The position numbers and the translations under genes were made by a program. Below are positions 1-64,000 of a stretch of 64,000 nucleotides of DNA, piece after piece. Below the pieces are notes generated by a model. It was not told where the DNA came from, made no database searches, and was given only the letters and a program-made list of their open reading frames with translations. The stretch spans positions 96,001 to 160,000 of the forward strand of contig JBGARZ010000012.1 in assembly GCA_044229975.1 (NCBI GenBank), in the 5' to 3' direction. This DNA comes from Polyangiales bacterium. Lineage in GTDB: Bacteria; Myxococcota_A; Polyangia; Polyangiales; Ga0077539. The first letter of the stretch is position 1; the number at the start of each line of letters is the position of its first letter.

Positions 1-139
1 GCAGCGAGGTGACCACGTGAAATAGCCCGGAGTGAGCGACTGCACGCACCTGCGATGGGGTCCCGCGAACTCCGGCGCACCGCGGACGACGCCACCGGCC
101 TTGACCCCTCCGTCTCTCTCGTCTCTCCATCCCCACCCG

Positions 140-1438
140 ATGACCCACCGCGCCGATCTCGTCGCCCTCGACAAGCGCCACGTCTGGCACCCGTACACCC
201 CGATGGACCGCTACCTCGCGGAGACCGACCCCCTCGTCGTGGTCTCTGCCGAGGGCGCCTGGCTCACCGACGCCGACGGCCGCCGCTACCTCGACGCCAA
301 CGCCTCGTGGTGGGTCGCCTCGCTCGGTCACCGCCACCCCGCGCTCGTCGCCGCGCTCCGCACGCAGCTCGACTCGCTCGCCCACTGCGCCCTCGCGGGC
401 ATCACCCACGAGCCCGCCGCGCGCCTCGCCGCCGAGCTCACGGCCATCGCCCCGCCGGGCCTCTCGCGCGTCTTCTACTCCGACAACGGCAGCACCGCCG
501 TCGAGGTCGCCATCAAGCTCTGCGGCCAGTACTGGGCGCAAAACGGCCGCCCCGCGCGCACCCGCTTCATCGCGCTCGACGGCGCGTTTCACGGCGAGAC
601 CCTCGGCGCCACCAGCCTCGGCGGCGTCTCCACCTTCACCCGCGTCTACGCCCCGTGGACCTTCGAGGTCCTCCGCCTCCCCCTCGCCGACGACCACACC
701 ACCTGGGCGCAGTGCCTCGACACCATCGCGCGCCTCCTCCGAACGCACGCCGACGAGATCGCGGGCGTGGTCGTCGAGCCCATGGTGCAGGGCGCCGCCG
801 GCATGCGGATGCACCCACCCGAATTCCTCCGCGCGCTGCGTGAGCTCACCCGCGAGGCCGACACCTTCCTCGTGGCCGACGAGGTGTTCACCGGCCTCTG
901 GCGCACCGGTCGTCGCTGGGCCTGCGACTACGCCGACGTCGCGCCCGACGTGCTGTGCCTCGCCAAGTCGCTCTCTGGCGCGATGCTCCCCTTCGCCGCC
1001 ACGCTCACCACCGAGCGCCTCTTCGACGGCTTCCGCGGCGACGACTCGCGCGCCTTCTTCTACGGCCACACCTACTGCGGCAACCCCCTCGGCGCCGCCG
1101 TCGCCCGCGCCGCGCTCGCGGTCTACCGCGACGAGGACATACCCGTTCAGGTAAGCCGCAGCGCCCCACGCATCGCCGAGACCTTCGCGCGCCTGGGCTC
1201 GCTCCCCGGCGTCGTCCGAACGCGCTCCCTCGGCATGATCGGCGCGCTCGATCTTGGTGGCGACGGGTACCTGGCGCGCACCGGGTGGAGGGTGTTCGAG
1301 GAGGCGCGGGCGCGCGGCATCTACCTGCGCCCGATGGGCGACACGGTGTACGTGACGCCGCCGCTCAACATCCCCGACGGGGATCTCACGACGTTGTTGG
1401 AGGGAGTGGAGGAGAGCGTGCGGGCGGCGCTGACGTAG
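140..1438 (+). CDS. bioA: adenosylmethionine-8-amino-7-oxononanoate aminotransferase
   Basis: Class III PLP aminotransferase motifs: WHPYT, SWWVASLGH, SDNGSTAVEVAIK, FHGETLG, VADEVFTG..RTG, LCLAKSL, YGHTYCGNP. Start moved from 32 to the in-frame ATG at 140 (MTHRADL). Confidence 0.93.
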   Translation: MTHRADLVALDKRHVWHPYTPMDRYLAETDPLVVVSAEGAWLTDADGRRYLDANASWWVASLGHRHPALVAALRTQLDSLAHCALAGITHEPAARLAAELTAIAPPGLSRVFYSDNGSTAVEVAIKLCGQYWAQNGRPARTRFIALDGAFHGETLGATSLGGVSTFTRVYAPWTFEVLRLPLADDHTTWAQCLDTIARLLRTHADEIAGVVVEPMVQGAAGMRMHPPEFLRALRELTREADTFLVADEVFTGLWRTGRRWACDYADVAPDVLCLAKSLSGAMLPFAATLTTERLFDGFRGDDSRAFFYGHTYCGNPLGAAVARAALAVYRDEDIPVQVSRSAPRIAETFARLGSLPGVVRTRSLGMIGALDLGGDGYLARTGWRVFEEARARGIYLRPMGDTVYVTPPLNIPDGDLTTLLEGVEESVRAALT

Positions 1439-1440
1439 CG

Positions 1441-1470
1441 CTCACCCGCCGAGGGGAGGCGGGGGTTGAG
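1441..1470. terminator. GC-rich hairpin between convergent bioA and rpmG
   Basis: CTCACCCGCC ... GGCGGGGGTTGAG imperfect inverted repeat between two convergent stop codons; no U-tract. Confidence 0.4.
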
Positions 1471-1474
1471 ACGA

Positions 1475-1648
1475 TCAGCCCTGCTTCTTCGGGTTGGGCA
1501 TCTTCATCTCGGTGAAGAGCACGTGCTTGCGCACGACCGGGTCGTACTTCTTGAACTCCAGCTTGCTGGTGGTCGTGCGCTTGTTCTTGTTGGTGTAGTA
1601 GGTGAAGCCCGTTCCAGCAGACGACACCAGACGAATCATGTCACGCAT
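1475..1648 (-). CDS. rpmG: 50S ribosomal protein L33 (Cys-less form)
   Basis: Read by hand, absent from the ORF track (57 aa): [65 protein letters not shown] upstream. Confidence 0.96.
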
Positions 1649-1748
1649 CGGAGTCCTCGAAGTTCAACGAAGCGCCGGCACTGGCTGGCGCTGAGGGGCC
1701 GCGAACCTACACGAGCCCGACGGGATTGCAACTCCCGCGACACCCACC

Positions 1749-2891
1749 ATGAGCGCCTCCCCCAAGACCTCTCGCGCGCTCGCCGTCCTCGCCTTCGTCG
1801 CCGTCCTCGCGCTCGTCCTCCGGCTCACCCGCTCCTCGACTCCCACGACCACGCCCGCGGTCGACGTCCTTACCCGGAGGGACGCGCCCGCTACGCCCGC
1901 GGTCGACGTCCTTACCCGGAGGGACGCGCCCGCTACGCCCTCAGTCATCGTTCCCATCCCGCGCCCTTCTCCTCCGCGCGACGCTTCCGTCGCCGCGCCC
2001 GTCGCCGCGAGCGCCCCCCGCGAGATCCTCCGCGGCCCATGGGGCAGCGGCCCTGGCCAGTTTGGTCACCGCCCCGCCAACGAGAGCAGCCTCGAAGCCC
2101 CGATGTCCTTCTCGATCACGCCCGACGGCGAGGTCACCGTGCTCGACCAGGTCAACCGCCGCGTCCAGCGCTTCCGCGACGGTCGCTTCGTCGGCAGCAC
2201 CGCGCTCCCCAACGAGGCCGCGCAGGACATCGCCGCCACCCGCGACGGCCGCACCGTCGTGCTCGACCGCCTCGGTGATCCCTCCGTCACGCTCTACGAC
2301 AGCGCCGGTCGCGCCACGCGCACCGTCCCCCTCGTCGGCGGCGCCATCACCGAGGGCGGCGCCGTCACGGGCCTCTTCGCCGACGCCGAGGGTGTCTACG
2401 TCGAGCGTGAGCACCGCGAGCTCGTCCGCCTCACCGACGCGCGCGGCGAGCCCGACCCCGCGCGCACCACCCTGTGGGGTCGTCCTACCCGCGACGGCCT
2501 CTCGCTCCTGCGCGCCAGCATCGCCGACCGCGCCCGCGGCGCCGTCACCGTGAGCGCCGCCTCCCGCGCCAACGGCGCCATGGACTGGTCGTCCACCGTC
2601 GCGCTCGACGGTGCTGTGCTGCACCTCCTCCTCCTCGATGGCGACCGCCGCGGCCGCGTCTACCTGGGCGCGGTCGTCGGCGTCGCAAACGCCGGCTCCA
2701 TCACCGACCCTCACGTCACCGTCGTCCGCCTCGACCGCGCCGGAACGCCCGAAGCCACGCTGCGCCTCCCTGCTCCCCCGGAGGCCGACGAGCTCTTCCG
2801 ACCGCTCGCCATCAACGACGACGGTCACGTCTTCGCGATGGTCCCCGGCCCCGACGGCCTGTCGCTGGTGGAATACACCTTCGCCGACTGA
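1749..2891 (+). CDS. membrane-anchored/secreted protein with NHL/beta-propeller-like repeats
   Basis: N-terminal hydrophobic helix; WGSGPGQFG and PMSFSITPDGEVTVLDQVNRRVQRF resemble an NHL repeat; host-like codon usage. Confidence 0.7.
   Translation: MSASPKTSRALAVLAFVAVLALVLRLTRSSTPTTTPAVDVLTRRDAPATPAVDVLTRRDAPATPSVIVPIPRPSPPRDASVAAPVAASAPREILRGPWGSGPGQFGHRPANESSLEAPMSFSITPDGEVTVLDQVNRRVQRFRDGRFVGSTALPNEAAQDIAATRDGRTVVLDRLGDPSVTLYDSAGRATRTVPLVGGAITEGGAVTGLFADAEGVYVEREHRELVRLTDARGEPDPARTTLWGRPTRDGLSLLRASIADRARGAVTVSAASRANGAMDWSSTVALDGAVLHLLLLDGDRRGRVYLGAVVGVANAGSITDPHVTVVRLDRAGTPEATLRLPAPPEADELFRPLAINDDGHVFAMVPGPDGLSLVEYTFAD
1851..1940 (+). repeat. perfect 42-bp tandem duplication inside a CDS
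   Basis: ACGCCCGCGGTCGACGTCCTTACCCGGAGGGACGCGCCCGCT occurs twice (1851-1892, 1893-1934), encoding TPAVDVLTRRDAPA twice. Confidence 0.9.
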
Positions 2892-2924
2892 CCGTTGTCG
2901 GCGCCCCTGGGCTATCGTCGCGCG

Positions 2925-3968
2925 ATGCGCTCGCCGCCCGTCTCGTGGAGCCTCGCCTTCGTGGTCGCCGCCGTCGCCGCCTGCGGAACCGAAGAGCCCA
3001 CCATCGACACCTTCGTCGACGACGTCCCTCGCGCGACCGACCGACCGCGCACCGCGACCGACGTCCCCCGCGCGACCACCGACGCGGGCACTCTGCGCGC
3101 TGATGTTCCTGCCACCGATGTCCCGCCCTTGGTGGCGATGGATGCCGGGCTTCCCGACGACGACCTCACGCCCGACCTCACGCCCGACGGTGGCGCGCCG
3201 AGCGTCGACGTCGAGCCCGCGATGCCCACCATGGGCGCGACGATGCGGGTGACGGCCACGTCGCTCAACCTCCGCAGCGGCGTCGGAACCTCCAACGCCA
3301 TCCTCACCTCCATGTCCTGCGGCACCACCGTGACGGTGCTCGGCGGCCCCACGACCGGTTGGTACAACGTCCGCGCGGGCGCCTTCACCGGCTGGGCTTC
3401 GGGCGCCTACCTCGTCGCCTCCGCGGCCTTCGACCCTACCGTCTGCGGCGACGCCCCGACGCCCACCATGGACGCCGGAACCACCGCTCCGACAACGCCC
3501 CCCGAGGTGTCGCAGATCTTCACGCTGGCGCGCTCGGCGGTGGGCTACTCGTACTACTGGGGCCACGGCTCGTGGCGCACCGACGGCAGCGACCACGGGT
3601 CGTGCTCGGGGAGCTGCCCGAGCTGCTCCCATACGGGTCGGTACGGGGCGGACTGCTCGGGCTTCGTGGCGAAGGTCTGGCAGATCCCGTCGGCGTCGGC
3701 GGTGACCACCGACCTGCACCCGTACTCCACGTACAACTTCGTCAACAGCACCACGCGCTGGTCGCGGGTCTCGCGCGACGCGATCCGACCCGGCGACGCG
3801 CTCACGTACAACACCAACGGCGCGGGTCACATCGTGCTGTTCGAGTCGGGCTCCGACCCGTGGGGCAGCGTGTGGACCTACGAGGCCCGCGGCTGCGCCA
3901 CCGGCATCGTGCACAACCTCCGCACGGCGGGCTCGGCGTACGTCACCATCCGCCGCGAAGGTCTCTGA
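2925..3968 (+). CDS. lipoprotein with SH3b domain and NlpC/P60-like cysteine peptidase (putative cell-wall hydrolase)
   Basis: Lipobox AVAAC; SH3b LNLRSGVGT...GWYNV...GWASGAYL; NlpC/P60-like YSYYWG...DCSGFVAKVW...PGDAL...GHIVLF. Confidence 0.8.
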   Translation: MRSPPVSWSLAFVVAAVAACGTEEPTIDTFVDDVPRATDRPRTATDVPRATTDAGTLRADVPATDVPPLVAMDAGLPDDDLTPDLTPDGGAPSVDVEPAMPTMGATMRVTATSLNLRSGVGTSNAILTSMSCGTTVTVLGGPTTGWYNVRAGAFTGWASGAYLVASAAFDPTVCGDAPTPTMDAGTTAPTTPPEVSQIFTLARSAVGYSYYWGHGSWRTDGSDHGSCSGSCPSCSHTGRYGADCSGFVAKVWQIPSASAVTTDLHPYSTYNFVNSTTRWSRVSRDAIRPGDALTYNTNGAGHIVLFESGSDPWGSVWTYEARGCATGIVHNLRTAGSAYVTIRREGL

Positions 3969-4004
3969 CCGCTCCGCGTCTCTTCCCATCGCAGGAACTT
4001 CCTT

Positions 4005-5120
4005 ATGACCCCCAACGCTCGCCATCTCGCCCTCCTCGTCCTGCTACCGCTCTCCCTCGGCTGTGGCGCCCGCGCCATCAGCGGCGGCAACGTCCCCGTC
4101 GACACCGACGCGGGCGTCATCGACGTAGTGCGCGGCGGCGGCTCCGACGCGGCCGTCTTCCCCGTCGACACGCTCGTCGCCCCCACCGACCGCGGCGTCG
4201 TCACCTTCGACATCATCCCGCTCCCCCGCGACGTGGTCACCGATCGTGGCATCGGTCGCACCGAGGCCGCCGTGGCGGGGCGCACCTCCGTCGTCGCGGG
4301 TCGACGCTGCACCGACGACTCGATGTGCGCGAGTGATACCGCCGACCTCTCGTGCCTCCCGCTGCCCGGCGGCAGCATCTGCTCCGGCCCCGAGCTGTGC
4401 GAGCAGGGAACCACTGCCAACGAAGAAGCCCAGTGCGGCGGTCGCTTCTCGACCTGCCTCGTCGTCGGCAATTTCGCGGGCGGCGGTCAGGCGAGCTTCT
4501 GCACTCGCGCGTGCGTTCCGACGGCCACCACCGAAGCGACCGGCGCATGCGCCACGGGCACCATCTGCACCACCAACTGGCTCCAGCTCACGGCGGGTCA
4601 GACCGAAAGCCCCGGGTGTCTGCCGCACTGCACGCGCGACGCCGACTGCGTCGGTGTCGAAGGCGAGGAAGGCCCGCTCGACCGCTGCAACGTCCGCACG
4701 GGCCGCTGCGGAACCGCTCCCGCCGACCTCACGCGACTCGCCGACGGCCTGCCGTGCGACCCGCAGGAGGCGCAGCGCACCATGGTGAGCCCGTGCCGCG
4801 GCGTGTGCTTCGCGCTGAGCGCGACGGCGCTGACGCAAGGACTCTGCGGGTCGTTCGTCGACCTGCGCACCGCGACGGGCTGCGCGGACGACCCCAGCAT
4901 CGAGCCGCGCGCCCCGACGGGCGATCACCTCGGCATCTGCATCTTCCGCCAGTGCGAAAACAACGCGCAGTGCCCGACGGGGCTGCTGTGCGCGTTCCGC
5001 GAAGACGCCTCGGGCATCCGCACCGACGTCCCGGCGACCTGCGCCTACGCGACGGCCCTGCAACCGATGGGCATCCCCGCGCCGGGCGCCGACGGCGGCG
5101 TGCCGCCGACTGACTCGTAG
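4005..5120 (+). CDS. cysteine-rich lipoprotein, function unknown
   Basis: Lipobox LSLGC; many Cys-rich modules (CTDDSMC, CTRDADC, CENNAQC). Confidence 0.75.
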   Translation: MTPNARHLALLVLLPLSLGCGARAISGGNVPVDTDAGVIDVVRGGGSDAAVFPVDTLVAPTDRGVVTFDIIPLPRDVVTDRGIGRTEAAVAGRTSVVAGRRCTDDSMCASDTADLSCLPLPGGSICSGPELCEQGTTANEEAQCGGRFSTCLVVGNFAGGGQASFCTRACVPTATTEATGACATGTICTTNWLQLTAGQTESPGCLPHCTRDADCVGVEGEEGPLDRCNVRTGRCGTAPADLTRLADGLPCDPQEAQRTMVSPCRGVCFALSATALTQGLCGSFVDLRTATGCADDPSIEPRAPTGDHLGICIFRQCENNAQCPTGLLCAFREDASGIRTDVPATCAYATALQPMGIPAPGADGGVPPTDS

Positions 5121-5296
5121 TCGATCGCCCTTCTTCACGACGTCATCGGGCCTGATCGTGCACCGCAGCAACAGGCCCCCGGCGAGGAGCTCAACGTCCT
5201 CAACGGCACGGGCCCGAGCTTCTTCGGGTACCCGCTGTGTTGTAGCGAGGGCGCCGCGTCGGTCACAGCCACGCCGCGCCCGCCGTTGGACGGGCG

Positions 5297-6343
5297 GTGC
5301 GCACCTCGCTTCGTACGGTCGTCGTCCTGTCGTTGCTGTCGCTCGTCCCGCGCGTCGCTCGTGCGTGCGACGCGGCCGACCACGAACGGGCCCTCCGCGC
5401 CGAGCACGCCCACCGGCCCGGCCGAGGCGAGCCAGTGGTACGACGCGCTCGCGCGGGGGTTTCCAGCGCGGTCGCAGTGGCGGGTGCAGTCGCGGGCGCT
5501 GGTGGGGCTCGGCCGCGCGTACGAGGCGCTGGGCGACCTCAGGAGCGCGGCGCGGAGCTGGGAGGCGGCCGACGCACGATGGCCGGTCGCGTTCGAGGCG
5601 CTGGGGATGGTGGACCCTCGCGCGGAGCGGCGACGCGAGGCCGAGCGCGCGCGGGCGGAGGAGCGCGAGGCGCGCCGACGATGGCGGCATAGCCACCGGG
5701 GCATGGTCTCGCCCTTCGGCGAGATGACCGAGTCAGGCGTCGACCACACCAACGCCAACGGGAACATCGCGGACGACGACGGGCACCTCCGGTTGGCGGC
5801 CTTCGCAGAGGCACAGTTCCGACTGGCACGGCGGGCCTCCGACGCGTGGCTGCGACGCAACGATCTGGCGCCCGCCCCGACCACAGTCGTCGAGTACGAC
5901 CGCTGGGTGGAAGCGAGTCTCACGCCGTGGCTCCGGCGCCGAACGGCCTGCGTGGACGACCTCGCGGTCCGCCTGGCGGACGTGGCCAACCTGCACGTCC
6001 CGCATTGGGAAGTCGCCGCGGTCGCGATGCTCGCGCACCTCTACTTCGGCGTCGCGCAAGGCATCCGCGCGACGCCACATCGGCCCGGCTGGAGTCAGGA
6101 CTTCGAAGATGCCTACCGCGAACGCAACGTGATGTGAGCTTGGGGATAGAGTCGGCGCCGATGCAGAAGGCCGACCGCTACCGCGAGGCTGCGACACCGG
6201 ACGACCGCTGGCGGCTCGTGTGGTCGCGCGGCGTACGAGCAGCTCTGCAAGACCGAGACGGCGAGGGTGCAGTTCGGCCGCTTCGAGCGGGCCGTCTATC
6301 GGATCCGGGCGAAGTGACGCGGTCCGGCCGCCCGCCGCTCTAG
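5297..6343 (+). pseudogene. frameshifted secreted TPR-like protein
   Basis: Signal peptide in the 5297 frame (VRTSLRTVVVLSLLSLVPRVARA); TPR-like body in the 5286 frame (RALVGLGRAYEALGDLRSAARSW) joined by an apparent extra C near 5417-5419; a second apparent shift near 6130 into the frame ending at 6343. Confidence 0.5.
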
Positions 6344-6506
6344 TAGCGAACGTGCTCAATGCCCTCCTCGATGAGGTGCATCTCGGTGCCGTTCCACGAC
6401 CAGAGGTTCTCGACCTGCAACCCGCAGCGCGGTGCCCACAGCGTGCCGTTGACGTGATTCAGGTACGCGGCCGTCGGCCGAACCATCGCCTGCTGACCCC
6501 GCGCGA

Positions 6507-7028
6507 TCACTGCACGACGACGCTGACCTCGCCCTGCCGCTGCGGCGACACCACCGAGCCGTCGTTGTAGCGAAGCTCCAGCCTGATGCGGTGCGGTCCC
6601 GGCGTGAGGAGCGCTGCGGCGTTGCCCAGGGTTCCGTCGGGCACGCGGAAGGGGTTCACGTCGTCGGGGCGCGCCGTGGCCTCCGCGACGGGACCGTTCG
6701 CATCGACGAACGCGACGACCCTCCCGACGCCTGCCACGCGCGTGCTGCCCTCACCGAGCTGGAACGACACCGGCGTCGGGCCGGTCGAGTCCATCCCGCT
6801 CACGGAGAAGCGCACGTCGACGGATTGCCCTGCGGACAACGTCTGGTTCGACGCGGGCGAGAGGATCAGGACGCTGGGCGCGGGGACATCCGGGACATCC
6901 GGGACGGCGGGGGTCGGCGACCCGCTACACTGGACGACCAGCACAGCGATTCCGAAGAGACCCGATCGGTGGAGAGCTGGCGACATGGAACAACCTCGCG
7001 AGAGCAGCGACCGTACATCCGGCCGCAC
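6507..7028 (-). CDS. hypothetical exported/lipoprotein with Ig-like domain
   Basis: Hydrophobic stretch plus VVQC, PDV linker, then VLILSPASNQTL...GPHRIRLELRYNDGS; true start may be the internal Met (MSPALHR). Confidence 0.6.
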   Translation of the reverse strand: MRPDVRSLLSRGCSMSPALHRSGLFGIAVLVVQCSGSPTPAVPDVPDVPAPSVLILSPASNQTLSAGQSVDVRFSVSGMDSTGPTPVSFQLGEGSTRVAGVGRVVAFVDANGPVAEATARPDDVNPFRVPDGTLGNAAALLTPGPHRIRLELRYNDGSVVSPQRQGEVSVVVQ

Positions 7029-7253
7029 GGACGGCGCGCGAATTCATTAGCGCGCGTTTGCGGCGTGGAGAGGAGATGCCCGCCGACCTGTCCCCGATGG
7101 CGGGAGAGTGGAAGGCGCGGGCCGACGACCTCGCGGCCTGCGACCTCACCGAAGCCGACCTCGTGCCGTGAGATCGAACTACTCGCAGTGCCTGATGGGG
7201 CTGCTGTGTACGTTCCCCGAGGACGGCGGCGTGCTACCGGATCGACCGGAGGG

Positions 7254-7460
7254 TCAGCCGCGCTCTGCGATCACAGCGTCGGCGTGGAACTTCTTCAGCA
7301 GCGCGTTGCGGTCCCGGCTGGCGACGAGCCGATCGAGTTCGTCCCGCCCAAGCAGCACGACGAGGCTGTCGCCCGAGCGTCGCGTCCACGCCTCGACCTT
7401 CACGGTGTCGAGCAACGAGAACTGAAGGTGCGACAGAAATGGCGAGCTGACGCTCACCAT
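7254..7460 (-). pseudogene. C-terminal fragment of an unknown protein (weakly restriction-endonuclease-like)
   Basis: Coding-like stretch TVKVEAWTRRSGDSLVVLLGRDELDRLVASRDRNALLKKFHADAVIAERG without a convincing N-terminus. Confidence 0.25.
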
Positions 7461-7596
7461 GGGTGGACCAGCTTCTGGGGGCAGGGCCCATCGGGCACCT
7501 TCGTCGGCACGGATCAGCCCGAGTGGACTGATCGCCCGCTACCCACGGCTCCAAGGCAGTGTCGGGAGATTGTGCGACGTTGCCCTGCCAAGTTGC

Positions 7597-9591
7597 CTAT
7601 CGAACCGGCCCCGTGATCCCGTAGAACATCGAACCACCAAGCTGTCCTCTATCGTCACTTCCTACACAATAGGCACTACCGTCGGCCCGGAGCACGCAGA
7701 GATGCTCGAGGCCGCCGACGAGGCCGACGGCGTCGTGGACGGCGAGGGAGGTGGGCGGGCCATCACCGAAGCACGCGACGCCTCCACTGCGCCGCCGAAC
7801 ACAGGCGAACCGACCTCCCCTCAACGAAGCGACCGCGATGTCGACGGCGTCCTCGAAGACCGCGACGTCCCGCGCGACAAGTGGCGCTCCGACGCTGCCG
7901 TCTTCAGCCCAGTCCCAGCAGGCCACATGTCCCGTAGCCTGCAAAGCGCACCCGAGGTTGCGTCTTCCTGTAGTCCTGATGCCGACGTCGATGTCGATCG
8001 CGTCGGCGACGTTCGAAACCCGTCGCTGCCACCGGGAGTACCTCGACCAGCAAGAGACGGTGCCCGTCGCGCGCCGCACGCACGAACCGGCGATCTGGAC
8101 GGCATCCGTGAAATTCGGAAGGTCCTGCTCGGGGCGGAGGACCGACTCACCGTCCCAACATCGCACGGCCCCGCCGCGTCGCCTCGCGCAGATCCAGGTC
8201 GATGAATCCCAATAGGTGGTGGCCAATTCGACCGCGTCGGACAGGCCCACGACCGGCGTTCCATCACAGATCGCACCTCCCGGCGAACGGATGACGCAGG
8301 GCGTGTTGTCGTGCCGCCAGGCGATCGAGGTCGCGTCCCGTGCCACGGACACCACGCGCGCGGTGCGACCCCTCGGATCGTGGTTGCGGGACTCATCGAA
8401 GGACTCCAATGCCTGCCCGACGCAGATCATCTCGCCCGTAGGCCGCCGACCGCAGGTGACCCGCGCCCCGAGAAACAGCGCCTCCATGGGCACATTGAAT
8501 GGAACCCTGAGCTCTGCGGGAAGGTCGACACCGAGACCATACTGATACCCCCAACACACGACCCGGCCCATGTCGATAATCGCGCAGGTCGACGACGGGA
8601 CACTCGCGAGTCGGGTCAACCCCGGCAGCGAGAATGGCTCCTCCGTATTGGGGTATCTGCCCGGCCCGAACAGTTCCCCCCGCCTTCGGGAGACGCAGTT
8701 GATCGGCCCATCACCCACGTGAGTGCAGACGAGGCCGTTCATTGGTGCGATCTCGATATCGTGAGGTGTGACAACCTCTGTTGGATTTCGCCCTACCTCC
8801 CAACAGACCACGTTGCCCGCCGCGCGGCGCGCGCAAAACGAACCGTCGCTCCGGTCGACGCGAAGCTCGACGGCGTCCGAGACGCCCGCGGCGCGGAATG
8901 GGTCACGTCTGAATCCAAGCTCCCAACAGAACACCTCGCCAGACAGCACACGAGCACAACCGATGGATCCACCGCGAATCTCGACGACGGCGGTGAGTCC
9001 CGAGATCTGCATGGGCGATTCGGTGGTAGGATAGGTATTCCAACACCAGACGGTTCTGTCACGTCGAAGCGCACACGCGTACGAAGGCCCTGTGGTGATC
9101 TGCAAAGCGTCATCGATAAGAGGCATGTCATGTAGACGCAACGGGGGCACGGGAGACAAGAAGTCTTCGCGATTGACGCAAGCGACCACCCCCGATGATC
9201 GACGCACGCACAGCGTTTCTCCGACACCGATCTCCACCGCGCTGCCGACGGGGAGAACCTCGATGGCCTGCGAGCTCGGCACGACCGGCATGGAGGCCGT
9301 CCGTTGAGCGTCGATGAAGGCGCCGCTCCAACACACCACGCTGCCATCCTCTCGCAGCGCACAAGTGTCATTGTAGAGGGAATCGACCTGGATCACACGA
9401 TCCAGCGTCATAGTAGGCAGGGCGAACTCTGCTGACCTCGCGGAGGGATCCTCAGCCGAGTCGATGGGAGGCGTTGGGGCGTCGCATGCGGAAGCCAGAA
9501 GACCTGCTGCGAGGGTTCGCAGACCGTGTCGCCGTAGTGCTTCGGCAACGCGCGTCCCATCACGAACGCTGCTCGCGTGATCGCTCTTCAC
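7597..9591 (-). CDS. RCC1/BLIP-II-like repeat lipoprotein
   Basis: Repeated C-A-x-R-x-x-G-x-V-x-C-W units (TCALREDGSVVCW, ACALRRDRTVWCW, LCVLRADGSAYCVG, GQLG); lipobox-like LASAC; visibly more A/T-rich than the flanks. Start uncertain. Confidence 0.8.
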   Translation of the reverse strand: MKSDHASSVRDGTRVAEALRRHGLRTLAAGLLASACDAPTPPIDSAEDPSARSAEFALPTMTLDRVIQVDSLYNDTCALREDGSVVCWSGAFIDAQRTASMPVVPSSQAIEVLPVGSAVEIGVGETLCVRRSSGVVACVNREDFLSPVPPLRLHDMPLIDDALQITTGPSYACALRRDRTVWCWNTYPTTESPMQISGLTAVVEIRGGSIGCARVLSGEVFCWELGFRRDPFRAAGVSDAVELRVDRSDGSFCARRAAGNVVCWEVGRNPTEVVTPHDIEIAPMNGLVCTHVGDGPINCVSRRRGELFGPGRYPNTEEPFSLPGLTRLASVPSSTCAIIDMGRVVCWGYQYGLGVDLPAELRVPFNVPMEALFLGARVTCGRRPTGEMICVGQALESFDESRNHDPRGRTARVVSVARDATSIAWRHDNTPCVIRSPGGAICDGTPVVGLSDAVELATTYWDSSTWICARRRGGAVRCWDGESVLRPEQDLPNFTDAVQIAGSCVRRATGTVSCWSRYSRWQRRVSNVADAIDIDVGIRTTGRRNLGCALQATGHVACWDWAEDGSVGAPLVARDVAVFEDAVDIAVASLRGGRFACVRRRSGGVACFGDGPPTSLAVHDAVGLVGGLEHLCVLRADGSAYCVGSDDRGQLGGSMFYGITGPVR

Positions 9592-9803
9592 GAACGCACG
9601 GTAGCTCTCCTGTCCGACGGTGGGGAGGGCGTCACAGCAAACGCGTTGACGCCCCTCCGACGGGCCGCCGGGTGTGGTTGTGCGATCGTGCCAGGTGGAG
9701 GTGGCGGTGCTCTGAACGACCGCCGGGCCGTCGCGCAGTCGATCGCCCCCCGTCGCGCCCGTGATAGAACCCGCGTCGCCCGCTCAGGGCCACGACGGAG
9801 GCG

Positions 9804-12344
9804 ATGTTCGCGATGTGGAGTCCCGACTCACGACGGCAGCGCGCGGGGGAGCTCAAGACCCTCGGCGATCGCATTACCCGCTACCGGCAGCTCACCGAGC
9901 GCTTCGCCACCTACTTCGCTCCTGACAGCGACCGCGCCCGCGAGCTCGCCGCGCTCCGCCACCGCTTCGAAGACCTCCAGGAGCGCGCCACCCACCGCCA
10001 GCGCCGCCTCGCCAAAGGCGTCGTGAAGATCGGCGTCGTCGGCCTGGAGAAGCAGGGCAAGTCCGCCTTCCTCTCGGCGTGGCTCCAGTGCGAGCGACTG
10101 CTCCCCTCCGAAGCCGAGCGCTGCACCTGGTCGACCACCGTCGTCGAGCCCGGCGCGGAGGGCACCTTCCAGGCGGTCGTCGAGTACTACGCGAAGGACG
10201 AGTTCCAGCAGCGCATCGCCAGCTACTTCGACGCGCTCGAACCCGGCAGCGCCGCCCGCTGGGAGGGACTCAACGCCAACGAGCTCGCCCGCCTGCGCGG
10301 CAGCTACCGCGCGCGCACCGGCCACGAGGTCGACGACCACGACCGCTCGTCACGCCGCGACGTCGCCGCGTGGGCCGAGCTGCAGGACATCGCGAGCGCC
10401 CTCGGCGCCATCAAGGAGCGCCTCAACCAGCCGCCGCAGACGCTCACCGCGCAGTCCCTCGACGAGCTCGCGGAGCTCATCCGCCCGTACATCGCGCTCA
10501 AGGACACGCGCGCCGGCAACCGCCCCTACGCGGGCGTTCGCGCGGTGAAGGTCGTCACCGTCATCATCCCCGTGCGCGGCGCCATGCCGGGCGTCGTGCT
10601 GATGGATCTCCCGGGCATCGACGCGCCCAGCGACAAGGCCCGTCGCGACACCGAAGAGGCGCTCGCGAGCGAGGTCGACGTCACCATCTTCGTGAAGGAC
10701 GTGACGCGCCCGTCGCTGGTGCAGCAGGAGCTCGAACTGCTCCGCGCGATGCAGCGGGCCGACCGCTCCATCAAGCTGCACGACCGCCTCTTCGTGGTGC
10801 TCACCAAGGTCGACCTCTTCGAGCGCCCCGACGAAAACGGCAACTGGCACTGGTCGCTCGCCGTGCGGAACTTCAAGGACCAGGCGATCGACCGGGTCTT
10901 CCCGTACAGCAAGGTGTGGGCGCACCAGGGCGTCGACGCGAAGCACCCCGTCGCGCGACAGGTGCAGGACTACTACAACCAGACCCAGCCCGTGAGCGGC
11001 CTGGAGCAGCTCCAGGGAGCGATCAGCCGCTACCTCTCCGACGAGCTGGAGAAGCTCGACGCCGACAGCGTCGGGGCCATCCGCAAGGAGTTCGGCGAGC
11101 TGGAGACTGCGCTGCGCGGATCGCTGGTGACGGTGAAGGAGACGCTCAACGAGCAGGAGTTCGAGCGCCGCAAGGAGCAGCTCTTCGACGAGCTGTGGGA
11201 GCACATCATCGCCGGGGAAGACGCGCGCGGATTGCTCCCGTCGATCAGGGCGAACCTCTCGCACTTCCTCGACCACGAGGTGAGCGACGGGCAGCGCGGT
11301 CAGCGGGCGGCGCGGGCGCAGACGCGCATCGGGGAGATTCGTCGCGACCTGCTCTCGCGGCTCACGCCCGAGGAGGCCGAGAGCAAGCGCCGCCAGATGC
11401 CCTCGCCGGGTCTGATGAACGAGAGCGCCGTCGAGATCGAGGTGCGCAAGCAGATGCGCGAGCGCTGCGCGGCGCGGGTGCTGGGCATGGGCGAGGACTT
11501 CCGCGACACGGCGCGCGAGAGCATCGAGCGCATGCTGGGGGAGATGTTCATTCGCGCGGAGTACCAGGGCGGGCGACTGGAGATGCTGCTACCGCCGGGC
11601 AACGCGCTGCTGGCGCGCATCGACGCGATGGGCCGCGCGGGTCACGTGAGCGAGAGCGTTCTGCGCTACCAGAACCGCGAGCTGGCCAAGGCCGACGTCG
11701 CCTTCGAGGTGCTGTCGCGGTACTTCGCCCGGCAGGTCATCGACATCCTCGATGCGACGGACCCGGCCGACCGCGAGCTGCGCGAGAAGGAGTTGCGGGG
11801 CCTGGAGCAGTTCTTCGGGATGGACATCGCCGACAAGGCGACGCGCAACGACCCGCTGGCCTCGGCCGCGTACGCCAACGCACCCGTGACGGGCACACCG
11901 ATGACGGCGCCTGTCTCGACGGGCTTCCCCACGCAGCCGGCCGAGATGAAGCCGACGCTCAAGGACCGCGTGATGGATCGCTTCGGCGCGAAGCCCGACG
12001 CCACGCCCACGGTGGCCGCGCGCCCGTCGACGCCGACCGCGCCACCGATTCCGCGCGACTGGTCGAAGATGCTCAACCGGGTTCGCACCGACGTGGAGCG
12101 CATCTGCAACTTCCTGGAGGCGCTCGCCAAGCACCAGCGGGGCTTGCAGAAGTACCACGAGGAGGCTGTTCGGACGGTGCACGACTCGTGGCTCGACCGC
12201 GAGGGTGAGCAGTCGCTGCGACGCTGGGCGAGAAGCGAGTGCTCGCGCATCTGGCCCGATCGCTTCATGGCGATTGATGGTGAGGCGAAGCGCGCGCGGG
12301 AGGATGTGCGCGCGCTGGAGGAGCTCTTCAGCGCTGGCGGGTGA
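9804..12344 (+). CDS. bacterial dynamin-like GTPase (LeoA/CrfC-like)
   Basis: G1 GLEKQGKS, G2 CTWSTT, G3 DLPG, G4 TKVD, followed by a long helical stalk region. Confidence 0.85.
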   Translation: MFAMWSPDSRRQRAGELKTLGDRITRYRQLTERFATYFAPDSDRARELAALRHRFEDLQERATHRQRRLAKGVVKIGVVGLEKQGKSAFLSAWLQCERLLPSEAERCTWSTTVVEPGAEGTFQAVVEYYAKDEFQQRIASYFDALEPGSAARWEGLNANELARLRGSYRARTGHEVDDHDRSSRRDVAAWAELQDIASALGAIKERLNQPPQTLTAQSLDELAELIRPYIALKDTRAGNRPYAGVRAVKVVTVIIPVRGAMPGVVLMDLPGIDAPSDKARRDTEEALASEVDVTIFVKDVTRPSLVQQELELLRAMQRADRSIKLHDRLFVVLTKVDLFERPDENGNWHWSLAVRNFKDQAIDRVFPYSKVWAHQGVDAKHPVARQVQDYYNQTQPVSGLEQLQGAISRYLSDELEKLDADSVGAIRKEFGELETALRGSLVTVKETLNEQEFERRKEQLFDELWEHIIAGEDARGLLPSIRANLSHFLDHEVSDGQRGQRAARAQTRIGEIRRDLLSRLTPEEAESKRRQMPSPGLMNESAVEIEVRKQMRERCAARVLGMGEDFRDTARESIERMLGEMFIRAEYQGGRLEMLLPPGNALLARIDAMGRAGHVSESVLRYQNRELAKADVAFEVLSRYFARQVIDILDATDPADRELREKELRGLEQFFGMDIADKATRNDPLASAAYANAPVTGTPMTAPVSTGFPTQPAEMKPTLKDRVMDRFGAKPDATPTVAARPSTPTAPPIPRDWSKMLNRVRTDVERICNFLEALAKHQRGLQKYHEEAVRTVHDSWLDREGEQSLRRWARSECSRIWPDRFMAIDGEAKRAREDVRALEELFSAGG

Positions 12345-12347
12345 CGA

Positions 12348-13721
12348 TCAGAGCCGCGACCACACGGCGCGCAGCACGCCGAGCCCGACGAACACCACGA
12401 AGATGATGATGCCGACGATGAGGCCGCCCTTGCCGCCCTTGGCGGGCTGCTGCATCCCCGGCTGCGGGTACGGCTGCATCCCGGGCTGACCGTAGCCACC
12501 CGGCTGCATCCCGGGCTGGCCGTAGCCGCCCTGCTGCATCCCCGGCTGCTGACCGAAGCCGCCCTGCGGCTGCATCCCCGGCTGCTGGCCGAAGCCACCC
12601 TGGGGCTGCATTCCCGGCTGCTGGCCATAGCCACCCTGCGGCTGCATCCCCGGCTGCTGACCGTAGGGTCCTTGCGGCGGCATCCCCGGAGCGCCCGGGC
12701 CACCCGGACCGCCCATCATGCCGCCGAGCCCGAAGGCCGACGCGTCGACGGCCAGCGTCGAGGCGATGCCACCCGGCTCGTTTTGCGGAAGCCCCGCGAA
12801 CATGTTGGGGCCCGGTCCGCCCTGCGGCGCTTGCGGACCCGGCTGACCGAAACCACCACCACCCTGCGGCGCTTGCGGACCAGGCTGACCGAAACCACCA
12901 CCACCCTGCGGCGGTTGCGGACCCGGCTGACCGAAGCCGCCCGGTGAGGGACCTCCCGGGATGCCCAGCCCGAAGGCCGACGCGTCCATCGCCATGGTGG
13001 CCGACGACCCCGGCGGCGACTGCTGTGGCTGCTGTGGCTGTTGTGCTTGAAACGACTGCTGCGGCTGCTGCGTGGGCTGCGCTGGCGCGGGAGCCTGCGC
13101 TTGAAAGGGCTGCTGCGGCGTCGGCTGCGACGAGCCCTGGTGCATCTGCGGCGACGGCTTGCCGAAGCCGATGGGACCGCCCGGACCGGGCCCCTGGTGC
13201 TGATCGAGACCGAAGGACGAGCCGTCGACGGCGATGGTCGACGCGATGCCCATCTCCTCTTCCGACGTCGGGTTTTCCGGCTGCGGGGTCGGAGCGGGCG
13301 CAGGAACCGCACCCATCGGACGCGGCGCAAACCCCGGCGACGCACCGGGTGCGGGAAACGGCGACGCGCTGGGAGCGCCGTGCGGCGATGGCAGCCCGAA
13401 GGACGCCGCGTCCATGGCGATGGTGCGCGCGGCCTCGACCTGCTGGCCCTCGTGACCGCCGCCCATCGTGGGCCCCTGACCACCCTGGTCGATGGAGGCC
13501 ATGCCCCCGAGCATCGTGCGCGCGAACTGACCGCCGCCCTTCCCCGCCGCAGGCGGCGCCGAGCCGCGACCGGTCACCGACGGCGTCGGCTCGTTGGTCA
13601 TCAGCATCGTTCCCTTGAACTTCGCCTGCGGCTTCGGCCCGGTGGCCTGGAGCATGTGCCCGCAGGTCGTGCACTTCGGGGTACCGTCAGGATTCTGCGC
13701 GCCACAGTTCGGACAGAACAT
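12348..13721 (-). CDS. zinc-ribbon protein with Pro/Gly/Gln-rich repeats and C-terminal TM helix
   Basis: MFCPNCG...CTTCG; KGTMLM/RTIAMD motifs; repeats [14 protein letters not shown] and [10 protein letters not shown](Y/F)G; C-terminal [18 protein letters not shown]. Confidence 0.8.
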
Positions 13722-13876
13722 TCAAACACCTCCAACGGGTCGTCGCGCGCTGCGCGATCGCCGGTGGCGCACGCTATCCCGTCCTCCCCCCGAACGCTAC
13801 CAAACCGGCGACCGTCGAAGCCCTCGCGCTGGCCGGTTGCTTCACCCGTCGGCCCGCTCGACGTAGTCGTACCCGC

Positions 13877-14581
13877 ATGGCCGCACGAACCACCGCCGCA
13901 CCTGCCTTCGAGGGCTTCGCCGACCCCACCCTGCGCTTCTTCCACGAGCTCGACGCCCACCAAGACCGCGCGTGGTTTCTCGAACACAAGCGCGAGTACG
14001 ACGAGCAGTGGGCCGCGCCCATGGCGGCCCTCCTCGCGGCAGTGAAGCCGCGCATTGCACGCTTCTACAAAGGGCTCCCGCTGCGCGATCCGAAGGTGTT
14101 TCGCCTCCAGCGCGACGTGCGCTTCTCCTTGGACAAGAGCCCCTACAAGACCCATGTCAGCGGCCTGCTCGCGCTGCGCGGCGGCGGCGAAAACGTCGAG
14201 GCACCGGCCGCCCTCTACGCGCAGCTCGGCACCGAGACCTTCTTCGGCGCGGGCTCCTACTCGATGTCCGGCCCCACCTTGAAGGCGTGGCGCGAGACCC
14301 TCCTCGACGCGCGCCGCGGCGCCGCCCTCGGTCGCCTCGTCGACGACCTCGTCACGCGCGGCTACGACCTCTCGGCGATGGAGTCGCTCAAGACCGCGCC
14401 GCGCGGCGTCGACCCCGAGCACCCGCGCATCAACCTCCTCAAGCGGAAGGGCCTCGCGCTCGGTTTCCCGACGCTGCCGAAGGGTCTGCTCGCGTCGCCC
14501 GACCTCGCCGACTGGCTCGTCGAGCGCGCGGGTGAGTGCGCGCCGGTGGTGCAGAAGCTCGCCCGCCTGCTCGACGGTTGA
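13877..14581 (+). CDS. DUF2461 (TIGR02453) family protein
   Basis: F.EL..HQDRAWFLEHKREY and FRLQRDVRFSLDKSPYKTH, LKTAPRG..PEHP family motifs. Confidence 0.88.
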   Translation: MAARTTAAPAFEGFADPTLRFFHELDAHQDRAWFLEHKREYDEQWAAPMAALLAAVKPRIARFYKGLPLRDPKVFRLQRDVRFSLDKSPYKTHVSGLLALRGGGENVEAPAALYAQLGTETFFGAGSYSMSGPTLKAWRETLLDARRGAALGRLVDDLVTRGYDLSAMESLKTAPRGVDPEHPRINLLKRKGLALGFPTLPKGLLASPDLADWLVERAGECAPVVQKLARLLDG

Positions 14582-14619
14582 GAGGGCCATCGCGTGCGTG
14601 ATACCCGCAGGTCGACGCA

Positions 14620-17310
14620 GTGAAGCTGGTCGCCGCCTACAACCTCTTCCACTCCCCGCCCCTCGTCGTGATGCCGAAGTCCGCCCGGCACCCGCTCGGG
14701 GTCGTTCAGGCGACGGACTTCTACTGTCCACTGCCCACCTGCCACTGCCGCAACGTGCTGTTCGTCGTCCGCGCCGCCGCCGATCCGACGCGACAGCTCG
14801 CCGCCATCTTCCACGCCTTCGATACGGCCAGCCGACACCCACGCCTCGGCGCCACCTGGCTCTCCGACGAACACTCCCAGAGCCCCAACGCCGCCCAATG
14901 GATCGAGCCCGTCTCCGCGCTCGTCGCCCAGCGCGCCGAGGTCGCCATCTTCGAAGAGCGCTACCTCGCCGTGAAGGCCGCGGCCCTCGACCCGGCCCAC
15001 TACGCCCATGTGTTCGTTCGCGAGGCCGCCGACCTCTCCCCGCTGCCACCCGCGGCGCCGCCCCCGACGAAGACGGTCCGCGGTCGCACCGTCGCGCTCA
15101 CCCGCACCGAGTTGATCGCCCGTCTCGCGGCCCCGCTGCCGGCGCTGCGTCACGCCCAGGAGCGCCTCTCGGGCGCCGAGCTCGCGGTCGTGGCCATGGC
15201 CCTCGGCGACACCCAGCAGGTGACCGTCGCGGAGGTCGTCTCGCTCCTGCTCGCGCACGGCCTCGCCGAGCGCAACGTCCGCAAGCTCACCCAGCGCATC
15301 GCGCAGTCCGCGCGCGACGTCGGCTGGTTCGCCCGACCGGACGACGAGACCCTGCGGCGCCTGCCTGACGCCCTGCTCGAAGACCACCTCCGCGCCATCC
15401 GACAACGACCCGACATCGCCGCGGCGCTCGTGGCCCACGCCCCGCCGCCGACCCCGACCCCCGCGAAGACCGCGCCCGCGAAGCCCACCAGGACCGCGCC
15501 CGCCAAGCCCACCAAGACCGCTGAACCGCATGTTCTTCCGCCACCACCCGCGGCCCCGCCGCCGTCGACCTTCGAGCCCGCCCCGCGCGCCATGCCCACG
15601 CTCGATGCCGCGTCGCTCACCGCGCTCGTGGTCTCCCCGGCCGCGACCGCGGCCGACGTTCGCCTGAGCCTCGACGCGTGGCGGCTCTCCTCGGCGGCGC
15701 AGTTCGACGAGCTCCTCGCCCTCGCGTCGATGCGGGACATCACCCCGCACCGCTACCAGACGGAGACCGTGCGCCGGGTGCTGCGCGTGCTGCGGGGTCG
15801 CGGCATCCTCGCCGACGAGGTGGGCCTCGGGAAGACCGTCGAGGCCATGATGGTGCTGCGCGAATACCAGGTGCGCGGCATGGCGCGGCGGACGCTCATC
15901 CTGGTTCCGCCGTCGCTCGTGGCGCAGTGGGAGGGCGAGCTCGCGCAGAAGGCGGGGGTGTTCGCGCGCACCACCGACGACCCGGCGATGCGGGAGTCGC
16001 CCGACGCCTTCTGGGGTGGGCCCGGCGTGGTGGTGGCCTCGCTGGCCCTCGCCCGCGGCGCGCGCCACGCCGAGCTGGTGCAGGCGAAGCCCTGGGACAT
16101 GGTGATCGTCGACGAGGCCCACCACATCAAGAACCGCGCGACCCTCGGTTGGAAGCTCATCAACGCGCTCCAGCGGAGGTTTCTCCTCCTGGTCACGGCG
16201 ACCCCCGTCGAGAACGACCTCGAAGAGATCTACAACCTCGTGACGCTGCTGCGCCCGGGGCAGTTCGACACGCCGGCGGCCTTCCGTCGGCGCTTCGTCG
16301 ACCCGAAGGACCCGACCCGCCCGCGCGACCGCGAGGCCCTCCGCGCGCTGCTCGCCGAGGTGATGGTGCGCAACACCCGCGCCCAGTCGGGCCTCGCGCT
16401 GCCGCCGCGCTTCGTCTCCACGGTGACCGTGGACCCCTCCCCCGCCGAGCGGGAGCTCTACGCCTCGGTGCTGGCCTTCGTGCGCGCGCACCACGACGAC
16501 CCCTCGCTGCGCCTCGCGGCGACCTCACTGTTGTTGGAAGCCGGATCGAGCCCGCGGGCGGTGTACGCCACGCTCCAGAAGATGCAGACGCGGCGCACCG
16601 GGAAGGCCGAGGCCGGCGCGCGGCGCGAGCTCGACGCCCTCGCCGAGCAGGCCGCGAAGGTGGAGGGCACCCGCAAGACCGAGGCGCTGCTCCAGGTGCT
16701 GGCGACGCAGCGCGACCCGGTGCTGGTGTTCACGCGCTTTCGCGAGACCCTCGACGAGGTGGTGGCGCGGGTGGCGAAGGCGGGCGTCGCGGCGGTGGCC
16801 TTCCACGGCGGGCTCGACGAGCGGGCTCGACGACAAGCGCTGGAGCGCTTTCGCGAGGGCGGGGCCGTGGTGATGGTGGCGACGGCGACGGGCAGCGAGG
16901 GGCACAACCTCCAGCACTGCAACGTGCTCGTGAACTTCGACCTCCCGTGGAACCCCATGGCCATCGAGCAGCGCATCGGCCGCCTGCATCGCATGGGGCA
17001 GACCCGCGAGGTGCACGTCTACAACCTGTGCGCGAAGGGCACCATCGAGGAGCGCGTGCTCGACGTGCTCGACCGCCGGGTGCAGTTGTTTCAGCTCGTG
17101 GTGGGGGAGATGGACATGGTGCTCGGCAACATGGCCGACGACCGCGACCTGGAGGACGGCCTCGTGGCCGCCGTGGCGAAGGCGCAGAGCGACGACGAGG
17201 TCGACGAGGTGTTCGATCAGCTCGCGCGCGACCTGCTCGCGGCCCGCGGGCGCTACGAGAAGACCCGCGCCCTCGACGAGGCCCTCTTCGGCAAGGACTT
17301 CGAGGCGTGA
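14620..17310 (+). CDS. SNF2-family helicase (YqhH-like) with extended N-terminus
   Basis: ILADEVGLGKTVEA, IVDEAHH, TATPVEN, GSEGHNLQ, FDLPWNPMAIEQRIGRLHRMGQ. Confidence 0.92.
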   Translation: MKLVAAYNLFHSPPLVVMPKSARHPLGVVQATDFYCPLPTCHCRNVLFVVRAAADPTRQLAAIFHAFDTASRHPRLGATWLSDEHSQSPNAAQWIEPVSALVAQRAEVAIFEERYLAVKAAALDPAHYAHVFVREAADLSPLPPAAPPPTKTVRGRTVALTRTELIARLAAPLPALRHAQERLSGAELAVVAMALGDTQQVTVAEVVSLLLAHGLAERNVRKLTQRIAQSARDVGWFARPDDETLRRLPDALLEDHLRAIRQRPDIAAALVAHAPPPTPTPAKTAPAKPTRTAPAKPTKTAEPHVLPPPPAAPPPSTFEPAPRAMPTLDAASLTALVVSPAATAADVRLSLDAWRLSSAAQFDELLALASMRDITPHRYQTETVRRVLRVLRGRGILADEVGLGKTVEAMMVLREYQVRGMARRTLILVPPSLVAQWEGELAQKAGVFARTTDDPAMRESPDAFWGGPGVVVASLALARGARHAELVQAKPWDMVIVDEAHHIKNRATLGWKLINALQRRFLLLVTATPVENDLEEIYNLVTLLRPGQFDTPAAFRRRFVDPKDPTRPRDREALRALLAEVMVRNTRAQSGLALPPRFVSTVTVDPSPAERELYASVLAFVRAHHDDPSLRLAATSLLLEAGSSPRAVYATLQKMQTRRTGKAEAGARRELDALAEQAAKVEGTRKTEALLQVLATQRDPVLVFTRFRETLDEVVARVAKAGVAAVAFHGGLDERARRQALERFREGGAVVMVATATGSEGHNLQHCNVLVNFDLPWNPMAIEQRIGRLHRMGQTREVHVYNLCAKGTIEERVLDVLDRRVQLFQLVVGEMDMVLGNMADDRDLEDGLVAAVAKAQSDDEVDEVFDQLARDLLAARGRYEKTRALDEALFGKDFEA

Positions 17311-18368
17311 GCGAGCTCCCCGACCCGCTGCTGTTCGCCGCCCGCGCCCTCACCGCCCGCGGCGCGCTCGTCGAGCTCCACGAGGGCGACGCGGTGGCGC
17401 TGCTCCCCCCGGCGCTCGGCCGCGCGCTCCACGCGCCCGAAGAGCTCACCCTCGCGACGCACCCCGCCGACGGCTCCGCCGCCGTGGCCTGCGGCATCGG
17501 CTCTCCCCTGCTCGAACGCCTCAGCGCCGACGCCCGCCACGCCGCGCCCTGGGCCGTGGTCGCGCCCGCGCTCGACGCCCCGAAGGCCGCGCAGGCGACG
17601 GCCCTCGCGGCGCGGATGGTGGTGCGCAACGGGCTGCTCGACGTGCTCGACGCGGCGGTGGTCACTGCCCTCTACGCGCGGGTCACGCTGGCCTGGGCGG
17701 TGGAGGCCGACGACCGCTACGAGGGGCTGCTCGCGGTGGAGCTGGGCCCGAGCCGGGGTGAGCCCGTGGGGCTGCGTTCGCTGCTCGACGTGACGTCGCG
17801 CGACGACGATCTCCCGCCCGGCCGAGCCGACGCCGCGGACGTGACGAGCCTGCTCGACCCGCTGCCAGGGAGGGCAGCCCGCGCGCTCGCCGCGGCCGCC
17901 GGAGAGGCGCTGGCGTCCGTCGAGCGCCGCCACGCGCGCGACCACGAGCGCATGACCGAGTACTACCGGGGGATGATGGCGGAGCTGGGCGCCGGCCGCC
18001 GCAAGGTCGACCCGGCGACGCTGGCCTCCCGCTCGGCCGCGGTGGTGGCCGACCGCGACGCGCGCCTGCGCGACCTGATGGTGCGCTACACCCCGAAGGT
18101 GACCATGGCCCCCGCCGCGCTGCTGGTGGCGTCGGTGCCCGCGGTGCGCGTGCGCGTGCGGCTGCGGCGCCGGAAGCTCGACCGCGAGCTGCGGGTGACG
18201 CTGCCCGCGACGGCGACGGCGCTCGACCTGCTGGCCTGCGACGGCTGCGACGACGTGACGGCGCGCCCCGCGCTCTGCGACGACCGACTGCACGCGCTTT
18301 GCGAGCGGTGCGCCCCACAGGCGCAGGGGCGCTTTGCGTGCTCGGCCTGCGCTCGCCCGAAGCGGTAG
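17307..18368 (+). CDS. YqhG-like partner protein with C-terminal Cys/His cluster
   Basis: GTG overlaps the helicase stop (GTGA); 3' part of ORF 15678..18368 (VSELPDPLLFAARAL...); RDHERMTEYY helix; CDGC...CDDRLHALCERC...CSAC. Confidence 0.7.
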   Translation: MSELPDPLLFAARALTARGALVELHEGDAVALLPPALGRALHAPEELTLATHPADGSAAVACGIGSPLLERLSADARHAAPWAVVAPALDAPKAAQATALAARMVVRNGLLDVLDAAVVTALYARVTLAWAVEADDRYEGLLAVELGPSRGEPVGLRSLLDVTSRDDDLPPGRADAADVTSLLDPLPGRAARALAAAAGEALASVERRHARDHERMTEYYRGMMAELGAGRRKVDPATLASRSAAVVADRDARLRDLMVRYTPKVTMAPAALLVASVPAVRVRVRLRRRKLDRELRVTLPATATALDLLACDGCDDVTARPALCDDRLHALCERCAPQAQGRFACSACARPKR

Positions 18369-18479
18369 GCTGGACACCGCCCGGCGCGTGGTGTACCTCC
18401 CCGCGCCTTCATCCGTCGCGGTGTACGACTCAGCCCTTTCGCGAGAACAGCCACCGCAATCCAAGACAGGAGCCTCATC

Positions 18480-18698
18480 ATGCAGCTCGACATCCAGCCC
18501 AACTACCCGATCACCACCATCACCTGCGCCTGCGGCAACGTCGTGGAGACCCGCTCCACCCGCGGAAGCTTCAGCACGGACATCTGCGCGATGTGCCACC
18601 CGTTCTACACGGGCAAGCAGAAGGTCATGGACACCGCCGGCCGCGTCGACCGCTTCCGCAAGCGCTACGCCGCTACCGCCCCCAAGGGCTCGAAGTAG
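18480..18698 (+). CDS. rpmE: 50S ribosomal protein L31 (Zn-binding type)
   Basis: [13 protein letters not shown]...[30 protein letters not shown]. Confidence 0.97.
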
Positions 18699-18803
18699 CC
18701 TCCGCCTTCCCCCTCCCTCCGCCTCCTCTCCTCTTCTCTCCTCCCCACCGTCGTAGCGGCCGTTGAACACTCCCTTCGGAGTGCTCGTGCTACGGTCCCC
18801 CCG

Positions 18804-19820
18804 ATGTCATCAGAACAAGCCGTTTGCCCGCCCAAGCAGGTCGGTGGTCAGGCCGTCATCGAGGGCGTGATGATGCGCTCGCCCCGCTGCCTCACCGTCG
18901 CCGTCCGCCGGAAGAACAACGAGATCGTCGTGCGTGAGCAGCCGTGGAAGCCGGTCTTCCCGCCCGCGCTCATGAAGATCCCCTTCGTGCGCGGCGCGCT
19001 GGTGCTCATCGAGTCGATGCAAAACGGCTACGCCGCCCTCCACTTCAGCGCCTCGCAGTACGAGCAGGACCTCCCCGAAGACCAGCGCCCCACCCAGGAG
19101 GAGGGATCGTCGAGCGCGTCGCGCCTCGGCATGGTCCTCTCGGTCGGCATCATGGTCGCGCTGCCGAAGCTCTTCGCGTGGGGAGCGGGCCACCTCTTCG
19201 GCGGTGGGCTCTCGATGGCGAGCCCGTGGTTTCACGTTCTCGCGGGCTTCTTCAAGCTCAGCCTCGTCGTCGGCATGATGCTGTTGATGCGACGAAACGC
19301 CGAGATGTACCGCGTGTTTCAGTATCACGGCGCCGAGCACAAGGCGATCGCCGTCCACGAGGCGGGGCTGCCGCTGTCGGTGGAGAGCTCGAAGCAGTTC
19401 AACACCCGCCACGCGCGCTGCGGGACGACCTTCCTCATGGTCGTGGTGATGGTCTCCGTCGCCGTCTTCGCGCTGGTGTTGCCGCAGGTGCTCCCGCACT
19501 CGTCGGGCTTCTGGACCATGCTCGCGTCCATCCCCATCAGCATCGCGCTGATGTTTCCCATCGGCGGCATCGCGTACGAGCTTCAGCGCTTCCTCGCGCG
19601 CTTCGTCGACCACCCCGTCGCGCAGATCCTCCTTGGGCCCGGTTACCTCGTGCAGCGCATCACCACCGCCGAGCCCACCGACGACCAGGTCGAGATCGCC
19701 CTCGTCGCGCTCCGCCAGGCCCTCGCCAACGAGGCCGCCGCTCCCGCTCCCGCGCTCGTCGAGCCGACCGTTCGCACCTTCCCCTCCTTCGCGGCCTTCG
19801 CGACGGAGCAGGGCCTCTAG
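18804..19820 (+). CDS. DUF1385 family membrane protein
   Basis: VGGQAVIEGVMMR, VFQYHGAEHK, HARCGTTF, QRITTAEP; usual position between rpmE and prfA. Confidence 0.92.
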   Translation: MSSEQAVCPPKQVGGQAVIEGVMMRSPRCLTVAVRRKNNEIVVREQPWKPVFPPALMKIPFVRGALVLIESMQNGYAALHFSASQYEQDLPEDQRPTQEEGSSSASRLGMVLSVGIMVALPKLFAWGAGHLFGGGLSMASPWFHVLAGFFKLSLVVGMMLLMRRNAEMYRVFQYHGAEHKAIAVHEAGLPLSVESSKQFNTRHARCGTTFLMVVVMVSVAVFALVLPQVLPHSSGFWTMLASIPISIALMFPIGGIAYELQRFLARFVDHPVAQILLGPGYLVQRITTAEPTDDQVEIALVALRQALANEAAAPAPALVEPTVRTFPSFAAFATEQGL

Positions 19821-19896
19821 CGACCGCCGTCGTCCCGCCGCCTTCTTCGTTCCCCCTCGACATCACCGCTGCCTCCCCACTACGACGGGCCCCCGC

Positions 19897-21009
19897 ATGC
19901 TCCCCCTCGCCAAGCTTGAATCCCTCGTCTATCGCGCCGAAGAGCTCGACCGGCTGCTGTGCGAGCCCGACGTCGCCAGCGACTCGCAGCGCTACCGCAA
20001 GCTCACCAAGGAGCGCGCCGACCTGGAGACCCTCGTCACCACCTTCGAGCGCTACAAGAAGCTCAAGAAGCAGCTCGACGACGACCGCGAGGCGCTCGCC
20101 GACCCGGAGCTGCGCGAGATGGTCGCCGAGGAGATTCCCGGCCTCGAAGCCGAGACCTCCACCCTCGAACGCGACCTCACCTTCATGCTCCTCCCCGCCG
20201 ACCCCAACGACGACAAGAACGTCATCGTCGAGATTCGCGCGGCCGAGGGTGGTGATGAAGCGACGCTCTTCGCGGGCGACCTCTTCCGCATGTACCTCCG
20301 CTACGCCGAGAAGAAGAAGTGGCGCGTCGAGGTGATGAGCGAGAGCAAGACCCTCGTCGGCGGCTTGAAGGAGGTCATCGCCCTCATCACCGGCGACCGC
20401 GTGTACAGCACCATGCGCTTCGAGGGCGGCGTTCATCGCGTGCAGCGCGTGCCGCAGACGGAGGCGCAGGGGCGCGTGCACACGTCGACGGCGACGGTGG
20501 CGGTGCTGCCCGAGGCCGAGGACGTCGAGGTGCAGCTCGACGAGGCCAAGGACCTCCAGATCAGCATCGCGGCGTCGGGCGGTCCGGGCGGTCAGGGCGT
20601 CAACACCACCAACAGCGCGGTGCAGATTCTCCACAAGCCCACCGGCATCATCGTGAAGTGTCAGGACGAGCGTTCGCAGATCAAGAACAAGTCCAAGGCG
20701 ATGAAGATCCTGAAGTCGCGGCTCCTCGACATGGAGCGCAAGAAGCAGGAGGACGCCATCAGCTCCGAGCGGCGCGGGATGGTGGGCAGCGGCGAGCGCG
20801 CAGAGAAGATCCGCACGTACAACTTCCCCCAGAACCGCATCAGCGATCACCGCATCCAGCTCACGCTCTACAAGCTCGACCGCTTCATCGACGGGGCACT
20901 CGAAGAGGTGATCGTCCCGCTGCGGACGCACCACCAGGCCGAGCGCCTGCGCCGCGAGCTGGGCATCGAGACGGGCATCGCGACGACGGGCGGCAGCAGC
21001 GACGACTGA
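19897..21009 (+). CDS. prfA: peptide chain release factor 1
   Basis: GGDEATLF, GVHRVQRVPQTE (PxT motif of RF1), GPGGQGVN, CQDERSQ, KIRTYNFPQNR; start at ATG 19897 (MLPLAKLE). Confidence 0.96.
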   Translation: MLPLAKLESLVYRAEELDRLLCEPDVASDSQRYRKLTKERADLETLVTTFERYKKLKKQLDDDREALADPELREMVAEEIPGLEAETSTLERDLTFMLLPADPNDDKNVIVEIRAAEGGDEATLFAGDLFRMYLRYAEKKKWRVEVMSESKTLVGGLKEVIALITGDRVYSTMRFEGGVHRVQRVPQTEAQGRVHTSTATVAVLPEAEDVEVQLDEAKDLQISIAASGGPGGQGVNTTNSAVQILHKPTGIIVKCQDERSQIKNKSKAMKILKSRLLDMERKKQEDAISSERRGMVGSGERAEKIRTYNFPQNRISDHRIQLTLYKLDRFIDGALEEVIVPLRTHHQAERLRRELGIETGIATTGGSSDD

Positions 21010-21080
21010 CCGACCGCGGGCACTCGTAGAGCCACGACTTGCCGGAGGCCTCGCTCGCCACGACCGCCATCGGAGGGGTT

Positions 21081-21202
21081 TGGCCGCAAGGGCGCAGGGG
21101 TCGCAAGGGCGAGACAGAGTGATCGAAGTCTTCCGATGCAGGACGAACGATGCGATCGCCCCGACCCTTCTCTCCCTTGCGACCCCTGCGCCCTTGCGGC
21201 CA
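21081..21202. repeat. REP/REPIN-like palindromic element, copy A
   Basis: 29-bp perfect inverted arms TGGCCGCAAGGGCGCAGGGGTCGCAAGGG (21081-21109) and its reverse complement (21174-21202), between convergent genes. Confidence 0.85.
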
Positions 21203-21268
21203 CTTCCTCCGACACGAAACCCGGAGTGAGCGTCGGGCAGCCGAAGACGTTCGATCGCGGCGCCCGTG

Positions 21269-23035
21269 TCAAGTCATCCCGGTCGCGCCGTCTGTCGGGA
21301 CGACCCAGATGCCCGCGACGCGGACCGACACACGCATCGCGAAGAGCCGGCGCGCGAAGAGCTCGAAGACCACCGGGTCGACCGCGTCGGCCTCGAAGGT
21401 CGCCGCGAGGTCCTGGACGCCGGGCGCCGGCGCGAAGGGCGTCGCGTCCGTCAGGGTGAGGTGGGCATCGGGCCCGCCGAGCCCCTGCGCCACGAGCTCC
21501 GTGCACGGCTCCCAGGAGAGCGCCGACGGAGAGAGTCCCGTCGGGTTGAACACAAACGCGCGCAGACGGCAGCGCACCAGACCGCGCACGGGACCCACCG
21601 GGAGCACCAGGGCACGCGTGTCCTCGCCGCTCGGGCCGTAGACCTCCTCGACGCAGATGCCACGGGCGTCTCGCGCCGAACGGTCCGCACCCGCCTTTAC
21701 GAGGAGGGTCGCGATCGCATCGCGCGCATGCTCGAAGGCGACGTGTAGCGGCCGCTGATCGAGGTACTCGCTCGATCGGTTGGCGTCGGCGCCTCTCGCG
21801 AGCAACAGCGCGACCATCTCGTCATGGCCGCCGTCGATGGCGCGATGCAGCGGCGGAAGGAAGTGGTCGCCGCCGTTGGGGTCGGCGCTGCGGTCGAGCA
21901 GCAGCGCGGCCACGTCGACGTCGCCGAGGCCGGCGGCGTAATGCAATGGACGCATGCGGTTCGACTCCGCGCGGTTGACGGACGCGCCCTCGGCGACAAG
22001 CACGCGCACCAGCTCGATGCTCCGCCTCTCCACGGCGCTGAAGAGGGCGGTCTGACCGTTCACGCTCGCCGCGTCCGCGCTCGCGCCTGCTTCGAGCAGC
22101 GCGACGACGATCTCCACCGGCGCTCCGTACGAGATCGCGCGCGAGATCGCCTGTCCGTAGTACTCCCTGGCGTTGGGCGAGGCGCCCGCGGCGAGCAGCG
22201 CGCGCAGGGCAGCCAGGCGTCCTCCCTTCGCCGCTTCGATGAGCGCGGCGTCGAGCACCTCCCGCGGCCGACCGCGAGCCGCCACGTCGGCGAGCAGCTC
22301 CGCGAGTCGCGCGAGGTTGCCGTCGCCCGCGCGCTCGGAGAGCGCCTTGTCGAGCTGCCGATCGGTGAGCCTCCGCGCCTTCGCCGGTGCCTTGGCGGGC
22401 GCTTCGAGCGCGGCGTGTACGACGCTCCCGGGAGCGGGGCCGTCGACCGCGCGCGTCGGCCTCCCAGGGTCATCGATCGACCACGGCCGCTTGCGCCCGA
22501 AGAGGCGCTTGTTCGCGGCCTGCAGCGCCTGCTTCGCGCCCGCCGCGGTGAGGTCGAGCTGCGCCGCGAGCCACGCGTCGAAGCCGGGCGCCTCGACGCC
22601 GAGCTCGGGCAGGTCGTCGTGGTCGATGCCGATCACGGGGTACTCGCCGACCTCGTCGGGGTCGCCGAGGTAGAGGAAGCGCGCCGAATCACTGCCCGCG
22701 TCGAGCGGCAGCGCGTTGCCCGCGAAGCGATCGAGGATGGATTCGAAGCCCTCGGCCATGGGCCCCGCGTGGTCGACCACGAGCGCGGCGAGCGGGCGCG
22801 CGAGCAGGCGGCCCTCCGCGTCGAACCACCCGTACTCGCGCTTCATCCAGCCGACGTCGACCTGGAAGAGCGCGGCCATGGTCGGTGAGAGCGCGACGCC
22901 CGCGGCCTCTTCCGCCGCGCGAATGCCCGCGGCGTCGAGGGGCTCCGGCTCGCCGATCGGGGATCGCTCGCCGCGCAGCGCGTCCACGATCGACCCGATG
23001 AGGGCGGGGCCGCGCTCGGCGCGCTTGCGGGCCAT
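21269..23035 (-). CDS. SMI1/KNR4-like domain plus ankyrin repeats
   Basis: N-terminus GIRAAEEAAGVALSP...LYLGDPDEVGEYPVIGIDHDD; ankyrin repeats GQTALFSAV, RPLHYAA, PPLHRAI, RPLHVAF. Start set at MARKRAE. Confidence 0.78.
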   Translation of the reverse strand: MARKRAERGPALIGSIVDALRGERSPIGEPEPLDAAGIRAAEEAAGVALSPTMAALFQVDVGWMKREYGWFDAEGRLLARPLAALVVDHAGPMAEGFESILDRFAGNALPLDAGSDSARFLYLGDPDEVGEYPVIGIDHDDLPELGVEAPGFDAWLAAQLDLTAAGAKQALQAANKRLFGRKRPWSIDDPGRPTRAVDGPAPGSVVHAALEAPAKAPAKARRLTDRQLDKALSERAGDGNLARLAELLADVAARGRPREVLDAALIEAAKGGRLAALRALLAAGASPNAREYYGQAISRAISYGAPVEIVVALLEAGASADAASVNGQTALFSAVERRSIELVRVLVAEGASVNRAESNRMRPLHYAAGLGDVDVAALLLDRSADPNGGDHFLPPLHRAIDGGHDEMVALLLARGADANRSSEYLDQRPLHVAFEHARDAIATLLVKAGADRSARDARGICVEEVYGPSGEDTRALVLPVGPVRGLVRCRLRAFVFNPTGLSPSALSWEPCTELVAQGLGGPDAHLTLTDATPFAPAPGVQDLAATFEADAVDPVVFELFARRLFAMRVSVRVAGIWVVPTDGATGMT

Positions 23036-23195
23036 GCGGCGGACGGTACTACGTGCGCGATCGGGTTTCGGACGCTCCGCACTCGAACACGCCTGGAACG
23101 ACGAGAGGCCTCTGATGGACACGGAAGCCCGCTCCCGCGCGTCGCGCCCGTTGCCGCATCGCCCGGGCGCGCAGCTATGCTCTCGCACCCACACC

Positions 23196-24467
23196 ATGGA
23201 ACGCCCCTCCGTCCACCCGACCTCCCTCCGCCCGCCGCGCGCCCAGTGCCTCGCCGTCGTGATGGTGGGCCTGCCCGCCCGCGGCAAGACGTACATCGCC
23301 CGGCGCCTCGCGCGGTACCTGTCCTGGTTGGGCTACCAGACGCGGGTGTTCAACGTCGGCGCCTACCGTCGCCAGAAGATGGGCAGCGGGTCGACGCACG
23401 AGTTCTTCGACTCGCACAACGTGGAGGGCGAGGCCGCGCGGCGCTCGCTCGCGCGCGAGGCCATGGAGGACATGCTCGGGTGGTTTCGCGGCGGCGGCGA
23501 GGTGGCCATCTACGACGCCACCAACCACACGCGCGACCGGCGGACGATGGTGCGCCAGGGGTGCGAGAAGGCGGGCGTTCCGGTGCTGTTCGTGGAGTCG
23601 ATCTGCGACGACGCGGAGATCATCGCGAGCACCATCCGCGAGATCAAACTGAACTCCCCGGACTACGTCGGCGTCGACCCCGACGCTGCGGTGCACGACT
23701 TCAGCGCGCGCATCGCCCACTACGAAGACCGCTACGAGACCCTCGACGCGAGCGACGGGTCGTTCGTGAAGCTGATCAACGTGGGCCACGAGCTGGTGCT
23801 GCACGACCTGCGGGGCGACCTGCCGGGGCGCCTCGTGCGGGTGCTGATGAACCTGCACATCGTCCCGCGGCCGGTGTGGCTGACGCGGCACGGGGAGAGC
23901 GCGTGCAACGTCGACGGGCGGGTGGGCGGCGACCCCGAGCTGACGCCGCGGGGCGAGCGCTTCGCGGTGCGGCTGACGGACTTCTTCAACGAGCACGTGC
24001 AGGCGGGCGACGACGTGAAGGTGTGGACGAGCACGCTACGGCGGGCGACGCAGACGGCGCGGCACCTGCCGGCGTGCCCGGAGTCTTGGCGGGCGCTCGA
24101 CGAGATCGACGCAGGGGTGTTCGACGGGATGACCTACGCGGAGATCAAGGCCGAGCACCCCGACGAGTACGCGCGGCGGCAGCGCGACAAGCTGGGCTAC
24201 CGGTACCCGCGCGGGGAGTCGTACGAGGACGTCATCCAGCGGCTGGAGCCGGTGATCATCGAGCTCGAACGCCAGCGCTCGCCGACGCTGGTGGTCACGC
24301 ACCGCGCGGTGCTGCGGTGCCTCTACGCGTACTTCATGGACCGCGCGCCGAAGGACTGCACGCGGCTGGATGTTCCGCTGCACACGGTGATCGCGCTGAC
24401 GCCCAACGCGTACGGCTGCGACGAGGAGCGCATTCCCCTCGCCGACCCGGTGGTCGAGGCGGGGTAG
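23196..24467 (+). CDS. bifunctional 6-phosphofructo-2-kinase/fructose-2,6-bisphosphatase (eukaryote-type architecture)
   Basis: Kinase: VMVGLPARGKTYI, FNVGAYRR, YDATN.T..RR, VESICDD, SPDY. Histidine phosphatase: WLTRHGES, WTSTLRRA.QT, LDEIDAG, YRYPRGESYED, VVTH.AVLRCL. Confidence 0.93.
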   Translation: MERPSVHPTSLRPPRAQCLAVVMVGLPARGKTYIARRLARYLSWLGYQTRVFNVGAYRRQKMGSGSTHEFFDSHNVEGEAARRSLAREAMEDMLGWFRGGGEVAIYDATNHTRDRRTMVRQGCEKAGVPVLFVESICDDAEIIASTIREIKLNSPDYVGVDPDAAVHDFSARIAHYEDRYETLDASDGSFVKLINVGHELVLHDLRGDLPGRLVRVLMNLHIVPRPVWLTRHGESACNVDGRVGGDPELTPRGERFAVRLTDFFNEHVQAGDDVKVWTSTLRRATQTARHLPACPESWRALDEIDAGVFDGMTYAEIKAEHPDEYARRQRDKLGYRYPRGESYEDVIQRLEPVIIELERQRSPTLVVTHRAVLRCLYAYFMDRAPKDCTRLDVPLHTVIALTPNAYGCDEERIPLADPVVEAG

Positions 24468-24468
24468 A

Positions 24469-25254
24469 TCACCCCACCACCGGCCAGCGCCGCTCCGCGT
24501 ACAGCGCCGTCAGCCGCGCGCTCATCCGCGCCTCCACCGCCGCCGCAAGCCCGTCCGCGTCGTCATACGCTGCCGGCTCCACCGCCTCGCCAAACTCCAC
24601 CGTCACCTTCGCGGGCAATGGCACGTACGGCAGGTACCCCGCCGGCCCGATGCACAGCCCCCACGGCAGCGCGAGCGTCACCGGAAACCCGTTGTACTTC
24701 AGCCACTTCACCAGCCCCAACCGCCGCGCCATCTCCCTGCCCTGATGCAGCACCACGAAGCCCTCGTGCCCGCCCGCGTTGACCACCGGCACGATGGGAA
24801 CCCCCACCTCCCGCGCCAGCCGCGCGTACCCCTTGCGGCCGTCGAAGCACAGCTCCTTGCGCTTGCTCCACGGCCGCAGCGAGTCGATGTCTCCACCCGG
24901 AAACACCAGCACCTTCGCGCCCGACCTCAGCGCCGCCGCCGCCTCGCCCGGGTTGGCCGGGACGATGCCCAGCTTTCGCACCAGCGGCGTCAGCCCGAGC
25001 TGATCGAAGAAGAACGAGTGCGCCAGCACGTACACCGGCTCGCTCATCCCGCGCTCGCGGTACCACTTGATCAAGAACAACCCGTCCACCGCGTTGGCCC
25101 CGCCGTTGTGGTTGCCCACCAGCAACGCCGCCCCATGCGGAACCCGCTCCATCCCCCGCACGTCGAGCCGATGCCACGCCGCTTGCGCCGACATCACCCT
25201 GCTCGCGAGCTCGACCCACCGCGCGTCGATCGGAACCATCGCCCTCCCCCTCAC
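24469..25254 (-). CDS. lysophospholipid/diacylglycerol acyltransferase family protein
   Basis: LLVGNHNGG...D, LVFPGG, RKGYARLA, VPIVPV motifs. Confidence 0.88.
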   Translation of the reverse strand: MRGRAMVPIDARWVELASRVMSAQAAWHRLDVRGMERVPHGAALLVGNHNGGANAVDGLFLIKWYRERGMSEPVYVLAHSFFFDQLGLTPLVRKLGIVPANPGEAAAALRSGAKVLVFPGGDIDSLRPWSKRKELCFDGRKGYARLAREVGVPIVPVVNAGGHEGFVVLHQGREMARRLGLVKWLKYNGFPVTLALPWGLCIGPAGYLPYVPLPAKVTVEFGEAVEPAAYDDADGLAAAVEARMSARLTALYAERRWPVVG

Positions 25255-27041
25255 CGCGCCCGCAGGTAGCGGCCCATCCAGTACGCGAGCCGCAGGTCGA
25301 CGCCCGGCAGGAGGTTGCGACCCGTCCCACCGCCGTTGGGTCGGTAGGGGTCGCTGCGCCAGAAGAAGTTGCTCGGCGGACGAATGCGCATCGGCACCGG
25401 AACCGTCGCCACCACCGAATCCCCCCGCCCCGACGTCGCCGAGATGGGCAGCACCGTCCCGTCGTCACCCACGCAATTGCGCGACGCGATCTCCGCCTCG
25501 TCGCAGTTGGTCCGCGGCGTCTCCCAGAAGGGCGCGTCGGGGAATTCCCGCAGCGTTCCGGTGGCGCGCATCAGCGCTGTTGCGTCGAGGTCGGCCGCGG
25601 TGACGTCCCTCCACGCCGTAGCCCGCCCCGTCGCGGCGATGGCCACAAAGTCGAAGAAGCTCTGCCCCATCTCCGCCGGCTGCCGCGGCATGCCCGGCGT
25701 GTTGTAGAGCCCCGTCAACGTCCCGGTGCGGACGGCCTCGCGAGCCGCGTCGTCGCAGAGGTAGCGACCCGCCAGCCACGCGCCCGAGAAGGCCATGTTG
25801 TAGTTGGAGAAGTTGGTCACCTCGCCCGCGTCGACGAGGCCCACGCGATCACGAACGACCCCCGGCAGGTCGCGCCGCCGGATGAGGTCGTTGTGCAGCC
25901 AGTCGGCGAGCATCGGGTCTTCCGAGATGCGCACCAGCGCCGCCACGATGCCCAGCGACATCACCGCGTGCTGCCCGTTGGCGCGAAAGTTCGGGATGTA
26001 CGCGCGGTCGACGGCGCTCTCGCTCAGCAGCCCGTTGTAGGTCACCCGACCATCCGCGTCGTGGATCTCCAGGTCGTACCCGCGATCGCTCACCCGCCGC
26101 AGGCTCTGCCCGATGGCCAGCGCGTCGGCCCGCAGCGACGCGAGCCTCGCCGCATCGACCGTGCTGTCACCGCGCGACACCTCCCACGCCGCCGCCATGC
26201 CCATCACCCAGCCGATGAGCATGTCGCGGCTGACCGAGTCCTCCCAGACATAGTTGGCCGGTCCCGCCGCCGCGGGCTCGCGCCACGTGCCGTTGGTCTT
26301 CTCCAACGGCAACGGTCGACCCATCGCGTCGAAGAGCGGAACCGTCGTCACCTCCGCCGCCGCCGGGATGTCCCGCCGCTGGTAGCCACGCGCGATCACC
26401 CCCGGCGCACCCGTGATGGTCACCGCCCGGTGCATGCCGTCGAGGGCGGCTTGGAGGTGTTCTCTGGCGCGCGTCACCTCGTCGCACGCGGCGCCCTCGT
26501 CGCGCAGCACCGCGTACCGATACGCGTCGGCCACGACCCCGGCCCCAGCGTAGGCGCCCGCGACCTTGGTCCAACGGAAGCGCGTCGACGGAGCGCCGCC
26601 CGCCGCCGCGGTGAAGTCCCAGGTGTCCTCGTCGCGGAGAAAGCGCCCGAGCCGCATCATGGTGTCGTCGTCGTTGGCGACGGCCTCGCTGTTGACCCCG
26701 GTGTAGAGCGCGTGCACGGCGTGAAACACCCGGTCGAAGCGCCGCGCCTTGGCGTCGAGCGCGGCGTCGGCCGCGAGGATGCCGCCGCGGGCCTGGGCGG
26801 TTCCGCACGCGGGCGCCGGGCGCGCGACGAAGGCCGGGCAGGCAGGCGGCGTCGTGCGAACGAAGACGTCCTCCACGACGACGACGTCCTCGGTCACGGC
26901 GGCGTCGTCGGGCGTTGCGGAGTCGCTCGGCGAGACGGTGATGTCCGTGGCAACAGGGACGTCAACGGCGGCGTCAGGGGCCGCCGGAGTCGCGTCGCAA
27001 TGGAGGGAGAGCAGCGAGAGCGCGAGTGCGTAGCGGCGCAT
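25251..27041 (-). CDS. hypothetical lipoprotein (helical enzyme-like domain)
   Basis: Signal/lipobox LSLHC, acidic Pro-rich linker, long host-codon ORF with GVIARG, WEDSVSRD, FFWRSDPY, PGVDLRLAYWMGRY; family not recognised. Confidence 0.7.
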   Translation of the reverse strand: MRRYALALSLLSLHCDATPAAPDAAVDVPVATDITVSPSDSATPDDAAVTEDVVVVEDVFVRTTPPACPAFVARPAPACGTAQARGGILAADAALDAKARRFDRVFHAVHALYTGVNSEAVANDDDTMMRLGRFLRDEDTWDFTAAAGGAPSTRFRWTKVAGAYAGAGVVADAYRYAVLRDEGAACDEVTRAREHLQAALDGMHRAVTITGAPGVIARGYQRRDIPAAAEVTTVPLFDAMGRPLPLEKTNGTWREPAAAGPANYVWEDSVSRDMLIGWVMGMAAAWEVSRGDSTVDAARLASLRADALAIGQSLRRVSDRGYDLEIHDADGRVTYNGLLSESAVDRAYIPNFRANGQHAVMSLGIVAALVRISEDPMLADWLHNDLIRRRDLPGVVRDRVGLVDAGEVTNFSNYNMAFSGAWLAGRYLCDDAAREAVRTGTLTGLYNTPGMPRQPAEMGQSFFDFVAIAATGRATAWRDVTAADLDATALMRATGTLREFPDAPFWETPRTNCDEAEIASRNCVGDDGTVLPISATSGRGDSVVATVPVPMRIRPPSNFFWRSDPYRPNGGGTGRNLLPGVDLRLAYWMGRYLRAR

Positions 27042-27136
27042 GGCGCGGGAGGGTACGCGACGTCTGATGACCACGGAAGGCTGTCGGGCTTATGGTCCGC
27101 GGGGCAAACCTCCCCACCGTGAAGGTCCTCGCTTCT

Positions 27137-27871
27137 ATGTTCAATGGCATCGAACACCCCAACACCTGGCTGGCGCTCGCCTCGCTCGTCGCCATGGAGA
27201 TCGTCCTCGGCGTCGACAACATCGTGTTCATCTCGGTGCTCACGGGTCGGCTCCCGCCCGAGCAGCGCAAGAAGGTCACGCACCTCGGCATCGGGCTCGC
27301 TCTGGTGATGCGCATCGGGCTCTTGTTCGCGATCTCGTGGGTGCTCGGCCTCACGCGCCCGCTCTTCACCCTCGCGGGCGTCGCCGTGAGCGGCAAGCAG
27401 CTCGTGCTGGGCCTCGGCGGCTTCTTCCTCGTGGGCAAGGCGACGGTGGAGATTCACCGCAAGGTCGAAGGGCACCTCGAAGAAGACCCCAAGGCGCCAG
27501 CGGCCGCGACGTCCACGCGCTCGCTCGTCGCGCAGGTGGTGCTGCTCGACATGGTGTTCTCCATCGACTCGGTCATCACGGCGGTGGGAATGGTTCCGCC
27601 CGAGCAGATCTGGGTGATGGTGGTGGCCGTGCTCGCGGCCGTCGCCACGATGCTGGTCTTCGCAGGGCCCGTCGCGCGCTTCGTCGAGCGGCACGCCACG
27701 GTGAAGGTGCTGGCCCTCGCGTTTCTCATCCTCATCGGGGTGATGCTGCTGGCCGAGGCCGTCGGTCGTCACATCCCCAAGGCGTACATCTACGCGCCCA
27801 TGGCCTTCGCGCTCGGCGTCGAGCTGCTCAACCTCCGCATGCGAGGCCGCGCCCGCGCGAAGACCGGCTAA
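27137..27871 (+). CDS. TerC family membrane protein
   Basis: MEIVLGVDNIVFI, LVGKATVEIH, LLDMVFSIDSVITAVG, KVLALAFLILIG, IPKAYIY. Confidence 0.93.
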   Translation: MFNGIEHPNTWLALASLVAMEIVLGVDNIVFISVLTGRLPPEQRKKVTHLGIGLALVMRIGLLFAISWVLGLTRPLFTLAGVAVSGKQLVLGLGGFFLVGKATVEIHRKVEGHLEEDPKAPAAATSTRSLVAQVVLLDMVFSIDSVITAVGMVPPEQIWVMVVAVLAAVATMLVFAGPVARFVERHATVKVLALAFLILIGVMLLAEAVGRHIPKAYIYAPMAFALGVELLNLRMRGRARAKTG

Positions 27872-27883
27872 CGGGGCGACGGA

Positions 27884-29608
27884 CTACAGGTCCGTCGACA
27901 GGCCGTCCCAGGCGAAGAGGCGCTCGTTGGGCGAAGCGAGGGACATGCGCAGCAGGTCGACCTCGGCGCGCGTCGCGAGCGACTGCCCTGCGAGGAAGCT
28001 CAACAACGCCTGAACGGGCGGAGCGGGCTCTGGGGGTTCGATCGTTCCGCGCGGCGGGGCGATGATGACGGGCCGGTCGGCGAGCTTCGTGTTCGCGAGC
28101 GAGCGCACCCGCTCGATGGCCACGTCCAGGCCGCCGAGGTGGTCGACCAGACCGAGCGCGTGCGCGTCGACGCCCGCGTACACCCGGCCGCGCGCCAGCG
28201 GCTCGATCTCGCTGAAGTCCCGCTTGCGGCCGCGCGCCACGATGCCGACGAAGTCGTTGTATGAGCCATCGATCTCGCGGTTGAAGGCCGCGCGCTCCTC
28301 TTCGCTCCACCCGCGGAAGGGCGACAGCATGTCGGCGCGCTCACCGCGGCGGATCACCTCGTGGTTGAGCCCGAGCTTCTCCAGCAGCCGCGACGCGAGC
28401 AGCCGCATCGCGATGACCCCGATGGAGCCCGTCACCGTCAACGGCTGGGCGATGATCTCCTGCGCGAGCGCGGCGACGTAGTACCCGCCGCTCGCGGCGA
28501 CGTCGGAGAAGTACGCCACCACGGGCTTCTTCTCCCGGAGCCGCTCGACCTCGTGCGAGATCATGTCGCTGCCGAGCGCGCTGCCGCCGCGCGAGTCGAC
28601 GTAGAGCACCACCGCGCCCACCCGCGGGTTGGCCCGCGCCACGCGGATGGCCGCCCCCACGCGCCGCGCGTCGGCCACGCCGCTCACGCTCGACTGCGAC
28701 GACGACACGATGGCGCCGCGCACCTCGATGACCCCGACGCGGGGCGCGCCGCTCACGCCCTCGAAGCGCATCACCCGGCTCAGCGCGAGGTACATCGCCG
28801 CCTTCACCAGCTTGGGGCTCGTCGTCGGCGTGAGGTGCGCGGGCAGCTCGTCTTCGTAGGCGAGCGCGTCGATGAGACCCTCGCGCACGGCGTCGGACGC
28901 GCGGTACGGGCTGCTCTCCACCATCGCCCGCGCGCGGTTATCGTCGACCTTGCGACCGTCCGCGATGGCCCCGAGCAGCGCCTTGTGCAGCCGATCGAGG
29001 AGGGCTTCGAGCTGCACGCGGTTGGGCTCCGAGAACCCGTCGCGACTGAACTGCTCGGCCGCGCTCTTGAACTCCTTGCGCGCGTACACCTCGGCTTCGA
29101 GGCCGCCGCGTTCGAGCAGGGCGCGCACGAAGGTGGTCTGCGCCGCGTACCCGAGCGGGCCGAGCGACGACTGCGGCGTCGCGAGGACGGTGTCGGCCGC
29201 GAGCGCGACGAAGTACTCCCGCGTCGTCGCGCCGTCGGGCAGCCACGCGACCACCTTCTTGCCCGCCGCGCGCAGCCCGAGGATCACCTCGCGCAACCCC
29301 GTCGCCACCGCGCTGCCGCACTCCAGCGCCTCGACGCGGAGGAGCACCCCATCGACGTTGCCGTCGGCCGCGATGGCCTCGGCGAGTTCGCGCAGCACCG
29401 TGAGCGTGAGCACCGGCTTCGGGGCGGCGCCGCGCAGGATGATCTGCATGGGGTGCGCGAAGCGTGAGAAGGGTCGCTCGATCTCGGTGACGGGACCGCC
29501 GAGGGTGAGGGTGATCCAGGTGCCTCGCGGGGCGAGGGCCGCGCGGCGCGCCGCGGACAAGGGGTAGAGCGCAGCGCGGAGGGAGTTGGAGAAGATGGAG
29601 CTGATCAT
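27884..29608 (-). CDS. sppA: signal peptide peptidase SppA (long form, S49)
   Basis: FKSAAEQF, VDSRGGSALGS, VAASGGYY, TGSIGV, RGRVYAG..A..LGLVDHLGG. Confidence 0.9.
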   Translation of the reverse strand: MISSIFSNSLRAALYPLSAARRAALAPRGTWITLTLGGPVTEIERPFSRFAHPMQIILRGAAPKPVLTLTVLRELAEAIAADGNVDGVLLRVEALECGSAVATGLREVILGLRAAGKKVVAWLPDGATTREYFVALAADTVLATPQSSLGPLGYAAQTTFVRALLERGGLEAEVYARKEFKSAAEQFSRDGFSEPNRVQLEALLDRLHKALLGAIADGRKVDDNRARAMVESSPYRASDAVREGLIDALAYEDELPAHLTPTTSPKLVKAAMYLALSRVMRFEGVSGAPRVGVIEVRGAIVSSSQSSVSGVADARRVGAAIRVARANPRVGAVVLYVDSRGGSALGSDMISHEVERLREKKPVVAYFSDVAASGGYYVAALAQEIIAQPLTVTGSIGVIAMRLLASRLLEKLGLNHEVIRRGERADMLSPFRGWSEEERAAFNREIDGSYNDFVGIVARGRKRDFSEIEPLARGRVYAGVDAHALGLVDHLGGLDVAIERVRSLANTKLADRPVIIAPPRGTIEPPEPAPPVQALLSFLAGQSLATRAEVDLLRMSLASPNERLFAWDGLSTDL

Positions 29609-29649
29609 CGCGGCGGAAGCTAGTACCCGCGGCGGGTGGCGTCGACGGC

Positions 29650-29711
29650 GGGGACGGTTTCAGCTTTTCACCGTTGTGCGCGTGACAACGTGAAAAGCTG
29701 AAACCGTCCCC
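29650..29711. repeat. 22-bp perfect inverted repeat in the sppA / Y-RNA divergent intergenic region
   Basis: GGGGACGGTTTCAGCTTTTCAC (29650-29671) and GTGAAAAGCTGAAACCGTCCCC (29690-29711), with an inner GTTGT/ACAAC stem. Confidence 0.85.
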
Positions 29712-29828
29712 ACCCCTGGGAACCACCGATACGATCGTCTCGCCACCGATCCATTGATATCGCCTCTGTCGGACCCGATGGCGACGACACCCGCGGTTTT
29801 CGCCGCGATAGCGACGGCCCAACCCCTC

Positions 29829-29844
29829 TGGCACACCTCGCGCA
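29829..29844 (+). promoter_or_regulatory. sigma54 (-24/-12) promoter
   Basis: TGGCACACCTCGCGCA matches TGGCAC-N7-GCW with correct GG/GC spacing; predicts +1 near 29855, just before a C(UUCG)G hairpin (29861-29874) and the tRNA-like RNA. Confidence 0.75.
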
Positions 29845-29881
29845 ATGAGCCTCTGCGTCGGCCGCTTCGGCGGCGCGGCAC

Positions 29882-30013
29882 ACCAGGGTAGCTCAGTCGG
29901 TAGAGCACGAAACACCGCGCGCGATGTTCTCCCCGTCTCTAAGGGGAAGTGAGCGATGCGGTTACTTCACTCCTAATGACGTGGTCGTGGGTTCGAGTCC
30001 CATCCCTGGTACC
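29882..30013 (+). ncRNA. tRNA-like RNA (YrlA-related) with a 57-nt structured insert in the anticodon stem
   Basis: Acceptor ACCAGGG/CCCTGGT, D arm GCTC-AGTCGGTA-GAGC, T arm GTGGG-TTCGAGT-CCCAT, discriminator A then CC(G); anticodon arm CG|TCA-CTCCTAA-TGACG split by insert 29910-29966. Confidence 0.85.
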
Positions 30014-30100
30014 GGTGGCGCGACGGGAGCAGTGAGACGAACGGTTACTTCATCGAACGAAACAACACCGTTCGACGACGTTCTCTCCCGCCGCGACACC
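30014..30100 (+). ncRNA. Y RNA-like hairpin without a tRNA domain
   Basis: End-to-end pairing GGTG/CACC, CGGGAG/CTCCCG, CGAACGGT/ACCGTTCG; shares AGTGAG..CGGTTACTTCA and GAAAC..ACCG..GAYGTTCT with the insert of the preceding RNA; directly upstream of a TROVE gene. Confidence 0.75.
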
Positions 30101-30166
30101 TCATTCTCACCGCCCTCGCTGGAGGGCGCTTCTCGCCCGCCGTCGCGGGCGCAGTGGAGGTCCGCC

Positions 30167-31798
30167 ATGGGTCGCATCAACGTCGCGAAGTCTCTGATGA
30201 AGGTCTTCCGCCCCTTCTCGTCCGCCCCCGCGGGCTCGCACCTCAACTGGATGGGCGGCCCCTCCTACGACGTCCGCTCTCCGCTCGTGCGCCTGCGCGT
30301 CGCGGCGGCCTCGTGCTTCTTCGGCGAGCCCTCGTACTACCAGTCCGACGCTGGCGATCGGCGCCCCAAGCGCGCCCGCGCGTCCGCCCTCACCGACGCC
30401 CAGCGCGCACACCTCCGCGACACGCTGCACGCCATCGACCCCGACGACTGGCGCGACGCGACGCCCGCCGAGTTGATGGAGCGTGCCGTCGACGCCGCGC
30501 TCGCGGCCGACCCCGAGGGGACGCTTCGCCTCGCCGCGTGGCTGCGCGCCGAGGAGCACATCCGCACCACGCCGCAGGTCATCCTGGTGCGCGCGGCCAA
30601 CCACCCCTCCGTGCGCGGTACGGGCCTCGTGCGCCGCTACGCGCCGTCCATCATCCGGCGCGCCGACGAGCCCTCCGTCGGGCTCGCGTACCAGATGTGG
30701 CGCTTCGGCAAGCCGATCCCCAACGCGCTCAAGCGCGCGTGGCGCGACGCGCTCGCCGGGTTCAGCGCGTACGAGCTCGCCCGCTACCGCATGGAGGCGC
30801 GCGACGTGAAGACCATCGACGTCGTGAACCTCGTGCACGCGAAGTCGCCGCACATCGACGCGCTCGCGAAGGGTCAGCTCTCCACCTCGGGCGAGACCTG
30901 GGAGGCCATCGTGTCGGCACGCGGCTCCAACGCGTCGTCGTGGCGCGAGGCGCTGCCGACCATGGGCCACATGGCCCTGCTGCGAAACCTCCGCAACCTC
31001 CTCGGCGTGGGCGTCCGCGCGGACGAGTGGGCGGCGAAGCTCGCGGACGGCGCGCGCACCGGCAAGCAGCTCCCCTTCCGGTACTACTCGGCGTACCGCG
31101 CCGTGAAGAACGCCCCCGGCGCCTCGGGGGTCGCCCTCGACGCGATCGAGCGCTGCCTCATGACGTCGCTGGGCAACCTGCCCCGCTTCGCGGGTCGCGT
31201 GATGTCGCTCTGCGACAACAGCGGGTCGGCCCGCGGCGCGGCGACGTCGTCGATGGGCACCATGTCCGTCGCGACCATCGCCAACCTCACCGGCGTGCTC
31301 GCGGCGCAGCGCGCGGACGACGGCCGCGTGGGCGTCTTCGGTGATCGGCTGGAGGAGTACGTGGTGCGGCCCAACGCCTCGGTGCTCCAGCAGCTCGATG
31401 AGGTCGACCGCCTCGGCGAGAAGGTCGGCCAGGCCACCGAAAACGGCGTGTGGCTCTTCTGGGATCGCGCCATCCGCGAGCGGCAGCACTGGGACCACGT
31501 GTTCGTGTTCTCGGACATGCAGGCCGGACACGGCGGGCTCTACGGCACCGACCCGAAGTCCTACGCGGAGTTCGCCTGGTGCAAGACGAACTACATCGAC
31601 GTGCCCATGCTCGTCGCCGCCTACCGCGAGCGCGTGAACCCCAAGGTCAACGTCTACCTCGTGCAGGTCGCCGGGTACCAGGACACGCTGATGCCCGAGT
31701 TCTACGAGCGCACCTACGTGCTCGGCGGCTGGGGCGAAGGGCTGCTCCGCTTCGCCGCGGAGATGGCCGCCATCGCCGACGGCCCGTCGCGCAACTGA
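30167..31798 (+). CDS. Ro60-related TROVE/vWA RNA-binding protein (Rsr-like)
   Basis: TROVE: IIRRADEP, PNALKRA, YELARYR, DVVNLVH, TWEAIVS, MALLRNLRNL, KQLPFRYYSAY; vWA MIDAS CDNSGS and FSDMQ. Start at ATG 30167 after GGAGG. Confidence 0.92.
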   Translation: MGRINVAKSLMKVFRPFSSAPAGSHLNWMGGPSYDVRSPLVRLRVAAASCFFGEPSYYQSDAGDRRPKRARASALTDAQRAHLRDTLHAIDPDDWRDATPAELMERAVDAALAADPEGTLRLAAWLRAEEHIRTTPQVILVRAANHPSVRGTGLVRRYAPSIIRRADEPSVGLAYQMWRFGKPIPNALKRAWRDALAGFSAYELARYRMEARDVKTIDVVNLVHAKSPHIDALAKGQLSTSGETWEAIVSARGSNASSWREALPTMGHMALLRNLRNLLGVGVRADEWAAKLADGARTGKQLPFRYYSAYRAVKNAPGASGVALDAIERCLMTSLGNLPRFAGRVMSLCDNSGSARGAATSSMGTMSVATIANLTGVLAAQRADDGRVGVFGDRLEEYVVRPNASVLQQLDEVDRLGEKVGQATENGVWLFWDRAIRERQHWDHVFVFSDMQAGHGGLYGTDPKSYAEFAWCKTNYIDVPMLVAAYRERVNPKVNVYLVQVAGYQDTLMPEFYERTYVLGGWGEGLLRFAAEMAAIADGPSRN

Positions 31799-31802
31799 CC
31801 CC

Positions 31803-33092
31803 TCAGTCGAACCCCACCACCAGCCCCGGCTCGCGCGTCACCACGGCGCCGTGCCCCGCCCACAGCACCATCCCCTCCGCCGCCGCGGCATCGGTCTCCA
31901 CGCTCACGGCGACGTGACCGTCGATGAGGTCGATGCCCGCCAGCCTGCCGTGCACGCTCACGTAGAACACCCCGTCCAGCGCCACCGCCAGGTCACCCGT
32001 CAGCGGCCCTGGCACTCCGAACCTCCCGCGCCGCCGACCGTCCCCGAGCGCGTAGCCCTGCAACGTCACGTCCTGCACCTGCCAGAACCCGTTGTTGTCG
32101 ATGGCCCCGCAGGTCTCCACCGTGTGCGGCGGCGCCGGGATCGTCCACAGGTCGACCCCGTTGGCCCGCGCGAGCGCCCTCGGCGCGCCCGTCACGCCCG
32201 TCGCCGCAAAGGCCGGCACCACCACCACCGGCCCCGTCACCACGACCGGGCACGTCGCGCGGTACGGCAGCACCTTCTCCCAACGCGCGCGCAGCGCCGA
32301 CGGCGTCCGCGCCACCAGCCGCGTCGTCGGCCGCGCGTCCACCGTGTACAGCAGGTCGTGCTCGGCGGAGGTGAGGTTCAGCACCGTTCCTGGCAGTGGG
32401 ATGCGAGCGCCCATCTCTCCCGACGGCAGCCGCGCCGATCGCAATTGCACCGCGCCGTCGTGCATCCACCACGCGCCGTCCACCAACGCGCCCGACCACC
32501 GCGCCCGCAGCGCCTCGGACGTAAACGTCGTCCGAAACCGCTGGTGACCATCGCGCGCATCGAGCGCCACCAGACCGCCGCGCCCCGTCTCCAGGCACGT
32601 TCGCTGCGCGACCCCTGGCGTGTCCGCGCCCCGCCGCGCGCAGTGCGGGATGGTGTCCACCAGCACGAGACCGTCGGCCACCTCCAGCGGCTCGCCGTGC
32701 AGGCCGCCGACCGCGACGTGCCAGCGGAGCGTTCCGTCGCGCAGGTCGAACGCAAACACCTCACCGTCCGTCGGCCCCTCGGTCTCGCGCCGCACCGCGC
32801 TCACGAACACCGTCCGCCCGTCCGTCGCCGGCTCTCCGTACGGCGCGCGCGGCGTGAAGTCGTAGCGCCACCGCTCGGTACCCATCGGCCGCGGCCCGTG
32901 CGTCAGCGAACGCCACCGCGGCTGCGACCCCTCGCCCGCGCGCGTCGGCGCGATCACCGGCGTCTCACCCGGCGTCTCGACCACGCCGCTCTCCACCACC
33001 GCCCCGTCCGCGGAGAGCTCCTCGGCGTGACGCGCCCCCCGTCGACACCCGCACACCGCGAGCGCCGCGAGCACCCACGCGCTCGTTCGCAC
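31803..33092 (-). CDS. PQQ-like (BamB-type) beta-propeller lipoprotein
   Basis: Lipobox AVCGC; repeats VFAFDLRDGTLRW, LVALDARDGHQRF, RALARANGVDLW. Confidence 0.8.
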   Translation of the reverse strand: MRTSAWVLAALAVCGCRRGARHAEELSADGAVVESGVVETPGETPVIAPTRAGEGSQPRWRSLTHGPRPMGTERWRYDFTPRAPYGEPATDGRTVFVSAVRRETEGPTDGEVFAFDLRDGTLRWHVAVGGLHGEPLEVADGLVLVDTIPHCARRGADTPGVAQRTCLETGRGGLVALDARDGHQRFRTTFTSEALRARWSGALVDGAWWMHDGAVQLRSARLPSGEMGARIPLPGTVLNLTSAEHDLLYTVDARPTTRLVARTPSALRARWEKVLPYRATCPVVVTGPVVVVPAFAATGVTGAPRALARANGVDLWTIPAPPHTVETCGAIDNNGFWQVQDVTLQGYALGDGRRRGRFGVPGPLTGDLAVALDGVFYVSVHGRLAGIDLIDGHVAVSVETDAAAAEGMVLWAGHGAVVTREPGLVVGFD

Positions 33093-33096
33093 AGCC

Positions 33097-34236
33097 TCAG
33101 CCGCCCTGGTGCGCGTCGCTCGCGTGCGCCGGCGCCGTCGTCGCCGGGCCCGACCGCAGCGCGCGCTCGATGCTCGCCCGCAGCGTGTTGGCGTCGGTGA
33201 GCCCCTCGAAGCGCTCGTTGCCCACGTACAGCGTCGGAAGCCCCGCGACGTCGGCCGCGCGAGCGTCGTTCATGTCGTGTTCGAGCGCCGCCTCGGGGCG
33301 CTGCGAGGCGAGGCACGCGCGGTACGCCGCGAGCTCGACGTGGGCCTCACGCACCACGCGCTCGCAGCCTTCGGGCGTGAGGTCTTCGGCGCGAAACAGC
33401 GCGCTCGCCACGGCCTCGCCGTGACCCTGCTCCTCGGCGCAGCACGCCGCCCTCGCCGCGCCGCGCGCGTGCGGGTGGAAGGAGAGCGGAACGTTCTTGC
33501 GGATGACGCGCACGCGCGGACCGTACGAGGCCACCACGGGGGCGAGCGCCTCCTGCTGGCGTCGGCAGAACGGGCACTCGAAGTCGACGAACTCCACGAT
33601 GGTGGCGACGTCGCGCTGCTGGAGCCGCGCGATGACCTCGGGCAGCGGCGCGATGGTGGGCGAGTTGGGGCCGATGGGTCGGCTGGTGGGCCGCGAGAGG
33701 CCGAAGCCCAGCGGGAGCAGCAGCGCCGCGAGGGCCGCGCCGGTCACCACGAAGGACGGGATGAGCCGCGGCCGCGCGGGCTCATCGGCCGCGCGAACGT
33801 CCATGCGAAGGCTCACCGCGAGGGCGCCCGTGATGATGGAGGAGACGTCGACGACGACGCAGAACTTGCACCAGTGGTGGATCACCAACGCCTGGATCGC
33901 GAGGAAGCTCACGCCCGCCAGCACGCCGAGCAGACCGAGCGAGGCGAGCAGGCGGCGGGCGCGTTCGCGGGCGCCGATGAGCGACAGCCCGAGCAGCGAC
34001 GAGAAGAAGAGCACCCCGGGGACGGGCAGCGGGATGCCGAAGGGACGCGCGTAGACCGAGTTGCGGACGGCGTCGCATCCGCTGCCGTGGTCGGCGCAGA
34101 AGACGGGCGGTCGCACGTAGTCGACGAGGAGCATCGCGGCGGTGGCGACGCCGACGAGGCAGAGCGCCTGGAGGGCCAGCTCGCGGACGTGGACGGAGGG
34201 GCGCGCGGGGGGTTGCGGGGCGGCGGCTTCGCTCAT
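33097..34236 (-). CDS. vitamin K epoxide reductase (VKOR)-DsbA/thioredoxin fusion
   Basis: VKOR loop cysteines FCADHGSGCDAV and helix CKFC; C-terminal EFVDFECPFC...GLPT thioredoxin fold. Start at MSEAAAP. Confidence 0.88.
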   Translation of the reverse strand: MSEAAAPQPPARPSVHVRELALQALCLVGVATAAMLLVDYVRPPVFCADHGSGCDAVRNSVYARPFGIPLPVPGVLFFSSLLGLSLIGARERARRLLASLGLLGVLAGVSFLAIQALVIHHWCKFCVVVDVSSIITGALAVSLRMDVRAADEPARPRLIPSFVVTGAALAALLLPLGFGLSRPTSRPIGPNSPTIAPLPEVIARLQQRDVATIVEFVDFECPFCRRQQEALAPVVASYGPRVRVIRKNVPLSFHPHARGAARAACCAEEQGHGEAVASALFRAEDLTPEGCERVVREAHVELAAYRACLASQRPEAALEHDMNDARAADVAGLPTLYVGNERFEGLTDANTLRASIERALRSGPATTAPAHASDAHQGG

Positions 34237-34299
34237 GATGTCGGCGGGAGATATAGCGCTATTGGCGGCGGGTGGGGTGTTGTCCGCGATGTGCTTTGA

Positions 34300-35838
<1,539 letters not shown>

Positions 35839-35852
35839 CAGGAGCATCGCGA

Positions 35853-36311
35853 GTGAGCCAGGACATCGACCTCGCTACGACCCCGCACCGCGGCGGCGTG
35901 CTTCGCCTCGACGTGGTGACGCCCGCCGGCGTCGCCGTTCGCAAGGACGTCGACACGGTCGAGGCGCCCAGCGTCGACGGGGAGTTCGGCGTTCTGCCGG
36001 GCCACCTGCCGCTGCTGGCCGCGCTCAAGGCCGGGGTCGTGCGCTACCGCTCCGAGGGCAAGACCTTCGTGCTCGCGGTGGGCGCAGGCTTCGCCGAGGC
36101 GGGGAGCGACCTGATGACCATCCTCACCGACCGCTGCCTGGAGGCGAAGGACATCGACGTCGCCAAGGCGCGCACCGAGCTCGACGCCGCGTCGAAGAAG
36201 CTCGAAGCCTTCAACGGCCCGCAGGAGGGCGCCGAGTTCGAGGAGCTCACGCGCTCGGCGCAGTGGTTCCAGGCGCAGCTCGACGCCGCCCGCGAGTCCG
36301 GCCGCAACTGA
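35853..36311 (+). CDS. atpC: F1 ATP synthase epsilon subunit
   Basis: LDVVTP, GEFGVLPGHLP, GFAE; directly follows atpD. Confidence 0.95.
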   Translation: MSQDIDLATTPHRGGVLRLDVVTPAGVAVRKDVDTVEAPSVDGEFGVLPGHLPLLAALKAGVVRYRSEGKTFVLAVGAGFAEAGSDLMTILTDRCLEAKDIDVAKARTELDAASKKLEAFNGPQEGAEFEELTRSAQWFQAQLDAARESGRN

Positions 36312-36377
36312 GCGCGGCGCTCCGCTCCTCCCCAGTCACAACCCAAGTTCTCCCAACGTTGCTCGACGGGGTGTGAC

Positions 36378-37079
36378 CTACGCCGTGGGCTTCTCGTCGC
36401 CGCCGTCGTCGCCGTCGTCGGGCGTCGCGACGGCCCGCCGCTGCGAGCGCCGGAAGAAGCTCTCGGCCCACTCGCGCGACTTGCCGTTCTTCACCGCGCG
36501 CTGGAGCAGCCGCCCCAGCGTGCCCAGCCGCAGCGCGTTGACGTCGTCGATGAGCGCGACGATCTCGCGCACCCGGTGGTCGTTGCGCTTCGCGGCGGCG
36601 TCGATGCGCCCCTGCACCGCGGCGTCGCCTGCCACGACATGGCGGGCGAACGAATCCGCGTACGCCACCAGCTCGGGCTCGGGCTCACCGCGCAGCGACG
36701 CGGCCCAGCCGCGCACCCGGGCGAGCTGCCGCTCCAGCGCGAGCTTGACCGTGTCGGAGACGGAGGTGGGGAAGTACCGCTTCCACCGCGCGCTGCCGCG
36801 CTTGCCGTCCTCCGCGGCGAAGAGCTTCACGCCGAAGCCCTCGGTGGTGCCGTCGAGGCTGAGGTTCTCGGTGTCGACGGTGGCCTGGACCACGATCTCG
36901 CCGCGCCAGACGGCGTACTGCCCGGCGCGCACCGTCTCCAGCGTCGCCAGACGCTCGGCGAAGGCTGGCGCGAGGTCGCGCGTGAGCGGGTCGCCGAGCA
37001 GCCGCGCCTCGCTGTAGATGAGCTCCTCCCAGACGCCGTCGAGCGATTCCGAATGCTGGATCGTACGGACAGAACCCAT
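36378..37079 (-). CDS. hypothetical helical protein
   Basis: Host-like codon usage from MGSVRTIQHSES to WAESFFRR...; GAGGGT RBS. The longer ORF start at 37589 only runs through repeats. Confidence 0.7.
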   Translation of the reverse strand: MGSVRTIQHSESLDGVWEELIYSEARLLGDPLTRDLAPAFAERLATLETVRAGQYAVWRGEIVVQATVDTENLSLDGTTEGFGVKLFAAEDGKRGSARWKRYFPTSVSDTVKLALERQLARVRGWAASLRGEPEPELVAYADSFARHVVAGDAAVQGRIDAAAKRNDHRVREIVALIDDVNALRLGTLGRLLQRAVKNGKSREWAESFFRRSQRRAVATPDDGDDGGDEKPTA

Positions 37080-37284
37080 CGCCACCCTCCATGGAACTCG
37101 CCGCCCCGCCACGGCGACGGGACCCTCCGAGTAGAGAGACGTTCGTGCGGGAGCCGCGCTGGCGTCAATGTCGACGTTCTGACGGTAGACGGGTGTGAGG
37201 TGTTGGCGCGCTGACAGGGTGCGGTGGGGGAGCGGTTGATGGGGTACCGGGACGCCAGAGACCCGGCGACGGAGCGCGTCGACG

Positions 37285-37426
37285 GTTGCCGGCGAGCGCG
37301 GGAGCCGACAGCGGAGAGGGCAGCCGGGTGTTGGCGGGCGCGGGAGACGACGGCGGCGAGGGCAACCGGGTGTTGGCGGGCGCGGGAGGCGGCAGCGGTG
37401 GGGGCAGCCGGGTGTTGGCGAGCGCG
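37285..37426. repeat. imperfect 42-bp tandem repeat, about 3.5 copies
   Basis: Unit approximates CCGGGTGTTGGCGGGCGCGGGAG(N)GGCA, recurring near 37324, 37366 and 37408, plus a partial copy before. Confidence 0.75.
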
Positions 37427-37479
37427 CGTCGACCGGACAGGGGAAGCGTACGGGGGTTCGGGAGTGGAGGCGTTCCCAG

Positions 37480-38356
37480 GTGCTGACCAACGTGCGCGAG
37501 TACATCGAAGGCGCCCAGGACGCCCAGGGGCGTGCGGTGCCCGAGGTGGCCCGGGTGCAGCTCCGGCCCGCGGGGATGTCGCCCGGCAACTACGAGTACC
37601 TCGTCGCAGGAGTTCTGACGGGTTGAAGAAGCCGCAAGTCTTGTCCTTGCAACCCTTGCGCCCTTGCGGCTTCTTCAACCCGTCAGAACTCCTGCGACGA
37701 GGTACGAGGTGGGTCAGGCCGCGACCCAGAGTCAGGACGTGACGATCAACCTGACCGTCGATCCGGCCGTCGCGCCGTGGGCTTGGGGGCAGGGCTACCC
37801 CGCCGTGCGGACCGTGTCGGCCGTGTCGTCCGATCGGCGTGTCCTGACGCTCGACAACGCGGCGGGCATCACGCAGGGAGCACGCATCGCAGTCTTCCTC
37901 GGAACGAACCGGGTGCGGGGCGGCTACTGGCTGACCACGGTCGCCCTCCCGCCTGTCAGCAATGTCGTCACCCTGAGCGACGCGTTGCCAGTGGCGCCCC
38001 CGAGCAACGCGGCGGTGTGTGCGGATTGCGGTCTGTGGGACACGATCCGCGCGCTGGTGTTGCAATACTTCGATTCACTCGGGCCGGGGGATGTGCCCTT
38101 GGAGCGGACTGGCTCGCAGCGATTCCCGAGGCCCACCGATCTCGGACCAGATCGATTCTACTCCAGTCGGCTCATCGAGAAGATCCAAGACGTATCTGGT
38201 GTTCTAGGAGTGTCGATTACGACACCTGAGATGAACACCGTCGCCCTGCGGATTCGCTTCAGTTGCCAGATCGACCAGTCGCGAAGTTGGCGTCGCGCAT
38301 CCCTTCGACGGGCCCCAGCCCAGTGCACGGCCATGCGTCGACGACTGGCGCGCTGA
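37480..38356 (+). pseudogene. phage baseplate J-like gene remnant, 5'-truncated and interrupted by a MITE
   Basis: VREYIEG...QLRPAG..NYE|VGQAATQSQDVTINL and IRALVLQYFDSLGPGD...SSRLIEKIQDVSGVLGVSITTP resemble the baseplate-J C-terminal half; the frames join when the insert is removed. Confidence 0.6.
37596..37705. mobile_element. MITE-like palindrome (43-bp perfect arms, 24-bp spacer)
   Basis: GTACCTCGTCGCAGGAGTTCTGACGGGTTGAAGAAGCCGCAAG (37596-37638) and its exact reverse complement (37663-37705); flanking direct repeat TA or TACGAG. Confidence 0.85.
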
Positions 38357-38530
38357 CGACGCCACTCGTCGTCCTGCTCCACCGTCATCTTGTTGACGGT
38401 ATGGCAAATCGCGTGACGGGGTATCGACAGCGCACTCCGGCCTGGGGTACCCCACCAGGGTCGAGGTCACCGTTGTGGCGTCGGCATACGGGGATCGGGC
38501 GAATGCCCACCATCTGGGAGGACTTCCATC

Positions 38531-39553
38531 ATGGGAATGAGTGCAGAGAAGAGAGAAGCGCTGAAGGCTGGCGGTCGCAGGGTCTACAAGGCATCACCCA
38601 ACGACCCCGACCTCGGGCCGTTGCAGGCTTTGCCGGGCGTGTGGTCGAGCAAGGGCACCGGCTGGAACATGATCGCCCTGCCCTTCGCCGCGCCGGGCGC
38701 GCCGCCGTTTCGCCTGTTGCTCAATCAATATGACGAGGTGTTGACGTTTACCCTTGTGGACAAGGCCGTGCCCAACCGCGGCATCACGAGCCCGCCTCCG
38801 CCGCAGGAAAACGATCAGCTCATCGTCACGCTCGATTACGAACAGGTGATTCACCAGGTGGCCTCGGTCGACTCTCCGGTGAGCGGAAAGGCCGGCGACC
38901 CTGGTCAGGCGATTCACCACGAGCCGGGCCTCTGGCTCTATATGATCAACAACGTGGACAACGGCGTCGACGTCGGGCGACTGGCCACGATTCCCCATGG
39001 AAACTCGGTGCTGGCGCTGGGGACATCCGACGACATCGACCCGGTCGACAAGGCCAACCTGATTCCCTCCATCAGCGGTCTCCCGATCGGCCTCGCCAAC
39101 TCGGACATCAACGACCCCAACAACCGCTACCTGGCTCCGTACAAGCAGTTTCACGACTCGCCCTTCCTGGGCACCGTGACCGGAGTCCCGGGCTTCCCGG
39201 GCTTCGACCCGGTGTTTCCCGCCGAGCTCCTGAAGCTCGCGCTCAACGGTCTCAACATCAAGCGCACCACGGTGCTCCACGTCGACACGGCCACGCAGAC
39301 CGGGGGCATCTCCAATATCCCCTTCATCGTGAAGCAGGCCGACGCGCGTCGCATGGTCTCGACCTTCTGGATTCACGAGTTGCAAGAGTTCGACGAGGCC
39401 GGTCAGCCCCGCTTCGTGTTGCAATACCTCCAGGACGTCAGCCTGGACTTCTTCCCGCGCGGCGACGGCACGCCCGGCCTCATCCGCTGGCCGCACGTGA
39501 GCATCAACACCCTCGAGAAGAGGCCGACGACCCAGGCCTCCGTCCGCGCCTGA
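38531..39553 (+). CDS. putative heme-binding protein (beta-barrel, FMP/peroxidase-type family)
   Basis: LGPL..LPG.W, GWNMIALP, VPNRG, IHHEPGLWL, ATIPHGNS, NIPFI, LQY.Q.V.LDF, WPHVSINTL. Confidence 0.7.
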   Translation: MGMSAEKREALKAGGRRVYKASPNDPDLGPLQALPGVWSSKGTGWNMIALPFAAPGAPPFRLLLNQYDEVLTFTLVDKAVPNRGITSPPPPQENDQLIVTLDYEQVIHQVASVDSPVSGKAGDPGQAIHHEPGLWLYMINNVDNGVDVGRLATIPHGNSVLALGTSDDIDPVDKANLIPSISGLPIGLANSDINDPNNRYLAPYKQFHDSPFLGTVTGVPGFPGFDPVFPAELLKLALNGLNIKRTTVLHVDTATQTGGISNIPFIVKQADARRMVSTFWIHELQEFDEAGQPRFVLQYLQDVSLDFFPRGDGTPGLIRWPHVSINTLEKRPTTQASVRA

Positions 39554-39609
39554 GCGCACCACACCCGTAGGATGGTGACGCCCCGTCGGCCTCTGGTCGG
39601 CGGGGCGTA

Positions 39610-39809
39610 CCTACCGCTGGTAGGGATTGCCCAGGTCGGGCGCGTCCGGGTCGGGCGGCGGCGGCGCCACCGGAACCGGAACCGGCACCGGCACCACCCG
39701 CACTGGAGACGTCGGCGCTCCCAGCACAGGCACCGGGGCGCTCGCTTCGGGCGCATCGTCATCACGTCGCCGTCGTCGCCCGCCGGGCTCCTCCGCGGGC
39801 GGCGCTGCC
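39610..39809 (-). repeat. displaced duplicate of the 3' end of the Ser/Thr kinase gene (att-like direct repeat)
   Basis: Near-identical to 41040-41248, with a 9-bp deletion and a few substitutions; includes the stop codon. Confidence 0.92.
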
Positions 39810-40156
39810 CGTCACGTCGCGCACGCAACGGTCGGGATCCCTCCCTCGAACAGCAGCGACATCCGGTGCGCCTGCTCCTCCATCGCCAGCCTCGCGGAGA
39901 TGGAAGCGCTGCTCGCCGCGAAGCGCTGATGGAGCGATCGCCCACCGCAAGCGAGTCCGGCCGCAACGCTCGCAACGTCCCCGGCCTTCGGCGTTGTGGC
40001 GCCGGTTGCGTACTACCTCGAATGGCGGGCGCGCGACCGACGACATGACCACGACATCGCCGACCGGGACGCGGCGATCAACCTGTTGCTGATCGGTCGA
40101 CAGGTGAAGGGCGAGACGCCGTAGAGGCCCTCCCCCCCGGAAGAACGCTCAGCGGA

Positions 40157-40189
40157 GTAACTTGACGTTACGTCTAGTCGCGTTAGGTT
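40157..40189 (+). promoter_or_regulatory. sigma70-type promoter with overlapping palindromes; probably leaderless TA transcript
   Basis: TTGACG (40162-40167), 16 bp, TAGGTT (40184-40189), ATG at 40196; palindrome GTAAC-TTGAC-GTTAC overlaps the -35. Confidence 0.6.
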
Positions 40190-40195
40190 TGCGCC

Positions 40196-40456
40196 ATGAC
40201 CGAAGCCGAGGCGCTTCAGCACATCAAGGGCTACGCCTCAGCGGGCCGCATCCGGTACTCGCCGCACGCGCTGGAGCGAATGGCGGAGCGGGGCGCGCGG
40301 GAAGATGACGTGCGCCGCGCCATCGCGACGGCCACGAGAGCGGTCGGACAGGCGAACGGTCGGTGGCTGGTGACGGGCGGCGTCGACCGTGACGGGGACG
40401 AGCTCACACCTGTCGTCGTTCTGGAAGGAGGAGTGGTTGTCGTGACCTTGTACTGA
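40196..40456 (+). CDS. DUF4258 family (RelE-like) toxin
   Basis: RIRYSPHALERMAERG...DVRRAI...RWLVTGG.D.DG.EL..VV.....VVVVTLY; upstream of an HTH antitoxin. Confidence 0.85.
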   Translation: MTEAEALQHIKGYASAGRIRYSPHALERMAERGAREDDVRRAIATATRAVGQANGRWLVTGGVDRDGDELTPVVVLEGGVVVVTLY

Positions 40457-40501
40457 GCGCGAATGCTGGAGCTGGGGATTGCTGGAGATGAGGAGACGGA
40501 C

Positions 40502-40963
40502 ATGAAGAATGAGAAGTGCCACGCCTGCGGAGCGACGCCTCTCGTGGAGTCGACGACCACGATGAAGCGCGCGTTCGGCGAACAGGTTTACACGGCAGAG
40601 CTGCCAGCGACGGCGTGCCCCGCCTGCGGCGAGGCTGTCGTCGAGGGCGACGTGCTCGCGCGCTACGACGCCGCGCTGACCCACGCCCTCGTGCGGCACG
40701 GACAACCTGGTGCGGCGGCAGTGAAGTGGCTGCGCAAGGCGGCGCGCCTCACCGGGGCCGAGCTCGCGGCGCTGCTTGGAGTGACGCCCGAGTCGGTGTC
40801 ACGTTGGGAGAACGACCGCACGGCCATGGACCGCGCGACCTGGGTAACCCTCGGGGCGCTCGCGATCGAAGCAGAGGAAGGGCGCTCCGACACGGCCGAC
40901 ATGCTGCGGGCCCGCGCAGAGCCGCGTAAGCCGGTGGTGCGGGTGTCGCTAGCGTTCGCCTGA
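40502..40963 (+). CDS. MqsA/YgiT-type zinc-ribbon plus XRE-HTH antitoxin
   Basis: CHACG...CPACGE zinc ribbon; LRKAARLTGAELAALLGVTPESVSRWEN HTH; RBS GAGGAG/GGA before ATG 40502. Confidence 0.88.
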   Translation: MKNEKCHACGATPLVESTTTMKRAFGEQVYTAELPATACPACGEAVVEGDVLARYDAALTHALVRHGQPGAAAVKWLRKAARLTGAELAALLGVTPESVSRWENDRTAMDRATWVTLGALAIEAEEGRSDTADMLRARAEPRKPVVRVSLAFA

Positions 40964-41040
40964 CATCACGCCGGAGTCCCGCTCGACCCCTTCGGTGGGC
41001 AGCGAGAAACCGAGCACCCACTCCGCCCACTGTAGACTCC

Positions 41041-43536
41041 CTACCGCTGGTAGGGATTGCCCAGGTCGGGCGCGTCCGGGTCGGGCGGCGGCGGCGCCAC
41101 CGGAACCGGAACCGGCACCGGCACCACCCGCACTGGAGCCGTCGGCGCTCCCAGCACAGGCACCGGGGCGGTCGCTTCGGGCGCCTCGTCATCACGCCGC
41201 CGTCGTCGCCGTCGTCGCCCGCCGGGCTCCTCCGCGGGCGGCGCTGCCACGACCGCAGGCGTCGGCGCAGGGGCAGGTGCAGGCGGCTCGATGATGACCG
41301 GCGCAGGCGCGGGTGCGGGTGCGGGCGCGGGTGCGGGTGGAACGACCGCAGGCACAGGCGCAGGCGGAGCGACCACGACGGGCGCAGGCGCAGGCGGAGC
41401 GACGACCACGGGCGCGGGCGTTGGCGCGGGCCTGACCACCACGGGCGCAGGCGTCGGCGCAGGCGTCGGCGCGGGGGGATTGCGCGACATCATCCACAGG
41501 AGGCCGGCCGCTCCGAGCGCGGCGACGATGATCATCCCGAAGGCGAAGGCGAGGAGGTTGTTGCGACGTTCGCTGCCGGGTGAGGCGCGATGGGCGGCGG
41601 TAGCGACGGCCGACGGCGGCGCGGCTTCACCGCCCAGCGACCACGCCTGCTGTTGCTGCGAAGACGGCCCGTTGAGCGGACCAAACGGCGCCGTGTACGC
41701 CGGCCCGAGCACCCCCGACCCCTGCGTCGGCGGCAGCGGCGCGAACGACGGCTGCATCCCGCCGGGGCCTTGTCCCATCGGCGGATACGACGGGTACTGC
41801 TGTTGCTGCATCGGGGCCGTCTGCATCGGCGACGGGCCCGACGGGTACCGCTCCGGCGCCGCGCGCACCGGCGACGGGCCCGACTCGTACCGCATCGGCG
41901 CGGGCGCGAGCGCGGCCGCCATCTGTCCCCGATCAAAGGCACCCGACGGCTCGGGCTGGATCTCCTCGATGTCGTCGTCGATGTCCGCTTCGAGCGTCGC
42001 GTCGGGCGCCCCACCCGGAACCCCGCTGATGCGCAGCCGCTCCATGATGACGTCCATGGGCGCGGCCTCCATGATCGTCGCGTTGGCGTCGGGCTGCTCG
42101 AAGTCCGGCGCCGTCCCCGCCGCCTCGCCCTTCAGCCACGACTCGTGCGGCGACCCCGGGGCGACGGCCATGGTCGCCATCTCTTCATCGAAATCCTGCT
42201 CGAAGGTGAGCGCCACCGGCGCGGCGGGCGGCGGCTGCGACTCGGGCCCCATGCCCATCACCGTCGGCCGGTTGGGGCGCGCAGGCGGAGGCGTCACCGG
42301 GGCCGCCACCGTTGCCCTCAAGGGCAGCTTCGTCGGAGCAACGTTGGCCGCGCGCGGGGCAGGCTTCGGCGTGGGGGGCGCGACGGGCGCGGCGCGTTGC
42401 ACCGGGACGCCCACCATCGTCGGCGGGCGAAACTTCTGCCCCGGCGGCGGCATCGACGCGGGACCCGACTGCGAGCGCACCTGCGACGGCGCGGCCGACA
42501 GCGGCAGGTCGAGCGCCTTGAAGCTGCCGGTGCTCGCCCCCTCGGCGGTGGGCGGCAGGCCGTTGGCGATGCGACCGCGCTCGCGCTGGATGCGTTCGCC
42601 GCAGATCTTCTGCATGTACGCGGCGACCGCGCGGTGGTTGCCCGGACCACCCACCACCTTGGTCGCACGCTCGATGGCGTCGGCGAACTCGTGCGCCGAG
42701 GCGAAGCGGTTGGCCGGGTCGCGCTCCAGGGCCTTCATCACGACTTGCTCAAGGCTGGCGGGCACCGACGGCGCCGCGTCCTTCAAGCGGGGGATGGGCT
42801 CGAACAAGAGGTGGTTGAGCACCTCGACGTCGCTGTCGCCCTGGAAGAGACGGCGGCCCGCGAACACTTCCCAGAGGATGATGCCCATGGCGAAGAGGTC
42901 GACGCGGCGGTCGATCTCCTGCCGCCGGGTCTGCTCCGGGGCCATGTACGAGATCTTGCCCTTGAGCTGCCCGTCGCGGGTCTGCGTGAGGCGCGAGCCC
43001 GCCTTGGCGATACCGAAGTCGGTAAGACGCGCGGCGCCGTCGGTGCCGAGGAGGATGTTTTGCGGCGACACGTCGCGGTGGACGAGGTTGAGGAAGTCGC
43101 CGTTGTCGTCGACGAGGTCGTGCGCCGCCTGGAGGCCGCCGAGGATATCGAGCGCGATGCGCGACGCCACCGGGACGGGCACCTTGTCGCCCATCTTCGT
43201 CGCCATGCGCGAGAGCGTGAGCAGCGTCACGCCCTCGATGTATTCCATCACGATGTAGAGACCGTCCTGGTCTTCCACGTCGAGGGTCGCGACCACGTGC
43301 GGGTGCCGGATGCGCGCCGCCAGCCGCGCTTCATCCAGGAACATCTGCACGAACTCCTCCTCGCCTTCGAGGTGGGGGTGCAGCCGCTTGATGGCGACGA
43401 GCCGCGAGAACCCCTTGGCCCCCATGGACTTCGCCAGGAACACCGTGGCCATGCCGCCGGAGGCGATCTCGCCGAGCACCTCGTAGCGCCCGATGCGGCG
43501 CGCCTGCGGGGCCAACGGATCGTCGAAGCTCGCCAT
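41041..43536 (-). CDS. Hanks-type Ser/Thr protein kinase with TM helix and Pro-rich tail
   Basis: IASGGMATV, VAIK, HRDVSPQNIL, DFGIAK, YMAPEQ, DLFAMG; TM LLAFAFGMIIVAALGAAGLLW. Confidence 0.95.
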   Translation of the reverse strand: MASFDDPLAPQARRIGRYEVLGEIASGGMATVFLAKSMGAKGFSRLVAIKRLHPHLEGEEEFVQMFLDEARLAARIRHPHVVATLDVEDQDGLYIVMEYIEGVTLLTLSRMATKMGDKVPVPVASRIALDILGGLQAAHDLVDDNGDFLNLVHRDVSPQNILLGTDGAARLTDFGIAKAGSRLTQTRDGQLKGKISYMAPEQTRRQEIDRRVDLFAMGIILWEVFAGRRLFQGDSDVEVLNHLLFEPIPRLKDAAPSVPASLEQVVMKALERDPANRFASAHEFADAIERATKVVGGPGNHRAVAAYMQKICGERIQRERGRIANGLPPTAEGASTGSFKALDLPLSAAPSQVRSQSGPASMPPPGQKFRPPTMVGVPVQRAAPVAPPTPKPAPRAANVAPTKLPLRATVAAPVTPPPARPNRPTVMGMGPESQPPPAAPVALTFEQDFDEEMATMAVAPGSPHESWLKGEAAGTAPDFEQPDANATIMEAAPMDVIMERLRISGVPGGAPDATLEADIDDDIEEIQPEPSGAFDRGQMAAALAPAPMRYESGPSPVRAAPERYPSGPSPMQTAPMQQQQYPSYPPMGQGPGGMQPSFAPLPPTQGSGVLGPAYTAPFGPLNGPSSQQQQAWSLGGEAAPPSAVATAAHRASPGSERRNNLLAFAFGMIIVAALGAAGLLWMMSRNPPAPTPAPTPAPVVVRPAPTPAPVVVAPPAPAPVVVAPPAPVPAVVPPAPAPAPAPAPAPVIIEPPAPAPAPTPAVVAAPPAEEPGGRRRRRRRRDDEAPEATAPVPVLGAPTAPVRVVPVPVPVPVAPPPPDPDAPDLGNPYQR

Positions 43537-44519
43537 CAGAACCTTCCCCCGACGACCACGCCCGAGGCTGAGATGCCCGCGTACGGCCGGGCGCTACGCC
43601 AGCGCGTGAAGAACGCCCCGATGATGACGGTGGTGACGCCCGCCGCGGCGGTGGCGCCCGCGAGGACGTTGGTGCGCAGCTCGCGCACGCGCCCGTCGTC
43701 GAGGGCCGCCTGGGTGGGGTTGCTGGCGTACTCCTCGCTGCCCGCGACGGTGTCGAGGCCGCTCCAGACGAGGGCGCCGGCGAGGCCGAGGGTGATGATG
43801 GTGCCGGTGACGAAGACCCCGGCCGGGAGCCCGTCGGGTGTGGGCGGATCGACTGGTCGCTCGACCGGCGGCGGCGTGACGGGCCGCTCGGCGGTGGGGG
43901 CCTGACCGCGCAGAACGGGCGGGAGTTCGTTGTCGGTGACGGGGGTCGACGGTGTGAGGGGTGGCGTCGGAGCGGCGGGCGCGCGCAGGCCGTCGACGGG
44001 CATGGTGAGCTCGATGGGGTTGTTGCTCCCGGCGAGGAGGTTGAGCTGGCGGTGGGTGACGCGCATGCCCCACGCGCCGGTGAGGGTGTGGGCGCCGGGG
44101 TCGGCGAAGACGTCGGCGCGGCAGGAGCGGTCGTCGAGGGAGAGGTCGCAGCCGTCGCACTGCACGGTGATGCGCGCGAGCGAGGGGGAGAGCTCGTCGA
44201 TGACGCGCTGGGCGTAGGCGGTGATGCGGGGGTCGCTCACCTCGCGGCGCTGGAGGGTGAGCGCGAGGGTGGCGGCGCGGGCGTCGTGCGTGGGGGTGTG
44301 CACGCCGCGGTGTGCGCGGATGGCCTGGATGAGCGCTTGCGGCGCGGGGCTGGTGCGGTCGGCGGTCTCGAAGAACTCCGCGGCGGCGCTGAAGTCCCCA
44401 TTGGTGAAGGCGCGCTGGCCCTGCTCGTAGGCGGCCGCGGCCTCGTCGGTGCTGGTCTGCGCGAAGGCCGGGGTGGAGCCGAGGGCGAGCGCGCAGGAGA
44501 ATGCGACGCCTCGGAGCAT
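43536..44519 (-). CDS. secreted TPR/PEGA-like protein coupled to the kinase gene
   Basis: Signal peptide (..PAFAQ), [25 protein letters not shown] helix, hydrophobic C-terminus ending VVVGGRF; TGATG overlap with the kinase start. Start uncertain. Confidence 0.75.
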
Positions 44520-44701
44520 CGCACCCCCTCGGGGCACCACCGGCGTCAGGAACATCACCGCCACGGTGGCGACATGCTTCGAAATTCGAGCGGGGAAGTC
44601 AAGGATCGCGAGCGCCGCGAGGTAGGTCAACGGAGTCACGCCACGGTGCGTTGGAGGTGCGTTGCGGGACGGGAGAGGGGGACGTAAGGTCCGCGCCGCT
44701 C

Positions 44702-45811
44702 ATGGCCACGGACTATTACGAAGTGCTGGGCGTCGCGCGCGGCGCGACGGGCGAGGAGATCAAGTCGGCGTACCGCAAGGCGGCGCTGAAGTATCACCCC
44801 GACCGCAACCCCAACGACGCCGAGGCAGAGGCGAAGTTCAAACAGTGTTCGGAGGCGTACCACGTGCTCTCCGACGCCGATCGGCGGGCGCACTTCGACC
44901 GACACGGCAGCGCCCCGTCGGGGCCGGGTGGGATGCCCGACTTCCAGCAGATCAACATCGAGGAGCTGTTCAGCGACCTGATGGGGGGACTGTTCGGCAA
45001 CATGGGCGGCGGGGTCGGGAGCTTCGTGCGGGGGCAGACACGCGGCGGTCGCGACATCGCGCTCGACCTGAGCATCACCCTCGAAGAGGCCGCCAGGGGT
45101 TGCGAGAAGACCATCGAGTTCGAGCGACCCGCGGTGTGCGACACGTGCTCGGGCCGCGGGGCCGCGCCGGGGACGGCGGTGGACACCTGCCCGGCGTGTA
45201 CGGGGCGCGGCGAGGTCCGGTACCAGCAGGGCTTCTTCAAGATGAGCCGGCCGTGCGGTCGCTGCGGCGCCAAGGGGACCATCCCCCGCGAGCCGTGCGC
45301 GAAGTGCAGCGGGTCGGGCGTGATGAAGCGCACCGAGAAGCTCCAGGTGGTGCTGCCCGCGGGTGTTGATGACGGCGCGACGCGCACGGTCGACGGGTAT
45401 GGCGAGGCGCCGGGCAACGGGATGCCGTCGGGCAACCTGGAGATCACGGTGCGCATCGCGCAGCACGACGTGTTCACGCGGGACGGGCAGGACCTGCGCT
45501 GCACCCTGCCCCTGACCTTCCCCCAGGCGGCGCTCGGATCGATGGTGGACGTGCCGACGCTCGAAGGCGGCGCGAAGCTGCGGATCCCGGCGGGCACGCA
45601 GCCCGGGCAGGAGCTGCGGCTGCGCGGCAAGGGTATGCCGCGGTTTGGCGGGTATGCGCGCGGCGATCAGATCGTGACGGTGTCGCTGGAGGTTCCGACG
45701 ACGCTGAGTGACGAGCAGAGGGCGCTCATCACGCAGCTCGCGGCGTCGCTCGGCCAGGAGACGCACCCACAGCAGAAGACCTTCTTCGAGAAGCTCAAAG
45801 ACCTCCTCTAA
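44702..45811 (+). CDS. dnaJ: chaperone DnaJ (class A), paralog 1
   Basis: [13 protein letters not shown], four CxxCxGxG-type repeats, C-terminal substrate-binding domain. Confidence 0.93.
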
Positions 45812-45832
45812 AGTTGATCGGGATATACGGCG

Positions 45833-46933
45833 ATGGCAGCGGGCAAGCGGGATTACTACGAGGTTCTCGGGGTGCAGAAGACCTCGACGGCCGACGAGAT
45901 CAAGAAGTCGTTTCGGAAGGAGGCGTTCAAGTACCACCCCGACCGCAACGAGGGTAACGCCGAGGCCGAGGCGAAGTTCAAGGAGGCCACCGAGGCCTAC
46001 GACGTGCTGTCCGACAGCGAGAAGCGGAAGATCTACGACCAGTACGGTCACGCCGGTCTCGAAGGTCAGGGCATGCGGCCGCCCGAGGACATCTTCGAGC
46101 AGTTTCAAGACCTCTTCGCCGACTTCTTCGGCTCGGGCTTCGGCGGTGGTGGCGGCGGCGGCGGACGCGGTCGCGGCGGCGGTCGCAACAGCCAGCCGAG
46201 GGTTCAGCCGGGACGTGACCTGCGCACGGGCGTGAGGCTGAACCTCCGCGAGGCGGTGTTTGGCACCAAGCGCGACGTGAGCGTGGTGTTTCCGGCGGTG
46301 TGCGCGACCTGCAACGGGAGCGGCGCGGCGAAGGGCAGTCAGCCCGTGACGTGCAACGGCTGCAAGGGCCGCGGCCAGGTCACGCAGGGGAGCATGGGCT
46401 TCATGATCGCGATGCCGTGCCCCGAGTGTGGCGGTGCGGGCAAGGTGATCAACAAGCCGTGCGGTGACTGTCGGGGCAGGGGCGAGGTGCGCTCGGAGAA
46501 GAAGGTGAAGGTGTCGATCCCCGCGGGCATCGACCACGGGCAGGCGATTCGCGTGGGCGGCCACGGCGAGCCGGGGCCCAACGGCGGCCCGGCGGGCAAC
46601 CTGCTGGTGGTGGTCGAGGTCGAGCAGGACTCGAAGTTCCAGCGCGAGGGCAACGACCTGCTCGTGGAGGTGCCGGTGGCGTTCCATATCGCGGCGCTGG
46701 GCGGGAGCGCGGAGCTGTCCAACCTCGATGGGACGCCCGTGACGGTGCAGATCCCGCCGGGCACGCAGCCCAACACGGCGTTTACGCTGGAGGGTATTGG
46801 CGTCCCGTACGTGGACGGCGGCGGCCGGGGGAACCTCATCGCCGTCGCGCGGGTGGAAGTGCCGCGGCGCATGAACGCCAAGGCCCGCAAGGCCCTCGAA
46901 GACTTCGCGAGGGCGCTCAACGGGGAAGGGTGA
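45833..46933 (+). CDS. dnaJ: chaperone DnaJ (class A), paralog 2
   Basis: [17 protein letters not shown]-rich region, four CxxCxGxG repeats. Confidence 0.93.
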
Positions 46934-49080
46934 GGCCCGGGGTTCGGGCGTCGGCCCTCGCCCTCTCTCTCGCCGCCTCCACAGCGGGCGCGCAGACGCC
47001 TCCGCAGCGCGTCGTCGTGGGCTCGTCCGCGGTGCTCGTCACCACCACCGCGACCACGGCGCGCGTCGCCACGTCGACCGGAACGGTGCTCTGGGAAGGC
47101 CCGACGACGTGGCAGGGGGAAGACCTCGGGATGCGTACCCGCGACGCGGTCACCGTCGACCACGGTGCCGTCGTCCGTGAGCGCTACGAGGAGAGCGGCG
47201 GGCCCTGCGGCGTCGGCGAGGTCCCGTCCGAGCGGTGGGTGGTCGACGCGTCGCTGCGCTTCGTTCGCGCACCCGACACGCGGCTCGCGGCGCTGGCGCA
47301 GACGGCCTTCGCGAGCGCCGAAGCGTCGGGGGCGAGCGTCGTCGCAGGCGCGTCGCCCGCGCTGCCGTTGCGGGGTGCGCGGGGTCGGCTCGCGGACGGC
47401 GCGGCGGTGTCCTCGCGGGCGCTGGAAGACGGCGACGCGCGCACCACGCAGGCGCTGACGGCGGGATCGTTCGTGACCGTACGACCGTCCCTCGGACCGG
47501 TGGCGCTGCGAGCAATGGAGCTCACCTCCGCGCCGGGCAGCGACCTCCCGCGGCGCTGGCTGCTCGCGGCCGAGCCCGGCGGGGTTCGGCGCGCGGTGAC
47601 GCTCACGCCGGAGGTGCTGGCGACGGCGCGGCGAGCGGGGCGTGTGCGGGTGATGCTGCCCACCATGGAGCGTGCGGAGTGCGTGACCCTCGTGGCGCTC
47701 GACCCCGGTGTGGTGGGCGATCTCGGGTGGATGACCTCCCTCGACGCGTCGGGCGACGGCGGCGTGGCGGCGCTGCTCGCGGCGGCCGACGGACCAGACG
47801 GAGACGCGGCGCTTCGCATGGCGCTCACGCTGGGCGAGCGGGGCGAGCGCGCGGTCATCGACGCGCTGCCGACGATGGGCGTGGTGGCGGCGCGTCGGGC
47901 GGTGCGGGCGCTGGCGGCGACGGGGCGCGCGACGGCGGTGACGGCGGCGGCGCGGGCGATGGCGCGCGACGAGGTGGTGGCCGCGGCGGAAGAGGCGCTC
48001 CAGCGAGCGGGCGCTCCGGCGATGGCGGCGGTGGCGGCGGTGGTGCCGGAGGTTCCGCGGGCGCTGCGGGCCATCGGGGGAATGCGGGCGTCGTGGGGCG
48101 CGCGGCTGGGCGCGGCGGCCTCGCTGCTGGGCGCGACGGACGACGCGTGGCGCGAGGGGCTGCCGACGCTGCGAGCGATGCTCACCGCGGCGGCGCGGGA
48201 GGACGGCGCGCGCTCGTGGGTCGAGGCGCTGCCGACGAGCGAGCCCGGTCGCTCGCGCGGGTTGCGCGTGGTGGCCGAGGCGCTGCGGGCGGACGACCCG
48301 GTGATGGCCCTGGCAGCGGAGCGGGCGCGGGCGCAGTGGGAGACGATGACGGAGTTCGCGTCGCGGTGGAGACTCCTGTCGCCGATGGCGGGCGACGCGG
48401 CGGGGCGAACGCTGGTCGGAGAGTTGGTCGCGGGTCGCGGTCCGGGCGCGACGGACGCCGATCTGCGGGCCGAGGGCGCGCGGGTGCTCGGGCGCGCCAA
48501 CGACACCACGGCGGCGTTGCTGGCGGGGTTGCGGGATGATGTTCCGCGGGTGAGGACGGCGGCGGCGACGGCGCTGCGGGGGCGGGTCGACGCGGTGGCG
48601 GGGCTGCGCGAGGTGCTGGCAGGCGATCGCTGGCCGACGGTTCGGGTGGCGGCGGCGGAGGCGCTGGGGCCGCGGGCGGAGGGAGCCGCGGCGCTGACGG
48701 CGGCGCTCGATACGCGCAACGCGCTGGTGGTGCGGGCGGCGCTGCGAGCGCTCGGAGAGAACCCCGGGGCGGGCGTGACGGCGCGGCTGGTCGCGTTTGC
48801 GAGCGACGGAGCGAGGGCGTCGCTCCTGCGACGCGAGGCGGTGGACGCGCTGGCGGGGCGCTGCGACGCGAGCGCGCTCGATGGCCTGGAGGCGATCGCG
48901 GCGACGCTGGGTGACGGCGCGCTGCCCGAGTACGAGCAGGACGTCGGGCACGCGGCGCTGGCGGCGATGGCGCGCATCGATGCGGGGCGGGCGCGGGCGT
49001 TTCTGGCGAGGAGCGAGGCCAACCCGGCGGCGCGAGCGGCGGTGGAGCGAGCGGCGCGCGGCGGGTGCGTAGCGCGGTAG
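46930..49080 (+). CDS. secreted HEAT-repeat protein
   Basis: GTGA overlap with dnaJ; signal peptide (AGAQ); repeats [31 protein letters not shown]. Confidence 0.75.
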
Positions 49081-49120
49081 CGACGCGTTCGTCGTGGCGA
49101 CGCGCGGACGGCGATAGAGA

Positions 49121-49257
49121 AGCCGCCAGGACGCAAGGGTCGCAAGGAACAGATAGGTAAGGGTGGGAAGACGGGACTCGGTGAAGGTCGACTGCTCTGC
49201 GCGCTGTGCCTCGATCCTTCTCCGTCTGTTCCTTGCGACCCTTGCGCCCTGGCGGCT
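49121..49257. repeat. REP/REPIN-like palindromic element, copy C
   Basis: 33-bp arms AGCCGCCAGGACGCAAGGGTCGCAAGGAACAGA (49121-49153) and 49225-49257, one mismatch; between convergent genes. Confidence 0.85.
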
Positions 49258-49283
49258 CTTCTCCCTCTACGCCCCCCACGCGA

Positions 49284-51200
49284 TCACGACGTCGACCGGG
49301 GCGCCTCGTAGATCAGCCAGGTGCCTTCGTGCGTGGGCATGACCAGGCGTCGGCCATCGCGCGCCACGAAGACCCTCCAGCGCACGGAGGTGGGCAGCGA
49401 CATCGACGAGCGCACCTCCAGCGTCGACGGGTGGCGCGCGTCGAGGCGCAGACCCCGGTCGAGCAGCAGCAGTGAGCCGTCACCGGCCCAGTCGACGCCG
49501 ACGAGGTGGGCGACGCCGTGCTTGCGCGGGTCGACGGCGCAGAGCACCTCCGCCCCGGTCGGCGCCACCACCACGAGGCGGAAGACGTCACCCGCCGCCG
49601 CGAGCGAGCCGTCCGCGGAGACCGCGAGGGCGGTCGCGTTGGCGACGATGTCCTTCGGCAGCAGCAGCCAGCGCTCCAGGAAGTCGCCGTCCGAGAGCTG
49701 GATGCGGCCACAGCCCGTCACGCCGTAGAGCACCACGGTGTCGTCGTCCCATCGCACCCGGCGAGGGTGCAGGCTGGACTCGATGCGCCAGCGGCGCTGC
49801 CCGCGCGAGTCCACCAGCGAGAGGGCGACGCGGCGCTCCTTCGTCGCGTCCACGGTGAGCAGCGACTCTCCGTCGGGCGACGGGAAGAAGTGCGAGGTCA
49901 TCGCAAACGCGTCGGGCTCCAACGACCAGCCGGGCGCGCCGGTCGACGCGTCCCACGAGCGGATACCCCCGCGCTGGGTCGTCACGAAGAACCGCGGCGC
50001 TCCCTCGGACACGGCCAACGTGAGCAGGCGACATGGCGCCGTGAGGCCGGGTGCGATGGCCCTGATCTCCTTCGGAAAGCGGTGGACCACCACGCCCGCG
50101 TCGAGGTCCCACACCAGGACATCCGCGTCGTCATCGGCGGTGGCGGCCCAACGCCCCTCGGGATGAACCACGAAGGAACCCACGAGCTCGGCGTGACCGT
50201 CTCCCAGGGGAACGGGCGTGAGGTCGGGGCCGACGAGGCGTTGGAAGGCGAGGCCGTAGGTGACCCAGAGAGAACCGTCCGGGGCGAGACAGGGCTGACA
50301 CGACCACCCCGACATGTGATCGAACTCTCGCGTGGCGCGGGTGGCCAACGTCGCCGGGTCGAGGCGGTGCACCACCATCGGGAGATAGGCCGGGCCCGCG
50401 ACGACCACGAGCGAGCCGTCGGCCGTCCAACGAGGGCCGCGGAGCATCGACGCCGGGAAGGAACGCTGCGCGGAGATGGTGCGGTCGGAGAGGTTCCAGA
50501 CGCGCAGGCCGTGGGTGCGGCCGAGGGTGAGCAGCGCACCGTCGGAGCGCCACGCCACGCCGTGGTCGTCCTCATCGCCCACGTCGCCGACGCCCTTGCC
50601 CTTCGCGAGCTCGTAGACTCGCACCACCGCGTCGCCCGCCACCGCGAGGCGTTGACCGTCGGGTGCGAAGGCAACGTCCGTCACGCGCCGGCGCACACCC
50701 TTCAGGGTGAGCCGTACCTGCAACGTGCTCGCATCGAGGAGGCGCACCGGCTTGTCCGCCTTCTGTGCCTTGCTGCGCGGCTCTCCGCTGGCGACCGCCA
50801 CGCTCGCTCCATCGGGCGAGAGGACGACACACCCGAGGGCCGAGGTCGCGCATGGGTGGGCGACGCCCAAGGTGAGGACGTCGGCGTCGCGGACGGTTCC
50901 GGCGCGGGCGAGCGTGGCGACGTCGAAGAGCAGGAGTGTGCCGTCGGAGGCGCCGACGAGGAGGCGCGCGTCGTCGAGGAAGCAGCCGCACGCGCGGACG
51001 TCGTGGCTCTGGAGCTGGGCGAGTCGCTCGCCGTGCTGGTCAAAGAGCTCGACCGCGGTGTTGGAGAGCATCGCGACGTGGCGACCATCGGGCGAGATCG
51101 CGACGTGCGCGTGGTTGAACGCGCGAAACGGGACGCGTCCGACGACGCGCGGCGGCGGGAGCGACGAGAGGTCCATCGGGGGCGCACGATACAGCGCCAT
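49284..51200 (-). CDS. WD40-repeat protein
   Basis: VAISPDG, VTDVAFAPDGQRLA, GHAELV...HPEGRWAATADDDADVLVWD. Confidence 0.85.
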   Translation of the reverse strand: MALYRAPPMDLSSLPPPRVVGRVPFRAFNHAHVAISPDGRHVAMLSNTAVELFDQHGERLAQLQSHDVRACGCFLDDARLLVGASDGTLLLFDVATLARAGTVRDADVLTLGVAHPCATSALGCVVLSPDGASVAVASGEPRSKAQKADKPVRLLDASTLQVRLTLKGVRRRVTDVAFAPDGQRLAVAGDAVVRVYELAKGKGVGDVGDEDDHGVAWRSDGALLTLGRTHGLRVWNLSDRTISAQRSFPASMLRGPRWTADGSLVVVAGPAYLPMVVHRLDPATLATRATREFDHMSGWSCQPCLAPDGSLWVTYGLAFQRLVGPDLTPVPLGDGHAELVGSFVVHPEGRWAATADDDADVLVWDLDAGVVVHRFPKEIRAIAPGLTAPCRLLTLAVSEGAPRFFVTTQRGGIRSWDASTGAPGWSLEPDAFAMTSHFFPSPDGESLLTVDATKERRVALSLVDSRGQRRWRIESSLHPRRVRWDDDTVVLYGVTGCGRIQLSDGDFLERWLLLPKDIVANATALAVSADGSLAAAGDVFRLVVVAPTGAEVLCAVDPRKHGVAHLVGVDWAGDGSLLLLDRGLRLDARHPSTLEVRSSMSLPTSVRWRVFVARDGRRLVMPTHEGTWLIYEAPRSTS

Positions 51201-51472
51201 CGCGCATATAGTCCGAGGCCCTCCGATGCGTTCGGCCCGCGCCCCGCTGGATACGGGTGGTGCGCATCGTCCTCGACACCCGCCGCGTCACCGGCTGGAA
51301 CGAGATCGACGCCATCGGCCTCGCCCGCACGCCGTGAGCACGGCATCCACGCACCTACCTGCCCCCCGCGAAGTGCTCTTGGTTGTTGACCTCGCCAACC
51401 ATCGCGAGACACTCACCCCTCTGAACCGACGTCCCGCGGTCCGTCCACCGCGTGATCGTCAGGAGGTGCACC

Positions 51473-53392
51473 GTGAGATGGTTTCACGCACTGAGCGTCG
51501 CGGTCTTCGGTCTGGGTGTCGGCGTCTCTGCACAGGTCGCTGACGCCTCTCCAACGCGAGAGCAGTACCGCCTCTTCCGCGCGCTCTCCATCGACCTCCA
51601 GGGGCGCATCCCCACTTCCGACGAGCTCTCGGCCTTCGAGGCCCCCGGCTTCGACCTCGACGCCTGGATCGACCAGCACCTCCAGGGCCCCGCCTACGCC
51701 GAGCGCCTGCGCCGCGTCTACATGGACGCGCTGCGGCTCGAAGTAGGCCCGATGTTCAACTTCGTGAGCAACCCGATGGTGCTGCGACGCGTGCGCGTCA
51801 CCGCCCCCGACGGCACTCCGTCGTTCGTCTATTTCCGCCGTTCGCAGCGCCGCGACCGCGTCGAGTCCGACCTCGATTTCTGCCTCTCCCCCGACGAGAC
51901 CGGCGTCACCGTCGCCAGCAACGGAACCGTCTCCGGCACCGCCCGCGCCATCGATCCGGCGGTGTGGGAAGCGCGCACCGTCGCCGTCCGTCCGTGGTGG
52001 CTCTACCGCGACTACCGCAGCGCCTCGCCCACGCAGCGCATCGCCGCGGGCGACGGCTCCGCCATGACCCTCTCGCCCGTCACCGGCCTCTTCATGGACG
52101 CCGACGGGACCACTCCCACCACCACCATCCGCGTCTGCCGCGAAGAGGCCCAGACCGCCGAGCGCGGCGCCATCTACCTCTCCGGTCGCACCACCGCTCC
52201 GCCCCGCGCGCCTACGTATCAGGGCGGTCGCGTCACCGTCCCGCCGACGGACTCGGCGTATGCGCGCGCCCACGCCACGGCGATGGTGTCGTGCACGAGC
52301 GGTACGGGCGTCTCGATGAGCGACGACTGCGGTTGTGGTGTTGGACTGGAGCGCTGCATGCCGGGCGACTCGCTCGGCAACGACCCGCGGGCGTTCAACA
52401 TCCCGGACAATGTTCCGCTCGGGGCCGAGCAGGCGCTCGATAGTCGCGCGCAGACGCAGGGCGACTGGGTGCGCTTCTGGTGGGCCCAGGAGGCGGTGCA
52501 CTTCCTCGACGACCTCTTCGTGCGCGACCGCGACGTGCGCGGCCTGCTCAACGACCGCGGCACCGTCGTCAACGGCGCCGTCGCGCAGTTCTACCGGGGC
52601 TTCGCGGGCACCACCTGCTGCGGCAACGGGACGCAGTTCGAGTACGCCGAGCCGACCGCGCTCTTCGATCCGGCGCGTGTTCCGGCCAACCTCACGCCGC
52701 ACGACCTCACCACCTGGCAGCGCGTCGAAGACCGCGGTCCGCAGGCGGCGGGCCTCCTCACGACGCCCATCTTCCTCGCGAAGTACGGCACCCGCCGGGC
52801 GCGCGCGCACATCGTCTACAACGCGTTTCTGTGTCGGCAGTTCGTGGCGGAAAACGTCGCGCTCACGCCGTCGACCGAGCCCAACCTGATGCTGCGCTCG
52901 GGCTGCGCCGCCTGCCACGCCACGCTCGAACCGCTCTCGGCGTACTTCACCCGCGTCACCGAGTCGGGGTGGACCTTCCTCCCCGCCGATCGCTTCCCCA
53001 CGCTCAACCCCGCGTGCGCGCCGCGGAGCGGCAACTCCCCCAACGGCGGCTGCACGTCCTTCTACGACCCCGCCTTCGGCACCAACGGCATGGGCATGCT
53101 TCGCGGCGCCTACGGCTCCACCGCCCACGCCGATGAGGGCCCCGCCGGGCTCGCGCGCGCCGTCGTCGACACACCCGAGTTCGCCGCGTGCGTAGTGCAG
53201 AACGTCGGCGAGTCCTTCCTCGGTCGCTCCTTCACGGAGGAAGACCAACCGCTGCGAGAGAGCATGGCGACGGCGCTGCGCGAGGGCGGTTACCGCATGC
53301 GCGGACTGGTGCGGACGCTGGTGCGGGCCGACGCCTACCGCCACGCCAACAACCTCGCTTCGGGCGCCTGGCGCGAAGGAGGTACGCCGTGA
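51473..53392 (+). CDS. secreted DUF1549/DUF1585-like protein with one heme c motif
   Basis: AGGAGG RBS then GTG; RALSIDLQGRIPT, AGLLTT..FL.KY.TRRARA, CAACH, FAACVV...FLGR. Confidence 0.75.
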   Translation: MRWFHALSVAVFGLGVGVSAQVADASPTREQYRLFRALSIDLQGRIPTSDELSAFEAPGFDLDAWIDQHLQGPAYAERLRRVYMDALRLEVGPMFNFVSNPMVLRRVRVTAPDGTPSFVYFRRSQRRDRVESDLDFCLSPDETGVTVASNGTVSGTARAIDPAVWEARTVAVRPWWLYRDYRSASPTQRIAAGDGSAMTLSPVTGLFMDADGTTPTTTIRVCREEAQTAERGAIYLSGRTTAPPRAPTYQGGRVTVPPTDSAYARAHATAMVSCTSGTGVSMSDDCGCGVGLERCMPGDSLGNDPRAFNIPDNVPLGAEQALDSRAQTQGDWVRFWWAQEAVHFLDDLFVRDRDVRGLLNDRGTVVNGAVAQFYRGFAGTTCCGNGTQFEYAEPTALFDPARVPANLTPHDLTTWQRVEDRGPQAAGLLTTPIFLAKYGTRRARAHIVYNAFLCRQFVAENVALTPSTEPNLMLRSGCAACHATLEPLSAYFTRVTESGWTFLPADRFPTLNPACAPRSGNSPNGGCTSFYDPAFGTNGMGMLRGAYGSTAHADEGPAGLARAVVDTPEFAACVVQNVGESFLGRSFTEEDQPLRESMATALREGGYRMRGLVRTLVRADAYRHANNLASGAWREGGTP

Positions 53393-54126
53393 AGCGCACC
53401 GCAGTCCTCGCCGCGCTCGTCTTTACCCTCGGGTGTAACAACTCCTCCGCGCCGACGGTCGCACCCGCGGTCGACGGTGGCGCCTCGCGGCCCAACCAGA
53501 TCACCCCGACGCCGGTCACGGAGATTCCCGGCCACGAGTCGCTCGCGCAGGACCACACGCCCAAGGAGCCGCCGCGGCTCATGCCCGCCGAGACGCTCAT
53601 CCGCAGCTACCTCACGCTCTTCGGTGGACTCAGTCCGCAGGCGCTCCAGGTGCGGCTGCGCGGCACCGACGGCGCCAACCTCTTCGACACCTGGGCGGAC
53701 TACCTCTCGGCGTTGGGAGTCCCGGACTACGCGGTGGACATCCCCCGCGCGCCGCAGACCAACACGCTCATGCTCGCGGCCTTCGAGCGCATCGGCGTCG
53801 CCCTCTGCGAGCGCGCCGTGCAGGCCGACCTCCGCGGAACCGTCGCCGTCGCCGACCGGGTGCTCTTCCGCTTCGAGCTCCCGGCGGGCAACCGCGCGCT
53901 CACCGACGAGGAGTTTGGCGCGCGCTTCGACCTGCTCCACCGTCGTGTGCTCGGCTACCCCGCCGCGCTCGCGCCGGAGGGGCGCATCCCGCGCTTCCGC
54001 ACGCTCTACCGTGACGCGGTCACCCGCCACGCCGACGCCGGCACGCGCACCTTCAACGGCCCCGAGGCCGGCTGGGCGAGCGTGTGCGAGGGCCTCGTGC
54101 GCCACCCCGAATTCCACCTCTACTGA
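53389..54126 (+). CDS. lipoprotein of the DUF1501-type operon
   Basis: GTGA overlap; lipobox TLGC; C-terminal WASVCEGLVRHPEFHLY. Confidence 0.75.
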   Translation: MKRTAVLAALVFTLGCNNSSAPTVAPAVDGGASRPNQITPTPVTEIPGHESLAQDHTPKEPPRLMPAETLIRSYLTLFGGLSPQALQVRLRGTDGANLFDTWADYLSALGVPDYAVDIPRAPQTNTLMLAAFERIGVALCERAVQADLRGTVAVADRVLFRFELPAGNRALTDEEFGARFDLLHRRVLGYPAALAPEGRIPRFRTLYRDAVTRHADAGTRTFNGPEAGWASVCEGLVRHPEFHLY

Positions 54127-54139
54127 AGGAACACCGACC

Positions 54140-55501
54140 ATGGACAACCGTCGACGAACGTTCCTGAAGGTGTTGGGCAGTGTCGGGGCCGCGGGCTTCG
54201 CGAGTCAGCCGCTCTTGCGCGCGTTTGCTGATCCGCCGGTGGCGAGTGACGAGTTCTTCGTGCTCATCCACGCGAGCGGCGGCTGGGACGTCACGCTCTC
54301 GCTCGACCCGCGCAACGAGCGCCGCGGGCTCATCGAGCCGGGCAGCACCGACACCATCGACACGGCGCCCATCCGCCTCTGGCGCGACGCTCCGCTCGAC
54401 GCGGACAGCAGCACCTTCGAGATCATCCAGCCCGCGGGCTCGTCGCTGCGGCTCGGCCCCGCCATCGGCCGGCTCGCGGAGATGCCCGACCGGCTCACGG
54501 TCATCAACGGCCTCGCGATGAACACCGTCAGCCACACGGACGGGACGTTCTTCGCGGCGACGGGGAGACACCTCGCGGGCGGCAAGCCCGTGGCGTCGAG
54601 CATCGACACCATGCTGGCCAACGAGTTCGGCAGGGAGACGCTGCTGCCCACGGTGTCGGTGTCGTACCCGTCGACCTACGTGGGCGACGACCTCGACGCG
54701 CGCGTCGCGCCGCTGCGGGTGAGCTCCGTCGACACGCTCTCGCGCATGCTCAACCGCAGCAACGTCAACACCACCGCGGCCGACCGGCTGGCGGTGACGG
54801 CGCTGCTCACCGAAGAGGCCCGCGAGCTCGGCGCGCGGTCGTGGTACCGCGAGGAGATCGAAGGCATGGGGCTACAGCTCCAGGCGCTGCCGCGGATGCT
54901 CTCGCCCGACGTGCAGCAGATCTTCAACGCATCGGCGCTGGCCATGGCGCAGCCGACGTTGTCGTCGTCGGGGATGCGCTTCCAGGGGCGGGCGGCGGTC
55001 AACTGCGCCTTCGCGGTGGAGGCGATGAAGCGCAACCTCGTGCGCTGCGTGAGCTTCGCGTCGGCGTCGCACGACACGCACAACAACAACTACCGCAACC
55101 AGGCCCTCATCCAGCAGGAGCTGTTCGACACGCTCGCGGCGCTGGTGCGCGCCCTCGACGCGGCGCCGCACCCGACGCTCATGGGGCAGCGCCTCGCCGA
55201 CCACACGCACATCCTCGTGGTGAGCGACTTCTGCCGCACGCCGCAGATCAACCTCACCATGGGCCGCGACCACTACCCCAACGGGTCGGCGCTGGTGATC
55301 TCGCCGAAGTTTCGCGGCAACACGAGCTTCGGCAGCGCCGACGCCGAGCAGATGCTCCCCGTCAACGCCGGGATGTTCGCGGACGGCACGCGCCCGGTGG
55401 CGCCGCCCGACCTGCTCGCGACCTTCGTGTCGGCCTTCAACGTCAACCCGCGGAAGTACCTCCGCGACGGCGACGTGATCCGCTCGCTTCTCCGCGCATG
55501 A
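54140..55501 (+). CDS. Tat-exported DUF1501 family protein
   Basis: Tat motif RRTFLK; FFVLIHASGGWD...DP, HDTH, VVSDFCRTP, GRDH. Confidence 0.85.
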   Translation: MDNRRRTFLKVLGSVGAAGFASQPLLRAFADPPVASDEFFVLIHASGGWDVTLSLDPRNERRGLIEPGSTDTIDTAPIRLWRDAPLDADSSTFEIIQPAGSSLRLGPAIGRLAEMPDRLTVINGLAMNTVSHTDGTFFAATGRHLAGGKPVASSIDTMLANEFGRETLLPTVSVSYPSTYVGDDLDARVAPLRVSSVDTLSRMLNRSNVNTTAADRLAVTALLTEEARELGARSWYREEIEGMGLQLQALPRMLSPDVQQIFNASALAMAQPTLSSSGMRFQGRAAVNCAFAVEAMKRNLVRCVSFASASHDTHNNNYRNQALIQQELFDTLAALVRALDAAPHPTLMGQRLADHTHILVVSDFCRTPQINLTMGRDHYPNGSALVISPKFRGNTSFGSADAEQMLPVNAGMFADGTRPVAPPDLLATFVSAFNVNPRKYLRDGDVIRSLLRA

Positions 55502-57375
55502 GGAGTCCTCACTGGTCACGGTGGTGCTTCGCCGCGCTGCTCGTCGTGGGCTGCGGCGACGCGTCGATGGACCCGTCGAGCGACGGCGCCGTCGTGGCGG
55601 CGAGCGACGTGGCGCCGGAGCCCGTGATGGTTCAGTCCCTCAACTGGAACGCCGCGATGACAGAGCTCGGGACCATCACCGCGGTGGTGGATGCGGGCGA
55701 CGACGTGGTGGTGTTTGGCGAGCGCGGGATGCAGTGGCTGTCGGGCGGCGCGGTGCTCGCGCGCGACATGCGGGCGATGATGTGGCGCGACGCGGCGAGC
55801 GTCCCGGCGGGCGACGGGACGGCCGCGCGCTGGGTGCTCGCGGTGGACGGCGCGGGTCACATCTGGCGCGTGCGCGATCGGATGACGCTGGAAGACGTGA
55901 CGGGTCGCTACGGATTAGGCGACCTCACGGTGCGCTCGGTGGCGGCGCTCGACGAGACGCGCACGGTGTTTGGGACGGACACCGGGTTCGCGGTGGCCGA
56001 CGGGATGCGCGTGCTGCGGTGGAATGATCCGGCCTTCGCGACGGTGATCGCGGGCGGCGGAAAGGTGGCGACGCGCACCATGACGGGCGTGCGGGCCTTT
56101 GGGGTGATGACCCAGCGCTTCGTGGACTACGCCGTGGCGGGTGCGAGCGCGGCGGCGGTGGACGGCGACGGACGCCTGGTGGTGGGCACCACGGCGGGCG
56201 GGCTGTGGCGTGAGGGCGCTGATGGTGCGCTGTCGGTGGCGGCGCCGACGACGACGGGCGCGGTGCGCTCGATCGCGCGGGCGGGCGCCAACCTGTGGGT
56301 GATCGCGGGCGGGTCGTTGGGCGTGTTCGACGCGACGGAGGGCGTGCGGCTGGCGACGGGCGTGACGGTGGCGGAGGGCTCGCGGTTGGTGGGTTCGCCC
56401 AACGGGAGCGTGTGGGTGCTGGGAGAGGGACGGCTGTCGCGCTACGCGCTGACGGTGGACCCGCGGGTGCACCAGTGGGAGCAGGAGGTACGGCCGATCT
56501 TCGCGAGGCGGTGCACGCCGTGCCACCTGCCGGGCGGGACGGCGAACGTTCCGCTGTCGCGGTACGCGAACTGGATCGAGTCGGTGGATGAGATTCGACG
56601 CGCCGCGGTCACGGAGCGACGGATGCCGCCGGCTCCTGGGATGCTGACCGAGGAGGAGCGGGCCACCCTCGCGCGCTGGTTGAACGGAGGCGCCGACGGT
56701 GGGGCAGACGCGGGCACGGACGCGGGTGCGGACGGTGGCTCCGAGGCGGGGACAGACGCGGCGATGATGGACGTGCCGCGGATGGATGGCGCGGCGGATG
56801 TTCCGAGGGTGGACGTGCCGCGGGTGGATGTTCCGCGCGACACGAGCGTGGTGGACAGTGGGCCGCGCGATGCGGGCGCGATGGATGCGGGGGTGCGCGA
56901 CGCGGGCGTGGCGGACAGCGGGCCGCGTGACGTGGGCGCGACGGACACGGGAGCGCGCGATGCGGGCGCGACGGACGCGGGAGCGCGCGATGCGGGCGCG
57001 ACGGACACGGGGCCGCGCGATGTGGGCGCGACGGACACGGGAGCGCGCGATGCGGGGAGCGGGTTTGCGGCGGTGTATCCGATCATCCAGCGGGCGTGCG
57101 TGAGCTGCCACGGGGCCTCGGGGGCGCTCAACATGTCGACGGAGTCGATGGCCTACACGAACCTCGTGGGGACGGCGGCGATGGGCGGGTCGTGCGGGTC
57201 GTCGGGGCTCGCGCGGGTGGTCGCGGGCGACGCGATGGCGAGCCTGCTGTACCTGAAGATCCGCGGTGGGACGGCGCCTCCGTGTGGGAGCGCGATGCCG
57301 CGCGGCGCGGCGACGTTGCCGAGCGCCGACATCGCCACGATCCGCGACTGGATCGAGGCGGGCGCCGCGCGCTGA
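55498..57375 (+). CDS. lipoprotein with beta-propeller and two c-type cytochrome domains
   Basis: ATGA overlap; lipobox VVGC; CTPCH...MPP and CVSCH...MP separated by a 30-bp-repeat linker (RDAGATDTG). Confidence 0.8.
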   Translation: MRSPHWSRWCFAALLVVGCGDASMDPSSDGAVVAASDVAPEPVMVQSLNWNAAMTELGTITAVVDAGDDVVVFGERGMQWLSGGAVLARDMRAMMWRDAASVPAGDGTAARWVLAVDGAGHIWRVRDRMTLEDVTGRYGLGDLTVRSVAALDETRTVFGTDTGFAVADGMRVLRWNDPAFATVIAGGGKVATRTMTGVRAFGVMTQRFVDYAVAGASAAAVDGDGRLVVGTTAGGLWREGADGALSVAAPTTTGAVRSIARAGANLWVIAGGSLGVFDATEGVRLATGVTVAEGSRLVGSPNGSVWVLGEGRLSRYALTVDPRVHQWEQEVRPIFARRCTPCHLPGGTANVPLSRYANWIESVDEIRRAAVTERRMPPAPGMLTEEERATLARWLNGGADGGADAGTDAGADGGSEAGTDAAMMDVPRMDGAADVPRVDVPRVDVPRDTSVVDSGPRDAGAMDAGVRDAGVADSGPRDVGATDTGARDAGATDAGARDAGATDTGPRDVGATDTGARDAGSGFAAVYPIIQRACVSCHGASGALNMSTESMAYTNLVGTAAMGGSCGSSGLARVVAGDAMASLLYLKIRGGTAPPCGSAMPRGAATLPSADIATIRDWIEAGAAR

Positions 57376-57562
57376 CCTACGAGGCTTGAGCCCGCAACGG
57401 TCAGGCCCGCGGTCACCGGGCCCACGCCGTAGCGTCAACGCGGCGTGGGCCTCCGCGCGAAAGCATCGGCATCAGGCCGCCGCGACCCGCTGTCGTCCAT
57501 CTGTCATTGAGCTTCCATCATGCCCGTGGTGGTCGCTCCCAGGCGCGATACCATCGCGGTCG

Positions 57563-59563
57563 ATGTCGTCGCCGACCCGCCTCGCCGCGTTCGGTCTCCT
57601 CGCGTCGCTCTCGTCGGGCTGCGGCCTCCTCATCGAACCCGCCATCCCATGGAACCGCCCGTCCGCCGACCTCGGCGCGGATGCTCCTGCCGACGCCGTC
57701 CTCGACGCCCCCGCGCCCGACGTCGCGCTCGATCGACCCACCGACATCCCGTCGCTCGACGCGTCCGCCGACGTCCCCTCTGGTGACGCCACCGACGTCC
57801 CTCCCACGCTCGACGTCCCCGATGCGCCCGACGTCCCTTCCACGCTCGACGTCCCCGATGTCCCCGATGTGCCTCCCGTCTTCGATGCGCCCGACGTCCC
57901 CGACGTGCCCGATGTCCCTGATGTGCCTCCCGCCGTCGATGTCCCCGACGTGCGCGACGTGCCCTGCATCGCGGTGCCGCGGTTGAAGTTTCCGCTCACG
58001 GGATCGGTGGTCACCACCACCACCCCGACGCTCCGCTGGCTCCACCCCAACTGCGGAACCCCCATTCACATCGAGATCTGCACCGAGCGCTCCTGCGCCA
58101 TGCCGCGCCTCGACACCACGCCCTCCACGCCCGGCGCCTACCGCGTCCCCATCGACCTCGACCAGACCCGCACGTACTTCTGGCGCCTCCGCTACGGCGT
58201 CGGCCTCACGTCGACCACCCCGACGTGGACCTTCCGCGTCCCGCACTTCGACATCACGCGCCCTCGCACGCCCACCGCCTGGGGGCGCATCCACGATGGC
58301 AACGGCGATGGGTACGCCGACCTCGTGATGGGCGTCCCCGTGCCCACGCGGCTCGGCCCCGTCGCGCGCGCGGGCACCGTCCTCGTCTGGCGCGGCGGCC
58401 CCTTCTTCACCTCGCCCACCACCCTCCTCGACACGCCCCTCACCGTCGCCCCTCCGTCCACCGGACCCGACGCAGCGCGCGGCTTCGGCGCGCTCGTGTC
58501 GAGCGCGAGCGACGTCAACGGCGACGGCCTCGGCGACCTCCTCATCGCCAGCCGCAACGGTGACGCCGCCGTGTGGCTCGCCGACGGCGGAACCTACGTC
58601 CAGACACCGGGCTACAACGTTCTCCCGACGCTGCCCCCCGCCAGCCTCGGGGTCTCGCTCCCGGCGGTCCCCGTGACGGGTCTCGGCGACTACGACGGCG
58701 ATGGCTACGCCGACGTGGCCTACACCCGCTTCGACCCCGGCGGCGCCAACGCGCAGCTCAACCTCAGCTTCGGCGGAGCGCGCCCCACCGTCGGCGGATC
58801 GGTCACCGTCGGCGGCTTCTCCGACGGGCGCATCCCCGGCTTCCTGCTGGTCGCGGGCGGTGACATCAACGGCGACGGCCGCGCCGACCTCCTCTCGGGC
58901 GAGCCCGGTCGCCTCAACACCGCGACCTCGGGGCGCGTCGTCTACTACCTCGGCAACGAGTCGCGCTCCCTCGGCGGGCGCTCCATCGAGGTGGCCGACC
59001 GCTCCTTCGGCGCCATCGTCGCGGGCGGCATGGACGTCGACGGCGACGGCCGCGCGGACGTCGTCACGCTCACCGCCTCGCCGTCCCTCGTGCGGGTCTA
59101 CGGCTGGGACGCCGACAGCGCGCGCCTCGTGCTCCGTCAAACGCTCACGCTGCGCGACGAGTTCACGCGCATCACCACCGCGGGCGACCTCGATGGCAAC
59201 GGCTACGGCGACGTGCTCGCGTGGAGCACCACCGGCGTTCAGCAGGTGCTCTTCGGCGGCGCGACGGGCCTCCAGCCCTCGGACAGCGCTCGCTACTCGG
59301 CGCTCGCCAACGGCATCGCCGCCGTGGCCTGCGCCGGCCCCCTCGATGACCGCGGCCCCGGACTCCCCGGCGACGACCCCAATGGCACCGACGACCTCAT
59401 CACCGTCTGGCTACCGCCCATCCTGGGGCCGCGCGCGTCGTTCGCGCAGCTCCTCCAGATCGCCGAGCTCGATGGAGGGTTTCGCTGGCTGCTGACCGAG
59501 GGGCGCTCGCTCTCCATCCCGGCCGACGCCGAGGCGGGCGTGTCCATCGTCAGCGCCTGGTAG
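57563..59563 (+). CDS. FG-GAP/VCBS (integrin-like) repeat lipoprotein
   Basis: Lipobox SSGC; PDV repeat linker; repeated D(V/I/Y)(N/D)GDG(Y/R)AD motifs. Confidence 0.85.
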   Translation: MSSPTRLAAFGLLASLSSGCGLLIEPAIPWNRPSADLGADAPADAVLDAPAPDVALDRPTDIPSLDASADVPSGDATDVPPTLDVPDAPDVPSTLDVPDVPDVPPVFDAPDVPDVPDVPDVPPAVDVPDVRDVPCIAVPRLKFPLTGSVVTTTTPTLRWLHPNCGTPIHIEICTERSCAMPRLDTTPSTPGAYRVPIDLDQTRTYFWRLRYGVGLTSTTPTWTFRVPHFDITRPRTPTAWGRIHDGNGDGYADLVMGVPVPTRLGPVARAGTVLVWRGGPFFTSPTTLLDTPLTVAPPSTGPDAARGFGALVSSASDVNGDGLGDLLIASRNGDAAVWLADGGTYVQTPGYNVLPTLPPASLGVSLPAVPVTGLGDYDGDGYADVAYTRFDPGGANAQLNLSFGGARPTVGGSVTVGGFSDGRIPGFLLVAGGDINGDGRADLLSGEPGRLNTATSGRVVYYLGNESRSLGGRSIEVADRSFGAIVAGGMDVDGDGRADVVTLTASPSLVRVYGWDADSARLVLRQTLTLRDEFTRITTAGDLDGNGYGDVLAWSTTGVQQVLFGGATGLQPSDSARYSALANGIAAVACAGPLDDRGPGLPGDDPNGTDDLITVWLPPILGPRASFAQLLQIAELDGGFRWLLTEGRSLSIPADAEAGVSIVSAW

Positions 59564-59667
59564 CTTCGACTCCCCATACAGCTCAGGTCGCGAGTCGGCG
59601 TATAAGACCCGACCGCCTCGTCGAAGCCCTCGTCACCCTCACTCTCTCGCACCGGAGCGTCGAGCCC

Positions 59668-60207
59668 ATGAGCCTCACCCGTCGCAACCTCCTCCTCGCC
59701 CTCGCGGGCGCCTCGGCCATCTCGGCCGCCGGGTGCACCATCACCGCGGAGATTCCGCAGATCCAGGTGCAGAGCCTCCGCTTCACCGGCGCCGACGGCA
59801 ACGGGCTGACGTTCCAGGTCGACTTCATCGCCTTCAACACCAACACCTTCGCGCTCGACCTCCAGGACATGCGCGCGCACCTCTTCCTGGAGGGCAACGA
59901 CGTCGGCGCCGGCGTGTCGGCCCTGGCCGCGCAGATTCCCACCGGCCGGTGGACGCCCGTCTCCGCCACGATGACCGTCCCGTGGGGCGGCGCGCCTGCC
60001 TTCCTCGCGGCGGCGGCCGGGTCGCCGATGGTCAACTACACCCTCCGCGGCGAGGTCACGGTGCAGCACTACATCAGCGTCCGCGCCCCCTTCGAGACCA
60101 GCGGAACCGTCCCCCGCGACTTCCTCATGCGCGGCGCGACGGGCGCCATCAACAACGTCATCAACTCCGTGCTGCCAGGCTTCGGCGGCATCCGCGTCGG
60201 GCCGTAA
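59668..60207 (+). CDS. LEA type 2/WHy domain lipoprotein with Tat-like signal
   Basis: TRRNLL...AAGC; NTN.F.L motif, YTLRGEV. Confidence 0.75.
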   Translation: MSLTRRNLLLALAGASAISAAGCTITAEIPQIQVQSLRFTGADGNGLTFQVDFIAFNTNTFALDLQDMRAHLFLEGNDVGAGVSALAAQIPTGRWTPVSATMTVPWGGAPAFLAAAAGSPMVNYTLRGEVTVQHYISVRAPFETSGTVPRDFLMRGATGAINNVINSVLPGFGGIRVGP

Positions 60208-60262
60208 GTCCCGCCAGAATCTATCGCTTCACGGGTCGGCCGCGGGATGCTGCGCGGCACCT

Positions 60263-60787
60263 ATGCCCATCCTCATCGGACTCGGTTCTCTCCTCGGCCT
60301 CTTCGTCGTCTACGTCGCGACGCGTCCCGGCGCGTTTCGCATCGAGCGCTCGACCACCATCGACGCCTCACCCGCGAAGGTGTTCGCCCTCATCAACGAC
60401 TTCCACGAGTGGGCGAAGTGGTCACCGTGGGAGAAGATCGACCCGTCGATGGCGAAGACCTACGAGGGTTCGGAGGCGGGCAAGGGCGCCGTCTACCGCT
60501 GGTCGGGCGACAACAAGGCAGGCCAAGGGGTCATGACCATCCTGGAGAGCGCCGCTGACTCGCGCATCGAGATCGAGCTGGCCTTCCTCAAGCCGTTCCA
60601 GGCGACCAACAAGGCCATCTTCACGCTCGAACCCGAGGGCTCCGGCACCAAGGTGTCCTGGGCCATGGAGGGCAACCGGGCCTTCGCCATCAAGGCCTTC
60701 AACGTCTTCATGGACATGGACAAGCTCGTCGGAAACGACTTCGAGAAGGGCCTCGCGAGCATGAGGGAAGCCGCCACGACGGCTTGA
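60263..60787 (+). CDS. SRPBCC/polyketide cyclase family protein
   Basis: FRIERSTTIDA, NDFHEW..WSPW, G.GA.Y.W.G, GTKVSW, DFEKGL. Confidence 0.9.
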   Translation: MPILIGLGSLLGLFVVYVATRPGAFRIERSTTIDASPAKVFALINDFHEWAKWSPWEKIDPSMAKTYEGSEAGKGAVYRWSGDNKAGQGVMTILESAADSRIEIELAFLKPFQATNKAIFTLEPEGSGTKVSWAMEGNRAFAIKAFNVFMDMDKLVGNDFEKGLASMREAATTA

Positions 60788-60790
60788 ACC

Positions 60791-62185
60791 CTACGGCGCT
60801 GGCACCGGCGCACGGCCCAGCGTCTCGTCCATCGAAGCCAGCTCACCGACCGCCGCCGCCCACACTTCGACAACCTGGTTGATCGCGCGCTCGTCGAGCA
60901 CCGCGAGCGTGTCGTTGGCCGTGTGGTGGTGATCGAAATACCGCCGCATGTCCTGCGAGAGGTCGACGCGCGGAACCCCCGCCGGAACGAGCGGCGACAG
61001 ATCGGCCCCACCGTGCGCGGGCTCGTCGCGCTCGCGAACGCCCAGCGGTGCCAGCGCCGACGCCACGCGGTGAAACGCCGCCCGGTGCGTCGGGTCGCCC
61101 GCGTAGCTGATGGCGTAGACGCGACCGTCACCCGCGTCGGCCTCGATGGAGGCGACGTGCCGCGGGAGCTCCTCGCGGTGAGCCTCGGCGTAGGCCCGCG
61201 CGCCGAAGATGCCCACCTCCTCGCTCGCGAAGAGCACCACGCGAAGCGTCCGTCGCGGCGGCCGAGCCGTCATCACCCGCTGCGCAGCGGCGAGCACGAT
61301 GGCGACCCCGGCGCCGTCGTCGAGGGCGCCCGTTCCGAGGTCCCACGAGTCGAGGTGCGCGCCCAGCAAGACCACCTCCTGCGGCAACTCAGAGCCCGTG
61401 ACCTCACCGACCACGTTGGCGCTCTCAGCGTCGGGCAAAGTCCTGCACCCGAGCGTGAGCCGGAAGCGCACCGGCGCCTCGGCGGTGGCCGCGCCCATCA
61501 GCCGGTGGAGCGTGTCGCCGTCGGCCGTGGAGAGCGCCGCCGCGGGGATGCGGGCGACCGCGTCGTCGTAGCGCATCGCGCCGGTGTGGGGGGCGCGCGA
61601 GGCGTCGGTTCCGATGGAGCGAACGAGCACGGCGACGGCGCCCTTGCGCGCGGCGGCGACGGCGCTGCGGGTGCGCGCGCTGACGGCCTCACCGTAGCCC
61701 GACCCGTCGCGGGTGCGGCGCATCACGCGGTGCACGTAGACGATGCGACCGCGCACGGCGGACTCCGCGAGGGCGTCGATGGCTTCGAGCGAGTCGACCT
61801 CGACGACGGGTGCCTCGATGCCATCGGGCGGTGTCGCGACGGAGCCGCCGAGGGCCGCGAGCGCGACGGTGTGAGAGAAGGGCGCGGTGATCTCGCCGAG
61901 CCCGACGCCGCGCTCCCAGTGGGTGACGCGAGCGAGCTCTGCGTGGACGTTGGCGAAGCCGAGCGAGCGCATGGTGCGAAGGGCCCACGCGACGGCGCGG
62001 GCGTCGCCGGGGGAGCCAGCGAGGCGGGGGCCGACCTCGTCGGAGATCGAGCGCACGAGCTCCGGGGCGATGGACGGCGGCGACACATGCCGAGCGCGCG
62101 ACGCACGCAGCGACGCGAGCGGAGCAGCGGGGCGAGCGGCGCAGGCCGAGAGCGCGAGGGCGAGGAGCGGAGCGGTGAGTCGCAT
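60791..62185 (-). CDS. M28 family metallopeptidase lipoprotein (carboxypeptidase Q-like)
   Basis: GPRLAGS, PHTG, LGAHLDSWD.GTGALDDGAG, ASEEVG, YFDHHHTANDT; start at MRLTAPLL. Confidence 0.92.
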   Translation of the reverse strand: MRLTAPLLALALSACAARPAAPLASLRASRARHVSPPSIAPELVRSISDEVGPRLAGSPGDARAVAWALRTMRSLGFANVHAELARVTHWERGVGLGEITAPFSHTVALAALGGSVATPPDGIEAPVVEVDSLEAIDALAESAVRGRIVYVHRVMRRTRDGSGYGEAVSARTRSAVAAARKGAVAVLVRSIGTDASRAPHTGAMRYDDAVARIPAAALSTADGDTLHRLMGAATAEAPVRFRLTLGCRTLPDAESANVVGEVTGSELPQEVVLLGAHLDSWDLGTGALDDGAGVAIVLAAAQRVMTARPPRRTLRVVLFASEEVGIFGARAYAEAHREELPRHVASIEADAGDGRVYAISYAGDPTHRAAFHRVASALAPLGVRERDEPAHGGADLSPLVPAGVPRVDLSQDMRRYFDHHHTANDTLAVLDERAINQVVEVWAAAVGELASMDETLGRAPVPAP

Positions 62186-62205
62186 GGTGGAGGTGACGGA
62201 CCGTC

Positions 62206-62982
<777 letters not shown>

Positions 62983-63034
62983 CGCCGCGCAGCGTATCCC
63001 CATCGGGGCGTCGACCGCAGTAGTGTGCGCGCCC

Positions 63035-64000
63035 ATGTCCAACCGAGCGCTCCTGTCTCCCATGAGGTTTCGCAACGGGGTCGAGGCCCGCAACCGCGTC
63101 GTCCTGGCCCCGCTCACCAACACCCAGAGCCACGCCGACGGGTCGTTGTCGGACGACGAGTTTCGCTGGCTGGTGCGCCGCGCGCAGGGCGGCTTCGGCG
63201 TCGTGACGACCTGCGCGACGTACGTCTCCCGCGACGGCCGGGCCTGGGACGGCGAGCTCGGCATCGACGACGACGCGAAGCTCCCCGGTCTTACCCGACT
63301 GGGTAACGCCCTCCGCGAGGCCGGCGCGGTGGGCCTCGTGCAGCTCTTCCACGGCGGCGTGCGCGCGGGCTCCAAGACCACCGGAGTGCAGCCCGTGAGC
63401 GCGTCGACCTGGACGGAGGAGACGCCCGGCTTCGAGGCTCCGCGCGCGGCCACCGCCGAGGACATCGAGCGCTTCATCGGCGACTTCACCCGCGGTGCGG
63501 TGCGCGCCGAGGCGGCGGGCTTCCACGGCGTCGAGCTGCACGGGGCGCACGGGTACCTGCTGGGGCAGTTCTTGAGCCGCACCATGAACACCCGCGACGA
63601 CGACTGGGGCGGTGACCTCGCCGGGCGCGCGCGGCTGCTGCGAGAGTGTCTGCGATCGGTTCGCGCGGCGGTGCGACCCGACTTCGTGGTGGGGGTTCGC
63701 ATCTCCCCAGAGGACTACGGTCAGGCGAAGGGCCTCGACATCGATGACAACCTCACCGTCGCGCGCTGGCTCTGCGACGACGGCGCGGACTTCCTCCACC
63801 TCTCGCTCTGGGACATCGCCCGCAGCCCGCGGAAGTACCCCGATCGCCACGCCATCCCGATGTTTCGCGAGGTGGTGCCCGCGGAGGTTCCCATCGTGGT
63901 GGCGGGTCACATCTGGACGCCCGCCGAAGCTCAAGGGGCGCTCGATCGCGGCGCCGACGCGGTGGCCCTCGGTCGCTCTGGCATCCTCAACCCCGACTGG
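63035..64000 (+). CDS. NADH:flavin oxidoreductase (old yellow enzyme family), runs off the window end
   Basis: Read by hand: NRVVLAPLT, RRAQGGFG, VQLFHGG, AGFHGVELHGAHGYLLGQFL, NTRDDDWGG; no stop before 64000. Confidence 0.92.
   Translation, partial: MSNRALLSPMRFRNGVEARNRVVLAPLTNTQSHADGSLSDDEFRWLVRRAQGGFGVVTTCATYVSRDGRAWDGELGIDDDAKLPGLTRLGNALREAGAVGLVQLFHGGVRAGSKTTGVQPVSASTWTEETPGFEAPRAATAEDIERFIGDFTRGAVRAEAAGFHGVELHGAHGYLLGQFLSRTMNTRDDDWGGDLAGRARLLRECLRSVRAAVRPDFVVGVRISPEDYGQAKGLDIDDNLTVARWLCDDGADFLHLSLWDIARSPRKYPDRHAIPMFREVVPAEVPIVVAGHIWTPAEAQGALDRGADAVALGRSGILNPDW

What the first reader, a model, noticed from the sequence alone, without database searches (positions are those of the whole stretch)
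30014..30100. Second RNA carries the same bipartite motif in swapped order, without a tRNA body
Seen: strand X (GGG.(A/C)AGTGAG...CGGTTACTTCA) and strand Y (CGAAAC..ACCG...CGA(T/C)GTTCT.CCC) occur as Y then X in the tRNA insert (29908-29969). They occur as X then Y in this hairpin (30024-30090). The stems differ in sequence but still pair (ACCGC/GCGGT versus CGAACGGT/ACCGTTCG), which is covariation within one locus. Where RNA 1 has the whole tRNA, RNA 2 has only a short loop (TCATCGAACG). GACGAACG at 30036-30043 fits the GNCGAAN(0-1)G motif I recall for the YrlA Rsr-binding strand. Inference: the two RNAs are circular permutations of one protein-binding module, and RNA 2 may be a minimal Y RNA, a decoy, or a 5'-UTR autoregulatory site for the TROVE gene.
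Basis: partly seen in the sequence, partly recalled or inferred. Interest (0 to 1): 0.75.

Follow-up and report, generated by a model that had tools for sequence, protein, structure and literature searches.

The report
Minimal Y RNA with new handle
A small conserved hairpin gene in front of a bacterial gene for a Ro60-type RNA-binding protein is likely a stripped-down partner RNA of that protein; it carries a predicted docking stem unlike the textbook one, and the same stem recurs, alone or attached to tRNA-shaped bodies, beside a large separate branch of these proteins in bacteria and phages.

Summary
RNA 1 (29882-30013, tRNA-shaped) and RNA 2 (30014-30100) share one two-strand module in opposite order, and both stems covary across relatives. 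The conserved 5' strand is GCAGUGA..GGUUACUUC, paired to a 3' UUCUC with one bulged base. RNA 2 has the normal Y-RNA topology; RNA 1 is the permuted one. The module occurs as a bare hairpin, in YrlA order and in tRNA order, nearly always beside a TROVE/Ro60 gene on the same strand. Copies also lie downstream of the gene, in arrays, and once at a locus without TROVE, so a leader operator is unlikely. Best reading: a YrlB/Yrn2-like second Y RNA, likely cut from a sigma54 transcript, that binds Ro60 without an effector domain. The kind is known. The handle is in no Rfam family and in none of the papers I could read. Binding, expression and RNA ends are untested. The scan earlier noted tRNA-order Y RNAs in cyanobacteria and handle-bearing RNAs in phages.

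The parts
29829..29844 (+). sigma54-type -24/-12 promoter element (GG-N10-GC), predicted
   Evidence: Sequence; strict match upstream of 32 of 37 distinct tRNA-order loci, background 0.001 per 135 nt
29855..29880 (+). leader hairpin with UUCG loop; present in some orthologs only
   Evidence: Fold z -2.2; absent in L005-L008 and L010
29882..30013 (+). RNA 1: tRNA-order Y-like RNA (7-bp acceptor, D arm, Y-X module capped by a loop, variable anticodon-like hairpin, T arm, ends A-C-C)
   Evidence: 24 different anticodon-region 16-mers among 46 rows
29908..29934 (+). Y strand of the handle in RNA 1
29943..29969 (+). X strand of the handle in RNA 1
30014..30100 (+). RNA 2: minimal handle-only hairpin, YrlB/Yrn2-like; ends predicted
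   Evidence: Fold z -3.0; covariation; models R1 and R2
30029..30036 (+). conserved GCAGUGAG strand with bulged C30030; predicted protein-recognition site
   Evidence: position matches GNCGAAN(0-1)G in the YrlA alignment
30036..30043 (+). GACGAACG: chance match to the YrlA motif, part of the variable inner stem
   Evidence: 1 of 71 hairpins, 0 of 46 tRNA-order rows
30043..30051 (+). conserved GGUUACUUC core at the end of the inner stem, shared with the GGUUAY of YrlA
30058..30090 (+). Y strand of RNA 2 (A-rich run, inner-stem 3' strand, UUCUC, outer-stem 3' strand)
30101..30149 (+). pyrimidine-rich tail and two small hairpins between RNA 2 and the ribosome site; possible 3' processing region
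   Evidence: pyrimidines 0.67 after the outer stem against 0.49 locus mean, 67 loci
30156..30160 (+). Shine-Dalgarno GGAGG
30167..31798 (+). TROVE/Ro60-type gene (543 aa) of a clade distant from canonical Rsr
   Evidence: Pfam TROVE E 7.5e-13; profile hit to phage phiLo Ro60 structures E 5e-24; tree

Best explanation
RNA 2 is a conserved hairpin that is likely a separate small RNA partner of the neighbouring Ro60-type protein: a bare docking stem with no effector domain, playing the part of YrlB or Yrn2. Steps: (1) a sigma54 promoter, probably driven by RtcR, would make one transcript RNA 1 - RNA 2 - TROVE mRNA (promoter conservation shown, activity inferred). (2) tRNA 3' processing of RNA 1 would free the 5' end of RNA 2, which starts right after RNA 1's A-C-C; a cut in the pyrimidine-rich tail would free its 3' end (adjacency shown, cuts inferred). 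(3) The ring protein would bind the outer stem with the bulged base and the GCAGUGA/UUCUC strands (conservation and covariation shown, binding inferred). (4) RNA 1 would tether the ring to tRNA-recognising partners, while RNA 2 would occupy the same surface with no cargo, and so gate or buffer the ring (inferred from the Deinococcus model).
For: Covariation: 10 of 14 pairs change on both sides, 91.9% of cells pair against 45-58% in slid controls (43 sequences). Alignment-free swap test on 66 hairpins: outer stem 46 with at least 4 of 5 Watson-Crick pairs against at most 10 when partners are swapped, inner stem 36 against at most 11. Within 22 loci each RNA pairs with itself better than across RNAs. 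Linkage: 13 of 14 whole-genome hits in 61 relatives lie within about 0.6 kb upstream of a TROVE gene, and 11 of 11 genomes with a close ortholog have one. In 151 genomes of the phylum all 5 hits lie beside such a gene. RNA-first metagenome scan: 32 of 48 structured matches have TROVE on the same strand, none only on the other, against 4 of 25 unstructured ones. The same handle closes YrlA-order RNAs that score on Rfam YrlA below its cut-off, among them the published phage G and CcrColossus YrlA candidates. Non-leader copies: downstream only in L090 and L097, arrays in L112, L159, phage G and CcrColossus, and an RNA 1 + RNA 2 cassette in front of a CARF gene. Precedent: M. smegmatis YrlA and YrlB lie upstream of rsr and are processed from one precursor (PMC4201824). 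sigma54 site at 32 of 37 loci; rtcR directly upstream in 3 of 38 loci scanned.
Against: The published recognition motif GNCGAAN(0-1)G is absent from the family. The only studied protein of the wider clade, phiLo Ro60, was shown to bind CGAA-bearing RNAs, with 3- to 4-fold loss on mutating CGAA (PMC12135203). 16 of 48 structured metagenome matches had no TROVE gene in the DNA held, 8 of them with at least 1 kb of 3' room. In most Myxococcota loci the bare hairpin is the last element before the start codon (median 58 nt), which a leader role would also predict. In this genome the outer stem has probability 0.01 when RNA 2 is folded with the leader and 30 nt of coding sequence, although it forms in 42 of 51 loci. 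Many loci are close kin (Sorangium), so the counts overstate independence.
Confidence: 0.68

Rival explanations
1. Dual or leader role: RNA 2 stays at the 5' end of the TROVE mRNA after RNA 1 is cut off, and protein binding there changes mRNA stability or translation (autoregulation).
For: A bare hairpin is usually the last element before the gene, about 50-100 nt from the ATG. By a rough script 17 of 79 genome loci show a hairpin alone upstream. No T-run terminator follows it in the window.
Against: The distance to the ATG runs from 6 to 1385 nt. Forcing the outer stem changes ribosome-site accessibility by more than 0.15 in 1 of 51 loci, and hairpin-to-site pairing of 3 nt or more occurs in 2 of 51. 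Copies lie downstream only, in arrays or in mid-array, and before an unrelated gene. L062, L086 and L096 have RNA 1 with no full hairpin after it.
Confidence: 0.17
2. The handle binds a partner other than the TROVE protein (a host nuclease, a tRNA enzyme or another neighbour), or TROVE binds it only non-specifically.
For: The canonical motif is absent. Some structured copies lack a nearby TROVE gene, and one YrlA-order copy in this genome sits beside an HNH gene. Earlier scan notes describe handle arrays beside non-Ro proteins (unchecked).
Against: Near-exclusive same-strand linkage with one TROVE clade across phyla and phages. Basic residues and the histidine of the RNA-binding helices align with phiLo Ro60 (numbering offset inferred by me).
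Confidence: 0.1
3. RNA 2 is a decayed duplicate of RNA 1 or of a YrlA, kept only as a stabilising or processing hairpin.
For: Tandem position and shared strands suggest an origin by duplication.
Against: Unpaired bases stay invariant while both stems covary across several phyla and phages. RNA 2's stems pair better than RNA 1's. It persists where RNA 1 is missing.
Confidence: 0.04

Closest known systems
YrlB (S. Typhimurium, M. smegmatis) and Yrn2 (D. radiodurans); Chen et al. 2014, PMC4201824 (parts 1-3 of 5 of the main text and supplements 1, 2, 3, 5 read; Table S1 searched by term)
   Same: Second RNA beside Ro60/Rsr; long hairpin whose 5' and 3' ends form the stem; no full tRNA domain. In M. 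smegmatis the order YrlA-YrlB-rsr and co-transcription match this layout.
   Different: No GNCGAAN(0-1)G. Both strands of the docking helix are conserved here, whereas the paper finds only the 5' strand recognisable in YrlA/B. No T arm. A wide family with covariation, whereas YrlB searches found only Salmonella orthologs.
YrlA (Rfam RF02553; PMC4201824; bioRxiv 10.1101/312249, parts 1-2 of 4 read)
   Same: GGUUAY core after the 5' stem, then V/anticodon-like hairpin and T arm; D arm followed by an A-rich run. The handle closes YrlA-order RNAs in this family (28-43 bits, below the cut-off of 69).
   Different: RNA 2 lacks the tRNA body. RNA 1 has the body in native tRNA order with free acceptor ends and a capped handle. 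The 5' motif is GCAGUGAG rather than GNCGAAG.
phiLo Ro60 with Yrl1/Yrl2 (PMC12135203; passages and supplement primer rows read; PDB 9KOP, 9L5Y)
   Same: Closest solved protein (E 5e-24); binds a short stem-bulge-stem RNA without a tRNA body.
   Different: Its RNAs were chosen by a CGAA motif upstream of the gene and do not match this handle. Two handle-like hairpins lie downstream of that gene instead (weak model scores).
rtcR-controlled rsr-yrlBA-rtcBA operon of Salmonella (PMC7790460; passages read)
   Same: sigma54-type promoter; rtcR directly upstream in 3 relatives; rtcR-rtcB present elsewhere in this genome.
   Different: RNAs lie upstream of the Ro60 gene; no rtcB or rtcR in the flanking genes here; the protein belongs to a distant clade.

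Membership tests
Bacterial Y RNA (YrlB/Yrn2-type) | Encoded within about 4 kb of a Ro60 ortholog on the same strand | tested here: met
   67 nt upstream here; 13 of 14 and 5 of 5 whole-genome hits
Bacterial Y RNA (YrlB/Yrn2-type) | Long stem formed by the 5' and 3' ends, with a bulged helix or internal loop | tested here: met
Bacterial Y RNA (YrlB/Yrn2-type) | GNCGAAN(0-1)G (or GGUCCGA) in the 5' strand | tested here: not met
   1 of 71 hairpins, and there inside the variable stem
Bacterial Y RNA (YrlB/Yrn2-type) | Small pyrimidine-rich apical loop | tested here: inconclusive
   The loop is about 21 nt, pyrimidine-rich in its 5' part and A/C-rich in its 3' part
Bacterial Y RNA (YrlB/Yrn2-type) | Bound and stabilised by Ro60/Rsr | not testable with these tools
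   No RNA-protein binding tool; needs EMSA or immunoprecipitation
Bacterial Y RNA (YrlB/Yrn2-type) | Accumulates as a discrete 80-130 nt RNA | not testable with these tools
   Only contigs were available
YrlA (RF02553) | tRNA-like domain in T-AS-D order inside the binding stem | tested here: not met
   RNA 2 has none; RNA 1 has native D-...-T order
YrlA (RF02553) | Covariance-model score at or above 69 bits | tested here: not met
   No YrlA match at the locus (one search scored 150 of 1256 candidates)
Cis-acting autoregulatory leader | Fixed 5'-UTR position and structural coupling to the ribosome site | tested here: not met
TROVE/Ro60 protein (neighbour) | TROVE domain with vWA C-terminus | tested here: met
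   Pfam above cut-off; profile match to phiLo Ro60 over positions 99-362; no fold predicted here

The most novel reading that the evidence does not exclude
A second Ro60/Y-RNA system with its own recognition code. A large TROVE clade in Myxococcota, Chloroflexota, Armatimonadota, Bacillota, Deinococcus and many phages uses a GNNGYR..GUUACUUC / UUCUC handle on sets of RNAs with interchangeable cargo (none, T-loop, YrlA body, whole tRNA with true ends). The cargo-less RNA 2 is the built-in competitor that sets how much Ro60 is loaded with tRNA mimic. The true partners of the solved phiLo Ro60 would then be two unstudied hairpins downstream of its gene.
Probability: 0.45. Interest if true: 0.68.

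Novelty: new variant of a known kind. Interest (0 to 1): 0.5.

Why it matters
Second, tRNA-less Y RNAs were known from three species, were found by pull-down, and escaped homology search (PMC4201824). Here they form a searchable family with covariation in both stems. That gives a natural minimal ligand of about 70 nt and a different consensus for Ro60 recognition. The pair RNA 1/RNA 2 is a natural deletion experiment: same handle, with and without the tRNA body, from one promoter. It makes the open question of what the tRNA-like domain does directly testable in cultured hosts (Sorangium, Deinococcus xinjiangensis, phage G) and with the already purified phiLo protein.

Tried and rejected
Rfam: no family above cut-off at the locus. 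Weak hits to tRNA, a snoRNA, CC3552, a CRISPR repeat and miRNAs were set aside as chance or partial. RNA 1 as a decoding tRNA-Arg(CCU): rejected, the anticodon-like loop varies among orthologs and the genome has two ordinary tRNA-Arg(CCT) genes. Cross-pairing of RNA 1 and RNA 2 strands: weaker than self-pairing. A GCAGT copy next to the start codon as a second operator: 5 of 67 loci only. A first inner-stem swap test with a long search window separated poorly (7.06 against 6.41) and was replaced by the anchored test. Expression: no RNA holder listed; contigs laid say nothing on ends or level. The careful tree did not finish; only the quick tree is used. The regex classification mislabels some hairpins and is used only as a rough guide. 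A Pfam scan of the short phiLo reading frame gave nothing informative. Three reviews could not be opened (one search was a further failed id), so they may describe things I have not seen. No structure or complex was predicted.

Full report
Observation. In the tRNA-shaped RNA 1 (29882-30013) Y is at 29908-29934 and X at 29943-29969. In RNA 2 (30014-30100) X is at 30024-30052 and Y at 30058-30090. The X strands agree at 18 of 24 positions. RNA 2 folds alone at z -3.0 into an outer stem, an internal loop, an inner stem and an apical loop. ARAGORN finds no tRNA in the window, and Rfam gives nothing above cut-off. The next gene (ATG 30167) is a TROVE protein. Its alignment profile matches the phiLo Ro60 structures at E 5e-24 and one further RO60 entry at E 0.006, with no other hit at E 0.01. 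Homologues named by their sources are from Polyangiales and other Myxococcota.

Conservation. Of the 11 loci with a close ortholog among 61 genomes, 10 show RNA 1 then RNA 2 and one shows RNA 2 alone. I added 79 genome loci and 80 viral loci. A strict pattern found 172 modules in 107 of 176 loci: 110 hairpin-like, 46 in tRNA order, 5 in YrlA order, 11 with a T arm only. After dropping 2 misclassified rows and duplicates, 71 distinct hairpins remained, 66 of which could be anchored on the 3' motif. Their stems pair with their own partner far better than with swapped partners: at least 4 of 5 Watson-Crick pairs in 46 (outer stem) and 36 (inner stem), against maxima of 10 and 11 over 2000 swaps. 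I aligned 43 of 60 candidate hairpins, leaving out mainly long-loop ones. RNAalifold gave 14 pairs with one bulged base in the 5' strand. Ten pairs change on both sides, and 91.9% of cells pair against 45-58% when slid. That structure came from the same alignment, so the swap test is the cleaner control. In 22 loci with both RNAs, self-pairing beats cross-pairing (inner stem 3.6 and 4.3 against 2.3 and 2.5 of 5).

The motif. GNCGAAN(0-1)G occurs in the 5' strand of 1 of 71 hairpins, this one, and of 0 of 46 tRNA-order rows. It matches 164 times in the window. The conserved bases are GCAGUGA, GGUUACUUC and UUCUC, relaxing to G-N-N-G..GNUACUUC..UYCYC in a wider set of 30. In the published YrlA alignment GNCGAAG lies about six bases before GGUUAY, which is the place of GCAGUGAG here. 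So the module is the positional counterpart of the Rsr-binding stem with a different sequence. The single bulged base followed by purine-pyrimidine pairs resembles the metazoan Ro60 helix (bulged helix mentioned in PMC4201824; base-level detail recalled).

Topology. The same handle closes YrlA-order RNAs in Deinococcus xinjiangensis, Armatimonadota, Lachnospiraceae, phages and contig C21 of this genome. These score 33-43 bits on Rfam YrlA, under its cut-off of 69. The putative YrlA listed for phage G and the three listed for CcrColossus in Chen et al. 2014 carry variants of this handle. The neighbouring handle RNAs of those phages, five in phage G and five more in CcrColossus, are not in that table. 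RNA 2 therefore has the ordinary Y-RNA topology with ends in the stem. RNA 1 is the permuted form, in native tRNA order. Its anticodon-like loop is not conserved, and the genome has ordinary tRNA-Arg(CCT) genes.

Linkage to the protein. Model R1 gave 188 hits in 173 loci, all on the TROVE strand (these include most of the training sequences). In whole genomes, 13 of 14 hits lie just upstream of a TROVE gene. The exception is a full promoter-RNA 1-RNA 2 cassette before a Cas_NE0113 CARF gene. With the wider model R2, 3 of 151 genomes of the phylum have hits, all 5 beside a strong TROVE match. The 146 genomes without a protein match and the 2 with weak matches only have none. In the 80 of 121 loci with fetched flanks, 32 of 48 structured matches had TROVE on the same strand, against 4 of 25 unstructured ones; 16 structured ones had none in the DNA held. 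A quick tree of 61 proteins that I chose separates 3 canonical Rsr-like proteins from the other 58 by a long branch. The handle pattern lies beside 52 of the 58 (40 of 46 without the rows picked by the RNA) and beside 0 of the 3, two of which have GNCGAA-type YrlA candidates. Three rows are a thin sample, so handle-clade matching is a lead. phiLo Ro60 falls among the 58 on a long branch and was shown to bind CGAA RNAs, which counts against a strict code.

Free RNA or leader. A sigma54 -24/-12 site lies upstream of 32 of 37 distinct tRNA-order loci, many of them close kin. rtcR is directly upstream in 3 of 38 loci scanned (132 of 146 frames given), and rtcR-rtcB is elsewhere in this genome. RNA 2 starts right after RNA 1's A-C-C and is followed by a pyrimidine-rich tail. 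The distance to the first in-frame ATG is 6-1385 nt, median 58, in 67 loci. Folding with the leader shows no conserved coupling to the ribosome site (1 and 2 of 51), although in this genome a competing fold is favoured by 2.7 kcal/mol. Bare hairpins occur downstream only (L090, L097), on both sides (L126, L253) and inside arrays. With the M. smegmatis precedent this favours a released RNA. A leader role in Myxococcota is not excluded.

Comparison and novelty. It works like YrlB/Yrn2. It fails the published motif test and the YrlA model, so I do not file it under YrlA or YrlB proper. Seven paper searches showed no description of this handle or of tRNA-order Y RNAs. For most papers I saw only the listing and the start of the abstract; I also read passages of PMC7824862. 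The Wolin-group reviews of 2018-2020 were not held, and bioRxiv supplements are closed, so prior mention is possible. Earlier scan notes report tRNA-order Y RNAs in cyanobacteria and handle-bearing RNAs in phages; I did not check whether their handles are this one. Verdict: a real, conserved new variant of a known kind; binding and ends untested; interest 0.5.

Noticed in passing
L207 (phage phiLo, reverse strand) 4364-4444 and 4559-4648: Two hairpins downstream of the phiLo Ro60 gene fold at z -4.4 and -4.6 and carry GNAG..GGUACUUC..UUUCC. Model R2 scores them weakly (E 0.024 and 0.43). The region of the published Yrl2 upstream folds no better than shuffles (z -0.3) and overlaps a short reading frame that looks to me like the start of an NYN-type gene (recalled; Pfam gave no support)..
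   Followed up: partly
L349 (CcrColossus) 1070-2280; L205 (phage G) 2190-2875: Arrays of about eight and five handle RNAs with different inserts upstream of the TROVE gene; most are not in the 2014 table.
   Followed up: partly
L032 5614-5752 (G000:C21): YrlA-order RNA with the GCAGUAC handle variant, after an HNH gene and a tRNA-Thr-like gene; no TROVE gene in the 9 kb read.
   Followed up: partly
L033 5462-5635 (G000:C2): The second TROVE paralog of this genome has two tandem handle hairpins (GCAGUAC..GGAUACUUC..CCUC) after a tRNA-Arg(GCG) gene.
   Followed up: partly
L222 1500-1740, minus strand (G009:C383): sigma54 site, RNA 1 and RNA 2 in front of a Cas_NE0113 CARF-family gene; the TROVE gene of that genome, on another contig, keeps only RNA 2. 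L309 and L341 hold a similar RNA pair.
   Followed up: partly
window 29649-29712: 64-nt palindrome with many dispersed relatives in the genome, a REP-like repeat unrelated to the RNAs.
   Followed up: partly
upstream of the sigma54 site in L054-L113 and G000:C32:703100-703170: Repeated TATC/GATA half-sites 60-110 nt upstream of the promoter in many Myxococcota loci and between rtcR and rtcB; possible activator site, seen by eye only.
   Followed up: no
L070, L119, L121: rtcR lies directly upstream of RNA 1 on the same strand; in L119 rtcB is divergent from it.
   Followed up: no
L015, L016, L019-L021: Relatives of the second paralog are preceded by clusters of odd tRNA-like genes, with no strong match to the handle in those searched.
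   Followed up: no
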